From: Chloroflexota bacterium
GTDB lineage: Bacteria; Chloroflexota; Dehalococcoidia; Lucifugimonadales; UBA3495
DNA: 64,000 nucleotides
Assembly: GCA_027623675.1 (NCBI GenBank)
Contig: JAQBVF010000017.1
Span: 14,185-78,184, forward strand
Reading direction: 5' to 3'
In this document: positions 1 through 64,000 of the stretch, piece after piece
Layout: each line of letters starts with the position of its first letter
How positions within the stretch are numbered: the stretch's first letter is position 1
Notes under the pieces: model-generated
Seen by the model: only the letters and a program-made list of their open reading frames with translations
Databases searched by the model: none
Told to the model about the DNA's origin: nothing
Program-made: the position numbers and the translations under genes

Positions 1-555
1 TGACTGCTTGCCAAAATCTTCAAGGTCCAGAGAGTCAATGAAGTCGGTGAAGGCAGACATGCTTTTTATCTCTTCCGGCTTGACCTCGGGAGTTCCCCCT
101 TCCGGGTTGGTATCTCCGCTCGTCATCTCCGGGGTCAGGGGCTTGCCGGTTTCCTTGTCCAGGTGGATACCGGCCTTGTCCATAACCTCTTCATTGGCGT
201 AGATTGGCACCTGGGCCCTGACCGCCAAGGCCACCGCGTCGCTGGGCCGGCAGTCAATCTCTTTGGCCTCGCCATTGCTCATGATCGTGATCTTGGCGTA
301 GAAGGTGTCGTTCTGAAGGTCGCAGACCAAGATGTGGTCTATCGAGCCTCCCAGGGAGTCGATGATGGTCCCCAGCAGGTCGTGGGTCAAGGGCCGGGGC
401 ACGCTCAGATCCTGGAGTTTGACCGCGATGGCGTCAGCTTCCGCGGGCCCGATCCAGATCGGCAGATAGCGGTCGGATAGCTTTTCGCGCAGAATCACGA
501 CGCGCTGGTAATTCATGGGGCTGACCCGGATGCTGTCTACGGTCATTTCGAGCAT
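1..555 (-). CDS. Bifunctional nuclease family protein (DUF151/DNase-RNase), runs off the window edge
   Basis: Not in ORF track. Manual translation from ATG at 555: MLEMTVDSIRVSPMNYQRVVILREKLSDRYLPIWIGPAEADAIA...RPLTHDLL...DTFYAKI...DCRPSDAVALAVR. No stop before position 1. Confidence 0.9.
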   Translation of the reverse strand, partial: MLEMTVDSIRVSPMNYQRVVILREKLSDRYLPIWIGPAEADAIAVKLQDLSVPRPLTHDLLGTIIDSLGGSIDHILVCDLQNDTFYAKITIMSNGEAKEIDCRPSDAVALAVRAQVPIYANEEVMDKAGIHLDKETGKPLTPEMTSGDTNPEGGTPEVKPEEIKSMSAFTDFIDSLDLEDFGKQS

Positions 556-952
556 GCAGTTGTTGGCCTCCGAGGTTTGTCCGGCGCTCTGGCAAAATTG
601 TAGTCCTCGGGCAAATTGTGTGTCAACCCGACGCACGCGTGCGCCATGCCTAGACGCATGCCCAGTGAAGGCGGCGGGTTGCCAAGAATTTGGGCTGGTC
701 CCGCGCCCAGGCCACGCACCTTGGCCCCGCGGGAGGAATCCTATGGATAAGACCGGGAACTCCATCATTGATAGCTCGGAAGGCCCGCCAACTGGCCCGT
801 TAATCCCCTGCTCCGCCGATGACGGCCGGCGGCAGACTGCGCCCAACGCCCGGACGCTCCCAGGTATCTCGAGGGTATAATAACCTCTCGAAGCAGATCG
901 TATTCGGGCAGCATCGGTTACACCCGTTACGCCCGTGTCACCGGAGGACAAG

Positions 953-3493
953 ATGCCTAGACGCAAGAAGCAAAATACAACGACTGACCCAGGCACCGAA
1001 GCTGCGACGAATGCTGGGACGAAGGCTGCCAGCGCGCTGGCGGATAGATTCCGGGTGGAGTGGGACAGAACCACCTGGAACCAGAATATGGAAGTCTTTT
1101 CGTTCCAATGCACCGACGAATTGACACCCCTTGACCATTTCATCGGCCAGGAACGGGCGCAGGACGCGATCCGGTTCGGGCTGGAAGTCGACAAGCCGGG
1201 CTACAACCTCTTTGTCACCGGTCTCACCGGGACCGGTAAAACCAGCGCCATCCAAGCCCATCTGCAGAGCATAGTCGATGGCCTGGACAGCCAAGAGAAA
1301 CGCCGTCCCATCAGTGACTGGGCCTATGTGTACAACTTTGAGGACCCTGATCGGCCAAAGTCGGTGCGCCTTCCCCGCGGCACCGGCAAGGTTTACCGGG
1401 CGCAGCTCGCCACGGCCCTCAAGACCCTCCAAGACGAGATTCCCAAAGTCCTGAGAAGTGAGGGTTTTGAGGCCCAGGCCCGCACCCAAGAGGAGTCCGA
1501 CCGCAAGGCGACCCAGGAATTGATGAACGACTTGGAGCGCTCCGGGCAAGAGGCTGACTTCGCCGTGCAGCTTACTCCCAACGGGATCACCATCTTCCCA
1601 ATGACCGACGGACGCCCCATGACCCCAGAGGAGTACCAAGCGCTGGAACCTGAACCGAAGCAGGCCATCGACGCGGTCCGGGCCAAGTTGATGCAGCAGA
1701 CCCAGGAGACCATGGCCAAGATCAGGGTGCTGGAGAAGGCTTCGGCCCAGCGGATGCAGGAATTGGAGCGCGATGCCGGCGCCCAATTGGTCGAGCAGGT
1801 TTTCTTTGAACTGCGCGCGCTTTCCCAAGACATTCCAGAGGTCCAGGAATTCCTAACTGCTCTAGGCGAATACGTGCTGGAAAACCTCGGTCAATTCAAG
1901 GAGAAGGAGGGACCAACCCCGATGCTGGGCACGATGCCCCCCGGTCCGGTCGGCGCCGGCACTGCTCTGGGAATCAATCCCTTTTTACCTTTTGAGTTGA
2001 ATGTGCTGGTGGACAACACCGCCGTCGAGAAACTGCCCATCATAATCGAGGCAAACCCCAACTGGGGCAATCTGTTCGGCCGCATCGAGCGCCGCGCCAT
2101 CATGGGCGCCTATATCAGCGACCACAGAATGCTCAAGCCGGGAGCAGCCCATCTGGCCAACGGCGGCTACCTGGTGCTGAACGCCAGAGACGTGCTGATG
2201 GCGCCGGGAGCGTGGGAGGGCCTGAAAAGGGCCATCCGCAACCGCGAGGTGCGCCTGGAAGACCCTGCCGAGCAGACCGGACTGTTCATTCCCCAGGGAC
2301 TTCGGCCGGAGGCCGTGCCCCTGGACCTGAAGGTTATCGTGACCGGAGATGAAAGCATCTACCGCCTGCTGACCTCCGCCGACAACGAAGATTTCTGGGA
2401 CCTGTTTAAGGTGAAGGCTGAATTTGATTACCGGGTGGACCTTAACGAAGAGAACATGATGGCCTACTGCGCCTTCATCTGCCGCACTTGCGAGGATGAA
2501 GGGTTGCTGCCCTTCGAGACCGGCGGCGCGGCCCGCGTCTTGGAGTTCGGCGCTCGCCAGGTCTCCGACCAGACCAAACTCTCCACCCGGTTCGGGCAGA
2601 TCAAAGACCTGCTGATCGAAGCCGACTACTGGGCACGTAAAGACGACGTACACATGGTGCAAGACCATCACGTGCGGCAGGCGGTGAACCAGAAGATCTA
2701 CCGCCTGAATCTGGTGGAGGAGCGCTTGATGGAGATGGTGGCCGACGGCTCACTGTTGCTGGATGTGACCGGTGAAGAGGTGGGCCAGATCAACGGATTG
2801 GCGGTCTACGACCTGGGTGACTTCAGCTTTGGCCGTCCGACTCGGATCACCGCACAGACCTTTGCCGGCCGGGAAGGGTTCATAAACATCGAGCGGGAAG
2901 CATCCATGAGCGGCCGTACCCACGACAAGGGCGTCTTGATCTTGAGCGGCTACCTGGGCGCCAAATTCGGTCACTACCGGCCGCTAACACTGTCGGCCAG
3001 CCTCTGTTTTGAGCAGTCGTACGATGGAGTGGACGGTGACAGCGCATCTTCCACCGAGATATACGCCATATCCTCCAGCCTGTCCGGTCTGCCGCTGCGC
3101 CAAGACATCGCGGTGACCGGGTCGGTGAACCAACTTGGCGACATCCAACCCATCGGCGGGGTCAACCAAAAGGTGGAGGGCATGTTCGACGTTTGCCGGA
3201 CCACGACCGGGCTCACCGGGTCGCAGGGCGTAATCATCCCCCACCAAAACGTAAAGAACCTGATGCTCAGGGACGACGTGGTGGAGGCCATCCGGGACGG
3301 GAGATTTCACATCTACTCGGTCAAAACCATCGACGAAGGACTTGAGATACTTACCGGCCGGCCCGCCGGGGTAGCGGACGAGTCCGGGGCCTACCCGGAG
3401 GGAACAGTGAACCACCTGATCGCCAAACGGTTGGGGGAACTGAACGATTCGATGCGGGGTTATTTCCAGGGGATGATGTCCAACGCCAGCTAA
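953..3493 (+). CDS. Lon-like protease, LonC/AAA_32 type (S16 family)
   Basis: Walker A GLTGTGKT, long coiled-coil insert, degenerate Walker B (YLVLNARD), C-terminal DGDSAS Ser and GGVNQK Lys dyad. ATG 953 follows GGAGG. Confidence 0.88.
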   Translation: MPRRKKQNTTTDPGTEAATNAGTKAASALADRFRVEWDRTTWNQNMEVFSFQCTDELTPLDHFIGQERAQDAIRFGLEVDKPGYNLFVTGLTGTGKTSAIQAHLQSIVDGLDSQEKRRPISDWAYVYNFEDPDRPKSVRLPRGTGKVYRAQLATALKTLQDEIPKVLRSEGFEAQARTQEESDRKATQELMNDLERSGQEADFAVQLTPNGITIFPMTDGRPMTPEEYQALEPEPKQAIDAVRAKLMQQTQETMAKIRVLEKASAQRMQELERDAGAQLVEQVFFELRALSQDIPEVQEFLTALGEYVLENLGQFKEKEGPTPMLGTMPPGPVGAGTALGINPFLPFELNVLVDNTAVEKLPIIIEANPNWGNLFGRIERRAIMGAYISDHRMLKPGAAHLANGGYLVLNARDVLMAPGAWEGLKRAIRNREVRLEDPAEQTGLFIPQGLRPEAVPLDLKVIVTGDESIYRLLTSADNEDFWDLFKVKAEFDYRVDLNEENMMAYCAFICRTCEDEGLLPFETGGAARVLEFGARQVSDQTKLSTRFGQIKDLLIEADYWARKDDVHMVQDHHVRQAVNQKIYRLNLVEERLMEMVADGSLLLDVTGEEVGQINGLAVYDLGDFSFGRPTRITAQTFAGREGFINIEREASMSGRTHDKGVLILSGYLGAKFGHYRPLTLSASLCFEQSYDGVDGDSASSTEIYAISSSLSGLPLRQDIAVTGSVNQLGDIQPIGGVNQKVEGMFDVCRTTTGLTGSQGVIIPHQNVKNLMLRDDVVEAIRDGRFHIYSVKTIDEGLEILTGRPAGVADESGAYPEGTVNHLIAKRLGELNDSMRGYFQGMMSNAS

Positions 3494-3657
3494 CTGGCTT
3501 TCAGCCTCAGTTGGCGGAACCCGGCCCCAGACTAGAACGAGCCACGGCTAGCCTCCCCGTTCGGGGCGGTATCCGCGGCTCGTTGATCCATTCCCTTTTG
3601 GTTTGCTTTGGTTCGCGGCAGGGAAAGCCCGGCGACGGCTGACCGAGATGCCTGGCG

Positions 3658-4197
3658 CTAGCGCGTCATACCGGCGGGGACGTCTTCCTCTTCGTAGCGG
3701 CGGGAGTTCATGCTGCCGGCGGCCTGAACGGCCAGCACCTGTATGCCCTTTCGCACCGAACCCACCAGCTTCTCCAGCTCCAGTTCCATGGTCCGCAAGC
3801 TGCGCAGGGCATAGGCGTCGGCCTCGGTCCGGCGGGATAGCGCCTCAGCCTCGGACTGCTGGAGCATCCGGGTGATGCGTTGTTCCGTTTCTTTGACCGT
3901 TTCCGCGGCCCTGGATTCAGCCTGGGTCACCACTTCGCTCTGGTTCAGGCGGTTGCGAAGTTCATCTTCGGCCTGAGACTTGGTGCGGCGGGCGTCGTTG
4001 ATGGCGGTGTTCAGTATCTGGTCTTTCTGAGACAACACGTCTTCCGCCGCGCGAATCTCCTCGGGAATGGTGAGACGCAGCTGGTCCACCAACTCCATAA
4101 TCTTTCTCTTGTCCAAGAGAATATTCCCGCTGACCGGGACCGATTTACTGGTTTCGACCAATGTTTCCAAACGGTCGATGATGTTTATGATATCGAT
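3658..4197 (-). CDS. Conserved coiled-coil protein downstream of coaD (DivIVA/ATP synthase b-like); start uncertain (ATC 4197 or TTG 4170)
   Basis: IDRLETLVETSKSVPVSGNILLD...LVDQLRLTIPEEIRAA followed by heptad-rich helix. Typical rsmD-coaD-hypothetical gene order. Confidence 0.8.
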   Translation of the reverse strand: MDIINIIDRLETLVETSKSVPVSGNILLDKRKIMELVDQLRLTIPEEIRAAEDVLSQKDQILNTAINDARRTKSQAEDELRNRLNQSEVVTQAESRAAETVKETEQRITRMLQQSEAEALSRRTEADAYALRSLRTMELELEKLVGSVRKGIQVLAVQAAGSMNSRRYEEEDVPAGMTR

Positions 4198-4218
4198 GAT
4201 TGCTACCCTCCCCGGCCA

Positions 4219-4713
4219 CTACCCTTCTAAGACCGGTAATCCGAATTTTGAATAGACTGCCTTGGCAACGTTTGGCGGGACCATCTCGTTGATGTTTCCC
4301 CCTAGTTTGGCTACCTCCTTGAGCAAACTGGCGCTGACGAACATGTAATCCTGGGAGGTCATGAAGCAGACCAGGTCAACGTCAGGCTCCAACCTCCGGT
4401 TCATGAATGCCATGTCGAATTCGTATTCAAAGTCCGAGCCGCTTCTCAAGCCTCGCACTATCGCTTCGGCGCCGATGTCTTTGGCGAACCGCACCACTAG
4501 GCCGGAGAACCTCACAACCTCCACATTCGGTAGGTGTGAACACGATTCCTTCATCAGCCGCTCTCTTTCGTCGGTGTTAAAGAGCAGGTTCTTTGAGGGC
4601 GTCTCGTAGATCGCGACAACCACCTTATCGAAGAGTCTGGCGGCCCTTGTCGCGATGTCTACATGGCCCACGGTCACCGGATCAAAGCTACCGGGATATA
4701 GAGCGGTTACCAT
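4219..4713 (-). CDS. coaD: Phosphopantetheine adenylyltransferase
   Basis: YPGSFDPVTVGH, RGLR, DFEYE motifs. Confidence 0.97.
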   Translation of the reverse strand: MVTALYPGSFDPVTVGHVDIATRAARLFDKVVVAIYETPSKNLLFNTDERERLMKESCSHLPNVEVVRFSGLVVRFAKDIGAEAIVRGLRSGSDFEYEFDMAFMNRRLEPDVDLVCFMTSQDYMFVSASLLKEVAKLGGNINEMVPPNVAKAVYSKFGLPVLEG

Positions 4714-5366
4714 GATGGGTCACCAGCCAGGTCTCCGGAGGATCTCGTCTGAGTTTCCGTTTTCTGGTTCTCTATTACCTCGGGTCCGTCTTGCTTAGGG
4801 TTATCTGTATCTTGAACTTGCTCGTAAACAAAAAAATCGACCACGTTGTCTCCGTACCGGCGATGTGATGTTAGTCGTAGGGGTCCGTATCTTTCCTTTA
4901 GATCCTCACGCTTGGAGTGCCCTGCAATCACCACGCCACCATCGACAATCAGCCCTGACTGAGAAGCGATCTTCTCCATCAGATCGTCCAATCCGCCCAT
5001 CTTGTAGGGTGGGTCCAATAGCACCAGGGCGTAGCGTCCCGGTAGTGTCCGGAGGGCCTGGACCGCGTCCACCCGGTGTACCTGGCCCTGCTTAGCGAAG
5101 CCGGTGGTTTCCAGGTTGCTGGTTATGACGGCGCTCTGCCGCCGGTCCCACTCCACCAGGTCCGCCCAGCCCGCTCCGTGGCTTAAAGCCTCGATGCCCA
5201 GACTGCCGGACCCCGCGAAGAGGTCCAACACCCTGCCTTCCTGGTACCGAACAGGGTCTAAAATGTTAAAAATGGCCGCCCGCACCCGCTCGGTCGTGGC
5301 GCGGGTACCGGGACTGACGGCCCCTTTGAGCCGCCGGCCTTTTGCGATGCCACCTGCTACACGCAT
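4707..5366 (-). CDS. rsmD: 16S rRNA (guanine966-N2)-methyltransferase
   Basis: MRVAGGIAKGRRL, LDLFAGSGSLGIEALS, LDPPY motifs. Overlaps the coaD start. Confidence 0.93.
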   Translation of the reverse strand: MRVAGGIAKGRRLKGAVSPGTRATTERVRAAIFNILDPVRYQEGRVLDLFAGSGSLGIEALSHGAGWADLVEWDRRQSAVITSNLETTGFAKQGQVHRVDAVQALRTLPGRYALVLLDPPYKMGGLDDLMEKIASQSGLIVDGGVVIAGHSKREDLKERYGPLRLTSHRRYGDNVVDFFVYEQVQDTDNPKQDGPEVIENQKTETQTRSSGDLAGDPSW

Positions 5367-5555
5367 GCCGTTAACCATGGCGTTCGCATGTGCCTGATAG
5401 GGCTGAATTATACATAATGTGAAGCGCTGTTCCTAGTAAATTGGCCGTGAATTTTGACTAATTTTATATTATTTTTATATTATGATGAGTTAGCTAGGAT
5501 GCTAAACCAAGCCCGTTGATGCCTTAAGACCGCCTGCCGGCCTCGCCTGGCAATA

Positions 5556-5584
5556 TTGACGCTAATAGGGGCCTGTGCTAACAT
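5556..5584 (+). promoter_or_regulatory. Sigma70-type promoter for ribF-tyrS
   Basis: TTGACG-17 bp-TAACAT with TG extension. Confidence 0.55.
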
Positions 5585-5757
5585 CGGGCGCACCCAGATA
5601 CCCTTGTTTTACGCTCAAAAATCGCTGTTTTGCAACCTGTCCAAATCGTTGCCTGCCGGTCTTAGGGCCGAACACCCCGCAGGCGCTTCGGGACCAGCCC
5701 GATGACGAATGAGCAGCGCGAGGCCGGGGAATACCGCCTAATTGGAACTAATCAGGA

Positions 5758-6687
5758 ATGACCTTTCGCCAGATTTTGGCCAGCGCCGCGCCCAGCAAAG
5801 GGACCGTCGTCACCGTCGGGGTCTTCGACGGCGTTCATAAGGGACACCGTCACCTACTGCACCGTGTGGTCGAATTGGCCGGAGACCAGTACATTCCTGC
5901 AGTTGTCACCTTCTCCAACCGCCCCATAACCGTCCTACGGCCCGGAACCGAACCTAGCTACCTTACCACGCTGGACCAGCGTATCGAACTCATCAAACAG
6001 GCCGGCATCGAACTGGTGGTCTGCCTTGAGTTTACCCATGAATTGTCCCATGTATCCGCGGCGGATTTCGCCGGCATGCTGTCCGAGTCTCTGAACATGA
6101 AAGGGCTGGTCCTCGGCCCCGACTCGGCCTTGGGCCGAGACCGGCAGGGCGACTTGGCATTCATGCGCCAACAGGGCGAGCGATTGGACTTTTGGGCCGA
6201 GGCCGTGGAGCCATTGGACATCGAAGGGAAGCCGGTGAAGAGCCGGCGCATCCGCGAAGCAGTGGCCAGCGGCAACATGGATGTCTGCCCTGAGTTATTG
6301 GGCCGGTATCATTCCCTGACCGGGACCGTGGTGGTCGGCGACCAACGGGGCCGCACCCTGGGATTCCCCACCGCCAACGTGGAGGTTGATTCCCAATTGC
6401 TGCTGCCTGGCGACGGGATCTACGCAACCTGGGCCACCATCGACGGCAAGCGCCATCAGGCCGCCACCAGCATCGGCGTTCGCCCCACGTTTGGGCTGAC
6501 CCAGCGGCTGGTGGAAGTCTTCGTCATGGACTTCAGCGCAGACCTCTACGGCAAGACCGTGGGCGTGGAGTTCATCAAGAAGGTCCGCGACCAGGAGAGA
6601 TTCGACGGCCTGGACGCGCTGGTCAAGCAGATCCATCAGGATGTCGACGAATGCCGGAAAGTCCTGAACCAAGACCGGATCCGTTAG
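5758..6687 (+). CDS. ribF: Bifunctional riboflavin kinase/FAD synthetase
   Basis: GVFDGVHKGH, GRTLGFPTAN, GVRPTF motifs. Confidence 0.96.
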   Translation: MTFRQILASAAPSKGTVVTVGVFDGVHKGHRHLLHRVVELAGDQYIPAVVTFSNRPITVLRPGTEPSYLTTLDQRIELIKQAGIELVVCLEFTHELSHVSAADFAGMLSESLNMKGLVLGPDSALGRDRQGDLAFMRQQGERLDFWAEAVEPLDIEGKPVKSRRIREAVASGNMDVCPELLGRYHSLTGTVVVGDQRGRTLGFPTANVEVDSQLLLPGDGIYATWATIDGKRHQAATSIGVRPTFGLTQRLVEVFVMDFSADLYGKTVGVEFIKKVRDQERFDGLDALVKQIHQDVDECRKVLNQDRIR

Positions 6688-6688
6688 C

Positions 6689-7975
6689 ATGACCACCCCC
6701 GGCGCCATCAGTCCAGAAGACCTGGAATCGGTTATCACCCGAGGCGTTAGCGAGATCATCTCCCGGGAGGAGTTCGTCCGGCTGCTTCAGAGCGGCAAGC
6801 AGCTGCGCCTGAAGATGGGCTTCGACCCCAGCCGTCCCGACATCCATCTGGGCCACGTGGTCGGACTCCGCAAGCTGCGCCAACTGCAAGAACTTGGGCA
6901 CCAGGTCATCTTGATTGTCGGCGACTGGACCGCCCAGATCGGCGACCCCAGCGGCCAATCGGCCACCCGCACCATGCTCTCCCACGCCCAGGTGCTGGAG
7001 AACGCTCAGTCCTATCTCAGGCAGTTCTTCAAGGTGGTGGACCAGACCCGGGCCCAGGTGATCTACCAGAGTGAGTGGTTCGGCAAGTTTGACCTGGCCA
7101 AGGTCATTGAACTGACCGGCCGCTTCACCGTGGCCCAGTTCCTGCAACGGGCCGACTTCGCCCAGCGTTTCGCCGACCAGAAACCCATCGCCATCACCGA
7201 ACTGCTCTATCCGCTGCTCCAAGCCTACGACTCCGTGGAAATCAAGTCGGACGTCGAGTTCGGCGGCACCGACCAGATGTTCAATCTGCTGGTTGGCCGG
7301 GAACTGCAGGGCATGATGGGGCAAACCCCGCAGCAGTGTTTTATGATGCCCATCCTGGTGGGCACCGACGGCGTTATGAAGATGAGCAAGAGCCTAGACA
7401 ATTACGTGGCGGTCGACGAGCCGCCCGAGAATATGTACGGCAAGCTCATGTCGGTCTCCGATGAACAGATAATCTCCTACATGGAGTACCTGACCGACTT
7501 CCCCATGGCTGAGATCACCACGCTCGCAGGCGATTTTAAGAAAGGTCTCAATCCCATGGAGACCAAGAAGCGGTTGGCCTGGGACGTGACCCGCCAGTTC
7601 CACGACAAAGAAGCGGCCAACGCCGCCCAGGCCCACTTCGAGCGGGTGATCCAGGGGCGCGACCTGCCGGAGGACATACCGCAGTTCAATTTTAGAGCCT
7701 ACCGTGCGCAAGGATTGTTATTCGGGCCTCCGGAAGTTGTGGAAGGCGAGGCGTCTCTTAGCCCGGGCAACATGCTGCTCCAGATGTTGGTGGCCTCTGG
7801 GCTTGCGAAAAGTAACCGTGAGGCCAAAACGTTGTTAGACCAAGGCGGCATAGAATTGATAAAGCCCGATGGAGGGTCGACGAAATTAACCGTTCAATCC
7901 ACCGTGTCTGATTTGAATCGAGGTGATGTCATTAGAAGGGGCAAGCGGCGCTTCGTCCGGCTCACGGACTCCTAA
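6689..7975 (+). CDS. tyrS: Tyrosine--tRNA ligase
   Basis: GFDPS..HLGH, GGTDQ, KMSKS motifs; C-terminal S4-like domain. Confidence 0.97.
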   Translation: MTTPGAISPEDLESVITRGVSEIISREEFVRLLQSGKQLRLKMGFDPSRPDIHLGHVVGLRKLRQLQELGHQVILIVGDWTAQIGDPSGQSATRTMLSHAQVLENAQSYLRQFFKVVDQTRAQVIYQSEWFGKFDLAKVIELTGRFTVAQFLQRADFAQRFADQKPIAITELLYPLLQAYDSVEIKSDVEFGGTDQMFNLLVGRELQGMMGQTPQQCFMMPILVGTDGVMKMSKSLDNYVAVDEPPENMYGKLMSVSDEQIISYMEYLTDFPMAEITTLAGDFKKGLNPMETKKRLAWDVTRQFHDKEAANAAQAHFERVIQGRDLPEDIPQFNFRAYRAQGLLFGPPEVVEGEASLSPGNMLLQMLVASGLAKSNREAKTLLDQGGIELIKPDGGSTKLTVQSTVSDLNRGDVIRRGKRRFVRLTDS

Positions 7976-7990
7976 AGGGGGCACCCGGTA

Positions 7991-8884
7991 ATGGCGTCTT
8001 CCCCGCAACTCGACCGCGTCATTGGCATCATGAGGGGCATCCGGTCCCGGCCGCCCGCCGACATACAAGAAGCGCGGGCCGTGCTGGACGAAGCTTTCGG
8101 CTCCTTCCCAGCTTCGCCTGATGTGACCATGTTCGACATCGACTGCGGCGGGGTCCCCTGCCAATGGATCACCGCTCCGGACGTGCCCCAAGACCGGCTA
8201 ATCGTCTACTTCCACGGCGGGGCCTACGCCACCTGCTCATCGGCCACCCACCAAGACCTAATCTCGCGTCTGTCCCGCGCCTCAGGCGCCGCCGCCTTGG
8301 GCGTCGACTACCGGCTGGCGCCGGAGCATGTCTTCCCAGCGGCGGTGGAAGACTCGATAGCCGCCTACAACTGGGCGCTGGGTCACGGTTTCGAGCCGGG
8401 TAACATCGTTCTCGCCGGAGACTCCGCGGGAGCCGGCCTGGTTATCTCTGTCCTGCTGGCGTGCCGGGACGCAGGAACTCCCCTGCCCGCCGCCGGGGTC
8501 TGCCTATCGCCCTGGACCGACCTGGAGTGTGCCGGAAGGTCGATGGATGATAACGACCACCTGGACGATTTCATCAAGCGCGGCGGGCTTCTGGCCAGGG
8601 CCAAGGCGTATCTTGGTGACGCCGACGCAAGGCATCCATGGGCCTCCGCCCTGTACGCCGACCTGCATGGCCTGCCTCCGCTGTTGGTGCAGGTCGGCTC
8701 CGCTGAAACCCTGCTGGACGATTCAACCCGGCTGACGGACCTGGCGCAACAGGCCGGAGTGGATGTGACGCTGAAGATATGGGATGACATGGTCCACGTG
8801 TGGCAGGTCTTCGCCTCCATCCTCCCCGAGGGTCAGCGGTCCATCGATGAAGTGGCAATGTTCGTGCGGCGCCGGTTGGGTTAG
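7991..8884 (+). CDS. Alpha/beta hydrolase, HSL-family esterase
   Basis: HGGAY, DYRLAPEH, GDSAG motifs. Confidence 0.92.
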   Translation: MASSPQLDRVIGIMRGIRSRPPADIQEARAVLDEAFGSFPASPDVTMFDIDCGGVPCQWITAPDVPQDRLIVYFHGGAYATCSSATHQDLISRLSRASGAAALGVDYRLAPEHVFPAAVEDSIAAYNWALGHGFEPGNIVLAGDSAGAGLVISVLLACRDAGTPLPAAGVCLSPWTDLECAGRSMDDNDHLDDFIKRGGLLARAKAYLGDADARHPWASALYADLHGLPPLLVQVGSAETLLDDSTRLTDLAQQAGVDVTLKIWDDMVHVWQVFASILPEGQRSIDEVAMFVRRRLG

Positions 8885-8903
8885 GCGACGGCTCTTGGGT
8901 CCG

Positions 8904-8932
8904 TTGACACCAATCAGGCCTCTACTTAGACT
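8904..8932 (+). promoter_or_regulatory. Sigma70-type promoter for the acyl-CoA mutase gene
   Basis: TTGACA-17 bp-TAGACT. Confidence 0.6.
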
Positions 8933-8984
8933 GGGTTCCAGGCACTATAAATCGATCCAGCCGGCGGCCACCCGGAGGTGACTC

Positions 8985-10649
8985 TTGGATTCCCCCAAAG
9001 ACTTCGAAAAACTACGGGAGTGCAGCGCCCTTTGGCGTGATAGGCAGGACCCCAGCGCCCAGCGGAAGACCGAGTTCAAGACGCCGTCTCAGGTGATTGT
9101 GGACCAGGTTTACACCCCCGAAAACACCGCCGAGGAGAGGTACCTGGAGGACCAGGGCCTGCCCGGCGAATACCCCTATCTGCGCGGGGTGCACGCTTCC
9201 GGCTACCGGGGGCGGCTCTGGACCATGCGCATGTTCGCCGGATTCGGCCGGCCGGAGGAGACCAACGCGCGCTTCAAGTTCCTTTTGGACCAGGGGCAAA
9301 CGGGTTTGAGCGTAGCTTTCGACATGCCCACGCTCTACGGCTACGACACCGACGACCCCCGCGCGGCCGGCGAGTTTGGCACCTGCGGCGTGGCGGTGTC
9401 GTCCCTGGCCGACATGGAGACTCTCTTTCAGGGCATCAAGCTGGACCAGATCACCACATCCATGACCATCAACAGTCCGGCGGCCATCATCTGGGCCATG
9501 TACATCGCCTTGGCCGAGAAGCAGGGCGCGCCGCTGGACCGGCTGGGCGGCACCATCCAGAACGACATTCTCAAGGAGTACATCGCCCAGAACGAATACA
9601 TCTTCCCGCCGGAGCCGTCGGTCCGGCTGGTGGTCGACACCGTTGAATTCGCCACGCGCCAGGTGCCCCGCTGGAACCCCATCAGCATCAGCGGCTATCA
9701 CATCCGCGAGGCCGGCTCCAACGCCATTCAGGAATTGGCCTTTACCCTGGCCGATGGGTTTGAATACGTCCGCCGCACACTGGAAAGGGGCCTCAAGGTG
9801 GACGAGTTCGCGCCCCGGCTCAGCTTCTTCTTCAACTCGCACAATAACTTCTTCGAGGAAGTGGGCAAGTTCCGGGCCGCCCGCCGCATCTGGGCCAGGG
9901 AGATGCAGGATACCTTCGGGGCCAAGGACCCACGCTCCATGCAACTGCGGTTCCACGCCCAGACATCGGGGCAGACATTGACCGCCCAGCAGCCCGAGAA
10001 CAACGTGGTCCGCGTGTCCTATCAGGCCTTGGCCGCGGTGATGGGCGGATGCCAGTCACTGCACACCAACGGCAAGGACGAAGCCTGGGCGCTTCCATCG
10101 GAAGAGGCGGCCCTCCAAGCCCTTCGCACCCAGCAGATCATCGCCCACGAGACCGGCGTTACCGACACGGTGGACCCGCTGGGCGGCAGCTACTTCGTTG
10201 AGGCGATGACCAACGAGTTGGAAGCTGCCTGCTACGAGTATTTCAGACGCATCGACGACGTGGGCGGCGTGCTGCCGGCGCTTGAGACCGGGTTCTTGCA
10301 GCGGGAGATCGCCGACGCTTCCTATGTGTACCAGATGGAAGACGACCGCAGGGAGCGCATCACGGTTGGCGTCAACGAGTACAACACCGGCGCGGGCACC
10401 GAGATACCCCTGCTGCGGGTCGACCGCGAAGGCGAGAAGAAGCAGATCGACAGCCTAAATGAGGTCCGCCGCACCCGGGACAACCGAGAGGTCGCCCGAA
10501 GGCTGAAGGACCTTGAAGTCGCCGCGCGAGGCTCAGAGAACACCATGCCCTACCTGGTGGAAGCCTCCAAGGCCTACGCCACCCTGGGCGAGATGATGGA
10601 CGTGTTCCGCGAAGTGTTTGGCGAGTACCATCCCTCATGGGGATACTGA
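8985..10649 (+). CDS. B12-dependent acyl-CoA mutase large (substrate-binding) subunit, isobutyryl-CoA-mutase-like
   Basis: [55 protein letters not shown] motifs. No B12-binding domain. TTG start after GGAGG. Confidence 0.92.
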
Positions 10650-10668
10650 GCCAACTCCAGTGAAGATG

Positions 10669-10702
10669 AAAAAATGCCCCGGATCACGCCGGGGCATTTT
10701 TT
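10669..10702. terminator. Bidirectional intrinsic terminator
   Basis: AAAAAATGCCCCGG-atcacg-CCGGGGCATTTTTT between convergent genes. Confidence 0.88.
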
Positions 10703-10724
10703 ACGGCTAGACCAGGACTGGCCC

Positions 10725-12773
10725 CTAGACCAATTCCTGTTCCCTGGCCCGTTTGGCGTCTTCGATCACTTTGGACTCTAGATTGGGCGGGACCTGATCG
10801 TAGTGATCAAACACCAGTGAGTAGGTGCCCCGGCCGTGGCTCACCGAGCGCAGGTCTTGGGCGTAGCGCTGCACCTCGGCCAACGGCACTTCCGCCTCGA
10901 TGAGCGTTACGCCGTCGCCGGGGTTCATGCCCAGGATGCGGCCGCGCTTCACGTTGAGGTCGCTGATGACCTCACCGGTGTAGGCGTCGGGCACGGTCAC
11001 GGATAGTTTGACCACCGGCTCCAATAGCACCGGGGCGGCGTCGCCAACACCCTGCCTCAGCGCTTGGCTGCTGGCGATCTCGAAGGACATGCCTGACGAG
11101 TCGACGTCGTGATAGCTGCCGTCGTACAGGACCGCTTTAAGGTCGACCAACGGGAACCCCGCCAGCGCCCCTTCATCCAGGCCTTTGACGACCCCCTTCT
11201 CCACCGAGGGTATGTATTCCTTGGGGACCCGCCCGCCGGTCACCTCAGTGGTGAACTCGAATCCCCGGTCCCGCTCCTGGGGCTCCAGACGGATCAAGAC
11301 GTGTCCGAACTGACCGTGGCCACCCGACTGTTTCTTGTGACGGTATTCGCTATTCGTTACCTTGGTGATGGTTTCCCGGTACGGCACCCGGGGCATTCTC
11401 ACCCGCAGGTCGGCGCCGAACTTGCGCTTGATCTTCTCCAGGGCCACTTCGATCTGGGCGTCGCCCAGGCCGGTGATCAACGACTCACTGGTGTTGGCGT
11501 CGCGGCTGAATTGCAGGGTCGGGTCTTCTTCCACGATCCGGCTGAGGGCCATGGACATCTTGTCCAAGTCTTCTTTGGACGCCGGGGTGACGGCCATCCG
11601 GAAGTAGCCGACCGGTTGGTTGATGCTGGGGAAGGTCACCGGGTTGTCCTTGGTGCACAACGTGTCGCCGGTCAGCGTGGAACTCAGCTTACCGATGGCC
11701 CCGATGTCACCGGCGGTGATCTCAGTGACGTTTTCTTGGTGCTTGCCCTTGGGCAGATAGAGTTGGCCGATGCGCTCGGATTGTTCCCGGTTGCTATTCC
11801 AGACTTCGGAGTTGCTCTTGATGCTCCCCTGGTAGACCCGGAACACCGACAGCTTGCCAACGAACGGGTCGGCGGTGGTTTTGAACACGAAAGCCGCCAA
11901 TGGGCCGACCGGGTCGGTCCGGTATTCGGTCCGTTCGGTTCCCTTGAGGAGGACCGCGGGATTGCCGTCAACCGGGGAGGGCAGGAAGGAGCGGGTGGTC
12001 TCAAGGAACTCATCGATCCCTATGCCTACGGGAGTGGATGAAGTGGCTAATATGGGCACCAACTGCCCGGCCAAAACTGCCGTCCGCACTCCTGAGATCA
12101 CCTCTTCGGCAGACAGTTCCTCGCCGCTCAGGTAGCGGTCGGCCAGATCGTCATCGCTTTCGGCAGCCGCTTCGATCAAGCGGTCACGGGCGGCTGCTAC
12201 TTCGTCGGCGATCTCGGCGGGGATATCAGTGGGCGGATCGATGATGCTGACCACGCCCCTAAAGTCGTGGGCGTCTCCCAGGGGTACTTGGAAGGGGATG
12301 CACTGGCGCCCGAAAGTCGCCTGAATGTCGGACACGTTCCGCGAGAAATTGGCATTCTCCCGGTCCATCTTGTTGACCACGAACATTCGGGGGATCTGGG
12401 CCGACTCGCACATCTTCCAGGAGCGTTCGGTCCCCACGTCCACGCCGGTGGGGGCGGATACCACGATGACTGCTCCCTCGACCACCCGGAGGGCGCTAAC
12501 CACCTCACCCAGGAAGTCGTCGTATCCCGGAGTGTCCAGGAAATTTATCTTGGAATCGTCCGCCTTGATGGAGAGCAGGGTGGTCTGAATGCTGCCGCCG
12601 CGTTTAATCTCTTCCGGTTCGTAGTCGGATACGGTATTGCCGTCGGTGATACTGCCCAGGCGAGTGATTGCTTTGGTGGCGAAGAGGGCGGCTTCGCCCA
12701 AAGAGGTCTTTCCGGAGCCGGAGTGTCCGAGGAGGGCCACGTTTCTCAGGTCTTTAGCATCCATAATTGGCAT
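10725..12773 (-). CDS. fusA: Elongation factor G paralog (EF-G2-like)
   Basis: GHSGSGKT, DTPGY, NKMD, KKQSGGHGQFG, DGSYHDVDSS motifs. Not in a str operon. Confidence 0.92.
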   Translation of the reverse strand: MPIMDAKDLRNVALLGHSGSGKTSLGEAALFATKAITRLGSITDGNTVSDYEPEEIKRGGSIQTTLLSIKADDSKINFLDTPGYDDFLGEVVSALRVVEGAVIVVSAPTGVDVGTERSWKMCESAQIPRMFVVNKMDRENANFSRNVSDIQATFGRQCIPFQVPLGDAHDFRGVVSIIDPPTDIPAEIADEVAAARDRLIEAAAESDDDLADRYLSGEELSAEEVISGVRTAVLAGQLVPILATSSTPVGIGIDEFLETTRSFLPSPVDGNPAVLLKGTERTEYRTDPVGPLAAFVFKTTADPFVGKLSVFRVYQGSIKSNSEVWNSNREQSERIGQLYLPKGKHQENVTEITAGDIGAIGKLSSTLTGDTLCTKDNPVTFPSINQPVGYFRMAVTPASKEDLDKMSMALSRIVEEDPTLQFSRDANTSESLITGLGDAQIEVALEKIKRKFGADLRVRMPRVPYRETITKVTNSEYRHKKQSGGHGQFGHVLIRLEPQERDRGFEFTTEVTGGRVPKEYIPSVEKGVVKGLDEGALAGFPLVDLKAVLYDGSYHDVDSSGMSFEIASSQALRQGVGDAAPVLLEPVVKLSVTVPDAYTGEVISDLNVKRGRILGMNPGDGVTLIEAEVPLAEVQRYAQDLRSVSHGRGTYSLVFDHYDQVPPNLESKVIEDAKRAREQELV

Positions 12774-12993
12774 CGCTCCCTTTAACGTTGATTGAAAGGA
12801 TTGGCCAACTGGCCTCTACAGGCCAGTAGAGATCGCACAGAGACTTGCCATACGTGTTTTGTTAATCGTCTGCGGCCTTGCACCTCACGGCTGAGATGGA
12901 GCGCCGCATTTTGTGCCCCTATTCTATGGCTTTTGTGAGACCGGCGCAATTGGTAATCTGTGCCTGAATTATGGAGGCGTCCAGACCGGCGGA

Positions 12994-13021
12994 TTGACAC
13001 CCCGTTAGCCACGGATATAAT
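12994..13021 (+). promoter_or_regulatory. Near-consensus sigma70 promoter for the RidA gene
   Basis: TTGACA-16 bp-TATAAT. Confidence 0.7.
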
Positions 13022-13132
13022 GGGCAATTACTCATCTGCGGTTCCGTCAGCGGGTCGGGGCGACATCGGTCCGAACGAGAGTCCCTTAATGGCAAACCCG
13101 CATTTTGAAACTTCTGAATAAAGCAGGTTTAG

Positions 13133-13519
13133 ATGCCCAAAAAAGAGATCGTATCCACGGACAAGGTAACCGCTGGCGCGGCGCCTCTGTCCCAGGCCAC
13201 TAAGCTAGGTAACCTGGTGTTTGTGGCCGGAAACACCGGCCGCCACCCCACCAATGGCTCGGTCGGCAGTGGCATCAAAGAGCAGACCAGGTATGCGCTG
13301 GAACGTATCTCTCTGATCCTGGAGGCCGCGGGTTCGTCCATCGACAACGTGTTGACCAACACCTGCTACGTTTCCAACCGGGACGACCTGCCGGGCTTCA
13401 ACGAGGTCTATGCCGAGTTCTTCACCCAGGACCGTCCGGCCCGGACCACCGTGGTGGTCAATTTCGGCGACGCCAACAACCTGGTTGAGGTCACCAGCAC
13501 CGCCTACATCTCCGATTAA
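13133..13519 (+). CDS. RidA/YjgF family protein
   Basis: PLSQA, LVFVAG, FNEVYAEFF...PARTTV, LVEV motifs. Confidence 0.9.
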   Translation: MPKKEIVSTDKVTAGAAPLSQATKLGNLVFVAGNTGRHPTNGSVGSGIKEQTRYALERISLILEAAGSSIDNVLTNTCYVSNRDDLPGFNEVYAEFFTQDRPARTTVVVNFGDANNLVEVTSTAYISD

Positions 13520-13603
13520 GGCGCCGCTCCAAGCTACCGGCGAGGCCGGATTTCCAGACAGAAGGGCTTTCCTGCGCGATCCGGAGTTGGCGGGAGTTAA
13601 CAA

Positions 13604-13834
13604 GTGAGCGCACGAGCATATATCTTGATCGAAACCCAAGTCGGCAAATCGCGGGATGTCCTGGCGGCGCTCCGGTCCATGCCCCGTGTGCCGTCCGCAG
13701 ACATCATCACCGGCGAGTTCGATATCATCGCCCTGGTGGAAGCGGAGGACATGGTCTCCATGGCCGACGCCGTCACCGGGCAGGTCCAGTCAGTCGCCGG
13801 CGTGATTCGCACCATCACCTGCGTCGCCGCCTGA
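13604..13834 (+). CDS. Lrp/AsnC ligand-binding-domain protein
   Basis: RAYILIET, ITGEFDIIA, GVIRTIT; 76 aa stand-alone domain. Confidence 0.88.
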   Translation: MSARAYILIETQVGKSRDVLAALRSMPRVPSADIITGEFDIIALVEAEDMVSMADAVTGQVQSVAGVIRTITCVAA

Positions 13835-13871
13835 TCCTAAATCAGGCCCGCTGGACGCCCGCTCTGACCAA

Positions 13872-14183
13872 CTAGCCCACTTTCTTGTAGATTGTGTGCG
13901 TCCGGTTGGTGGCGTGGGGCCGTATCTGTGTTGGCCAGTCGCCCTTCTCCGATTCAGCCAGCCAGCCGTCGGACGTGGGGATATCTGGTGAGTCGATGTC
14001 GTAGAGGGCGGCGTACCGGGCCATCCCTTGGTTGTTGGTCGATTCCACCCGGTAACGCACACAGCCGTTGACGCCCGGCGCTTTTACGATGTTGGGGACG
14101 TGTTGGGTGTCATACACCCGGTTGAATTCGTCTTCCATCTCCGCGGGGATGTCCATCATCACCAGGTAAGCGTAGTCTCCCAT
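13872..14183 (-). CDS. EthD/DUF4286-like dimeric alpha-beta barrel protein
   Basis: MDIPAEMEDEFNRVYDTQHVP...PGV...RY...YAALYDI. ATG 14183 follows AGGAGG. Confidence 0.8.
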   Translation of the reverse strand: MGDYAYLVMMDIPAEMEDEFNRVYDTQHVPNIVKAPGVNGCVRYRVESTNNQGMARYAALYDIDSPDIPTSDGWLAESEKGDWPTQIRPHATNRTHTIYKKVG

Positions 14184-14213
14184 GGGGTTCCCTCCTAGTA
14201 GTGCCTGCATATC

Positions 14214-14242
14214 TTGACCGGGGCCAAGCGGCCCTATAGAAT
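14214..14242 (+). promoter_or_regulatory. Sigma70-type promoter with no downstream + strand CDS (candidate sRNA promoter)
   Basis: TTGACC-17 bp-TAGAAT. Confidence 0.55.
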
Positions 14243-14247
14243 CAGAG

Positions 14248-14317
14248 ACTCAGCGACCGGTCGTGTCCCGCTCCTTCAGCGGTTCCTTCGCCTTGGCGGA
14301 CCGGCCGCTCTTTTTTT
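14248..14317 (+). ncRNA. Candidate small structured RNA (three-way junction, CCUU(C) motifs, U7 tail)
   Basis: AGCGACCGGTC/GACCGGCCGCT outer stem (10 of 11 bp), inner hairpins CCGCT-CCTTC-AGCGG and CGC-CTTG-GCG, T7 tail, upstream promoter. Confidence 0.5.
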
Positions 14318-14353
14318 GCCCAGATATTGCCCGCCGTGCTCAGCCCGCCGTGC

Positions 14354-14902
14354 TCAGTAAGTGAGAGCCGAAGTGGTGCCCTCGGGCAGGTCGACATCCA
14401 ACGCCTGCAGACCGTGGGCCAGGCTGTGGTAGTAGCCGCTGACGACCAGAATGTCCACGATGCCGGCGTCGCCCACGATGGCCCTAAGCGCCTCGAACGT
14501 GGTGTCGGAAACCCGGTGCTGGCGCAGTATCTCAAGCACGAACCCGACCACCGCGGCGTCCTTGGCGTCCAGTCCTGCCGGCGCCCGGTACTCCCGTATG
14601 GCGGCGATGACTTCGTCGGACAGCCCGGCGGCCTTGGCGGCGGGCTGGTTTACGGTCCACACGTAATGCCCGCAGGCCTCCCGCGCGGCGGTTAGCACGG
14701 CCAGCGCTTTGACTCGCGGGTCAAGCGGCGTCTCGTACCGGGCATAGCCACCCAACCCCGCCATGGCGCCTGCCGCCTGGGGGTTGTTGAGCAAGGCAGC
14801 GTAGTTCCGGGCGACGCCGCCCCGGCTGTTCTCGATCTCGTCCCATACCGCCTGCCCGGCGGCGTCCATGTTCTCTCTGGTGGCGTAAGGCACTCTGGTC
14901 AT
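14354..14902 (-). CDS. Carboxymuconolactone decarboxylase/AhpD-like family protein
   Basis: MTRVPY, LLNNP...LGGYAR...LDPRVKALAVLTAAR...YVW pattern. Confidence 0.8.
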   Translation of the reverse strand: MTRVPYATRENMDAAGQAVWDEIENSRGGVARNYAALLNNPQAAGAMAGLGGYARYETPLDPRVKALAVLTAAREACGHYVWTVNQPAAKAAGLSDEVIAAIREYRAPAGLDAKDAAVVGFVLEILRQHRVSDTTFEALRAIVGDAGIVDILVVSGYYHSLAHGLQALDVDLPEGTTSALTY

Positions 14903-15015
14903 GGTGGCCCTCCTGATTGGTTTGAATCGGCTTGCCTGGATCGCCGATCGGGTCCATTCGCAAAAAATCAGGCCAGGCCCGTTGGGGAGCCTGACCTGCT
15001 TTCAGTTTGTCCTGA

Positions 15016-17304
15016 TCAGTCGGCCGCTTGAAGGCCGGCTGGTTCTCCGTCTTTGGCCCACATGGCTTCTAGCAGAGCGCCGGGAGACATGGGCAGGTGT
15101 GTCATGCGGAGGCCGGTGGCCCTGGCGATCCCGTTGGCGATGGCAGCCATCGGGGGAACGATGGGCACTTCACCCACGCCCCTGACGCCGTAGGGATGGC
15201 CGGGATTGGCCACTTCCACGATGATGGTATTGATCATCGGCAGGTCCAGACTGGTGGGCATCCGGTAGTCGAGAAACGAGGAGTTCTCCATCCGGCCGTC
15301 TTTGCTGTAGAAGTATTCTTCGTTCAGCGCCCAGCCGATGCCCTGCACCACGCCGCCCTGCATCTGGCCCTCCACGTAACTGGGATGGATGGCTTTGCCG
15401 GCGTCCTGGACTATGGTGTAGTCCAAGATGGTGACCTTGCCGGTTTCGGGGTCAACTTCAAGGTCGACCACGTGGGTGCCGAACGCGCCGCCCGCGCCCT
15501 TGGGGTCTACGGTGGTCTGGCTGGAGAGGCCGCCGCCGGTCCCGGCCAACCGGCCGGCCAGTTCTTTGAACGTGAAGCTCAGGTCAGGGTCCGACTTGTG
15601 CCGGAAGACCCCGTCAGTCATCTCCACGTCGTCGGCGGAGATATCCCAGATCGAAGCGGCCCGCTCGACCATCTGCTGTTTGATGCGCCCGGCGGTCTCG
15701 TAGGCCGCCCAGCCGGTGGCGAATGTTGTGCGGCTGCCGCCGGTCATGGCCGTGTAGCCAACAGAGTCGGTGTCGGCCACGCTGGGGTGGACATCCTCGT
15801 AGGGTATGCCCAGCACCTCGGCCGCCTGCATGGCGATGGAGGCGCGGGTGCCGCCGATGTCAGTGGAGCCTTCCACCAGGCTGATCGTTCCGTCGGGATT
15901 GACGGCTATGGAGCAGCTCGACTGGAACCCGATGTTGAACCAGAAGCCGGTGGCGACACCCCGGCCCCGGTACGGTCCCTTGAGTTCCGACTTGTATTGG
16001 GCGGAGTCCTTGGCGGCCTCTAGGCATTCCACGTTGCCGATGACCGGGTAGATGGGTCCGTCAACGCGGCGGGTGCCCTCTTTTGCGGCGTTCATCAGCC
16101 TGAATTCCAAGGGGTCGATGTTCAACTTCTGGGCCAGTTCATCCACCACCTGCTCGCCCGCGTAGGCGACGTTGGGGGCGGCAGGCGCCCGGTACGGTGC
16201 GACCTTGGGTTTGTTCACCAGAACGTCGTACCCATCGGTCAGCATGTTTTCGATGTCGTAGGGGGCGAAGATGCACTGGGCGCCGGCCCCGACCAATGAG
16301 CCGGGGAAACCCCCAGCCTCAAACGCCAGATAAGCCTGGGCGGCGATGATGTTCCCATCGCGGGTCGCGCCCATCTTGACCTTCATGTGGGTGCCCGACG
16401 TCGGGCCGGTGCTCTCAAACGTCTCGGCCCTGGTCATGGTCATCTTGACCGTGCGGCCGGTCTTCTTGGAGAGGATGGCGGCCAGCGGCTCCAGGTAGAC
16501 GGGAATCTTGCCGCCAAACCCGCCGCCGATCTCCAATGGCACCACTTTAATCTTGGACACCGGCAGATCCAAGATGAGGGCAAGGGAGTCGCGGGCGGTG
16601 AATGCGCCCTGGGTGCTGCACCAGATGGTAACCTGGCCGTCGTGGTTCCACATCGCGGAAGCCGAATGGGGCTCGATGTAACCCTGGTGCACGGTCTCGT
16701 TGCTGAACTCCCGCTCGACGATCACATCGGCCTTGGCGAAGGCCGCGTCCACGTCGCCCTGGGAGTACTGGATGTGGGTGGCCACGTTGCTCTTCTTGTC
16801 GGTGCGCTCGCCCAGTTCGGTGGTGGTCAGGTCCTCGTGGAGCAGCGGCGCGCCTTCGGCCATGGCCTGATGGACGTTCATCACGGCTGGCAATACTTCG
16901 TACTCGACCTTGATCTCGGCCAACGCCGCTTCGGCCACATGTTGGTTGACCGCCGCCACGGCCGCGACGGGGTGCCCTTTGTACAGCGCCTTGGCCCGGG
17001 CCATCAGGTTGTCGCTGGACATCTTGACCCCACGGCCGGCGTCGGCCTTGTTTGCGCCGGGCATGTCCTGGCCGGTGATGACCGCCTCAACGCCTTTCAT
17101 GGCCAGGGCTTTGCTGGCGTCGATGGACTTGATCACCGCGTGGGCGTGGGGGCTGCGCAGTACCTTGCCGTACAGCATCCCGGCGGCCTGAAAATCCCCG
17201 CCGTATTTAGCTCTTCCGGTCACCTTATCGGTGCCGTCCGGGCGGACCGGGCGGGTGCCGACAACTTTGTATTCGGTGTTGGACAGAATTATATTATCCG
17301 CCAT
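15016..17304 (-). CDS. Xanthine dehydrogenase family molybdopterin-binding subunit
   Basis: KVTGRAKY, LRSPHAHA, IGGGFGGK, YRAP, TGGSR, GQMQGG, GVGE motifs. Confidence 0.94.
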   Translation of the reverse strand: MADNIILSNTEYKVVGTRPVRPDGTDKVTGRAKYGGDFQAAGMLYGKVLRSPHAHAVIKSIDASKALAMKGVEAVITGQDMPGANKADAGRGVKMSSDNLMARAKALYKGHPVAAVAAVNQHVAEAALAEIKVEYEVLPAVMNVHQAMAEGAPLLHEDLTTTELGERTDKKSNVATHIQYSQGDVDAAFAKADVIVEREFSNETVHQGYIEPHSASAMWNHDGQVTIWCSTQGAFTARDSLALILDLPVSKIKVVPLEIGGGFGGKIPVYLEPLAAILSKKTGRTVKMTMTRAETFESTGPTSGTHMKVKMGATRDGNIIAAQAYLAFEAGGFPGSLVGAGAQCIFAPYDIENMLTDGYDVLVNKPKVAPYRAPAAPNVAYAGEQVVDELAQKLNIDPLEFRLMNAAKEGTRRVDGPIYPVIGNVECLEAAKDSAQYKSELKGPYRGRGVATGFWFNIGFQSSCSIAVNPDGTISLVEGSTDIGGTRASIAMQAAEVLGIPYEDVHPSVADTDSVGYTAMTGGSRTTFATGWAAYETAGRIKQQMVERAASIWDISADDVEMTDGVFRHKSDPDLSFTFKELAGRLAGTGGGLSSQTTVDPKGAGGAFGTHVVDLEVDPETGKVTILDYTIVQDAGKAIHPSYVEGQMQGGVVQGIGWALNEEYFYSKDGRMENSSFLDYRMPTSLDLPMINTIIVEVANPGHPYGVRGVGEVPIVPPMAAIANGIARATGLRMTHLPMSPGALLEAMWAKDGEPAGLQAAD

Positions 17305-17522
17305 AAAGTCTACCTCACGCGTAATCTGAGTCTGCCTGGACGCTTGATCTGGAGCCTGGATAAGATTGGCAAAATTGTATCATAGCAGCCCGATTCCCCG
17401 GGTCCTCGGATATATGAGAGAATTGCCGTCGAATAGACCTAGCCCGGCAACAAGTTCGGGGTTATTTTCCGGGTTATTTTTTAGTTATTCACGCGACCAC
17501 TTGCGACGTCACTGAGGTTACT

Positions 17523-18749
17523 ATGGAACCGTTAAAAGATATCAGGGTCCTGGCAGTTACCGTGTACCTGGCCGGGCCGTTCGCCTCCATGAACCTGGCC
17601 CGCATGGGCGCCGAGGTCATCAAGGTGGAGATCCCCGGCAAGGGAGACCCGGTCCGGGGCAACGGCCCTTTCGCCGGCCCCAAAGGGACCAACGCCCAGC
17701 GCCAGACCGATGAGGACATATCCACCCGCTTCCTGAAACGCACGCAGGGCGTGAAGAGCGTAACCATCAACCTGAAGAGCGCCAAGGGCAAGCAGATGTT
17801 CTTGGACCTGGTCAAACAGTCGGACGTAGTGTTGGAGAACCTGGCCCCTGGCTCGCTGCGTCGCATCGGGCTGGGCTATGAAGAGGTCGCCAAGGTCAAC
17901 CCCGGCATCGTCTACGCGTCGATCTCCGGCTACGGACAGACCGGTCCCTACGCCGACAAACCAGCCCACGACCCGCAGATACAGGGCATGAGCGGTCTGA
18001 TGGACATAAATGGCGAGATGGGAGGACCGCCCATCAAGGTTGGCTTCTACATCGGCGACCTGGTTACGCCCCTGTTCGCCTGCTACTCCATACTCGCCGC
18101 CCTCAGAGAGAAAGAAAGGACCGGCCAGGGCCAGTACCTGGACGTGTCGATGATGGACACCCTGGTGTCGCTGATGTTCATGGAGAACCTGGAGGAGAGC
18201 ATCGCCGACGGCCAGCCACTGCGCACCGGCAACATCAGCCGCAGCGGGCCCACCGGGCTATACCAGACCAAGAACGGCGACCTGTCCTTGACCGTCACCA
18301 GCGACGACCAGTGGGGCCGCCTGTCCCGCGCCATGAATGCCCCCGAATTGCTGGAGGACCCCCGGTTCTGTGACTATGTGGCCCGAACCGAGAATGTGGA
18401 AGACGCCCGGAAAGAGATACAACGTCTGATCGGCGAATATTCCCTGGAGGACGCCCTGCGGATCTTGGAAGAGCACGACGTGCCCTGCGCCCCGGTGCGG
18501 ACCGCTGAGCAGGTGATGAACGACCAACACTTCTGGGACCGGGGCAGTCTATTGCCCATGCTGAACGCCGCAATGGGCGGGCCCGTTGAGGGAGTAGCAT
18601 CTGGTTTCCCCGTAATATTCTCCGGCGGAGAGCTTCCTCAGGTACCCGGCGCTCCCACCCTGGGGATGCACAACAATGAGATATTCTCCAAGCTCTTGGG
18701 TCTAACCGACGACGACATTGAGAAACTGAAAGAAGAAAACGTAGTCTAG
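17523..18749 (+). CDS. Family III CoA-transferase (CaiB/BaiF)
   Basis: LAGPFA..LARMGAEVIKVE, DVVLEN, SISGYGQTGP, HD motifs. Confidence 0.93.
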   Translation: MEPLKDIRVLAVTVYLAGPFASMNLARMGAEVIKVEIPGKGDPVRGNGPFAGPKGTNAQRQTDEDISTRFLKRTQGVKSVTINLKSAKGKQMFLDLVKQSDVVLENLAPGSLRRIGLGYEEVAKVNPGIVYASISGYGQTGPYADKPAHDPQIQGMSGLMDINGEMGGPPIKVGFYIGDLVTPLFACYSILAALREKERTGQGQYLDVSMMDTLVSLMFMENLEESIADGQPLRTGNISRSGPTGLYQTKNGDLSLTVTSDDQWGRLSRAMNAPELLEDPRFCDYVARTENVEDARKEIQRLIGEYSLEDALRILEEHDVPCAPVRTAEQVMNDQHFWDRGSLLPMLNAAMGGPVEGVASGFPVIFSGGELPQVPGAPTLGMHNNEIFSKLLGLTDDDIEKLKEENVV

Positions 18750-18808
18750 AAGTCGGATGCCCCGAGGGAATCGGGGCCGACGGCTGATAGCTCGAAAGGA
18801 GCCACACC

Positions 18809-19708
18809 ATGGCAACACCCCGGCCGCTGCGGACGTCGATGTACGTCCCCGGAAACAAAGAAGACTGGATGCGCAAGGCGCCCCAATACGGGGCCGATGC
18901 GTTGATCTTGGACCTGGAGGACTCGGTGCCCGTGCCCAACAAGGCCGAGGCCCGCGTGCTGGTCCGGAAGATGCTGGAGGAACTGGGCGGCGAGAAACCG
19001 ACGCTTACGGTCCGGGTCAACCGGCTGGAGACCGGACTCACCGGCGGCGACCTGGAGGCCGTCACCTGCCCCCAACTCTACTGCGTCCTGCTGCCCAAGG
19101 TTGAGAGTCCCGCCGACGTGGTGGAAGTGGACAACCTGCTCTCCCACTTCGAGCGCAAGGCCGGTATGGAGGTCGGCTCCATATTCATCGACCCAGGCAT
19201 GGAAACGGCGACCAGCATCCGGCTCTCATACGAGATCGCCTCAGCTTCCCCCCGGGTTGCCCACATGGGCGGCAGCGGCGGCAAGGGCGGCGATACCGCC
19301 CGGTCCATCGGCTTCCAGTGGACCCCGGAGGGCCTGGAAACCCTCTACCTGAAATCCAAGGTGCTGATCGACGTCCGTTCCGCCGGCGTGCCTTTTCCCA
19401 TGAGCGGCGGCTGGATGGACATCCACAATCTGGACGGACTGCGCGCTTTGGCAATCCAACTGCGGCAGCTGGGTTACACCGGAATGCACCTGATCCATCC
19501 CTCCCATGTTCCGGTGGTCAACCAGGTGTTCTCGCCCACCCCCGAGGACGTCAAACACTGGCAGGGCCTGATTCAAGCCATGGAGGAGATGCGGTCCACC
19601 GGGGCCGCCGCCGTTACCTTCGACGGCGACATGGTCGATATCGCCCACGAGGAGACCGCCCGCACCATGCTGGCCAGAGCCAAGGAGATGGGGGTTGAAG
19701 GGGCCTAA
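18809..19708 (+). CDS. CitE/HpcH-family CoA ester lyase
   Basis: LRTSMYVPG, LDLEDSV, VRVN, LPKVES, IHPSH, DGDMVD motifs. Confidence 0.92.
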   Translation: MATPRPLRTSMYVPGNKEDWMRKAPQYGADALILDLEDSVPVPNKAEARVLVRKMLEELGGEKPTLTVRVNRLETGLTGGDLEAVTCPQLYCVLLPKVESPADVVEVDNLLSHFERKAGMEVGSIFIDPGMETATSIRLSYEIASASPRVAHMGGSGGKGGDTARSIGFQWTPEGLETLYLKSKVLIDVRSAGVPFPMSGGWMDIHNLDGLRALAIQLRQLGYTGMHLIHPSHVPVVNQVFSPTPEDVKHWQGLIQAMEEMRSTGAAAVTFDGDMVDIAHEETARTMLARAKEMGVEGA

Positions 19709-19722
19709 GCCTCCAGACGATC

Positions 19723-20460
19723 ATGGCAGATGCTATGGAAAGGCGGATACAACTGGAAGGCTGTGTCAACTTTCGAGATCTGGGCGGGTACGCCGCCGCC
19801 GGCGGGCGGACCGTTAGATGGCGCAACCTCTATCGCAGCGACGCGCCAAACACCCTGACCGAGGCCGATGTCCGGATCATCACCGGCGCCTTGGGCGTTA
19901 CGTCGGTTGTCGATCTGCGCAGCAGCAGCGGGGTGTTGAACGACGGCCGGGGTTTGCTGGCCCTGTCCGGCATCGGCTACCATCACTTTCCGTTCCTGGA
20001 ACGCCGTGGCATCCTGCCGCCGACATCCGGAGAGGACTCGGCGGGCCGGCTGACCGAGATGTACCAATGGATGCTGCAGAACTCGGGGGCGCTGATTGCC
20101 CAAGCCTTTACAGCCCTGGCCCAGCAGGTGAACCAACCGGCTTTGTTCCATTGCAGCGCCGGCAAGGACCGCACCGGTATACTCGCCGCCACCATCCTGT
20201 CGGTGCTAAAAGTCAGCCACGACGATATCGTGGCCGATTTCATGATGACCAACGAGGTTATCGACGGCATACTGGCCCGGATAAAAAAGATGCCCGGCTT
20301 CGAGGATTCCACCCGGGACGGGATCATGGCCCCTAAACCGGCCATCGAGAGATTCTTGGCCGTGACCGAGAGCGAGTTCGGCGGCTCGGAAGCATACCTC
20401 CGCCGCCACGGGGTCCAGCAGAGCACCATCGATGGTTTCAGAGAGTGGATGCTCGAATAA
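19723..20460 (+). CDS. Protein-tyrosine phosphatase-like protein (Y_phosphatase3)
   Basis: NFRDLGGY, LYRSD, VDLR, HCSAGKDRTG motifs. Confidence 0.93.
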   Translation: MADAMERRIQLEGCVNFRDLGGYAAAGGRTVRWRNLYRSDAPNTLTEADVRIITGALGVTSVVDLRSSSGVLNDGRGLLALSGIGYHHFPFLERRGILPPTSGEDSAGRLTEMYQWMLQNSGALIAQAFTALAQQVNQPALFHCSAGKDRTGILAATILSVLKVSHDDIVADFMMTNEVIDGILARIKKMPGFEDSTRDGIMAPKPAIERFLAVTESEFGGSEAYLRRHGVQQSTIDGFREWMLE

Positions 20461-20508
20461 CCCCGTGAAACCCCGTCGCCACAGAGGCGGCGACAGAGGT
20501 GTCAGGCG

Positions 20509-21240
20509 ATGACCACATTCGTACTGGTCCACGGCGCATCCCACGGCTCGTGGTGCTGGGACAAAGTCGTTCCTTTGCTGGAAGCACAAGGCCATCAAGC
20601 ATTCGCGGTTGACCTGCCGGGCAACACCTACGGCGAATTCGATATTCCCGCGGCGCGGGTTACCTTGGATTCGTACGCCAGCCACGTTTGCAAGGTACTG
20701 GACGATTTGGACGAGCCGGTGGTGTTGGTCGGGCACAGCCTGGGGGGACTGACCATCAGCCAGGTGGCCGAGCGCCGCCCCGGCAAGGTCAGGTCTCTCG
20801 TCTACCTGACCGCTTTGCTTTTGGAATCGGGCCGGGCCATGAGGCCGGTGAGGACTCGCGGTCCGGAGGACGTCCGGGATGGCCTGGAACGGGAGTCGTG
20901 GGCCGTCTCAGACGACCTGAGCACCGTGATCTTCCATGAGGAATCACTGAAGCCCCGGTTCTACAACGACTGCACCGAGGATGACTTCGTCTGGGCCAAG
21001 TCCATGCTCGTGCCCCAGCCGTCCGGCCCGCTGATGGACCCGGTCCAGACCACCGAAGAGAACTTCGACCGCGTGCCCAGGGTCTACATCGAATGCCTCA
21101 AGGACGGGGCGCTCTCGATCGAGTATCAGAGAGAGATGCAGGCCAACGTCCCCTGCCAGCGGGTGATCACCATGGACACCGGCCACTCGCCCTTCCTGTC
21201 GGCCCCCGAACAACTGGCGGGCCACTTGGCGAGCCTGTAA
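20509..21240 (+). CDS. Alpha/beta hydrolase (methylesterase-like)
   Basis: FVLVHGASHGSWCW, GHSLGG, GHSPFLS motifs. Confidence 0.92.
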   Translation: MTTFVLVHGASHGSWCWDKVVPLLEAQGHQAFAVDLPGNTYGEFDIPAARVTLDSYASHVCKVLDDLDEPVVLVGHSLGGLTISQVAERRPGKVRSLVYLTALLLESGRAMRPVRTRGPEDVRDGLERESWAVSDDLSTVIFHEESLKPRFYNDCTEDDFVWAKSMLVPQPSGPLMDPVQTTEENFDRVPRVYIECLKDGALSIEYQREMQANVPCQRVITMDTGHSPFLSAPEQLAGHLASL

Positions 21241-21394
21241 CACTTGAGATAAACCTCAAGGACCCGGCACGTAGCCAAACCCGGCGGCCTTGGTTATGAT
21301 TGTCCCGGAGTTCCGGACCCCGAATCAAATCGAAACCCCGGATCGGGCCGGAATCCCGACGTACATAAGCTGAACCCGAAGTTTGGAGGCAACA

Positions 21395-22054
21395 ATGGCT
21401 AACAAGAAAGGCACGGGCCTGATGATTGTTTGGGCCGACGTTCCGGCGGAACTGGAAGATGAGTTCAACCACTGGTACCAGGAAGAACACCTGCAAGAGC
21501 TTCTGTCGGTCCCCGGCATCTTGAATGCGGCCCGCTACGAAGCCACCAAGAGCGGCCCCAAGCACATGGCCGTCTATGAACTGGAGAGCGTCGACGTGGT
21601 CAACACGGACGCTTTCAAGAACCGCCCCCGCACCGAGTGGGGCAAGCGGGTGTCGCCCAGCGTCATCGGCACCACCGTGATCAACAACGTCTATGACATG
21701 ATCCACCCCACGTCGCTCAGCTCCGACATCGCCGGCAGCGACATGGCCCCGGCCCTGCAGATCGGGCGCATGGCCGTCCCCGCTGAGAACGACGCCGAAT
21801 GGAATGAATGGTACAGCGGCGTTTACGTGCCCAACTACGAGAAGGCCCCCGGAGTGATCCGCGGCCGCCGCTGGCGCGCCGTGAAGGGCGAACCCGAATA
21901 CGCCACGGTCTACGAGTTCGAGAACGAGAACGTCTCGGAGACTCCCGAGTGGCTGAAGCAGCGGGACATCCACCCCGACAACGGCCGCATGCGGGACATC
22001 ATGACCCACGCCACCGGCTCACCCGGTGTCTGGCGGAAGACCTTCCAACTCTAG
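21395..22054 (+). CDS. Tandem EthD/DUF4286-like domain protein
   Basis: Two repeats (EDEFNHWYQEEH and DAEWNEWYSGVY); paralogous to 13872-14183. Confidence 0.8.
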   Translation: MANKKGTGLMIVWADVPAELEDEFNHWYQEEHLQELLSVPGILNAARYEATKSGPKHMAVYELESVDVVNTDAFKNRPRTEWGKRVSPSVIGTTVINNVYDMIHPTSLSSDIAGSDMAPALQIGRMAVPAENDAEWNEWYSGVYVPNYEKAPGVIRGRRWRAVKGEPEYATVYEFENENVSETPEWLKQRDIHPDNGRMRDIMTHATGSPGVWRKTFQL

Positions 22055-22208
22055 GCTAACTGCCGATCCAGCGCCAATCTCCAGGAAGTTTCGCGCCCTA
22101 ACGACCGACCGGGTCCATCATTAGGGCGCGAAATCGTCCTGGCATTGCGGCTAACCCCTGCCTTGGTTCAAGTGCGCGTTGCACTAACTTGGCGTAAAAT
22201 ACCGTCTG

Positions 22209-23183
22209 ATGGAAACGCATAACCACACGGGGTCCACGGCTCCAGGACACACCCACCGTTCTGCCAGTAAACGCAGTCTCGGTATCTCGTTGACCTTGAT
22301 CATGGGCTTCATGGTGGCCGAGGTGATCGGTGGTTTGCTCTCCGGCAGCATCGCCCTCCTCGCCGACGCCGGGCACATGCTCACCGACGGCGCGGCCATC
22401 GGTCTGGCGCTCATCGCCATCTGGATCGCGGGCCGGCCGGCCTCCATCGAGCAGACCTTCGGCTTCCAACGCACTGAGGTCTTGGCTGCCATGTTGAACG
22501 CCCTCAGCCTGTGGTTGATCGCTGCCTGGATATTCTTCGAATCGGCCCAGCGCTTCGCTGACACCCCAGAGGTCAACGGCGGTCTGATGCTGGGCGTGGG
22601 CGCGGCGGGTCTCCTGGTCAATCTGGCTGCCGCTGGGGTGCTGCACCGGTCGTCTGGGGAAAGCCTGAATGTGGAAGGGGCTTTCTTGCATGTGCTAGGC
22701 GATCTGCTCGGCTCGGTGGCCGTGGTGGCCGCCGCAGTATTTGTGCTGACGTTGGGATGGAACATCGCCGACCCCATATTTGGCGTGGTGATCGGTGTCC
22801 TGATCCTGGCCAGCTCCTTCCGGCTGCTCTGGAAGGTGGTCCACGTCTTGATGGAGGGCACGCCCGCGCATCTCGATCTGCACCGGTTATGCCAGCGTCT
22901 GGAGGAATTGGATGGAGTGACCGGCGTGCATGACATCCATGCCTGGTCCATAACATCCGGATACGACGCCATGAGCGCCCACGTTACCGCCAATGCCGGG
23001 GTCATGGCCGAACCCAATCCGGTGCTCCAGCGGCTGCGGGACATCGCCTGCGGAGAGTTTGGCGTTGCCCATGTGACCTTCCAATTGGAGGACTCTGAAG
23101 AAGGCTGCGCCGAGGACCACCATATCGAGCATCCGGAAGAACTCCCAGTCGGTCCCGGCACTAACCACTCCCACGAAGATTGA
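22209..23183 (+). CDS. Cation diffusion facilitator (CzcD/ZitB-like)
   Basis: SIALLADAGHMLTD, AFLHVLGD, HDIHAW, HVTFQ motifs; His-rich termini. Confidence 0.94.
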   Translation: METHNHTGSTAPGHTHRSASKRSLGISLTLIMGFMVAEVIGGLLSGSIALLADAGHMLTDGAAIGLALIAIWIAGRPASIEQTFGFQRTEVLAAMLNALSLWLIAAWIFFESAQRFADTPEVNGGLMLGVGAAGLLVNLAAAGVLHRSSGESLNVEGAFLHVLGDLLGSVAVVAAAVFVLTLGWNIADPIFGVVIGVLILASSFRLLWKVVHVLMEGTPAHLDLHRLCQRLEELDGVTGVHDIHAWSITSGYDAMSAHVTANAGVMAEPNPVLQRLRDIACGEFGVAHVTFQLEDSEEGCAEDHHIEHPEELPVGPGTNHSHED

Positions 23184-23258
23184 TCACTTCCTCTCCGAGA
23201 CGAATCCCGAATCGTCCCGTCACCGTATATAGGCTGGTCCCACCTGAGTTACCGATAG

Positions 23259-23840
23259 ATGCCAATCAAGAAAAAAAGAAATACCGGCCCAATCATCCTC
23301 GTTGCCGCCACCTTGATGGCGTTTTTGCTGGCGTTCCCGGTCTATTCGGCGGCGGCGCAAGAAGAAGACTCGGGGGCCGTCACGGTGACGGCCGGCCCCC
23401 ATCTGGTGAGGGTGGTGCCGGTGAATACGAATCTGGCCGCCGGGTTCATCCAACTGGCGCTTTACGTCACCGATGCCAACACCGGAGAGATCGTCCCGCA
23501 TGCCACGGTGATAGTAAAGGCCGACAACGAGGGCGAGAATTACGAAGGATGGGCCTACGCCCTGAATTCTCCTGCGGACCCCGGCAAGTATGATCTCCGG
23601 TTAAACCTTGGCTCCACCGGCGATTGGGTCATCAATGTCGATGTGACCAGTCCGCTGGGCCAAGGCGGTGGCAGCGCCATGACCTTTACCGTGCCGTCGG
23701 TCAACCGCTACACCCAAGGCAGCCTGGTCTTCTTCGGGGTATTCGCCGTGATGATGTTGGGTGTCGCCTATCTCTTCTGGAGCGTCAAGCGTCAGAACCG
23801 CCGCCGCCGTGAGGCTGCCCAGAGTGTGTCACAGGAATGA
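23259..23840 (+). CDS. Exported YtkA/FixH-like beta-sandwich protein with C-terminal TM anchor
   Basis: Signal peptide, DPGKYDLRLNL..TGDWVINVDV, C-terminal TM followed by a basic tail. Confidence 0.6.
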   Translation: MPIKKKRNTGPIILVAATLMAFLLAFPVYSAAAQEEDSGAVTVTAGPHLVRVVPVNTNLAAGFIQLALYVTDANTGEIVPHATVIVKADNEGENYEGWAYALNSPADPGKYDLRLNLGSTGDWVINVDVTSPLGQGGGSAMTFTVPSVNRYTQGSLVFFGVFAVMMLGVAYLFWSVKRQNRRRREAAQSVSQE

Positions 23841-23871
23841 TTGCCCAGCACGTGGTTGTCCGGATGACTCC

Positions 23872-24807
23872 ATGAGATTAGGCCGCAAGATACTCTTGGT
23901 GGCGCCCGCGCTGGCGTTGCTCCAATTGTGGTGGGCCGTGCCTGCCGTTAACGCTCACGCTGGGATCGAAGCGGGCCAGAACCCGTTCACCGCCTGGAAC
24001 TGGAACCCGTTGGCGACCCTGCTCCTGTTGATGGTCGCCTACCTGTACCTGAACGGCCTGAACAACTGGCAACGCCCAACTCATCGGATCAGCCGCTGGC
24101 AGAAGGCGTCTTTCTTCACCGGCCTGTTCTTTATCTTCATCGCGCTCCAGTCGCCCTTGGACAATCTGTCTGAGCATATGTTGTCCTTCCACCAACTGCA
24201 GCACTTCATCCTTCGTATGTTGGCGCCGTTGTTGATACTGCTGGGGGCGCCGCTGACGCCGGTGCTGCGTGGGTTACCCCCCTGGGCGTTGCAGGGTTTC
24301 GTCAAACCTACGGTGCGCAGTCCGTTGGCCCGCGCGGCCTACGACAAATTGACCAACCCGGTGATCACCGTCTTCATATTCATGGCGGTGCTCTATCTCT
24401 GGCAGATACCCGGCGGGTTCAACCTGGCCCTGCGGAACGAATTCATCCACGCTCTGATGCACATCACCATGATGTCATCCGGGTTCATCTTCTATTGGGC
24501 GGTGATCGACCCCAAGCCCCACCGCTCCAGGGTCCACTATGGAGTCAGGGTGCTCTACCTGGGACTGATAGTGCTGCCCAACACCATCCTGGGAGCGGTG
24601 ATCACATTCTCCAGGAGCGTCGTCTACTCCTACTATGAGACCGCGTACCGGCCCTTTGACATGTCGGTGATGACCGACCAACAGATCGGCGGACTGATCC
24701 TCTGGGTGCCGGGCGATATGATGAGCATACTGGTGGCCGGCATCGTCATGATCATGTGGTACGAGCAGGAAGAAGGCGCCAGCAACGCCGCTCGGCAACT
24801 GCCCTGA
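23872..24807 (+). CDS. Cytochrome c oxidase assembly protein, caa3-type CtaG family
   Basis: LQSPLD, HQLQHFILRMLAPLLILLGAP, HALMH, DQQIGGLILWVPG motifs. Confidence 0.88.
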   Translation: MRLGRKILLVAPALALLQLWWAVPAVNAHAGIEAGQNPFTAWNWNPLATLLLLMVAYLYLNGLNNWQRPTHRISRWQKASFFTGLFFIFIALQSPLDNLSEHMLSFHQLQHFILRMLAPLLILLGAPLTPVLRGLPPWALQGFVKPTVRSPLARAAYDKLTNPVITVFIFMAVLYLWQIPGGFNLALRNEFIHALMHITMMSSGFIFYWAVIDPKPHRSRVHYGVRVLYLGLIVLPNTILGAVITFSRSVVYSYYETAYRPFDMSVMTDQQIGGLILWVPGDMMSILVAGIVMIMWYEQEEGASNAARQLP

Positions 24808-24914
24808 ACCCAAACCAACGAAGATTCCGTGTCCCAACGAATACGGTTGGGCAGCGACGATCTACCTTGGCGCCCCACATCAGCACGGGTCAGCCACGCG
24901 CCTCCGTTCGGCCC

Positions 24915-24943
24915 TTGACCCCTTAATGCCTCATCCCTAGGAT
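24915..24943 (+). promoter_or_regulatory. Sigma70-type promoter for the LLM monooxygenase gene
   Basis: TTGACC-17 bp-TAGGAT. Confidence 0.5.
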
Positions 24944-24975
24944 GTAGCTATCCGAACGGGGGAGAGGGGCGCGAC

Positions 24976-26106
24976 ATGACCACCGGTAACAAGAATGGCA
25001 ACGCCAACGGCAACACCAGCGGCGAGACACTGTTTAGCTGGTTCATACCCATCGACGGCGACGGCGCCAGGGCCGGCACCGCCAGGGCCGAGCGCCCACC
25101 CGACTTCGAATACCTGCGCAAGGTCGCCCAGACCGCCGAGGACAACGGCTTCTACTCGCTGCTGGTCCCCACCCGGTTCGCCAACGGTCTCTTCGCCGAA
25201 GATGCGCCCCTGGCCGAGACCTGGACCACCGCCACCGCCCTCGCCGCGGTGACCAAGCGCATCCGCTTCCTGATCGCCGTGAGACCGGGCTTCGTGGTGC
25301 TGGGGCTGTTCGCCCAGATGGCCGCCGCCCTCCATCACATCTCCAGAGGCCGCATCGACATCAACATCGTTCCCGGCGGCATCCAGAACGACTTCGAACG
25401 GGTGGGCGAGTTCACCGACCAGAGCACCCGCTACGAGCGCGCCGAGGAGTTCATCGCCGCCTGCCGCAAACTGTGGGCCGGGCCTGGCCCCGTGGAGTTT
25501 CAAGGCGAGTATTACAACCTGAAAAACGCTTATTGCTCTCCCTCCCCCACTGGCCAACCGCCCGAGTTCTACCTGGGCGGAGCGTCGCCCCGGGCCAACG
25601 CCCTCTCGGGCCGTCAGGCCGATGTTCACCTTAACTGGATCGAGCCGCTGGCCGACTCCGCGGCCCGCTTCGACGCCGTGCGCGAAGAGTTCAAGAAGGC
25701 TGGCCGCACCCCCAAGCTGGGTATCAGGACGCATCTGGTGGTGCGGGACAGAGAAGAAGACGCCTGGAAGGCCGCCAACGAGCTGATCGACCACGCCGAC
25801 CCGGCGGTGAAGGCCCAGCGTCTGGCAGCCGTCGCCGGCACGGCAATGGTTGGGGCGGCGGCCCAGGCCCGGCAAGCGCCCAACCACATAGTCGCTCCCC
25901 ACCTGTGGAACGGCCTGTCCGAGGTCCGGGTCAACTGCGGCACCGCCATCGTCGGCACCCCCGAGCAGGTCACCGACGTGCTCCTGGACTACTGGAAGCT
26001 GGGCGTGGACCAGTTCATCCTCTCCGGCTTCCCCCACGTAGAAGAATGCGAACGCACCGCAACCGACGTGCTGCCGCTGCTGCGCCAGAAGATGGCAGTC
26101 GGGTAG
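24976..26106 (+). CDS. LLM-class flavin-dependent monooxygenase (SsuD-like)
   Basis: WFIPIDGDG, AEDNGF, FLIAVRPG, YLGGAS, IVGTPEQV, FILSGFPH motifs. Confidence 0.92.
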   Translation: MTTGNKNGNANGNTSGETLFSWFIPIDGDGARAGTARAERPPDFEYLRKVAQTAEDNGFYSLLVPTRFANGLFAEDAPLAETWTTATALAAVTKRIRFLIAVRPGFVVLGLFAQMAAALHHISRGRIDINIVPGGIQNDFERVGEFTDQSTRYERAEEFIAACRKLWAGPGPVEFQGEYYNLKNAYCSPSPTGQPPEFYLGGASPRANALSGRQADVHLNWIEPLADSAARFDAVREEFKKAGRTPKLGIRTHLVVRDREEDAWKAANELIDHADPAVKAQRLAAVAGTAMVGAAAQARQAPNHIVAPHLWNGLSEVRVNCGTAIVGTPEQVTDVLLDYWKLGVDQFILSGFPHVEECERTATDVLPLLRQKMAVG

Positions 26107-26324
26107 CGCCGGAAATCCCCTGATGAATTTTGGCGAAAGGAATACTCGCCGTTGATTTCGGAGTCTTCAGCGAAATCAAGCTACGTACGAACTTGAATGA
26201 AATGACACCGACGATCGGACTATTATGTGAAAAACCCGTATAATTTGTGAAACGCATTAGTTACCAATTTATGTTTTGTGGTGGAGGTAGATGGGTGGTA
26301 ACCGCGTCATGCGGAGGATTGGCA

Positions 26325-26879
26325 ATGTCTGTAGACTATAACGAAGAAAAGTTCAAAGAATTAATTTTGTATATTTCAGAGGCATGTAGGGCGCATCCGA
26401 TTTTTGGTGCAACTAAGCTCAATAAAATTCTGTTTTTCTCCGATTTTATTGCCTATGAAGACCTTGGATCATCGATTACTGGGGCGGAATATATGGCCTT
26501 AGAGTTTGGGCCTGCTCCACGAGAGATGATTCCGATTCGAGAGGAAATGGTTCTGAATGGAGATATCGTAATAGAAAGACGCGGGTCTCAGACCCGATTG
26601 GTCCCGGAAAGGCCACCCAATTCCGAAATATTTTCTCCTGAAGAGCGCGCGATTGTCGACAGATTGATTGAGTTGCTCAAGTGTCAAGATGCGGAGTGGA
26701 TTTCCGAACTCTCACACAAGTTTCTGGGGTGGAGGGCCGCTTGGGCAGAAACGTTATACACTGGTGGATGGGCCACGATTCCCTACGAAACCGTTCACGT
26801 TTCCAATACACCCATCAACGAGGCCGAATTGATTGATGGTCTGACTCTAGCTGAGGAACATGGCTGGTCACTTAAGTAA
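26325..26879 (+). CDS. Panacea-domain (DUF4065/GepA/SocA-like) antitoxin
   Basis: KFKELILYI, TKLNKILFFSDF, GSSITG..Y.ALEFGPAP, SELSH..W motifs. Low GC; ATG follows GGAGG. Confidence 0.85.
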   Translation: MSVDYNEEKFKELILYISEACRAHPIFGATKLNKILFFSDFIAYEDLGSSITGAEYMALEFGPAPREMIPIREEMVLNGDIVIERRGSQTRLVPERPPNSEIFSPEERAIVDRLIELLKCQDAEWISELSHKFLGWRAAWAETLYTGGWATIPYETVHVSNTPINEAELIDGLTLAEEHGWSLK

Positions 26880-27162
26880 CGACCAACCTAGTGGGATGCG
26901 AAATCTCCGCCATCAGCCAACATATGAGCTTTCAGCGCTAGCAATTGGACTGACTGTCGCCGAACTTGACGACTTGTTGCTCGGAGTTACATTTACAATC
27001 GCAAGAATCCCAGATATTTTCCCGGTCGTTGCTCAAGACGCCATGGGAAACGAACTGTTTGTGGCAAGATATACCGGTAATCCACCCCTGTTGGTCTGGT
27101 TTTCATACAACGACGTAGTGGTTGACCTGTGGTTTGTCACTCTGGCCCAACCCGAATCCTGA
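26860..27162 (+). CDS. Hypothetical protein, putative partner toxin (possible RelE/ParE-like fold); alternative start 26896
   Basis: Overlaps the Panacea gene by 20 nt, same low-GC composition; about 90-100 aa with a beta-alpha-alpha-beta-beta-beta-like pattern. Confidence 0.6.
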   Translation: MAGHLSNDQPSGMRNLRHQPTYELSALAIGLTVAELDDLLLGVTFTIARIPDIFPVVAQDAMGNELFVARYTGNPPLLVWFSYNDVVVDLWFVTLAQPES

Positions 27163-27224
27163 TTTGGTCGGCGCGATTAACCTCAAGCATTACGTTATTT
27201 CTCCGGTGCATGTTCACTCACCCC

Positions 27225-28640
27225 CTACGAAACCACCGGCCGTTTCCCCGCCCAAGGCTGTGCAGCTTCAAACGCTGCTGACGCCTGTAGGACCTTGGCT
27301 TCCGAGCCTCTGGGGCCGATGATGTGTAGGCCGATGGGCATTCCGTCGGACGAGTAGCCGCAGGGGACGCTGGCGGCGGTCTGACCGGTGATGTTGATCA
27401 GGTAGGTGAAGGGCAAGAACCCCCAGAACGGCTCCACGGTCTTGCCACCGATCACACTGGGACGCTGGTCGATCTCGAAGGCCGGCACCGCCATGGTTGG
27501 CGACAGCAGCAGGTCGAAATCGTCGAAGAACTCCTCCATCCGCCGCCCCAGCCGGTCCACCTCGTAGATGGCCCGCGACATATCGGCCCCGGTCATCGAC
27601 TGGCCGTGCAGGATCGACTTCAAGCCGTAGTCCGAGAAGTCGTCGCGGTGTTCCTCCAGCAGGTGCCCGTAGGAGGTGTAAGCCGCTGTGGCGAACACGT
27701 TCCAGAATGGCTCGAAGGGGTCCTCCAATCTCAGGTTGGCATCCTCAAGCTTTGCCCCCATGCCGGCGAACAACCCCGCGGCCAACTCGGTTACCTGAGC
27801 CACTTCCGGGTCCACCGCCGCAAAGCCGAAGTCGCTGCTCCAAGCCATTCTCATGCCTTCCACTCCCTCATTCAGGCCGGCGCTGAAGTCGGGAGCCGGT
27901 TGCCTGAGCGACGTAACGTCGCGGAAGTCGGGGCCGGCCACCACCTGGAGCAGCAAGGCCGAGTCGGCCACCGTGCGGGTGATGGGGCCTGACTGGGAGA
28001 AATGATTGGCCGCCGGCCGTCCGTAGCCGCCGTAGCGGGGCACTCGACCCTGAGTGGGCTTGATTCCGTAGACGCCGCTGAAACTGGCCGGGATGCGGAT
28101 GGAGCCGCCGCCGTCGGTGCCCATGGACAGGGTACAGAGACCCGCCGCCAGGGCCGCCGCCGCGCCGCCGCTGGAGCCGCCCGGCGTGCGGTCCGTGTTC
28201 CACGGGTTGCGGCACGGCCCGCCCAATCTGTTCTCGGTGGTGCCCGACTGACCGAACTCGGGGGTGTTGGTCTTGCCCAATATCACGGCTCCCGACGCCT
28301 TCACGCGCTCCACCACGATTGAGTCCATGTCCGGCACCCGGTCCCTGAATACCGCTGAGCCCATGGTGGTGGTCACGCCCTTGGTCAACTCCAGGTCCTT
28401 GATGGAGATGGGAACGCCGTGCAACGGACCCAATTCCGAGCCGCTCCGCACCGCCGCGTCGGCGGCCTTGGCTTCGGCGAGCGCCTGGTCATGGCACAGG
28501 GTCAGATAGGAATTCAACCGGGGGTCCAGGGCGTCGATGCGCTGGAAGAAATTCTCAGTGGCCTCCCATGACGAGACCTTCTTCTGACGTATGGCTTGGG
28601 CTAGTTCCACGGCGGACATGAAAGCCAGTTCAGCGCTCAT
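27225..28640 (-). CDS. Amidase signature family protein
   Basis: GPLHGVPISIKD, GKTNTPEFG, PGGSSGG, GTDGGGSIRIPA motifs. Confidence 0.94.
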   Translation of the reverse strand: MSAELAFMSAVELAQAIRQKKVSSWEATENFFQRIDALDPRLNSYLTLCHDQALAEAKAADAAVRSGSELGPLHGVPISIKDLELTKGVTTTMGSAVFRDRVPDMDSIVVERVKASGAVILGKTNTPEFGQSGTTENRLGGPCRNPWNTDRTPGGSSGGAAAALAAGLCTLSMGTDGGGSIRIPASFSGVYGIKPTQGRVPRYGGYGRPAANHFSQSGPITRTVADSALLLQVVAGPDFRDVTSLRQPAPDFSAGLNEGVEGMRMAWSSDFGFAAVDPEVAQVTELAAGLFAGMGAKLEDANLRLEDPFEPFWNVFATAAYTSYGHLLEEHRDDFSDYGLKSILHGQSMTGADMSRAIYEVDRLGRRMEEFFDDFDLLLSPTMAVPAFEIDQRPSVIGGKTVEPFWGFLPFTYLINITGQTAASVPCGYSSDGMPIGLHIIGPRGSEAKVLQASAAFEAAQPWAGKRPVVS

Positions 28641-28847
28641 GCGGCTCCTCCCGGTGCTATAATCGGGCCTGCCTGCCGCCCAGGGTTCGCCTGAACACGG
28701 CTGGCCGATTTACTGGCGCAATTATAGCGGCGAGGGCGGCTGGGCACCACTCGGTTGTTGCCGCGACCCACCACCCCCTAGCCCGCTTGATAAACCCGGC
28801 ATCTGGCCCGGCATGCCGCCCGGTTGCCCGCTTGAGGAGAGATAGCC

Positions 28848-29858
28848 TTGGCCGTCGTCGGAATCATCGCCAACCCTGCCGCCAGCAAAGACATCCGCCG
28901 TTTGGTCGCCCAGGGCCGGGTTATACCCGACTGGGAGAAGGTGAATACCATTCGCCGGGTGCTGCTGGGACTCCAATCGGTGGGCGTGAAGCAAGTGATC
29001 GCCATGCCGGACAGCTCCAACCTGGTGCGGCGGGCCGCCGACGACCCCACGCTGGAGACCGACCTGGGGTTCGTGGAAATGCCGTCCTTCCACTCGGAGG
29101 GCGACACCGTGCGCGCCGCGGGAATCATGGGGGAACAGGGCGTGGACTGCCTGGTGACCCTCGGCGGCGACGGCACCAACCGGGCGGTGACCGTTGGCTG
29201 CCGGACCATTCCCATGGTGGCCATCTCCACCGGCACCAACAACGTGTTCCCCGCCATGGTCGAAGGCACCCTGGCTGGCTTGGCGGCGGGACTGGTCGCG
29301 ACCGGCAAGCTGGCTCTGGCCGACGTTGCCCTGACCAGCAAGACCATGAACGTCTACGTGGACGGCGAACTGCGGGACATCGCTCTGGTCGATGTTGGCC
29401 TTTCCAAAGAGCGGTTCGTTTCCACCAGGGCCATCTGGGACATGGATACCTTGTTCGAGGTATTTCTCACCAGGGCCGAGCCGGCGTCCATCGGGTTATC
29501 GTCCATCGGCGCCCGATTGGAAGCGGTCTCACTGGCTGACGAGGGTGGCCTGCGGTACAGCATCACCGACCCGGAGGATGGCCGGCCTGCGGGAGTCACG
29601 GTCCTGGCACCCATCGCGCCGGGCATCATACCTCCGGTGGCCATATCGTCGTGGCAGCGGATGGCTGACGGTGAACGGTTGGCCATCGAGAATCGGGACT
29701 GCACCGTGGCGCTGGACGGCGAACGGGCCTTTTCGGTCAACAAGTCTCAGCGGTTGGAGATGGAGGTCCGCCGGGACGGCCCGCCAGTGATCGACGTGGA
29801 ACTGGCCCTGACGGTCGCGGCCAAGCAGGGGTTGTTCAAACTGGCTGGAGGGAACTAG
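28848..29858 (+). CDS. ATP-NAD kinase-like / acetoin catabolism protein AcoX family
   Basis: GIIANPAASKDIRRLV, LGGDGTNR, ISTGTNNVFP, ALDGER motifs. Confidence 0.85.
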   Translation: MAVVGIIANPAASKDIRRLVAQGRVIPDWEKVNTIRRVLLGLQSVGVKQVIAMPDSSNLVRRAADDPTLETDLGFVEMPSFHSEGDTVRAAGIMGEQGVDCLVTLGGDGTNRAVTVGCRTIPMVAISTGTNNVFPAMVEGTLAGLAAGLVATGKLALADVALTSKTMNVYVDGELRDIALVDVGLSKERFVSTRAIWDMDTLFEVFLTRAEPASIGLSSIGARLEAVSLADEGGLRYSITDPEDGRPAGVTVLAPIAPGIIPPVAISSWQRMADGERLAIENRDCTVALDGERAFSVNKSQRLEMEVRRDGPPVIDVELALTVAAKQGLFKLAGGN

Positions 29859-29866
29859 ACCCGACT

Positions 29867-30607
29867 TTGGTAACCGGCATCGAGCTTTTCTTTAGCATCC
29901 TCATCGTTGCCGCCGCCTCAACCGTCATCGGCACGGTTGGTTTCGGGTTCGCTCTGGTCGCCGCGCCCGTCCTGCTGGTGTACCTAGATCCCCAACAGAC
30001 GGTTGTGGTCATCAATTGCCTCATCGGCGTGACGCTCATCATGGTCTTGGCGCGCACCTGGCGTTATCTGGACCTCCGGGCCAGCGCCGGTCTGGTCGCG
30101 GGCGGGGTTGCCGCCACTCCGGTTGGGGTGCTGGCGTTGAACGCGGCCAGCCCCAGTGTGCTCCGGATAACCATCGCCATCGTGATCATCTTTCTGGGTC
30201 TCTTCAGCTTGAGGAACGTCCAACTGCCCTTTGCCGAGAGCCGGGCGGCCGGCCCGGTCTTCGGGTTCCTAACATCGTTGTCGGTGACGACCATCGCCAT
30301 CGGTGGCCCTTTAGGCGCCATCTACGCCATATCCCAGGGGTGGAAACCCAACATGGTCAGAGCGTCGTTGGCGTTGTTCTTCCTGGTATCGGACATCGTG
30401 GCCGTCGCCCTCTATTGGGCCACGGGACTGGTGGGAAAAGACACCCTGGCCAACGTCGGCGTGATGATCCCTGGGACGATCATTGGGTTCTTCGCGGCCA
30501 GGCTCTTGGTCAACCGAATCAACGAGCGGGTCTTCCGCCACGCGGTGATCGCCGTGGTCGTCATCGCCGGGAGCGTGACGCTGCTGCGGGAATTCACCCC
30601 GATCTAA
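29867..30607 (+). CDS. TauE/SafE (TSUP) family membrane protein
   Basis: GTVGFGFALV, IGGP, about 8 hydrophobic segments. Confidence 0.85.
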   Translation: MVTGIELFFSILIVAAASTVIGTVGFGFALVAAPVLLVYLDPQQTVVVINCLIGVTLIMVLARTWRYLDLRASAGLVAGGVAATPVGVLALNAASPSVLRITIAIVIIFLGLFSLRNVQLPFAESRAAGPVFGFLTSLSVTTIAIGGPLGAIYAISQGWKPNMVRASLALFFLVSDIVAVALYWATGLVGKDTLANVGVMIPGTIIGFFAARLLVNRINERVFRHAVIAVVVIAGSVTLLREFTPI

Positions 30608-30621
30608 GGCGATAAATGATT

Positions 30622-30667
30622 AGCAATGAAAATGGGCCGAGATTATTCTCGGCCCATTTTCATTGCT
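30622..30667. terminator. Bidirectional intrinsic terminator
   Basis: Perfect 21-bp inverted repeat AGCAATGAAAATGGGCCGAGA/TCTCGGCCCATTTTCATTGCT between convergent genes. Confidence 0.85.
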
Positions 30668-30713
30668 TGCCTGTGGGAATCGCCTGTGGGAAGCGCCGAG
30701 CCGAAAGGACGGG

Positions 30714-31634
30714 CTAGTTATTCAGGTCGTGGAACGCCGCCAGCGCCGCCGTGATGCCGTCGCCCACCGCCGCGCCGAGTTGACGGGTGGACTCGGCCCG
30801 GGCGTCGCCGCAAGCGTAGACACCGGGCAAAGCCGTCCTCATGTGGATGTCGGTGCAGACATGGCCGCCCGAGTCCATCTCCAACAGCCCCTGCAGGTAC
30901 TCAGTGTTGGGGTGAAAGCCCACGTAGATGAAGGCTGCCGCCATGGGCAACTCGTAGGTTTTCTCCGTTTTCAGGTCTTTCACCAGAGCCCGGTCCAGAG
31001 CTTGGTCGCCCCGGAACTCCTCAACGACGTGGCTCCAGAGAAATTTGACCTTCTCGTTGGCGAAGGCGCGCTCCTGCAGCACCTTGGCGGCCCGGAGTTC
31101 ATCGCGCCGGTGGATGAAGGTAACCGAGTTGACGATGCCGCTCAGGTAATGGCCTTCGTCCATGGCGGCGTCGCCTCCGCCCACGACGACCACGTCCTGG
31201 CCGCGAAAGAAATTGCCGTCGCATACCGCGCAGTAGGAGACGCCACGTCCGGCCAGAGCGTCCTCGCCGGCCACCCCCAGCTTGTTGTGGGAACCACCGG
31301 TGGCGATGATGATTGATTTGGTGGTGAAGTCCCGGTCATCGGTCCGGACAATCTTGATTGGCTTGTCGGCGTCCTCGATACCGATGACTTCGGTGTATTC
31401 GGTCTCGGCGCCGAAACGGGCGGTCTGCTGTTCCATCCTCGTGGCCAGTTCCTGGCCCTTGATGCCCTCGGGAAAGCCGGGGTAGTTCTCGATCTCGTCG
31501 GTGATTAGGAGTTGGCCGCCGGGGCCGAGTTGCTCCAGCATCACCGTCTTCATCATTGCTCTGGTTGTATAGAGGCCGGCCGATAGTCCTGCCGCACCGG
31601 CCCCTAGAATCACCACATCGTAATCTGCTTCCAT
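30714..31634 (-). CDS. trxB: Thioredoxin-disulfide reductase
   Basis: GAGAAGLSA, ENYPGF, GVSYCAVCDG, VGGGDAA motifs. Confidence 0.95.
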   Translation of the reverse strand: MEADYDVVILGAGAAGLSAGLYTTRAMMKTVMLEQLGPGGQLLITDEIENYPGFPEGIKGQELATRMEQQTARFGAETEYTEVIGIEDADKPIKIVRTDDRDFTTKSIIIATGGSHNKLGVAGEDALAGRGVSYCAVCDGNFFRGQDVVVVGGGDAAMDEGHYLSGIVNSVTFIHRRDELRAAKVLQERAFANEKVKFLWSHVVEEFRGDQALDRALVKDLKTEKTYELPMAAAFIYVGFHPNTEYLQGLLEMDSGGHVCTDIHMRTALPGVYACGDARAESTRQLGAAVGDGITAALAAFHDLNN

Positions 31635-31689
31635 AACTGGCGTTAATACTCCTAATGTGTGCTTGCCGGGGCGTCAGCCAACTCCCAGG

Positions 31690-32685
31690 TTAGGGAGAGG
31701 CGGCGCCACCGGCTGATTTTCCGGTCAAGTGTGGGGGCTTGCTTCCGGGCAACTTCATGGACTCTTTGAAATAATCCACCGTTAGGCGTAGCCCGTCTTC
31801 CAGACTTATCTTGGGCGACCAGCCAAGCTCTTTAATCGCCTTGGAGGAGTCCAATGATATCTTGTAGACTTCGCCGCCCCTCTGGGGAGCGTGGATGGGG
31901 TCCCACTTATATCCTGTGATGCCCCGCAGCAACTCGAAGATTCGATTGACGTTGGTGGCCTCGCCGGTGGCCACGTTCATGGCCATGCCATCGCCGCGAT
32001 CGATCGCCGCGATATTGGCGTCAATCACATCAAACACCGATACGAAGTCGCGTTCCTGGGTGCCGTCGCCAAATATCTGAGGCTGTTTCCCTTCCAACAT
32101 GGCCTGACTGAATATGGCGACCACTCCCGCCTCTCCGTGCGGGTCTTGCCGGGGGCCGAAGACGTTGCCGTAGCGCAGTGAGGTGTAATTCAGGCGGTAC
32201 TGCCGGTAATAGAAGTCCATGTACTGTTCGGCAACCCACTTGGACATGCCATAGGGGGAGACCGGGGCTATCGGCGCGTCATCGGGACAAGGCACTGTTT
32301 CCGGGTTCCCGTAAAGAGCGCCGCCGGTACAGGAATAGATGACCTTTTCCACGCCGACGCGGCGGGCAACCTCTAGGACCCTCAGCGTGCCGAGCACGTT
32401 GGCGTTGGTGTCGTCGATGGGGTCGGTGGTCGACTTGGTTACGCTGGTCTGCGCCGCCATGTGGAACACCAAGTCGGGCTGTTCGCGCTGCATGATCTCG
32501 GACATCGCCGGCTGGGTGATGTCCGTATGATGGAACACGGCTGCTCGGTTAAGGTTCTTGATCTTGCCTGAGCTGAGGTCGTCCATGATGACGACTTTGA
32601 ATCCCAGGTCCAATAGGCGGTCCACCATGTGGGAGCCGATAAATCCAGCTCCACCGGTGACCAAGGCTGTTCTGCCGTCTGCCAT
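31690..32685 (-). CDS. NAD-dependent epimerase/dehydratase (UDP-glucose 4-epimerase-like)
   Basis: VTGGAGFIGSH, SPYGMSK, RYGNVFGPRQDPHGEAGVV. ATG 32685 follows GAGG. Confidence 0.92.
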   Translation of the reverse strand: MADGRTALVTGGAGFIGSHMVDRLLDLGFKVVIMDDLSSGKIKNLNRAAVFHHTDITQPAMSEIMQREQPDLVFHMAAQTSVTKSTTDPIDDTNANVLGTLRVLEVARRVGVEKVIYSCTGGALYGNPETVPCPDDAPIAPVSPYGMSKWVAEQYMDFYYRQYRLNYTSLRYGNVFGPRQDPHGEAGVVAIFSQAMLEGKQPQIFGDGTQERDFVSVFDVIDANIAAIDRGDGMAMNVATGEATNVNRIFELLRGITGYKWDPIHAPQRGGEVYKISLDSSKAIKELGWSPKISLEDGLRLTVDYFKESMKLPGSKPPHLTGKSAGGAASP

Positions 32686-32934
32686 CCGATCCTCTTTTGA
32701 TAGTAGTCGGGTGATAGTAGTCGGGGAAAGCGCGAATAGAAAACCCGCCCAGGTATCATAAACCCATGCGCATGCCAGTTCAACGGCGCAATCAACCGCC
32801 CCGCGCCCCCGGTGCGTGGCTTCCAGATGGAGCGGAGACCCCAAACTGTGTTACAGTTTTTGCGCCTGGCCGTAGGTCACCTACATGACCGTTTTGAAGA
32901 ATAAAACCGCAGACCAACTTGAGGAGGTCGCCAT

Positions 32935-33831
32935 ATGGCTGAACAGATAGGATTCATAGGACTGGGAATCATGGGGAAACCCATGGCGCGAAACCTGCTC
33001 AAGGCGGGCTATTCCCTGACCGTCTACGACATCGTGGGGAGCAACCAAGAGGAATTGGTGACCGACGGAGCGGCCGGCGCCTCCAACAGCAAAGAGGTTG
33101 CCGCCGTCAGCGACACCATCATCACCATGCTCCCCGACTCGGCGGACTCTGAGAAAGTCATTCTGGGGCCCGACGGTGTGCTGGAAGGCGCAAAGCCCGG
33201 TTCCGTTATCATCGACATGAGCTCCATCGCCCCACTGGTCTCCCAGCGCATCGCTGCTGCCTGCGCCGAGAAAGGCGTTGAGATGTTGGACGCTCCGGTC
33301 AGCGGTGGCGAGCCTGGCGCGGTGGCCGGGACCCTGGCCGTCATGGTCGGCGGCAAGCAAGAGGTCTTCGACAAGAGCTTCGATCTGATGTCGGTGATGG
33401 GGGGCAACGTGGTGCTTACCGGCGACATCGGCGCCGGCGGGGTGACCAAGCTGGCCAACCAGATCATCGTCGCCGCCAACATCGAGGCGCTCAGCGAGGC
33501 GATGGTGCTGTCCCAGAAAGCAGGCGTGGACCCGGAGCGGGTCTTCAACGCCATCAGGGGAGGGCTGGCCGGCAGCGCCGTTATGGAAGCCAAAGCGCCC
33601 ATGATGTTGAACCGCAATTTCCAGGCGGGCTTCCGAATCCGGCTGCATCAGAAGGACCTGAGGAACGTGCTGCAGACCGCCCAGGAGCTGAACATCCCCC
33701 TGCCGGTTACGGCTTTGTTGCAGCAGATTCTCGGCGCGCTGGTGAACGACGGAGAGTCTGAGTCCGACCACTCGGCCATCCTCAAGTTCATAGAGGGCAT
33801 GGCCAACGTCGAGGTGAAGTCAGGCGGTTAA
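32935..33831 (+). CDS. garR: 2-hydroxy-3-oxopropionate (tartronate semialdehyde) reductase
   Basis: IGFIGLGIMGKPMA, DAPVSGG, KLANQIIV, GFRIRLHQKDL motifs. Confidence 0.85.
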   Translation: MAEQIGFIGLGIMGKPMARNLLKAGYSLTVYDIVGSNQEELVTDGAAGASNSKEVAAVSDTIITMLPDSADSEKVILGPDGVLEGAKPGSVIIDMSSIAPLVSQRIAAACAEKGVEMLDAPVSGGEPGAVAGTLAVMVGGKQEVFDKSFDLMSVMGGNVVLTGDIGAGGVTKLANQIIVAANIEALSEAMVLSQKAGVDPERVFNAIRGGLAGSAVMEAKAPMMLNRNFQAGFRIRLHQKDLRNVLQTAQELNIPLPVTALLQQILGALVNDGESESDHSAILKFIEGMANVEVKSGG

Positions 33832-33869
33832 CGCCTGGCGGATATGGGCTGCGGGCTATTGGCTACCCG

Positions 33870-34700
33870 CTAAGCCTGGTCCAGCTCTCTGAACCGGGCG
33901 TCCTGCCAATCGAGGGCCGCCCGCAGTCCATTTGCAGCGTTGATCTCGTTGAATTCGTCCTGCTCCGGGCTGGTGCTGGTGGCGAACAGGGTCATCAGTT
34001 CCAAGTTATGACTGACGGTATTCAGGTAGCCCATCTCTTCCATGGCGTGGTTGACCGAGTTCTTGGTCAACTTCACGCCGATCTGGGGCAATAGGCTGAT
34101 CTTCTTGGCTACCTTCTCGCATTCGGCCATCAGTTGGTCGTGGGGCACCACCCGCCCCACCAGTCCGATGCGGGCCGCCTCGTGGGCGTCGACGGTGTCG
34201 CCGGTCAACAGCAATTCCTTGGCGTGGGCCAGATTCACGCTGTAGGGGGTAATGAGCAGCGGCGGCCCGTACCCGGCCCTGATTTCCGGCTCGCCCAAGA
34301 CGGCTCGGTCGGAGGCGATCTTGATGTCACACACCTGGACCAACTCGCAGGCCCCGCCCAAGGCATAGCCGTTCACCGCGGCTATGACCGGCTTGCTGCA
34401 GTTCCATACCGTCATGAACGTCTCAACCAGGGTCTGCAACTGTGTCCGCCAGGCGTCTACTGAGCCGACTTGCGGGTCCGTGGATTCGCCGTTTCGCGCG
34501 ATGTCGAATCCGCTGGAGAAAGCCCGGCCCGCACCGGTGATGATCAGTACCCGAACCAGTTCGTCCTCCTCCACCATCGCCATCACTTCCCTAAACTCGC
34601 ACATCAACCCGGTGTTAAGGGCGTTAAGCTTCTCCGGGCGGTTCAAGGTCAGATAGGCGATCTGATCTCTACGCTCGTAGACTATGTATTCGAAGGACAA
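33870..34700 (-). CDS. Enoyl-CoA hydratase/isomerase family protein
   Basis: LNRPEKLNAL, AFSSGFD, KPVIAAVNGYALGG, PE motifs. Confidence 0.93.
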   Translation of the reverse strand: MSFEYIVYERRDQIAYLTLNRPEKLNALNTGLMCEFREVMAMVEEDELVRVLIITGAGRAFSSGFDIARNGESTDPQVGSVDAWRTQLQTLVETFMTVWNCSKPVIAAVNGYALGGACELVQVCDIKIASDRAVLGEPEIRAGYGPPLLITPYSVNLAHAKELLLTGDTVDAHEAARIGLVGRVVPHDQLMAECEKVAKKISLLPQIGVKLTKNSVNHAMEEMGYLNTVSHNLELMTLFATSTSPEQDEFNEINAANGLRAALDWQDARFRELDQA

Positions 34701-34781
34701 TGGGTCTCCTTTGGTTGCGCAGGCCGGGGGTTTAGGTGTCCAGGGATGCGCTGGATCACTGATAGATTTGGCTAAGGGGAA

Positions 34782-35486
34782 TCAGGGACTCTTTAAGATA
34801 TCGATTCCCTGAATCACCACTGGTTCAACCGGCCGGTCTTGGGCGCCGGTCGGGGTCAGGGAGATGGCATCAACCACCTCTTGACCCTGTATAACCTGCC
34901 CGAATATGGTGTGGGCGCCGTTCAGATGCGGCGTGGGCACGGTAGTCACAAAGAACTGACTTCCGTTGGTGCCGGGGCCTGCATTAGCCATGGCCAGCCT
35001 GCCCGGTTGGTCGAATGTCAGATTGGTGACGATCTCGTCTTCAAACTTGTAGCCCGGTCCGCCGGTGCCGGTCCCGGTGGGATCGCCGCCCTGAATCATG
35101 AAAGACGGTATAACCCGGTGGAAGATCACGCCGTCGTAGAACCCATCACTGGCCAGGAATATGAAATTGTTCACGGCGACTGGGGTCCGATCGGCGAATA
35201 GTTCAATCTCCATGGTCCCCAGGTTGGTATGGATGACGGCGCTGTACTTGGCGGTTCGGTCGATGACCACGGGCGGTACGTTGGAGTACTGGGCAAAGGT
35301 TACGCCGCCAAAAGTCACCATTTGCCTCTGGGGTCCACCTCCGGAAACGGTTGACCCACCGGCCGGCAATGTCGGCCCTGCATCAGGGGTTGGTGTCGGT
35401 AGCGGTGATGGGGTTTCCAGCACGCATGCGGCCGAGATTAAGACCGCCGCGATGATGGCTGGAAGGAATAGTAATTTCGTCTTCAC
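34782..35486 (-). CDS. Cyclophilin-type peptidyl-prolyl isomerase, lipoprotein
   Basis: Lipobox ISAAC; FHRVIPSFMIQGGDPTG, AMANAGPGTNGSQFF. Confidence 0.94.
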   Translation of the reverse strand: MKTKLLFLPAIIAAVLISAACVLETPSPLPTPTPDAGPTLPAGGSTVSGGGPQRQMVTFGGVTFAQYSNVPPVVIDRTAKYSAVIHTNLGTMEIELFADRTPVAVNNFIFLASDGFYDGVIFHRVIPSFMIQGGDPTGTGTGGPGYKFEDEIVTNLTFDQPGRLAMANAGPGTNGSQFFVTTVPTPHLNGAHTIFGQVIQGQEVVDAISLTPTGAQDRPVEPVVIQGIDILKSP

Positions 35487-35593
35487 GCCGATATTAATGC
35501 CTCCGCATCATTGCCGGTTGGCCCGGAAAGCATACCATAGCCCCAGCCGCTATTTCTTGCCCAGCCGGGACCTGGTTGATGGCCAGGAAATTC

Positions 35594-36064
35594 TTATTCG
35601 GTGACGGGCCTGAAGTGAGTGATGTCCGACATGGCGCCGGTGCGTTCTTCCGACCAGACAGGCTCAACTTCCATCCCCAACTCAACCTCGGCGGGGTCGA
35701 TATCGCCCAATCGGTGGATCAGACCGCCGCGGGCTTCGGGCCATGAGACCATGGCAACCACGACGGGCGTTTCCAGTGGCTGTTCTTCCAGGTCCCGGTG
35801 CAGCACCGTGAAGCTGCGGACATAGCCTGGTCCTTCCAACGCCAGCCAGTCCGAAGACGTCTCCTCAAAGCACCGTTCGCAGTACATCTTGGGCGGCAGT
35901 AAAAAGTCGGCGCACTGAGGGCACGGCGAAGCCAACAGTTGTTGGTTGTCTCTCATGGCTTTGAAGAACCGCTCGCCCGCCACGCCCAAGGTGTAGCGGT
36001 GGAAGATGGGGATCGTGCCCGCCACCTGCCTGATTTTTCTGGTGTGGTTCGCCTTGTCCAGCAT
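35594..36064 (-). CDS. DUF35 Zn-ribbon/OB-fold protein
   Basis: CPQC...PPKMYCERC, GYVRSFTV, GMEVEPVW motifs. Confidence 0.9.
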   Translation of the reverse strand: MLDKANHTRKIRQVAGTIPIFHRYTLGVAGERFFKAMRDNQQLLASPCPQCADFLLPPKMYCERCFEETSSDWLALEGPGYVRSFTVLHRDLEEQPLETPVVVAMVSWPEARGGLIHRLGDIDPAEVELGMEVEPVWSEERTGAMSDITHFRPVTE

Positions 36065-36143
36065 GGACCGGTCTCCTAATGTCTAACTGTTGCCTTGATC
36101 GATCTGCCATCTTGATTCAATTGTTTGCCGGGCGCTTTTTCGC

Positions 36144-36644
36144 CTACGCTAGGCTGGTGCCTTGATTGATCAGGCGGCGCGACTCGGTGATCTGCCGGGC
36201 ATGCTCTTCCATGTGACCGGCCAGATATTGGATGACGCCCTCCACCGTGATGGGATTGTCCTCGCCCCGGTGTCCCAGGACCGACAGGTCGGCGGGCGCG
36301 ATCTCCCCGGTGGTTGCGACCGCCGAATCGTTGGCGGCGGCCAGGTCTCGGATCAGCGAGTCCAACGGGTCTCCGGCATGGTCGGTCACGGCTGCCGACC
36401 GGCGGTCATTCTCCACGTCGGTCCGGGTGATGTTGGGGTCGGACTCCCTGGTGATCACCACCGCCTTCTCCATCCAGAAGTATTCAATCTCGGCGATGTG
36501 CGCCATAAGCTGGGCCACGGTCCATTCGCCGGGCGCCGGGACCTGGCGAATCTCTTCCTCGGTGATGCCGTCGATGGAATCCATCACCACCTGGTGCGCC
36601 CCACGAAGCACCTGCTGGAGCATGGGTATCCGGTCCACACTCAT
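36144..36644 (-). CDS. DinB/YfiT-like four-helix metal-dependent protein
   Basis: PGEWTVAQLMAH, HMEEHARQI motifs. Confidence 0.85.
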   Translation of the reverse strand: MSVDRIPMLQQVLRGAHQVVMDSIDGITEEEIRQVPAPGEWTVAQLMAHIAEIEYFWMEKAVVITRESDPNITRTDVENDRRSAAVTDHAGDPLDSLIRDLAAANDSAVATTGEIAPADLSVLGHRGEDNPITVEGVIQYLAGHMEEHARQITESRRLINQGTSLA

Positions 36645-36647
36645 GGT

Positions 36648-37163
36648 CTAGACAACCAGCTTGAAGTATTCGATGTCGGTGATGGAGCCCTCCCGTTGGT
36701 CCGCGGGCTTCCACACCGCCCGCACCGGCATGCCGATCTTGAGCCGGGCTTTGATCTCCTCGATGTCCTCGCTGAGTTCACCCATCTTGTGCAGGATGCA
36801 CATCCCCGGGCTGGCGCCGTCGATCTCGACCACCACCGGGACTTCCGGTGTGCGCCGCCTGGATGCGTCCCAGTTGACCATGGAGATGGAGAAGGTATTG
36901 ATCTTGCCGGTGTCGCCCAACTCGACCCAATCGTCGATGGGGCGGTAGCATAGCTCGCAGAAGGCTCGCGGCGGAATCATGGTGCGCCGGCATTCGGGAC
37001 AGCGGACGCCCATCAACTTGCCTTCTTTCAGGCCGTCCAGGTATTGGCCCATGGCCACGCCCGCGTCCCAATGGTACTCGGCCTTCACGTTCCACATGGA
37101 CACCAGCACCTCGCCGGCGGTGAGGGCATGGTCGGTTAGGGATGTTCCGCTGAATGGTTCCAT
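36648..37163 (-). CDS. DUF35 Zn-ribbon/OB-fold protein
   Basis: CPEC...PPRAFCELC, GKINTFS, GMPVRAVWK motifs. Confidence 0.9.
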   Translation of the reverse strand: MEPFSGTSLTDHALTAGEVLVSMWNVKAEYHWDAGVAMGQYLDGLKEGKLMGVRCPECRRTMIPPRAFCELCYRPIDDWVELGDTGKINTFSISMVNWDASRRRTPEVPVVVEIDGASPGMCILHKMGELSEDIEEIKARLKIGMPVRAVWKPADQREGSITDIEYFKLVV

Positions 37164-37170
37164 ATCTATC

Positions 37171-37368
37171 TCATTTTCCGTTTGACGGATCGTTGATCGG
37201 CGAGGCTTCGTTGGGCCAGTCTTTCCCCAAGTTTAGTAAATAACGCACTGCGTCAGATTTGCCGGCTCGGTAACCCACATTCATCAGGATCGTGGATTCT
37301 CCCCAATCGGATTGTCTCGGACTGATACCGAATCGGGAAACGTATGGCCGGCAACTTTTGAATGCCAT
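37171..37368 (-). CDS. Small hypothetical ORF within the thiolase/DUF35 operon
   Basis: 65 aa ORF filling the gap, ending 7 nt before the DUF35 start. Lower GC; no motif recognised. Confidence 0.25.
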   Translation of the reverse strand: MAFKSCRPYVSRFGISPRQSDWGESTILMNVGYRAGKSDAVRYLLNLGKDWPNEASPINDPSNGK

Positions 37369-37427
37369 ACGGCCTTGGCTCCGGCTCCGGTTGGTTGGTG
37401 AGTCTTGCTTGCCACTTCCCTAGAACC

Positions 37428-38606
37428 TTACTTTCCCATCACCACCACGGTGCCGACCTGCATCAGGTCGCCCCAGGCTTGGGCCACCCCGCGCCGAACT
37501 TCCCGCTTCACCTGGCGCGGTCCGGCCTCGCCCTGTAGCTGCCAGTAGATCTCGGCGCATTTCATCATGCCGGCGGCGGCGATGGGATTGCCCACGCCCA
37601 GCAGTCCGCCGGACGGACTGGCCGGAATGCCGTGCTCCGTGTCCCGGTCCCAAAATCCCTCTTCCAACAACCTGGGCGCCTGGCCCTTGTCGGCCAGCAT
37701 CAGGCCCTCCAGGTGGTGCAGTTCTTTGTAGGCGAAGGGGTCATACGGTTCGGCCACGTGGATGTCCGTCTTGGGGTTGGTGATGCCCGCCATCTCGTAG
37801 GCCATGCGGGCCGCTTTCTCGACGTAGCGGGGATAATACAGGTCGCGGTTGGTCCAGAATGACGTGTCCAGGTTCCAGCCCACGCCCTCGATCCACACCG
37901 GTGGTTTGCTCATGCGCCGGGCGAACCGTTCCGAGGCCAGCACCATTGCGCCGCCGCCGTCGCTTATGGGCGACACCATCAGCCGCTGCACCGGCCAGGA
38001 CATGATCTCGGAGGCCATGATGTCTTCGATCTCGAAGTCGCCGGCCACCCCCAACTGGGCGGATGGATGGTCCAGGCCGTTGCGCTTGTTCTTCTGGGCC
38101 ACCCTGGCGAAGGTTTCCATGGGCACGCCGTAGGTCTGCATGTAGCGGTTCATCTCCAGAGAGAAGATCCACAGCAGGTTCACGCCCAGGGGCCGCTCGG
38201 TGAACTGGTCGTAGATGGCGTTGAACGCCCCCTGAGGATGGGGCAGCGCCGGGGACATCTTTTCTTCGGCCACCACCAGGCAGGTGTCGAACTGGCCGCT
38301 GGCGATGTGGTACCAGCCCGAGACCAGGCCGAACACGCCCGAGCCGCCGCCCACGTAGGTGCGCATGTAGGGTTTGCCCCAGGCACCGGCGCCGTCGGCG
38401 AAATACTCACCATTCATGTGCACGCCGTCGAACGCCTCGGGGGCGGTCACGGAAACCACGCAGTCGATGTCGTCAATGGTCATCCCGGCGTCGTCCAAGG
38501 CGGTCTTGGCGGCCTCGAAGGCCAGCTCTTTGGGCGTTTCCAAGGCGCGGCGCATGAACTTGGTCAGCCCGGCGCCCAGAATGGCTACTTTATTCTTGTA
38601 GGGCAT
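37428..38606 (-). CDS. Thiolase-fold (SCP2-thiolase/Ltp3-like) protein lacking the catalytic Cys
   Basis: APEAFDGV, YVGGGSG at the Cys position, SPISDGG, AEPYDPF, SGGLLGVGNPIAAAG. Confidence 0.88.
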   Translation of the reverse strand: MPYKNKVAILGAGLTKFMRRALETPKELAFEAAKTALDDAGMTIDDIDCVVSVTAPEAFDGVHMNGEYFADGAGAWGKPYMRTYVGGGSGVFGLVSGWYHIASGQFDTCLVVAEEKMSPALPHPQGAFNAIYDQFTERPLGVNLLWIFSLEMNRYMQTYGVPMETFARVAQKNKRNGLDHPSAQLGVAGDFEIEDIMASEIMSWPVQRLMVSPISDGGGAMVLASERFARRMSKPPVWIEGVGWNLDTSFWTNRDLYYPRYVEKAARMAYEMAGITNPKTDIHVAEPYDPFAYKELHHLEGLMLADKGQAPRLLEEGFWDRDTEHGIPASPSGGLLGVGNPIAAAGMMKCAEIYWQLQGEAGPRQVKREVRRGVAQAWGDLMQVGTVVVMGK

Positions 38607-38662
38607 CTATCTCTCACGACCCGCTTGGATAATGATTGGGTCCGCCAGCTTGATTCGGAGTC

Positions 38663-39814
38663 TTACTCGACCCCCAGCACGGCCACTCCGCCGGTGGCGG
38701 TGGGGATGCCGCGCCACGACTGCGCCAGGCCTGTTTTGACGCCGGCTATCTGCCGTTCGCCGGCTTGGCCTCGCAGTTGGAGCACCACTTCCAACACGCT
38801 GCGCAGTCCCGACATGTCGTAGGTGTGGCCGCAGCCCAGGTTGCCGCCGGACACGTTCACCGGCAGGTCTCCGGTGGGCGAGAACAACCCGTCCCGCAGC
38901 AGTCTGCCCGACTCGCCGGGACCGGCCAGCCCCAGTGCTTCCAAGTGCTGCAGTTGCTTGTAGGAGTAGGTGTCGTCCACCTCGGCGAAGTCGATCTCCG
39001 AGACCGGACTGCCGATGCCCGCCATCCGGTAGGCCCGTTCGGCCGCCTGCTCGATGTACTTGGCACGGTGCAGGTCACGCTCTTCGATGTTGGGTGTGTC
39101 CTGACTCCAGCCGATGCCGTTGATGAAGACCGGCTGGCCGCCGATGCGAGAGAGCAACGACTCACGAGCCAGCACGAATACCACCGCGCCGTCGGCCGGG
39201 TTGGCGATGTCGCCGCGCTTCAGAGGTTCGGCTTCGGGGCGCGATCCCATGATGTCGTCGACGGTCAACGCCGCTGGAAATGCAGCGAGCGGATTGGATA
39301 AGGCGTTGTGGCGGTTCACCGCAGCCACGAGGGCGGCCTGCTGCTCGGTGTTGCCCGTCTCGTCAAGGAATGACCGCATCTCCATGCCGGCGACGAAGTG
39401 GGGGTGGAACCCCAAGGGCCGAGCGTAGAGCGGGTCCAGGGCGAATGCGTCGATGTGGGCGGGATAGTCGATGTTGGACGCTTTGCTGTGTCCTTCGATC
39501 ACCGCCAGGTCCAGTTGTTCGGTCTGGAGTTGCATCACCAGCGATGCGATGCCGGTGATGCCGTCGGCGGTTACGGTTTGGACCGGTTTCAGCACGGCGC
39601 CCAGTTGGTCGGGCACATACTCGTCGGCGATGGCCGTGCCTTCGATGTAGTCCTCGGTGATGGAGACGAAGGTGCTGATGTCGTTGGGGCCGACACCGGC
39701 GTCGTTGTAGGCCTTGACCGCGGCCTCGAAGATCATCTCCCGGTATGAAACCTCTGGCGAGACGGACCGGAAGGGCGTGTAACCGGCTCCGACTATTGCG
39801 ACCCGCTCGAACAT
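38663..39814 (-). CDS. Thiolase-fold protein lacking the catalytic Cys (partner subunit)
   Basis: RVAIVGAG, TVTADGITG at the Cys position, AEVDDTY, PVNVSGG, QLRGQAGERQ. Confidence 0.88.
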   Translation of the reverse strand: MFERVAIVGAGYTPFRSVSPEVSYREMIFEAAVKAYNDAGVGPNDISTFVSITEDYIEGTAIADEYVPDQLGAVLKPVQTVTADGITGIASLVMQLQTEQLDLAVIEGHSKASNIDYPAHIDAFALDPLYARPLGFHPHFVAGMEMRSFLDETGNTEQQAALVAAVNRHNALSNPLAAFPAALTVDDIMGSRPEAEPLKRGDIANPADGAVVFVLARESLLSRIGGQPVFINGIGWSQDTPNIEERDLHRAKYIEQAAERAYRMAGIGSPVSEIDFAEVDDTYSYKQLQHLEALGLAGPGESGRLLRDGLFSPTGDLPVNVSGGNLGCGHTYDMSGLRSVLEVVLQLRGQAGERQIAGVKTGLAQSWRGIPTATGGVAVLGVE

Positions 39815-40042
39815 GGCACCTCGGATATTAGGCTTTCGATGTTGGGGATCCCCGGGGTTTTAGCTGTGAACCAGGCCTAAGTTTCGGACTTGAAATCGAG
39901 GTTTGAGCATACCAGAAATCGAGTGGCGGGCGCTACGAAGCTGAGGGACGCAGCACGGCTTTTAGATCATCCCTCCAGCGCCAGTTTCGCCCTTAAATCT
40001 TCAACAATCCAAAGGCCTGGGGGACGCCGGGATAAACGGGGC

Positions 40043-41419
40043 CTACCGGAAGAATGGCTCACTTGGCCCGTCGTGGTCATCGTCGTCGTCATCCTCCTCC
40101 TCCCACAGGTCCGGGTCTTCCCAGGGCTGCAAGCCCTCCTCCGGGTCGCGGGCTGGCCGGAGTCTGGACGCCACTAATTGGATGGACAGCGCGACGATCA
40201 CCAGCAACATGAGCCCGCCGAGAAGCCAGCTATCGAAGAACAAAATGGGCGACGGTTTGGAGGCGGGGCCTCGGCCGGGCGCCGCCGGGGCGGGAGCGGG
40301 CGCTCCGGGAGCCTCACCGGCCCAACGGGCGTCCAATCCGTCTGTGTCGAAGCCGTAGACGTTCATCAGCGAAGCGTCCACGGTGGCGCCGCCGTTCAAT
40401 TCGGCCACGAATCGCTGGAATCCGGCCTCGCCGAACTCGTCAATCATGAACGCCACGACGCTCAGCGACTTCTGGTAGAAGGCGTTGATGGTGTGGGGCG
40501 TGCCGGTTACCGTGTTCATGGCCCGGAGCGGGATAGTGCGCGAGTTGAGGCTGGGGCCGCTTAGGACCGTGGACGATGGGTCCATGTAACTGGCGAATCC
40601 CTCGTCCAACCAAGCGGGTGTGGGGAGCGCCCGGTCGCCTACGGCTTGGCCAAACATCAGGTGGGCGACCTCATGCACGATCAGCCCCCGGTCCATGCCC
40701 AACCCCAAGAATAGCCCCCGCTCGGAGAAGGCGAACCCCTGGAATATCTGCTGTTCGGTGGTGGTGCGGCTCTGTTGCGGGAATGCTTCCAGGGTGTCGG
40801 AGCGGTTACTGTAGATAATGCCCTTGATGGCGTTCGGCTGGTCAAGCTGCAGTAACGTTTGCAGTTTCTCCAAGTCCGATTCCAGTTGCCGGGCCACCGC
40901 TTGCACCGTGGAGTTGGACTGGTCGTAATACTGCAGGGTCAGCGGTCCGATCGTAACTTTATCCCAGTCGAACCGGGTATCTTCGTAGACCACCGTCGCC
41001 GGTTCGGTGCGGAGCATGTTGCCCTTGGAGTCGCTGATCTCGTAGTAATACTCGATCTCGGTGCCCGGAGGCTGGTAGGTGGGCACCTCTCCCGTCAGGT
41101 TGATACTGGCGGTGATCCGGTTGGCCGGCACGAAGCTTGGATAGGCGTAGGCCCAGATGCGGCTACCGGCGGTGCGGTAGAAGATACGCACCGCCACGAT
41201 CTCGTCGTCTCCCCGTGCCGTCACCGACAGGTCGACGTTGCCGGGGAAGATCACCGATTGACTGGTCGCATCGACCTCGATTCCCCCTGCGGCGGAGACG
41301 GGAGAAGCCGTCGAGAGCGCGATGAGAAAAACGCCGACCGAGGCGAGAAGAACGGTCCGCCGGAGCGTTGCCCGGAGCGTTGCTATGAAGGACAGATGTC
41401 GGAGGATCGAGCTTGGCAA
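40043..41419 (-). CDS. Membrane-anchored zinc metallopeptidase (Peptidase MA-like)
   Basis: Signal peptide, HEVAH, WLDEGFA, C-terminal TM. Start uncertain. Confidence 0.85.
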   Translation of the reverse strand: MPSSILRHLSFIATLRATLRRTVLLASVGVFLIALSTASPVSAAGGIEVDATSQSVIFPGNVDLSVTARGDDEIVAVRIFYRTAGSRIWAYAYPSFVPANRITASINLTGEVPTYQPPGTEIEYYYEISDSKGNMLRTEPATVVYEDTRFDWDKVTIGPLTLQYYDQSNSTVQAVARQLESDLEKLQTLLQLDQPNAIKGIIYSNRSDTLEAFPQQSRTTTEQQIFQGFAFSERGLFLGLGMDRGLIVHEVAHLMFGQAVGDRALPTPAWLDEGFASYMDPSSTVLSGPSLNSRTIPLRAMNTVTGTPHTINAFYQKSLSVVAFMIDEFGEAGFQRFVAELNGGATVDASLMNVYGFDTDGLDARWAGEAPGAPAPAPAAPGRGPASKPSPILFFDSWLLGGLMLLVIVALSIQLVASRLRPARDPEEGLQPWEDPDLWEEEDDDDDDHDGPSEPFFR

Positions 41420-41527
41420 CTCTGGCGGGTCCCTGCTGATTGGCGGTTGAGAGCCAGTGCGAACTGACCTACATAAAGTATACGTTGGATTCCTGCCAAA
41501 GGCTTTCCGCTCCCGTTCCCGCGCCCG

Positions 41528-42601
41528 CTATTCGGCTGCCTGCTCCATCGCCAGCAGTGACTTTTTCCGCTCCAGCCCCCATTCGTAGCCGCCCAGGCCG
41601 CCGTCGGTGCGCAGCACGCGGTGGCAGGGTATGACTAGAGCCACCGGATTGGCCCCGCAGGCCGTGCCCACTGCGCGGGAAGAATTGGCGTTGCCCAGCG
41701 ACTGCGCCACCTGCCGGTAGGTGCGGGTCTCGCCGTAGGGAATGGCTTTTAGCATCTGCCATACCTGCTGCTGGAAGGCCGTCGCTTGGATGTCCAGTGG
41801 CAGGTCCAAGCCGGTCTTTTCCCCGTCCAGGTAAGACAGTATCTCGGCGGTCCAGATCGCCAGGTTGCCCCCGTCTTGCTGGTGTTTTGCCGATGGAAAC
41901 TCGGCTAGTAATCGCTCTTTCAGCGCCGTGTCCGAGTCGCCCAACATCACCGAGCAGACTCCCTTGTCGGTGGACGCCACCAGGAGCCGGCCCATGGGGC
42001 AGGCCGCCACCGTGTGATAGATGTTCATACCCTTCCCTCCATTCCTGTAGACGCCGGGACTCATGCCCATGTGCGCTTCCGATCTCTCGTACAGCCTGCT
42101 GGGCGAACCGAACCCAGCCTCGTAGAGCGCGGCTGAGATGCTCTGTCCGCCCTTGATCATCGCCTTGAACCGGTCCATCCGCCAGGCCGACGCGTACTGG
42201 TGCGGCGTGACCCCGGTTGCGTCTTTGAACACCCGCTGCACGTGTGAGGGGCTGGTCCCAACCGCCCGGCCGATCTCGGCCAGGGTGGGTCCGGAATCTG
42301 AGTTGTCTTGGATGTACTTGCACACCCGGCGGACCAGGCCGGCGTTGCCGACGCTGGCAGACTCTTGGTCCGGCAGGCAGCGTTTGCACGCCCTGAATCC
42401 CGCGGCCTCCGCATCGACGGCCCGAGGGAAGAAAGCGACGCGGTGGGGCGCCGGCCGGCGGCTGGGACAGGTGGGCCGGCAATAGATGCCGGTTGAGCTG
42501 ACCGAGTAGACGAAACGCCCATCGGCCCTGGCGTCGCGCGTTTGTACAGCCTCCCACTTATCGGGGTCTATTCCGGAGTTCCGGTATTCAGCAGCAACCA
42601 T
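41528..42601 (-). CDS. ada: Bifunctional Ada regulator / O6-methylguanine-DNA methyltransferase
   Basis: STGIYCRPTCPSR, GFRACKRC, AraC HTH, IPCHRV motifs. Confidence 0.95.
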   Translation of the reverse strand: MVAAEYRNSGIDPDKWEAVQTRDARADGRFVYSVSSTGIYCRPTCPSRRPAPHRVAFFPRAVDAEAAGFRACKRCLPDQESASVGNAGLVRRVCKYIQDNSDSGPTLAEIGRAVGTSPSHVQRVFKDATGVTPHQYASAWRMDRFKAMIKGGQSISAALYEAGFGSPSRLYERSEAHMGMSPGVYRNGGKGMNIYHTVAACPMGRLLVASTDKGVCSVMLGDSDTALKERLLAEFPSAKHQQDGGNLAIWTAEILSYLDGEKTGLDLPLDIQATAFQQQVWQMLKAIPYGETRTYRQVAQSLGNANSSRAVGTACGANPVALVIPCHRVLRTDGGLGGYEWGLERKKSLLAMEQAAE

Positions 42602-42637
42602 ATTTCCCACCTATCAGGCTCGTTCGGTGTCGCGTGC

Positions 42638-43084
42638 CTAGTTTGCGGGTCTGACGAAATGGGTCGAATTCACCAGGGCCAGCAGCTTGCCGTCGTCGGC
42701 GGTCACCCGGGTGGTCACTGCCACTAGGGTGCGGCCCGGATGGGCCACCATGCTTTCGGCCCGAAGGGTGCCGGTCCGGACGTTGGCCACTATCTGGGTC
42801 GAGATGCTCACCGCCACCGGTATCTCGTCCAGCGTTATATCCCGCCCCGTAGCGGCGACCGCGGCGTAGGTGGCGGCCGTGTCGGCCAGGGAGACCATGC
42901 TCCCCGCGTGGACGTGGCCCGACGGCGTTGCCAGGCCGGGGTGGACCGGCAGCTCAACCACCGTTTTCTCCTTGCTGACCTCCAACACGCGCATCCCCAG
43001 GTGTCCCATGAGGGTGCCGTCGAAGTGATCGGTCATCCATCTGCCCTGGTCTTCGGGGGTTGATCCCACGGGCCAACGTTCCAT
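42638..43084 (-). CDS. PaaI family hotdog thioesterase
   Basis: LGMRV, GHVHAG..SLADT, HPGRT motifs. Confidence 0.88.
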   Translation of the reverse strand: MERWPVGSTPEDQGRWMTDHFDGTLMGHLGMRVLEVSKEKTVVELPVHPGLATPSGHVHAGSMVSLADTAATYAAVAATGRDITLDEIPVAVSISTQIVANVRTGTLRAESMVAHPGRTLVAVTTRVTADDGKLLALVNSTHFVRPAN

Positions 43085-43278
43085 CTATATCCCTTTCTAT
43101 ATCCCTTTCTGGCGGAGGTTGCAGTCCCTTCGACGCCATCAGAATACCTTAAATCCCAGGGCTGTTCTATCCGGTTCTGACTCTCAAAGTCGGGCTTTCA
43201 AAATGGCTGGTAGAGGCCATTGGCATCAGGTGTTTGAATAAAGTTTAAGCAATGTTCAAGGATGGTGACCCATGGTCA

Positions 43279-43308
43279 TTGTTATGTCGTACAAACGTTC
43301 TATATAAT
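43279..43308 (+). promoter_or_regulatory. Promoter with putative LexA (SOS) box upstream of imuB-dnaE2
   Basis: GTAC-AAAC-GTTC (43289-43300), a variant of GAAC-N4-GTTC, lying between TTGTTA (-35) and TATAAT (43303-43308). Confidence 0.7.
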
Positions 43309-43415
43309 CCGTCCCCCACCGGGGAAATAGCCTCAGATAAGGGCCAAAACCAGGCTCTAAATCAGAACATTTCCCGAACTAAAGCCCCCGAACTAAAAAC
43401 CCGGGACTAAAGCCG

Positions 43416-44615
43416 ATGACCGACCGTTCCATAGCCTGCATGATCGTCACCCACCTCCCGGTTAAAGCCGAGATGCGCCGCTATCCCCAATTGCGGGGAA
43501 AGCCCGTCGTTATCACCGAGAGTTACGGTTCCAGGGACCTGGTGCTGGACAGCTCGCCGGAAGCCCAGGGAGTGACCGCCGGCATGCCACTCGCCGAGGC
43601 CATGTCCCGGTGCAAAGAGGCGTCCCTGGTCCAGGCCGACGCGCCCTACTACAACGGCGCCTTCGACAAGCTGGTCAAGGCCCTTGAATCGCGGAGTCCC
43701 ATGGTGGAAAAGGCCGGACTTGGCTGCACCTACGTGGGTCTGGACGGCTTGGAGCTTATGTACGGAGGCGAGGCGCGAGTTATTGCGTCCCTGCTCCAGG
43801 CGGCGCCCCAGGAGTTCAATCCCAGGGTCGGCGTGGCCACGGGCAAATTCCCGGCCTACGTCGCCGCGGTGACCACCAAGGGCGGGCGGGCCACCAAGGT
43901 GCCCTCGGACGCGGCCGGTTCGGCGGGTTTCTTGAACGCACTTTCCATCGGACTGCTGCCCATATCTTGGGCCAATAAGACCCGGCTGCACCGCTTTGGC
44001 ATCCATACCCTGGGACAACTGGCGGCCCTGCCGGTGGGTGCGGTCCAGGCCCAATTGGGCACCGACGGCCGGCGCGCCTGGCAACTGGCCAGCGGGGTGG
44101 ACAACAGCCCGCTCAAGCCCCACCGGGAGGAGCAGGCGGTGGAAGAATCGCTGACTTTCCCCTCGCCCACCGTCACATGGAGTCCGATCCTGATGGCCCT
44201 GAGCACGCTGCTGGGCCGTGCCTTTGCCCGCCCGGAGGTCGGTGGCCGCTACGTCCGCACCGCCACCATCGAAAGCCATGTGTACCGGCTGCCGCCCTGG
44301 GTGAAACGCTTTGGGTTCAAAGAGGCACTGGGCAGCAGAGACCGGGCCCTGTTCGCCCTGAAGAGCCGGTTGGACAGCGTGACCCTGCCCGGACCGCTGG
44401 AAGACATAAAGCTGACCCTGGCCGGGTTCACCGGAGAGTCGGGGATCCAGACCAACCTCTTCTCAGACGTGCGCAAACAGGAGCAGCTCAAAGAGATGAT
44501 GCGCCAGTTGGAAGCCGTGTTGGGTGGCAAACCGCCCATCTACCAGATGAAGGAGGTGGAGCCGTGGTCGCGCATCCCAGAAAGACGCCAAGCCCTGGTC
44601 CCATTCGACCCGTAA
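43416..44615 (+). CDS. imuB: ImuB-like catalytically inactive Y-family DNA polymerase
   Basis: Y-family features (GKPVVI, GVTAGMPL.EA, GIHTLGQLA) without catalytic carboxylates; C-terminal PWSRIPERR; upstream of dnaE2. Confidence 0.85.
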   Translation: MTDRSIACMIVTHLPVKAEMRRYPQLRGKPVVITESYGSRDLVLDSSPEAQGVTAGMPLAEAMSRCKEASLVQADAPYYNGAFDKLVKALESRSPMVEKAGLGCTYVGLDGLELMYGGEARVIASLLQAAPQEFNPRVGVATGKFPAYVAAVTTKGGRATKVPSDAAGSAGFLNALSIGLLPISWANKTRLHRFGIHTLGQLAALPVGAVQAQLGTDGRRAWQLASGVDNSPLKPHREEQAVEESLTFPSPTVTWSPILMALSTLLGRAFARPEVGGRYVRTATIESHVYRLPPWVKRFGFKEALGSRDRALFALKSRLDSVTLPGPLEDIKLTLAGFTGESGIQTNLFSDVRKQEQLKEMMRQLEAVLGGKPPIYQMKEVEPWSRIPERRQALVPFDP

Positions 44616-44722
44616 GGTCCAAAACCGCCACGGCTAAAAGCACGTCGCCCAAAACCTCAGATTCCATCTCTGAGGCCAATGCCGCCGCCGGGCCCGGAGT
44701 CCGGAACACGCGGTTCCGGCCC

Positions 44723-45076
44723 ATGAACCTGCCTGTGCCCATAGACGTCGCCGTGGACGATGCCGAGCGTCCCGTGTCCGTCACGCTGCCGCCGGCGGCA
44801 TCTGTCCGCCCGCTGGGTCCCCGCCGCCCAGCTAGCTACCGCGGTTCCGAGCAGAAAGGCCGAAAGCTAGCAGTCACTTCCATTGATGACCTATGGCAGG
44901 TGGACGACGAATGGTGGCGAGAAACCCCCATCTCCCGCCGCTACTATCTGATAACCGCTAGGCAGATAACCGCTAGTCAGCTAACCACCCAAGCCCCAAT
45001 CACTCAAGGCGACCGGCGCCTGACCATCTTCCACGACCAGATAAACCACCAATGGCACTGGCAAAAAGGGGGGTGA
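44723..45076 (+). CDS. Small Trp-rich protein of the imuB-dnaE2 cassette (DUF6504-like)
   Basis: PIDV...PVSV...IDDLWQVDDEWWRETPISRRYY...TIFHD..W pattern; 3' part of ORF 44177-45076; start uncertain. Confidence 0.7.
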   Translation: MNLPVPIDVAVDDAERPVSVTLPPAASVRPLGPRRPASYRGSEQKGRKLAVTSIDDLWQVDDEWWRETPISRRYYLITARQITASQLTTQAPITQGDRRLTIFHDQINHQWHWQKGG

Positions 45077-45079
45077 GGG

Positions 45080-45151
45080 GTGCTAGGTTATCAAAGTAAC
45101 TTGAAGCCCATCAGCCGCCAGTTACGCTCGGAAATGACCGATTGTGAGCAG
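45080..45151 (+). pseudogene. 5' fragment of a DUF559-like endonuclease gene, interrupted by repeats
   Basis: GTG after GAGG gives VLGYQSNLKPISRQLRSEMTDCEQ, resembling the DUF559 N-terminus (Y..NLK..SR.LR..MT.AE); then runs into the repeat array. Confidence 0.65.
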
Positions 45152-45201
45152 CCACCCGCATATGTCATCCTGAGCAGCCACCCGCATATGTCATCCTGAG
45201 C
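45146..45201 (+). repeat. Tandem 26-bp repeats GAGCAGCCACCCGCATATGTCATCCT (2 copies)
   Basis: TATGTCATCC cores at 45161 and 45187. Confidence 0.9.
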
Positions 45202-45576
45202 CAGCCGCGGCGGCGAAGGATCTACCAATCCCGAGGAACCGCAGAATGAACCATTACTACGTGTACATCATGGCCAGTTACCAGGGAACTCTATACATAG
45301 GAATGACCAACGATTTATACCGCAGGGCATACGAACACCGTCATAAGTTAGTGCCCGGATTCACCCAAAAGTACAACGTGAACAAGTTGGTGTATTACGA
45401 GGAAACATCGGACGTGGAGTCAGCCATCGCCAGGGAAAAGCAGATTAAAGGATGGCGAAGGAGCAAAAAAGCATCATTGGTGGCATCATCGAACCCACAT
45501 TGGGTGGACTTGGCTGAAAGCTGGTATGAAGACCGAAGCTTGGCAGACCCTTCACTACGTTCAGGGTGACATATGC
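45184..45576 (+). mobile_element. Putative GIY-YIG nuclease element bounded by imperfect ~45-bp inverted repeats
   Basis: Left end GCATATGTCATCCTGAGC..GCGAAGGATCT; right end AGACCCTTCACTACGTTCAGGGTGACATATGC; single gene inside. Confidence 0.7.
45246..45569 (+). CDS. GIY-YIG nuclease (stand-alone, UPF0213/YhbQ-like)
   Basis: YYVYIMAS..GTLYIGMTNDL.RR..EH, FTQKYNV.KLVYYE, AIAREKQIKGWRR.KK. Stop codon lies inside the right inverted repeat. Confidence 0.95.
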   Translation: MNHYYVYIMASYQGTLYIGMTNDLYRRAYEHRHKLVPGFTQKYNVNKLVYYEETSDVESAIAREKQIKGWRRSKKASLVASSNPHWVDLAESWYEDRSLADPSLRSG

Positions 45577-45596
45577 AGAGCCGTGTTCGGGCTGCC

Positions 45597-45775
45597 TATG
45601 TCACCCTGAGCCAGCCACCCTCCTATGTCACCCCGAGCCAGCCACTCGCATATGTCATCCTGAGCCAGCCACCCTCCTATGTCATCGTGAGCAGCCGTTC
45701 GCATATGTCATCCTGAGCAGCCGTTCGCATATGTCATCGTGAGAAGCCATTCGCATATGTCATCCTGAGCCAGCC
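45597..45775 (+). repeat. Tandem array of 7 degenerate 26-27 bp units (TATGTCAYCSYGAG...)
   Basis: Cores at 45597, 45624, 45651, 45678, 45704, 45730, 45756. Confidence 0.92.
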
Positions 45776-45931
45776 GCAGCGGCGAAGGATCTGCCAAGTC
45801 CGAGGACTGCAGGATTAACCGCTATTACGTGTCTGCCATGACCAGTTAACAGAGGACTAGATGCATAGGAATAACCGATCATTTACATCGAAGCTTGGCA
45901 GACCCTTCCCTTCGCTCAGGGTGACATATGC
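45753..45931 (+). mobile_element. Non-autonomous internally deleted copy of the GIY-YIG element
   Basis: Both inverted repeats plus a decayed 5' portion of the GIY-YIG gene fused to its 3' end. Confidence 0.75.
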
Positions 45932-46013
45932 AGAGTCGTGTTCGGGCTGAAAATAATAGCATCGAGGTTAGGTGCCTGGAGTAGAGCATGCTTTTGCGGC
46001 GAGCCAGGATTAG

Positions 46014-46113
46014 TATGGCATCCCGAGCCAGCCACTCACATATGTCATTCAGAGCCAGCCACCCTCCTATGTCATCGTGAGAAGCCATTCGCATATGTCA
46101 TCCTGAGCCAGCC
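46014..46113 (+). repeat. Tandem array of 4 degenerate 26-27 bp units
   Basis: Cores at 46014, 46041, 46068, 46094. Confidence 0.88.
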
Positions 46114-46266
46114 GCAGCGGCGAAGGATCTGCCAAGTCCGAGGACTGCAGGATTAACCGCTATTACGTGTCTGCCATGACCAGTTAACAGAGGACTAGAT
46201 ATGCATAGGAATAACCGATCATTTACATCGAAGCTTGGCAGACCCTTCCCTTCGCTCAGGGTGACA
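46091..46266 (+). mobile_element. Second non-autonomous copy of the GIY-YIG element
   Basis: 46068-46266 is near-identical to 45730-45926, with a 2-bp AT insertion. Confidence 0.75.
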
Positions 46267-46348
46267 GATATAGCTACCATTCTTGGATGCTCAGATCCTT
46301 CATCCAAACCCTAAATTCAGACCGCTGACCACTAACGCCTAACCCACC

Positions 46349-49300
46349 ATGTACGCCGAACTACATTGCCACAGCAACTACTCCTTCCAGGAAGGCGCCT
46401 CCTCCGTGGAGGACCTGCTGGTGCGTGCCCGCGGCTTGGGATACCGGGCGTTGGCGCTGACCGACCACGACAACCTGTGTGGGGCCATGCACTTTGCCCA
46501 GGTGGCCAAAACCCTGGGCATGCAGTCCATAACCGGCGTGGAGATGACGATCAAGGGCCCGGACGCGTGTAAAGACGGCCAGGGCAACTCGCATCTGACT
46601 TTTCTGGCCGAGGACCAAGACGGCTACAGCCAGCTTTCCAACCTGATCTCCTACTCCTACGTGGCCGGAGGCCGCAGGGACCCGGCCCTGGACCTGAAGT
46701 ACATGCCGGACCGCGTCGATGGCCTGCTGCTGCTGACCGGCTGCCGCGCCGGACGGCTGCCCAGTTTGTTAACCGAAGGCAGATTCGCCGAGGCCGAGAC
46801 CCAACTGCGGCAGTATCTGGACTGGTTCGGTACGGACAACGTCTTCGTTGAGTTGCAGCAGAACCTGGTACAGGGCGACACCCAGCGCAACCGGCGGCTC
46901 ATCGACCTGGCCCGCAAGCTGGGGGTCGGCACGGTGGCGACCAACAACGTCCACTACCACGTACCGGACCGCCACCGCCTGCAGGACGCCCTGGTCTCCA
47001 TCAAGCACAACCGCAGCTTGGAAGAGACCCACAAGGAGCGCCGGGCCAACAATCAGGCCCATCTCAAGTCTCCCGCCGAGATGGCCGCCCTGTTCGCCGA
47101 ATGCCCGGAGGCTATCGAGAACACCCTCCGCATCGCCGAGCGCTGTTCTTTCGACCTGACCAAGGACCTGGCATACCGTTTCCCCGACTACCCCGTTCCG
47201 GCGGGCGCCACGCCCCAGAGCCACTTGGAAGACCTATGCCTCCAAGCCGCCGAACGCCGCTATGGGGGCGTCAACCAAAAGGTCAAAGACCGCTTGGACG
47301 AAGAATTGCGGCTGATCGGGAAACACGAGCTGGCCGGGTTCTTTCTGATCTACTACGAGATCATCCAGATGGCCCGCCAGATCATGATTGAGATGGGCCT
47401 TAGCGACGCCGAGATACCCCTGGAAGAACGCCCGCCGGGCCGGGGCCGGGGCTCGTCGGTGGCCATGCTGGTCGGCTATCTGATCGGTCTTTCCCACATC
47501 GACCCCTTGGAGTACAACCTGTCTCTGGACCGGTTCCTGTCCGACGACCTGGGTTCGGTGCCCGATATCGACCTGGACTTCCCCCGCAACATCCGGGAGG
47601 AACTGATCATCCGGGTGCACCGGAAGTGGGGCTGGGACCGGGCCGCTCTGACCGGCATGATCAGCACCTACCAGATGAAGGGCGCCGTCCGTGACTTGGG
47701 CAAGGCCTTGGGTCTGCCGGCCCAGGGCGTGGACAAGCTGGCCAAGCGGGTCGATTCCCATGATGCCAAGGAACTGGAACTGGAGATGCTCCAACTGCCC
47801 GAGTTCCGGGACATGGTGGACGCTCCGGGCTGGCGCGACCTCATCGAGATGGCGGCCCAGTTGGACGGCTTCCCCAAGTACCTGGCCCAACATCCCGGGG
47901 GCATGATCATTAGCTCGTCGCCTTTGATCGACACGGTGCCGGTGCAGCAGGCAGCCATCGCCGACCGCTACATCTGCCATTGGGACAAGGACAGCATCGA
48001 CCAGGCCGGCTTCGTGAAGATCGACTTCCTGGCCTTGGGCGCCCTTTCTCAGATGCAGGAATGCCTGCTTTTGATCGAAGAACGCGAGGGCAATTACATC
48101 GACCTGAGCCGCATCGACTTCAATGACCGGGCCGTCTACGAGAGCATGCACCAGGCCGACACGATAGGAATCTTCCAGGTGGAGTCGGCCGCCCAGATGC
48201 AGACCGTGCCCCGCATCAAGCCTTGGAACCTGACCGACATGGCCTACGAGGTGGGCGCCGTGCGGCCCGGAGTGGGAGTGAACGACGGCGTGACCCAGTT
48301 CATCCAGCGCCGTTCCGAGGGCATACCATGGGACTATGACCACCCCTTGGAGCAACGGGCCTTGGAGCGCACCCTGGGCATAATACTGTTCCAGGACCAG
48401 GTTAACCAGGTGGCCATGGACGTGGCCGGCTTCACTTCATTGGAGGCCGACCAACTGCGCCGGGCCTTCGGGAAGCGCAACAACGATGCCATGATTCAGC
48501 ATTACTGGGAGAAGTTCCGGAGCGGGGCCGCCGGACTGGGCGTTTCCGAAGATGCGGCCCAACGTATCTTCAAAAAGTTCAATGGCCACTATATGTTCCC
48601 CGAGTCCCATGCCTTTGCCTTTGGCGCGACGGCCTACCACATGGCCTGGCTCAAGTATTACCACCCGCTGGAGTTCTACGTCGCCATCTTCAACCAGCAG
48701 CCCATGGGTTTCTACAACACCGAGACACTGAAAGAGGATGCCAGACGCCACGGCATCACCGTCTTGAATCCAGATATCAACCACAGCCGGGAGAAGTGCG
48801 TCATCAAGGACGAAAGCGTCTTGCTGGGGCTGCGTTACGTCCGTGGCCTGGGCGACGCGGCGGCATCTCAGGCGGTGGCGGCCAGAGACAGAGGAGGGGC
48901 GTTCAAGGACCTGGCCGACGCCATGGAACGCACCGGACTGCGGCGGGAGGCCATCGAGAACCTGGTGACTGCCGGGGCCTTTGACGGCTTGACGGCCAAG
49001 ACTGCCAAGGCTGGGGCAACGCCAAGGGCCAATGAGAGAACGGGCCGGCGGCAGGCGCTGTGGGAAACGGGCTTGCGTTACCGGCCGGTCAACGCCCAAC
49101 TGCCCCTGCTCCTGCCCGTGGACCAAGACATGGCCGAACTGCCCGAGCAGAGCGAGTGGGAGACCATGGGCGAGGAATACCGCATCATGGGCCTCTACCC
49201 CAAGGGGCATCTGATGGCCCTGGCCCGCCCTCACCTGCGGCCGGGGATACTATCCAGCCGTGATGTGGAGTCCAGGGCCGACGGCGATGTCGTCACCGTG

Positions 49301-49552
49301 GCCGGGTTGGTGATACGCCGCCAGCGCCCCCTGGCCAAGGCGGTTTTCCTCACGCTGGAGGACGAGTTCGGCCATATCCCGTTAGTCGTTTGGCCCGGCG
49401 AGTTCGCCAAGTACCGGCAGGTCATCAGAGAGCCGCTGCTGGTCATCACCGGCGAAGTCTCGCGCCGGGATGGCACCATGAATATCGTGGCCAAGCACGT
49501 GGAGCCCATGCCGGCCATGGACCATCTCCCCAAAGCCAAAAGCTGGCAGTGA
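46349..49552 (+). CDS. dnaE2: Error-prone DNA polymerase III alpha subunit DnaE2 (ImuC)
   Basis: MYAELHCHSNYSF, ALTDHD, GRGS, PDIDLDF, QHPGG, KIDFLALG, FQVES, FPESHA, NQQPMGFY, FLTLEDE motifs. Confidence 0.95.
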   Translation: MYAELHCHSNYSFQEGASSVEDLLVRARGLGYRALALTDHDNLCGAMHFAQVAKTLGMQSITGVEMTIKGPDACKDGQGNSHLTFLAEDQDGYSQLSNLISYSYVAGGRRDPALDLKYMPDRVDGLLLLTGCRAGRLPSLLTEGRFAEAETQLRQYLDWFGTDNVFVELQQNLVQGDTQRNRRLIDLARKLGVGTVATNNVHYHVPDRHRLQDALVSIKHNRSLEETHKERRANNQAHLKSPAEMAALFAECPEAIENTLRIAERCSFDLTKDLAYRFPDYPVPAGATPQSHLEDLCLQAAERRYGGVNQKVKDRLDEELRLIGKHELAGFFLIYYEIIQMARQIMIEMGLSDAEIPLEERPPGRGRGSSVAMLVGYLIGLSHIDPLEYNLSLDRFLSDDLGSVPDIDLDFPRNIREELIIRVHRKWGWDRAALTGMISTYQMKGAVRDLGKALGLPAQGVDKLAKRVDSHDAKELELEMLQLPEFRDMVDAPGWRDLIEMAAQLDGFPKYLAQHPGGMIISSSPLIDTVPVQQAAIADRYICHWDKDSIDQAGFVKIDFLALGALSQMQECLLLIEEREGNYIDLSRIDFNDRAVYESMHQADTIGIFQVESAAQMQTVPRIKPWNLTDMAYEVGAVRPGVGVNDGVTQFIQRRSEGIPWDYDHPLEQRALERTLGIILFQDQVNQVAMDVAGFTSLEADQLRRAFGKRNNDAMIQHYWEKFRSGAAGLGVSEDAAQRIFKKFNGHYMFPESHAFAFGATAYHMAWLKYYHPLEFYVAIFNQQPMGFYNTETLKEDARRHGITVLNPDINHSREKCVIKDESVLLGLRYVRGLGDAAASQAVAARDRGGAFKDLADAMERTGLRREAIENLVTAGAFDGLTAKTAKAGATPRANERTGRRQALWETGLRYRPVNAQLPLLLPVDQDMAELPEQSEWETMGEEYRIMGLYPKGHLMALARPHLRPGILSSRDVESRADGDVVTVAGLVIRRQRPLAKAVFLTLEDEFGHIPLVVWPGEFAKYRQVIREPLLVITGEVSRRDGTMNIVAKHVEPMPAMDHLPKAKSWQ

Positions 49553-50001
49553 GCCCGGCCCAGATCAGGGAACAATGAGCTGCTACTGCACGCAGAGTTA
49601 GTCCAGGGACTCCAATTTCTCTTTCATCTTATTTCGCAGGCTTTTCTATTGCCCGCCTGCGATCAACGGAATCATAAACCGCGCAGGCAACATGAAGATG
49701 GGGAATCAGGTCACATTGGCCCGCCTGCTCAGATCGTACATAGCTTCAAACGCTTTAACTTGCGGGCCATTGATTACGATGCTCGGCATTTTTATCCGCA
49801 CGCCGAGCAGATTTCTAGTTGTTTATGCCATGAAAAATGCATGAATCAAGTGATATCTCAAAAAATCAAACGAATAAATGTTTTACAACAGATTAAATAA
49901 GCGAATATAGCCATATCTTTTAGCGGCTTTGGTCAGATGCTAGAATGTCCGCCCAGGCGCCAGGCACCAAGGCGCATTTACTACTGAGAAGGAGTTACGC
50001 C

Positions 50002-51453
50002 ATGATTGATACGGTTATCAAAGGCGGAACAGTGGTCACACCCGCCGGTGTGGGCGGTTGGGACATCGGACTGGATGGCGAGAAGATCGCCGCAGTGGCC
50101 ATGCCCGGAGTCCTACCCGCTGAAGGCGTTCGGCTGATCGACGCCGCGGGCAAGATCGTCGTCCCCGGCGGTGTTGAGGCCCACGCCCACGCCGCCGCCA
50201 ACGTCCAAGAGGGACTGCGGGAGTTGGTCCCCGGAACGCCCAACGCCGGCCCGGCCGTGCATTCCCTGGGCGCCATCTGGGGCGGCACCACCACGGTGGT
50301 TGATTTCACTCCCGTGAATAACGAGGGCGACCTGGCCCAGGGCGTCCACGACTTCATGTCGGTATGGGAAGGAGAGGCCTACACCGACTACACCACCCAT
50401 GTCATCTACCGCAACTCCAACACCCCCGATTCCATCGCCCGCTTCGGCGAGTTGGTCTCAGCGGGCTTTCCCAGCGTAAAGATCTTCACCACCGATATCC
50501 GTCCCCCAGGCAACGTAGGCCGCACCCTGACCCCCGGTGGACGCCTGGAGACTGGCCGGCTCTATGACCTGATGGAACAGGTGTCCCGCCACGGCGGCAT
50601 ATTGGCGGTCCACGGCGAAGACGACGAACTGGTGATGTACAACTACCTCATGGCCCAGCAGCGGGACCAATGGGACTGGTACAACGCCAATCTGATCCAC
50701 TCAAAAGCGGTGGAAGATTTGGCTTTCAGGCACGTTACCCGCATGGCCGAACGCACCGGAGCCGGCATGTACTTCGTCCACGTGACGGCCAAGGACGGCG
50801 TCGATGTCATCGCTGAAGCCCGCAGCAACGGCCAGCCGGTCTACGGCGAGGTCCTAACCCTGGCCCTGTCCTTCGACGCCAGACGCTACCGGGAAGACGA
50901 CGGCATGAAGTACCACACCTATCCTTCTCTCAAGGGCGAGGAGGACAACGTCAGTCTGTGGGACGGCATCATGAAGAGCGACCTGTCCTTCACCGCGACC
51001 GACAGCAGTTTCACGACCTACCTGGACAAGATCGCCGGAAGGAACGTAGAGGATATGCGCGGCGGCAACATCGGCATCGAGATCCGGATGGGGGTCAACT
51101 ATACCGAGGCCGTGGTAAAACGCGGCATGTCCCTGGAGCGCTTCGCCGACGTTACCTCAACCAACGCCGCCAAGATACTTGGCTTGTATCCGCGAAAGGG
51201 CGCGATCGCCGTCGGCAGCGACGCCGACTTCGCCATCATCGACCCGTCGGTCAAGAAAGCCCTGGCCATGTCCGACCTGCACGTCCGCGACTACAGCCCC
51301 TGGGAGGGTTGGGAAGTGCAGGGCTGGCCGACCACCGTGATGCTGAGAGGCAAGATCATGGTGGACAACGGCCAACTCCTGGGCGATGGCAACGACGGTC
51401 GGATGGTCCTTCGGAAGGTCGACCAGAGCATCCTGCAACGGCCCACGGTTTAG
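50002..51453 (+). CDS. Dihydropyrimidinase/hydantoinase-like amidohydrolase
   Basis: IDAAGKIVVPGGVEAHAH, GGTTT, SVKIF, HGED, VHV, ATD, KGAIAVGSDAD. ATG follows AAGGAG. Confidence 0.9.
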   Translation: MIDTVIKGGTVVTPAGVGGWDIGLDGEKIAAVAMPGVLPAEGVRLIDAAGKIVVPGGVEAHAHAAANVQEGLRELVPGTPNAGPAVHSLGAIWGGTTTVVDFTPVNNEGDLAQGVHDFMSVWEGEAYTDYTTHVIYRNSNTPDSIARFGELVSAGFPSVKIFTTDIRPPGNVGRTLTPGGRLETGRLYDLMEQVSRHGGILAVHGEDDELVMYNYLMAQQRDQWDWYNANLIHSKAVEDLAFRHVTRMAERTGAGMYFVHVTAKDGVDVIAEARSNGQPVYGEVLTLALSFDARRYREDDGMKYHTYPSLKGEEDNVSLWDGIMKSDLSFTATDSSFTTYLDKIAGRNVEDMRGGNIGIEIRMGVNYTEAVVKRGMSLERFADVTSTNAAKILGLYPRKGAIAVGSDADFAIIDPSVKKALAMSDLHVRDYSPWEGWEVQGWPTTVMLRGKIMVDNGQLLGDGNDGRMVLRKVDQSILQRPTV

Positions 51454-51571
51454 GGGCGGCATCGGCGTCTCCTGACGGGCTCAGGAGGCCATCTTACAGT
51501 CTCGATTATTTTGGAAAGTCCCGCGCTCGGAGGAGTCGATCGGAACCGGCAAGTGCGGGAAAGAGGATGTT

Positions 51572-52789
51572 ATGGCGGGTGCGCTAGAGGGCCTAAAGGT
51601 ATTGGAGATTGCAAACTGGGTCGCCGCGCCGTCCGCCTGCGCGATCTTGGCGGATATGGGCGCCGAAGTTGTCAAGATTGAACATCCGGAGACGGGAGAT
51701 CCCGTTCGCAGCGTAGACGTATCCGCACAAGGTATTGTCCAGTACTCCAGTGGTGTCAACACCGTGTTCGAGCTGCTCAACCGAGGAAAACGGAGCGTCG
51801 CGGTGGACCTTGGAGATCCACAAGGCCAAGAGATCGTCCAAAAACTGGCGGCACAGTCGGATGTGGTAGTCACTAATCTGACACCCCATAGACAAGAGCG
51901 GTACCGGCTGCGCTATGAAGACCTATCAGGGCTGAATCCGCGGACGATCTACCTCGCTCTCACCGGGTACGGGACCGAGGGACCCGAGCGTGACAGATCG
52001 GGGTTTGACTATGCTGCGTTTTGGGCGCGCTCCGGCATCATGGCTTCGCTGGGAGAAGACGGAGGACCGCCAACGCAGCAGCGTCCAGGCATGGGCGACC
52101 AGACGACGTCATTGGCGTTGACCGCTGCGATCGGCATGGCTCTATACGAACGGGAACGCTCGGGGCAGGGGCAAAGGATCGACTGCTCTCTACTTCATAC
52201 CGGCATGTGGGTTATCGGCTGCGATGTCATGGCTGCTCTTAAGACTCAAGCTCCGGTAAATCGCGTGGCGAGGAAAGACGTGGGAAATCCGCTTGCCAAT
52301 TTCTATCAGGCGGCGGATGGCAAGTGGCTGCAGCTCGTGATGATCGAGTCGGAGCGGTTCTGGGATGGCTTCTGTGCCGCTCTCGGCCTAAAGGAGATTG
52401 CCGACGATCCTCGATTCTCCAGCCACGTGAGCCGCGGACAGCATAACGGCGAGCTGGTTGAAACCATCGAAGACCGTTTTGCATTGGAGAGCTTTGACCA
52501 CTGGGCGGCAAGACTCGATGAACAAGGGTGTATCTGGGCGCCGATACAGACGGTGGACCAGGTCGTTGATGACCCACAAGTGCACGCCAACGGCTACACA
52601 GCCACGTTAACCCATCTTGAGGAAGGCGATTTCAAGATTCTGACCCCGCCGGTTAAGTACTCGCGAACGCCCGGGAAAGCAGCTTCCGCCGCGCCCGAGC
52701 TTGGCCAGGACACCGAAACGACGCTGCTGGAGCTGGGCTACACCTGGGACGACATAATCGCTCTCAAGGAGCAAGGGGCAATCATCTAA
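51572..52789 (+). CDS. Family III CoA-transferase (CaiB/BaiF)
   Basis: LEGLKVLE, LADMGAEVVKIE, NRGKRS, GFD, APELGQDT motifs. Confidence 0.93.
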   Translation: MAGALEGLKVLEIANWVAAPSACAILADMGAEVVKIEHPETGDPVRSVDVSAQGIVQYSSGVNTVFELLNRGKRSVAVDLGDPQGQEIVQKLAAQSDVVVTNLTPHRQERYRLRYEDLSGLNPRTIYLALTGYGTEGPERDRSGFDYAAFWARSGIMASLGEDGGPPTQQRPGMGDQTTSLALTAAIGMALYERERSGQGQRIDCSLLHTGMWVIGCDVMAALKTQAPVNRVARKDVGNPLANFYQAADGKWLQLVMIESERFWDGFCAALGLKEIADDPRFSSHVSRGQHNGELVETIEDRFALESFDHWAARLDEQGCIWAPIQTVDQVVDDPQVHANGYTATLTHLEEGDFKILTPPVKYSRTPGKAASAAPELGQDTETTLLELGYTWDDIIALKEQGAII

Positions 52790-54019
52790 AGGATTCCATC
52801 AAAATGCCCGTGATGGGCGGCCTTATCGGATTGTCCCCCGGAGTCCTTCTGGGGAAGGACTTCACTCGACAGAGCTGCAGGCCTGTTGCGACGCCCCCGC
52901 GAGCGGGCCTGTCGCTCTTCCCTCGCGCACGGGGAAAGGTTACGGCATAGGCGAGAAAGAAGGCTAGCACGATTGCCAAGCGCCGTTTGGCTTCGCCTGC
53001 GGCAAGCGGCCGCGGCGGATCAGGAAAAGTGCGTTTTAAGAGCTTAGAAGTGTCCGGCAATATGTGGGGTCGCTCCACAGGGATGCCCGCGTACGAAAAA
53101 TGACCTGCTAGCGCCTGGGTATCATCATGCTGGGGTCTGACGAAGAATGGCAGGCCCGGGAAAGCGAAGTTCCGCAGGCCGCGGGGGCGCCGGATGAATC
53201 ATTTTTGCGCGGGTATTTCCGGATGTCTCAGTCTGAGGTTGGAAGGGCCAGCGTACTTAATGTATTCAATAGGTAGCTTTCCTACCATATGACCTTATGA
53301 CCGATTCTGGCCGATAAGCAACTGTGAGACGCCCACAATTGCCAAGATTTTTGGGGGGGCGCGACCGTCGCCACGCCCCCCGCGGGATGGGGTGAAGGGG
53401 AGGAAAATGACTGGTTAAAGGGCCGATTCATTAGGCTTTGCACTATGGCCACCAAGACCCGGGTGCGGTGAGACGCCGACGCACGTTGCAGGTTTAATGG
53501 CGGCGTGTGAGATGGCTAAATGAGTTGAGGGAATTGCTGGGTTTTTCTGTTGTAAGGCGATTCCAGTTCGGCTGTCAGGTGAACACCGTTGCCCGATAAA
53601 CCAATAAGAGCCTGCCAGAGCATAAGCACGAGCGAACCGGGCGTGCGTGCCAGGCATGAACGTGGGTGACGACAGGGTCAAGTTGCCCATAGTAAACACT
53701 ATTCGCCAGACGCGCCAGCCACCCTGATTACGAGAAAATCATAGCATCAATTAATGCACTATTCCAGTTGGATGCCAGCTTAAAACGGAGCGATCCTGAG
53801 ACGGAGAAAAGAGCCGTACCCGCGCCGTACCCGCCAGCGAAAAATTTGAATAAAACCGAGCAGCAACACCGTGGGTATGGCCTATTTACGGTCACTGGTT
53901 CGGTCCGAGACCGAGTTAGTAACGATATTTACGGTAATAAATATGACTAAATCAGAGATTCAACAGTAGTATATTTGCTATAATTTCCCTCTGTATCAGG
54001 TAGGCAGATCAGGTGGACG

Positions 54020-54724
54020 ATGGAATCGGAACCGCAAAAAAAGATCCTCGTTATTGAGGACGATGAAGATATAAGGACCGTCGTGGCAACCCGCCTAACC
54101 AAGGCTGGCTATGACACCACCATAGCATCTGACGGTAAAGACGGGCTGCGTCATTTTTATGGCGACCGGCCGGACCTGGTCGTGCTCGACATTGCGATGC
54201 CCGTCATGGACGGCTGGCAGGTGTTGGAACGCCTCAGAGAAGTATCTGACGTGCCTGTGTTGATCCTCACCGCCGCGATGCAAGAACGGGACAAGCTTCG
54301 TGGGTTGAGGTCTGGCGCCGACGATTACATCACCAAGCCGTTCTCCGGCGAAGAATTATTGGCCAGAGTTGAAGTGGCCCTGAGGCGGGTTGGCGCTCCT
54401 GTCGAAGAACCGGGAAGCACGACCTATTCAGATTCCGAGATTGCCATAGACTTCCCAAAGCATGAGGTCTTTGTCCGCGGTGAGCCAGTCCAGTTGAGCC
54501 CCACCGAGTTTCGTCTCTTGGCAGCCCTGACTAGAAACGCCAACCAGGTGCTGGGTCAAGACCAACTGCTGGACCAGGTGTGGGGCCGGGAATACGTAGG
54601 CTCATTGGACGTGGTCCGCCTGTACGTCGGCTATCTGCGCCGCAAGGTAGAACGGGACCATGAAGCGCCAAATCTGATAGAAACCGTCAGAGGCTTCGGC
54701 TACCGGTACCGTAGACCGGCCTAG
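54020..54724 (+). CDS. OmpR/PhoB family response regulator
   Basis: Receiver (IEDD, LDIAMP, GADDYITKPF) plus wHTH (LSPTEFRLL, ETVRGFGYR). Confidence 0.95.
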   Translation: MESEPQKKILVIEDDEDIRTVVATRLTKAGYDTTIASDGKDGLRHFYGDRPDLVVLDIAMPVMDGWQVLERLREVSDVPVLILTAAMQERDKLRGLRSGADDYITKPFSGEELLARVEVALRRVGAPVEEPGSTTYSDSEIAIDFPKHEVFVRGEPVQLSPTEFRLLAALTRNANQVLGQDQLLDQVWGREYVGSLDVVRLYVGYLRRKVERDHEAPNLIETVRGFGYRYRRPA

Positions 54725-55135
54725 CGATACTCCACAACCTTCCTTCCGCCATCCCCTTCGGATTCGGCATAATTGTTTGAGTCCGGCAAGCAATTACACC
54801 ACCCTGCCGAACATGGCAATCGATCCCCGGCGACCGTTTGCCTTGATTCTGGACGCCCTCCTTATCGTTTCCTATAGCGAATGACATTGCATTTAGCAAA
54901 TGGATTCGTAATAGTGTTTACAGACCACATCGGACCGTGCGCGCTGAAACCGCTAATGCGGGGATTCCGGTGGGCTAATCCGCGCCATTTTTCTGTGGCC
55001 AGCCAATCTGGTACCGACCCGATGGACGAGACTTGTGCCAACCATTCACCAGACCCGAAGCAGCGTTGACCTGATTCCGGTGGGTGAGCTCAAATCCGTT
55101 CTTTCTAAACCCTACGACTCGGGAATAATCAATCA

Positions 55136-56857
55136 ATGACAAAAATCAAACGGCTCGGCGTTTTCGCCATATTCTTGGCCCTCGTCTTGGCAGCTGCCTG
55201 CGGTGGAGATGCCACATCAGTTCAGGCACCCGTTTCCTCGACCGAAGCCACTGTGGCAAGCCCAACGAGCACGGCCGATTCCACAGCCCATTCCGATGAT
55301 GCCATCCGGGCCAACCTGGGCGGTGAGCCGAACACACTGGACCCGCAAATGGCCAGTTCCTTGCTGGAGTTCTCAGTGCTCCGGCAGTTGTCCCAGGGCC
55401 TCCTCGGCTTCGACAAAGACCTGGCCCTCACCCCCCTGGTTGCCTCCCAAGTTCCCACTGTGGAGAATGGCGGCATATCCGCCGACGGCCTGACCTACAC
55501 CTTCAAACTGAAAGACGGCGTTTCTTGGAGCGATGGACAACCGCTGACGGCCGGAGATTTCGTCTACATCTTCAAACGCCTTCTGGCAGCCGAGACCGCC
55601 GGACCGTACTCCGACTTTTTTACGGCGATCCGTGGCGGGGAAGAATCCCTGAAGGCCGCAGACGCCGAAGCGGCAGTCAAGGCACGTCTTAAGGATGCAT
55701 TGGGCGTCTCTGCCCCTGCCGACGATACCCTGGTGATCAGCCTATCCGCTCCCAACCCAACGTTCCTGCAGAAAGTGGCCTTGGTTGCCGCGGCGCCGGT
55801 GCGCCAGGACTTAATCGAGGAGTACGGCACAGCGTGGACTGAGGCGGGGAATCACGTTGGTAACGGCCCGTACGTCCTGGCGGAGTGGGTCCATCAAAAT
55901 TACATCACGTTGAAAGCAAACCAGAACTACTGGGGCAAGCCCCCCAAGCAAAAACGGGTTCGGTTGACCATGATTTCTGACGTTAACGCGGAGTTGACGG
56001 CCTTTAAGGCTGGGGACCTGGATATCGCCAGGGTCCCACCCGGCACCGAGGCTGGGATACTGAAAGACGACGCCTTGAAAGGCCAGGTGCTGCTTTCATC
56101 CCAACTCGCCAGCCTGGCCATGTTCTTGAACACCACTGTTGAGCCACTGGCCAACATGAAGGTCCGACAGGCGATCGCCACTGGAATCGACCGCGCGGCA
56201 TGGACTGAAAAGGTCAAAAATGGAGTTGGTGAATCGGCCACCGGCTGGTTGCCGCCCGGGCTTCCTGGGTTCGATCCCAGCGCTGGCATGGAGTACATCT
56301 TCAACGTTGAGAAGGCCAGGGGCCTGCTGTCCGATGCCGGCTATCCCGGTGGAGACGGCTTCCCTGATATATCACTGACCTACGTGGAAGCCGGCGATCA
56401 GGGGTTGATCGCTCAGTTCCTGCAGGCCCAATTGTCCGAGAACCTGGGCATCGAGATCGAGCTTGATCCGCTGGACCCGCCTTCCTACGGGCAGCAGGTG
56501 ATCGGCGGACGTCAGTTCGATGCGGCGCTGGTGTTCTGGACCGCGGACTATCCGGACCCCGAGAATTTCTTGGCGGCTCTATTCTCGTCTGAATCATTCC
56601 TGGACATCACCGGTTACGCCAGCGAGGAATTTGACCGTCTGGCCGGACTGGCGGCAACCGAGTTGGACCAGAAGACCCGTGTGGCGCTCTGGAGCCAAGC
56701 TCACGAGGTCATGCTGGCCGATGCTCCGATCGCGCCGTTGATATATGTCGAGCGCTACTACCTGAAGAGTTCCAAGGTAGATGGACTAACCTTGACCGGC
56801 ATCGACGGAGAGATTCCTGGCGACACCAGGTTGGCTGAGGTTACCATCGGCCGCTAG
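55136..56857 (+). CDS. Oligopeptide ABC transporter substrate-binding lipoprotein (OppA-like)
   Basis: Lipobox LAAAC; EPNTLDP, SADGLTYTFKLK..WSDGQPLTA.DF, GNGPY, W.ADYPDP motifs. Confidence 0.93.
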   Translation: MTKIKRLGVFAIFLALVLAAACGGDATSVQAPVSSTEATVASPTSTADSTAHSDDAIRANLGGEPNTLDPQMASSLLEFSVLRQLSQGLLGFDKDLALTPLVASQVPTVENGGISADGLTYTFKLKDGVSWSDGQPLTAGDFVYIFKRLLAAETAGPYSDFFTAIRGGEESLKAADAEAAVKARLKDALGVSAPADDTLVISLSAPNPTFLQKVALVAAAPVRQDLIEEYGTAWTEAGNHVGNGPYVLAEWVHQNYITLKANQNYWGKPPKQKRVRLTMISDVNAELTAFKAGDLDIARVPPGTEAGILKDDALKGQVLLSSQLASLAMFLNTTVEPLANMKVRQAIATGIDRAAWTEKVKNGVGESATGWLPPGLPGFDPSAGMEYIFNVEKARGLLSDAGYPGGDGFPDISLTYVEAGDQGLIAQFLQAQLSENLGIEIELDPLDPPSYGQQVIGGRQFDAALVFWTADYPDPENFLAALFSSESFLDITGYASEEFDRLAGLAATELDQKTRVALWSQAHEVMLADAPIAPLIYVERYYLKSSKVDGLTLTGIDGEIPGDTRLAEVTIGR

Positions 56858-56929
56858 GCAGCCGATTGGCCGCAAAGCTACGTGACCTCCGGTGTTGAAG
56901 GCCGGTTTGGGTAAGAAGATGCGACATTC

Positions 56930-57847
56930 ATGCTGAGGTACACGGCCCAGCGATTGTTCTGGATGTTTCCGGTGCTTTTTGGCATCGGCACCATCACCTT
57001 TGTGCTGATGCACGCGGTCCCCGGCGGCCCCTGGGACGAGAACAAGAAACTTCCGCCCCATGTCGTGGCCAACCTCAACAACCGCTACGACTTGTATGAC
57101 TCCCTCTTGGTCCAATACGGTAAATTCCTGGGCAACACCGTTCGCGGCGACCTGGGCGTCTCCTACATCAACCAGGACCGCGACGTTGCAGATGTGATTC
57201 GCCAGGGCCTGCCCGCCACGTTGACCCTTGCCGGTCTGGCATTCCTGATCTCGGTGGCCGGTGGCATCCCCTTGGGCGTGATGGCAGCCGGCCGGAGAAA
57301 CAAGACCGTAGATGTCCTTTCCATCGCCTTGGCCACGGTTTTTGCCAGTGTGCCGGGCTTCATCTTGGGGATATTGCTGGTCATGACCTTCTCCGTGGCC
57401 TGGGACCTGCTGCCCAGCGGAGGATGGGGGTCCCCCTCCCATGTGGTGCTGCCGGCGCTGGCCCTCGCTTTGCTGCCGATGGCGTTTATCGCGCGAATCA
57501 CCAGGGCCAGCGTTCTAGAGGTGTTGGACGAAGACTATGTGCGCACCGCCGAGGCTAAAGGGATGCCGCCGTTGGTGGTCCAATACCGCCACGTGCTGCG
57601 AAACGCCTTGGTTCCAATCATCACCATAATTGGCGCCGAAGCCGGCGCTCTCCTCACCGGATCATTCATCATCGAAACCATCTTTTCCGTGCCGGGCATC
57701 GGCCGGTTGTTCGTACAAGGCGTGATGCAGCGGGACTACGGCCTGGTAACGGGCCTGGTTTTGTTCTATGCCACGGTCATGACCGTCGTTAACCTGATAG
57801 CAGACCTCCTATACGCTTCGGTTGAGCCCCGCATCCGGTTTACCTGA
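56930..57847 (+). CDS. Oligopeptide ABC transporter permease (OppB-like)
   Basis: PGGPW, GDLGVS, EDYVRTAEAKG, HVLRNALVP, IETIFSVPGIG motifs. Confidence 0.93.
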   Translation: MLRYTAQRLFWMFPVLFGIGTITFVLMHAVPGGPWDENKKLPPHVVANLNNRYDLYDSLLVQYGKFLGNTVRGDLGVSYINQDRDVADVIRQGLPATLTLAGLAFLISVAGGIPLGVMAAGRRNKTVDVLSIALATVFASVPGFILGILLVMTFSVAWDLLPSGGWGSPSHVVLPALALALLPMAFIARITRASVLEVLDEDYVRTAEAKGMPPLVVQYRHVLRNALVPIITIIGAEAGALLTGSFIIETIFSVPGIGRLFVQGVMQRDYGLVTGLVLFYATVMTVVNLIADLLYASVEPRIRFT

Positions 57848-57875
57848 TGAGAACAAGACCGGCGGGACCTGAGCG

Positions 57876-58793
57876 ATGAGTGGGTTACAACCAGCCGGCG
57901 GACCGGCGGCGGGGTTGAAAGACGCCTTCTTCACCGTGTTTCGGCTGCAATGGCTCCGCTGGTTATGCACCAGTAGAATGGCCGTTTGCGGCGGAATTCT
58001 GGCCGTACTGTTGGCGGTTGCCGGTTTGACGGCGTCCGTCGCGTCTCCCCACGCGCCGGAACGTCAAGACTACGATGCCATACTCGCCTCACCTAGCGCC
58101 GATCATCCCCTGGGTACGGACCGGCTGGGGCGCGACACCCTAAGCCGGCTGTTGTATGGCGCCCGAACTTCCCTGTCAGTCGGGGTGCTGGTGCAGGTTG
58201 TGGTGTTGGCCATTGGCCTGCCAGTGGGGCTGATAGCTGGGTTCGGCTCGCCCAGAGTGGACAATCTGCTGATGCGCGGCGTGGACATGGTGTACGCGTT
58301 CCCGGACCTGCTGCTGATCATATTGCTGCGTTCCATCTTCGGCGGAAGCGTATTCACCATGTTCCTTGCCATCGGACTGGCGTCTTGGCCGACCATCGCC
58401 AGGCTGGTCCGCAGTCAGACCCTGAGCATCAAAGAGCGGGAATACATCCTGGCTGCCCAGTCCATCGGGTGCCGGCCCGTCCGCATCGTTCTCACCCATC
58501 TGGCGCCCAACGCCGTGGGTCCGGTGATCGTGGCGGTGATATTCCTGATCCCCAGAGCCATCTTTGCTGAAGCCTCTCTTAGCTACATCGGGATCGGCGT
58601 AAATCCTCCCACGCCCAGTTGGGGGTCCATGGCCCAGGAGGGATACGGCGTGATATCCGTTGCCTTTGAGCAGGCGTTGTACCCGGTGTTGGCGATCATG
58701 TTGGCCATGTTGGCTTTCACCCTGCTGGGGGAGGGGTTGCGTTGCTTGCTAGACCCCAAGAACCGGCGCCGGCCTGCCAGAGATTTCCGGTGA
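57876..58793 (+). CDS. Oligopeptide ABC transporter permease (OppC-like)
   Basis: HPLGTDRLGRD, ARLVRSQ, EASLSYIG, PSWG motifs. Confidence 0.93.
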   Translation: MSGLQPAGGPAAGLKDAFFTVFRLQWLRWLCTSRMAVCGGILAVLLAVAGLTASVASPHAPERQDYDAILASPSADHPLGTDRLGRDTLSRLLYGARTSLSVGVLVQVVVLAIGLPVGLIAGFGSPRVDNLLMRGVDMVYAFPDLLLIILLRSIFGGSVFTMFLAIGLASWPTIARLVRSQTLSIKEREYILAAQSIGCRPVRIVLTHLAPNAVGPVIVAVIFLIPRAIFAEASLSYIGIGVNPPTPSWGSMAQEGYGVISVAFEQALYPVLAIMLAMLAFTLLGEGLRCLLDPKNRRRPARDFR

Positions 58794-58838
58794 TGCCTTC
58801 CCGGAGATGCCTTCCCGGAGATGCCTTCCCGGAGATGC
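58792..58838 (+). repeat. Tandem 14-bp repeat GATGCCTTCCCGGA (about 3.4 copies)
   Basis: Exact copies at 58792, 58806 and 58820. Confidence 0.9.
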
Positions 58839-58952
58839 GCCTAGATTCGAGCTGAATAGGACGCACACCGTTCTCACACTACTTAAAGGCTGGGCTGGTA
58901 AATACTGACCGAAGCCTACTAATAATCAAACTCCAAAGAGAAGGAGCCGTAC

Positions 58953-59411
58953 ATGTGGCGAATGAAGGCGATAGCAATTTCTGTGGTTGTGTTGGGTGCT
59001 CTGTTATTCGGAGCAGTGATTGCCTACGCGGGCTGGGGATGGAACGCGAAGGTTGACGTCAATGGAACCGTGGTTAGCACCGCTTGGACTGTAGTCGGCG
59101 ACGAAGACGGCGCCAATAACTATCGGGCCAAAATCAAGATCACCGTGCCGGAAGACGCTGATGCAGAGATAGTGGAGACTGCGGTGGGCATTGAGAAAGT
59201 GTCTTTGCGCAGTAGCAAAAAACTGCAATGCACCGAAGCCGGGGCAGAGTCGACCGTTAGCTACAAGGTCAAGCACGTCGGTGACGGCGAGCCCGGCGAC
59301 CATGTCGAGGTTACTGTCTCCCAGGTTAGCGGGGGCGCGGTATTAGCCTCTGCTAGTGGCAGTCTCGGGGAAACCATCACCGTAAACGCCCTGATACCGG
59401 GCGTATGCTAG
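58953..59411 (+). CDS. Hypothetical secreted beta-rich protein
   Basis: AAGGAG RBS, signal peptide ending AYA, alternating beta-strand pattern, two Cys. Confidence 0.75.
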   Translation: MWRMKAIAISVVVLGALLFGAVIAYAGWGWNAKVDVNGTVVSTAWTVVGDEDGANNYRAKIKITVPEDADAEIVETAVGIEKVSLRSSKKLQCTEAGAESTVSYKVKHVGDGEPGDHVEVTVSQVSGGAVLASASGSLGETITVNALIPGVC

Positions 59412-60634
59412 GACGATGACGGTGGCAGGAGGCAGGGGTCACTGATTCGAGCCACGATACTGGGATCTTCACCTCGTTCGACGCGAGGATCCCAGGACGG
59501 TCGTCTCGAGGCACCCCTTCCTCATTTCGGCCAGTCTAAGTGCATGAACCGGGCGCGCCGCGCCAGTTCGTGACAACTTAAAACAACCGGAATCTCTCCC
59601 GCCACTCTGGGACACAAACCGGCCGGCTCGGGCGCGACCGAAAGGTCTCGCTCGGTGATTAAAACATCGATTGATTGTGATGGGGTAGTGGGGGGAGGTT
59701 TTGATCCACCACCGGCCGGGGGCAGCGGCGAAGGGCATCCGCAGCGGAGCACTGTCTTCGTTACCGGCAGTGTCTGAAACCGATGGACTGGAGTGGCGGT
59801 TCCCCATGGACCCTCCGGCTAATACGGAGGGAATAACCTGGGAGATTAAACTGGATAGCGATCGAATGGATAAATCTGGGGAAATCGGCCGAAAGACGAG
59901 ATTGGCTTTAGCAATGGCCTGGCGGGCCCATCATCGTAGGCAGCAATCGGAAGCTCCGCCGTTGAAAGGTTTCACCGAGGCAAGTACCGGAGGCTTGAGT
60001 GAGACAGCCTCTACGGGCGAATAGATTAGGTCTCAAAGAAACGGGGTCCTTCAGACAGGGGCTAAAGCAAACTGGAACCATGCGGCAGTAAATGGTCCCA
60101 AAGTGAACGGTTTTGTTTACGAATCGCGGCTACAGATTCACCCGACTCACTAGAAAAAGAGTCAACGGCCAGAGCGGTCAGACATCTCCCGCCGAATGCC
60201 CTGGGGCGCTGGGGCAGCCACGGGCGACCGATGTCACGACCGAGATAACAACCGTGGCCTCGGCCAACTGTGCTCCGGTCACCTGGTGCTTTAGTTTCCA
60301 TTTTAGTTTCCATGCAGATGGCAACAACCAGCCTCCCGCGGGATGGGGTAAGGCGGTAATACCAGGTGGCCGGAGCCAGGATCTGGACCCAGCGAATGAA
60401 CCGGCGGTGACAGTAGTTAGCATTCATCAGGCAATCTCCTGCGCGGAGTCTCATCCAACACCTTTGGGCTGGGTCCGGCCCCGGGGTGTGGGATTCCGCG
60501 CACTTCTCTTTTCTACCGGCGCCGGCCGAAGTCGGGTATGGGCCGGCCGGAGACCGGCTTTCCGAACGGCGGATCGGCCATTAGACCGGACTAACGAAGA
60601 CCGGACTAACCTAATTTTGGAGACCAAGTAACCC

Positions 60635-62113
60635 ATGGGTCCAGGTCTTCCCATACGAGTTAACCTTTTCACGGCGTGCGTGGCTTTGGCCGGCATCGTC
60701 TCCATGGTCTTCTTGGGCTTGGATGAAGAATGGAGCCTGACCGTTCTAGCCACCACGTGTTTCTTCATACTGCTCATCATCGTCGCCGGCAGCTTCCCGC
60801 TGCCGGTGGCCCCCCGGGCAACCGCCGACGTTAGCACAGCCGTGCTCTTCGGGGTCGCCCTTCTCTTGGAGCCGGGTATCGCGGTATTCACCGTGGTGGT
60901 GGGCAAATTCATCTCCTACATCACAGTTAGAGGCCTGGGCGAACGGCTGAAGCTTCCCGGTTACCGGTACCCCTTCTACAAATACCCGTTCAACCTGGGT
61001 GAAGCAGCCATCACCACCGGCGTCACCTCCTATCTATTCCACACGTTCGGGACCACAGGGGAGTACCTAACTCCGGTCATAATCCTTTCGGCCGCCGCTA
61101 TGTATCTCACCAACACGGCCCTGATCACGGCGGTGGTCAGCTTGGAGATGAAGGTCAATCCGTTCCTGTTCTGGTGGGTAGGCACCAAGGAGAACGGCGC
61201 CGCGGAATTGAGCCTGCTCTGCTTCGGCTTCCTGGGGGCAGTGGTCTACCAGGAAAGCCCCTGGACCAGCGCGGCGTTGATCATACCTGTCGCCATCATC
61301 TACGTGGCGTTCTCGCGTCTGGCCACCAGCAATACCCAGTTGGAACAGGCCATCGATACTCTGGAGGCCCTACAAGGCCGGATCGTCAGTTCGGCCAAGC
61401 TGGCTTCGATCGGCGCAATCTCTTTAGACCTGGCCCATCAGATCAAGAACCCGCTGGCCATCATGCTGGGGCGTTTGGAAGGTCTGCAAGACCGGCTAGA
61501 AGAGGGAACCCGCGAGCGTCGGCACGTCGATATCGCCCAGGAGGCCGGTTGGCGCATACAGGAACTGACCCAGACATTCACCTATATCGGACGTCAGGAA
61601 TGGGTCCCTTTGGACATCCGCGAACTGTTGGATGAGAGCTTGGGAATGGCCGGACTGAGGACTTCAAAGCGCATCGAAACGCGGTGGTCATATTCAGACG
61701 ACCTACCCCACGTTCAAGGCAACCCGGTTTTGATCCGTGAGGCCCTGTCCAACTTCTTCTCCAACGCCCTCGAGGCGGTTGAGGAAGGCGGCCAGGTTAG
61801 CATCGACGCCACCCGTGAGGGCGACTTTGTGGCAGTGCGAATCAGTGACGACGGCGTAGGCATCCCGACCGACCAGCTAGAGCACCTGTTTGAGCCGTTC
61901 CACACCACCAAATCCCACGGCCAGGGACTTGGCTTGTTCGCCGCCAAGCATATCTTGGAGATGCACCAGGGCAGCGTGGATATTCAAAGCTCCAATGGTT
62001 CGGGTGCGACAGTGACGGTCAGGCTCCCGATGGCCAGTGATGAGCCTGTCGTTAACCCGATCGAGGAACCGATGGCGGCGGAGAATATCGGTACCCAACC
62101 CGTGCAAGGGTAA
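60635..62113 (+). CDS. Membrane-bound sensor histidine kinase
   Basis: Multi-TM N-terminus; H-box LAHQIKNPL, N-box NALEA, DDGVG, FEPF.TTK, GLGL motifs. Confidence 0.93.
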   Translation: MGPGLPIRVNLFTACVALAGIVSMVFLGLDEEWSLTVLATTCFFILLIIVAGSFPLPVAPRATADVSTAVLFGVALLLEPGIAVFTVVVGKFISYITVRGLGERLKLPGYRYPFYKYPFNLGEAAITTGVTSYLFHTFGTTGEYLTPVIILSAAAMYLTNTALITAVVSLEMKVNPFLFWWVGTKENGAAELSLLCFGFLGAVVYQESPWTSAALIIPVAIIYVAFSRLATSNTQLEQAIDTLEALQGRIVSSAKLASIGAISLDLAHQIKNPLAIMLGRLEGLQDRLEEGTRERRHVDIAQEAGWRIQELTQTFTYIGRQEWVPLDIRELLDESLGMAGLRTSKRIETRWSYSDDLPHVQGNPVLIREALSNFFSNALEAVEEGGQVSIDATREGDFVAVRISDDGVGIPTDQLEHLFEPFHTTKSHGQGLGLFAAKHILEMHQGSVDIQSSNGSGATVTVRLPMASDEPVVNPIEEPMAAENIGTQPVQG

Positions 62114-62762
62114 CGATTATCTTTGGGTTTCGCGGGTCGTCTTCGATCTTGTCCCTGAGGGAGGATATGTACCATTTGAGGCTATCGAGCGAGCCCATGT
62201 ATTCGCCCCAGACCTTGTCCAGCAATTCCTGATGACCCAACACCCGGTTCGAGTTCTGAGCCAGGCACGACAGCAGGTTGAATTCGGTGGGACGCAGATG
62301 CAAGGTTTCCCCCTTGATCTGGGCCTCGCGGGTAAGGAAGTCCAACGTTATGACGCTGTCTTGGTGCTTCAGAGCTAGTTAATCTTCAAAAACGGCCCGG
62401 CGCAGCATGGACCGCACCCTCGCCAGGAAGATTCTTTTGGAGACAGGTTTGACCATATACTCGTCGGCCCCCATCTCGAATCCCCTTAGAGTCTGCTCTT
62501 CAGCGTCCATGGCGGTGAGGGCGATCACATGGGTATTTGAGATCTGCCTGATGCGGCTGATCAACTGGAGCCCGTCCATCCCTGCCATGCGCAGATCAGT
62601 GATGGTGAGAGCGGGCCTCTGGTCGACGAACATCTCCAGGGCCTCCCATCCGTTGCTGGCAGCCTCAACGTCGTGACCATCCTCTTCCAGCCATTCGTTA
62701 AGGAGTGACAACATCTCGGGCTCATCATCGACGATCAAAATCTTGGACGGCAACGCCGCCAT
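62052..62762 (-). pseudogene. OmpR-family response regulator interrupted by an in-frame TAA (receiver 62379-62762; wHTH 62052-62378)
   Basis: Continuous frame ...LRRAVFED*LALKHQDSVITLDFLTREAQIKGETLHLRPTEFNLL...VGYRY. Confidence 0.85.
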
Positions 62763-63143
62763 CAACACACCTCGCCGTGTGAAGCTCGGGTGGGGGCGAT
62801 CTGGGTGAACAACACCCAAATACCCACCAGCCGAATCTAAGGTCCGGAAATGACGGTTCAAGCCTAATTCAATTCGGTTGGGCGCAATCTCATCCCATCG
62901 GGTGATTTCAGGGGTGAAAAATGAGCTAGCCCCCGCAACCCGGTGGCGGGAACAGGGGGAAGGCACCGGAAGGTATTTTTTATGAAGGCATTTGATATTA
63001 AAGGATCGACTAGGGAAGATACCTAGGGCTATCGGTGTGCGGCTGGTTTCGCGATACGTATCAAGCGATAAAGAATCACATCAGGTAACGCACGATCACC
63101 CGAGTTAAATATTGAAACCGAATCTGATTAAACCGAACTCAAT

Positions 63144-63719
63144 ATGACAAGAACAGGTAACAGACATCACCAGATATTGATTGTGGACGACGAACAAGGC
63201 CTGAGGGAACTTCTTCAGGAGAACCTGGAAGACGCCGGCTACATCTGTTTCGCGGCGTCAAATGGCCGGACGGCACTGGATATAATGAGCGCCGAGTCCA
63301 TCGACCTGGCGATCGTCGATGTGATGATGCCGGAGATGTCTGGGTTGGAATTGTTCCAACTGATGAGGGGAAAATACCCCTGGGTCGCCGTGGTATTCGT
63401 GACCGCCGTAGACCAGATGGATGTGGCGGTTTCCCAAGTCAAGAACGGCGCCATGAACTACCTGGTAAAGCCGGTTAGCAAGACCAGACTCATCGACGCA
63501 GTCAGCGAAGCGCTGAACCAGCAGAGTGAGTTTCTTGAGAACACTGGGCACCAGCAGCACCTTGAAGAACTCTTGGTCCACCAGTCCAAGGCTTTGGAAA
63601 ACAAGGTACGAGAGGTCCGGGCGCTGAATAAGATGTTTGACGACCTGGTAGCGAATGAGTTGGTGTTCCAAGATGGCATCAATCTCATGGACCAACAACC
63701 GGAAACCCCCTCCTCCTAG
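63144..63719 (+). CDS. Response regulator receiver protein with C-terminal coiled coil
   Basis: ILIVDDE, DVMMPEMSG, FVTA, YLVKP; helical tail without a recognised output domain. Confidence 0.9.
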   Translation: MTRTGNRHHQILIVDDEQGLRELLQENLEDAGYICFAASNGRTALDIMSAESIDLAIVDVMMPEMSGLELFQLMRGKYPWVAVVFVTAVDQMDVAVSQVKNGAMNYLVKPVSKTRLIDAVSEALNQQSEFLENTGHQQHLEELLVHQSKALENKVREVRALNKMFDDLVANELVFQDGINLMDQQPETPSS

Positions 63720-63824
63720 CTGCTTGCGCTAGGTCCCTGTCCTCTGGACCCGCCCCGTTTCCCCGCCGTTGGGCCGAAACAGCGGCTCATTCCTGCTTCT
63801 TCTTTGCATCAGATCATTGGTGCT

Positions 63825-63863
63825 TGCCCCTGGGTTGTGCCTGGAACGACCCAGGGGCATTTT
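63825..63863 (+). terminator. Intrinsic terminator
   Basis: TGCCCCTGGGTTGT/ACGACCCAGGGGCA stem followed by TTTT. Confidence 0.65.
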
Positions 63864-64000
63864 CCGAGTCTTCAAAGTTTCTTAAAGGTTTGTCTGTAGA
63901 TTGGGGATATGAGGTGGACCCGGAAATTCGGACAGGTAGCTAAGTGAGAGTTCCGCTCCTAAAATAGCCACAGCTGTTGCTGTGAGGAAGGAGTGGGACA

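Follow-up and report, generated by a model that had tools for sequence, protein, structure and literature searches.

Genes and repeats ahead of dnaE2

The window, that is, the whole stretch of 64,000 nt analysed here, comes from a Chloroflexota bacterium (contig JAQBVF010000017.1). Between two polymerase genes it carries a small nuclease gene set among repeats. The features of this locus, with their positions in the window, are:

43416..44615, + strand: imuB-like Y-family polymerase gene, left context
ending at 45076: conserved short ORF without a Pfam family, after the imuB-like gene
45080..45149, + strand: 5' remnant of a DUF559 gene (PF04480), truncated at TGTGAGC, the point at which the first of the half copies starts
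45164..45189, + strand: a single half copy of 26 nt, made up of the 5' arm and its upstream flank, on the left hairpin's head side
45190..45222, + strand: left hairpin, with GTCA head, TCCT/AGGA stem, GA/GA, inner stem-loop, TC and tail TACCAA
45246..45569, + strand: Ssn-type single-domain GIY-YIG nuclease gene, 107 aa, with Y7, Y17, R27, H31 and E64 conserved
45546..45570, - strand: right hairpin with a CCCT/AGGG stem; its head points outward, and it overlaps the stop and last codons of the nuclease gene
45600..45758, + strand: six tandem 26-27-nt half copies before the next whole hairpin
45759..45925, + strand: gene-less derivative 1, 167 bp, with both hairpins and a decayed 5' gene start (about 79% like the intact unit)
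46017..46096, + strand: three tandem half copies
46097..46265, + strand: gene-less derivative 2, 169 bp, almost the same sequence as derivative 1
46287..46315, + strand: 3' remnant of a four-helix-bundle (PF05635/TIGR02436) gene
46349..49552, + strand: DNA polymerase III alpha-type gene, dnaE2-like, right context

The initial annotation had placed a 107-aa GIY-YIG gene between inverted repeats and its last codons and TGA within the right repeat; both observations hold, the stop lying inside the head of the right hairpin. Each repeat is itself a hairpin, which makes the pair REP-like units rather than simple terminal inverted repeats. The extent of 393 bp given to the unit has to be revised, the repeat region running from 45164 to 46265 and the intact cassette measuring 381 bp from hairpin to hairpin. 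The supposedly exact outer ends, GCATAT...ATATGC, turned out to be private to the source genome, and the six congeners with the cassette share only TGTCA. The unit is more AT-rich than its flanks, as had been noted, with a GC content of 49.9% (47.8% for the nuclease ORF) against 63-65% in the flanking genes and 60.9% in the genome.

Two smaller features lie nearby. Ahead of imuB, at 43280-43310, the sequence CGTACAAACGTTCT resembles what we take to be a LexA box (GAAC-N4-GTTC); if it is one, the nuclease gene could be part of a transcript made upon DNA damage, at a time when single-stranded DNA is plentiful. The ORF before the slot contains short 15-nt tandem repeats (44950-44990).

The nuclease is of the Ssn type

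A profile search assigned the 107-aa product to PF01541 (GIY-YIG; E 1.3e-15, residues 4-75), and modelling followed by a fold search gave a predicted GIY-YIG structure (pLDDT 92.6). The catalytic Tyr/Tyr/Glu is kept in the protein alignment, where Y7 and Y17 are invariant and E64 nearly so; the Ssn paper gives Y6, Y17 and E64 (PMC11893778). No family was assigned by an NCBIfam search, a structure search found no solved SsnA structure, and the closest named relative, in a Chloroflexota genome, is 89% identical.

According to the text of Chenal et al. 2025 (PMC11893778), SsnA is a 94-aa GIY-YIG protein flanked by hairpins that cuts single-stranded DNA only, a few bases upstream of the hairpin; the four Ssn enzymes assayed there all come from Neisseria and Wolbachia, and the Discussion puts forward the analogy with IS200/RAYT, and mobility, as a hypothesis. 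The initial annotation's idea of a GIY-YIG enzyme recognising its own flanking repeats, in the manner of RAYT and REP, was thus right in substance and already in print there. We took an NTS-flanked copy from Neisseria gonorrhoeae as a stand-in for N. meningitidis SsnA, Ssn membership asking for a match to SsnA at E < 1e-10 over 75% of its length. The window nuclease is 52.9% identical to this copy over 85 of 90 aa (89.7 bits, E 5e-20), is a single-domain GIY-YIG protein of less than 150 aa, as is also asked of an Ssn nuclease, and its gene lies between hairpin repeats with GTC heads. We therefore class the locus as an Ssn-type cassette whose hairpin is an SRM-like variant, and not as a new kind of system.

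The gonococcal copy (L147:430-1050) has a frameshift close to its start; its record, filed as a plasmid, has the size of a chromosome. Among 50,697 phage records we found 0 matches to the nuclease family; 32 of 72,556 plasmid records match, most of them chromosome- or chromid-sized, and the family is rare on true plasmids.

A variant hairpin that goes with its nuclease

The hairpins of the locus have a GTCA head and a 4-bp stem, followed by two GA dinucleotides facing each other, an inner stem-loop that varies, TC and a short tail (GA type). This pattern has 73 matches in the source genome and 0 for a backwards control, so it is not due to chance, and the repeat recurs across the genome rather than at the locus alone. 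The stems covary: 67 of the 123 matches to a pattern without pairing are fully complementary in the source genome (shuffled mean 11.1, maximum 22), as are 201 of 235 at 79 other loci (shuffled 38.3, maximum 54). The case for a hairpin rests on this covariation instead of on folding energies, which for four hairpins were no better than those of shuffles (z 0.11, 0.37, -0.38 and 1.41). Tandem G-A pairs are poorly rewarded by folding-energy models. An Rfam scan of 45000-46400 gave just a chance miRNA match (E 0.68).

The published SRM motif, HGTCWYN(0-2)YYVSBRHN(0-5)WNVSBRGN(0-2)RNCYNB, finds nothing at the locus; its 30 matches in the source genome show no enrichment over three Markov controls (35-38), and it matches 10 of 80 homologue loci. 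Judged by their sequence, the window repeats are classed as an SRM-like variant and not as SRM as published.

We then surveyed the best 80 of 584 homologue loci, which come from many phyla and were ranked by likeness to the window query, a ranking that favours its clade; the congener G005 is among them. Head-out hairpins are found on both sides of the gene at 47 loci, on one side at 21 and on neither at 12. The prediction that the repeats would accompany GIY-YIG homologues is borne out, 68 of the 80 loci having hairpins on at least one side, against 3 of 144 control windows. Hairpins in the opposite orientation also occur near the gene (upstream in 25/80, downstream in 33/80). The 68 loci comprise 49 with GA-type hairpins, 18 with perfect-stem hairpins and 1 with both.

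To relate these types to the enzyme we used a tree of 96 proteins (80 from the loci, 12 hand-labelled ones from relatives, the gonococcal copy and 3 outgroup sequences; 16 without a label). GA and perfect-stem types (56 vs 24 rows) are separated by 1 change, against 20.7 when shuffled (0/500), a single event with an SH-aLRT of 74 over 95 columns, and the gonococcal copy falls with the perfect-stem class. Stem subtypes of the GA class also cluster (8 changes vs 14.3 shuffled, 0/200; 39 of 49 rows labelled). Hairpin type follows the nuclease protein tree.

Half copies lie on the head side

The locus contains ten half-hairpins, all of them on the head side, and two internally deleted cassette copies; in derivative 1 the deletion joins at an ACCG/ATCG word. 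The same asymmetry is observed throughout the source genome, where GA hairpins have a partial copy on the head side in 27 of 70 cases (many from one family, with a few double counts) and on the tail side in 0 of 70. Perfect-stem hairpins have partial copies on neither side (0/7). At the 79 other loci the counts are 57/265 for the head side and 6/265 for the tail side, five of the six being whole tandem copies. SsnA is described as cutting on the head side (PMC11893778), and the half copies, which lie on that side of the hairpin, suggest repair synthesis primed by a nick. A point against this reading is the upstream flank inside the half copies, mostly 7-11 nt (14 at the window locus), which exceeds the reported distance of the Neisseria cut, a few bases.

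In a Planktothrix plasmid (L148:1300-2100) an MmeI-type gene and DISARM drmA enclose an Ssn cassette of the GA type, which has dimers and arrays of half copies on the head side.

We considered whether the repeated derivative could be an assembly artefact. Contigs of two public runs, possibly the source data themselves, match the stretch without differing letters, none spanning it whole, and their depth on the duplicated derivative is about double (21 vs about 10, and 103 vs about 50), which fits two derivative copies; both observations count against an artefact. No excision joint was seen in these contigs, which drop rare variants, and the data sets listed with this sequence included no RNA run. 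An unrelated contig skips about 263 nt after imuB.

Turnover of the slot before dnaE2

A census of the slot covered 19 genomes of the genus, including the source genome; one had no dnaE2 match and two ended at the slot, leaving 16 scoreable. Ssn occupies the slot in 7 of them (broken in G016 and G003), a DUF559 gene in 5, a four-helix-bundle gene in 3 and hairpins only in 1; the slot is not vertically fixed. The DUF559 allele carries its own C/G palindromes and the four-helix-bundle allele carries heptamer repeats. In the window, remnants of both are nested within the slot: the DUF559 remnant is 78% identical to the intact G014 allele over 83 nt (E 5e-15) and breaks at a TGAGC that it has in common with the hairpin arm; the remnant of the four-helix-bundle gene is 93% identical to the intact G002 allele over 29 nt (E 1e-5). 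Other Ssn carriers retain the DUF559 downstream repeat.

Intact examples of the two alternative alleles are seen in G014 C55 (L042), a DUF559 gene with C/G-rich palindromes, and in G002 C7 (L041), a four-helix-bundle gene between heptamer repeats; in G004 a four-helix-bundle start is fused to a DUF559 start.

On the dnaE2 tree the slot states do not cluster (7 changes vs 6.9). A single vertical gain is rejected, as the carriers are not a clade on this tree (p-AU 5e-51; the tree may itself be mosaic). The gene is under purifying selection, with dN/dS of 0.03-0.11 in 20 of 21 pairs, the remaining pair being saturated. A recent horizontal jump into the slot is also ruled out, because in most pairs dS for ssn (0.49-1.85) equals or exceeds that for dnaE2 (0.10-1.14); between the sisters G005 and G015 it is 0.59 for ssn and 0.10 for dnaE2. 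Close homologues of the nuclease (82-90%) were found at the dnaE2 slot only. An old and selected gene together with scattered slot states fits allele exchange or repeated overwriting rather than a recent jump, and ssn may move rarely and persist long at few sites, as RAYTs do.

Age and selection are also what one would expect of a domesticated host tool. In that case the nuclease would restrict or process hairpin-bearing single-stranded DNA, either incoming, as in Neisseria, or at stalled forks under the error-prone polymerase operon, while recombination and slippage of the ordinary kind would spread the repeats, and interspecies allele exchange would change the slot without the enzyme. SsnA does lower the integration of NTS-bearing transforming DNA in Neisseria (PMC11893778), the window gene is oriented as imuB and dnaE2 are, and allele exchange alone could explain three cassette types scattered on the host tree. 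However, the slot accepts unrelated passengers, many copies are broken (at the second site described below as well as in the slot), and symmetric slippage would not give one-sided half copies. We regard domestication as unlikely, though far from negligible.

Other cassettes and dispersed repeats

The three close paralogues in the source genome are all flanked by hairpins, and the distant one (C36) is not. Besides the window gene, hairpin-flanked Ssn paralogues of 53-54% identity lie at G000 C8:42132-42440, between what look by eye like methyltransferase and restriction genes, and at C2:10608-10991, where the gene is broken.

A second cassette, whose two neighbours we take to be amidase-like genes, was followed at 17 loci, of which 8 are filled, 5 cleanly empty, 3 rearranged and 1 cut off; its copies are broken in G000, G008, G006 and G016. 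A 76-bp gene-less dimer after a presumably ilvC-like gene shares its right arm with the window cassette and is filled in 1 of 18 genomes. By eye we saw no target duplication or fixed junction between filled and empty sites in these diverged congeners. Elsewhere, in G011 C44 (L176), the left hairpin and the 5' third of the second ssn gene are tandemly duplicated before an intact copy, and many identical 76-bp dimers sit at the ends of contigs in G003, where they hint at a recent spread.

The dispersed repeat families of the source genome give 25 and 14 blast hits. A larger, composite element is found at G000 C44:48450-48740 and about 24 other sites (25 blast hits, 82-100% identity). It measures at least 300 bp and is built around a hairpin dimer of 125 bp; its outer arms are conserved and likewise start with GTCATCC, and its arrays of 18-nt half copies vary. 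We found no gene for this element, and a derivation of its 125-bp core from ssn was rejected, the interior having no significant match to 30 ssn loci.

Paralogues at three unrelated sites, clean empty spacers, internally deleted derivatives that keep both ends and dispersed families are also what a true autonomous transposon would leave, the nuclease alone excising and inserting the 381-bp unit and its miniature derivatives at new sites. Against this, the paralogues are just 53-54% identical, close homologues were found at one slot only, the outer end is not conserved and no target duplication was seen; to our knowledge, a hydrolytic GIY-YIG nuclease has no strand-joining step. We consider such a transposon improbable. 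The part of the initial annotation that implied precise transposon behaviour does not stand, since the ends vary, target duplications were not observed and the slot copies are old and selected.

Search for another enzyme

No integrase, DDE, IS110 or rve match was found on the window's contig, in agreement with the annotation, which had reported no DDE, HUH or recombinase gene in the window, and no Y1 transposase (PF01797) was found in the source genome (91% complete). Among 31 genomes, a nuclease match is present in 20 of the 22 with at least 20 hairpins and in 1 of the 9 with fewer, related genomes not being independent; one of these 20 has only a distant-type match and some only the perfect-stem type. 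A one-to-one link between cassette and tail type across genomes was rejected: G012 has 35 copies and is not a carrier, and the carrier G015 has just 2.

Could the repeats be spread by another enzyme, a RAYT/IS200-type or other transposase, with the nuclease gene as a passenger? Genes for DDE, IS110, rve and integrase proteins do occur on other contigs of the source genome, and two hairpin-rich genomes, G007 (40 hairpins) and G019 (54), have no close Ssn that we could find. However, a hairpin lies within 1.2 kb of 0 of 16 transposase or integrase genes, the 20 genus genomes yield only 4 weak partial Y1 matches (hairpin nearby in 0/4), and hairpin type tracks the nuclease tree. CGTC-type repeats, moreover, are described as unlinked to transposases in the text of Di Nocera et al. 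2013 (PMC3733652). We think it very improbable that another enzyme is responsible.

A proposed model of nicking and repair

The reading that we prefer is that the enzyme probably nicks single-stranded DNA beside the hairpin and that host repair does the copying. In single-stranded DNA the nuclease would bind to the hairpin and cut close by, a few bases off on its head side, cleavage of single strands being taken from the relatives described in PMC11893778. The cut may prime repair synthesis that leaves half copies behind, and host repair could then copy, stutter over, delete or exchange the cassette unit. Since the cassette and gene-less copies come and go among related genomes, they are likely to spread with help from host DNA repair; recombinational repair, not a cut-and-paste transposase reaction, would spread the gene-less dimers and swap cassettes between lineages.

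A bolder version is possible but in our view doubtful: Ssn cassettes may be transposase-free selfish elements that nick single-stranded DNA by their own hairpin, are copied by host repair and leave one-sided scars. They would be the missing motor of the orphan CGTC/TGTC superfamily and one of three unrelated mini-cassettes (Ssn, DUF559 and four-helix bundle) that invade the same chromosomal slots and overwrite each other there. The nested three-cassette slot does suggest that DUF559 and four-helix-bundle genes share a guild of small mobile cassettes with Ssn.

Mobility was left as a hypothesis in the Ssn paper (PMC11893778), and the locus provides comparative evidence for it as well as concrete test substrates in its empty sites, deleted derivatives and one-sided scars. 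It also bears on the gap left by Di Nocera et al. 2013 (PMC3733652), whose text names no dedicated enzyme for CGTC-type repeats. The GA/GA hairpin class, present across many phyla and missed by the published motif, marks a branch of predicted sequence-specific cutters of single-stranded DNA that may be of interest as tools.

Comparison with known systems

A literature search outside subscription journals found PMC11893778 alone on the nuclease family, and nothing on cassette swapping. The closest system is Ssn with its NTS/SRM repeats (SsnA, CDD cd10448; PMC11893778). As there described, it too has a single-domain GIY-YIG protein of about 100 aa with the same catalytic positions, encoded between GTC-headed hairpins that recur genome-wide. 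The window hairpin differs in its 4-bp stem closed by GA/GA, which fails the published motif, and in that the heads point outward, whereas the two nearest NTS of the gonococcal copy point toward the gene. New here are the GA/GA hairpin variant, the derivatives and head-side half copies, the three-cassette slot and the filled and empty sites. Compared with the text of PMC11893778, the locus adds derivatives with deletions, arrays of half copies, sites found empty and the swapping of cassettes in the slot; Figure 2c of that paper may include repeats of the GA type.

GIY-YIG homing endonucleases and Penelope elements share the nuclease fold and, as a likely logic, spread by cut and repair. The window cassette is, in contrast, an intergenic single-domain ORF without an intron, an extra DNA-binding domain or a reverse transcriptase, and its relatives cut only single-stranded DNA. 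It also differs from IS and MITE elements: the outer ends vary among the 7 carriers, and no target-site duplication was seen by eye in these diverged congeners.

The repeats resemble the CGTC/TGTC-tagged REP families catalogued by Di Nocera et al. 2013 (PMC3733652), as their text describes them, in being GTC-tagged palindromes with short tails, mostly heterodimers, and in the lack of a linked transposase. Those families have stems of 8-9 bp and loops of 4-5 nt, and the text mentions neither a GA/GA-interrupted type nor a GIY-YIG partner.

RAYT/REPtron systems and their REPINs, finally, share with the window cassette a long-lived single gene between inverted hairpins, dispersed gene-less doublets and recognition of hairpins in single-stranded DNA. 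A RAYT, however, is an HUH/Y1 transposase (PF01797) able to join strands, with a GTAG head on its repeats, whereas the window protein belongs to PF01541, a hydrolytic GIY-YIG enzyme whose repeats have the head GTCA.
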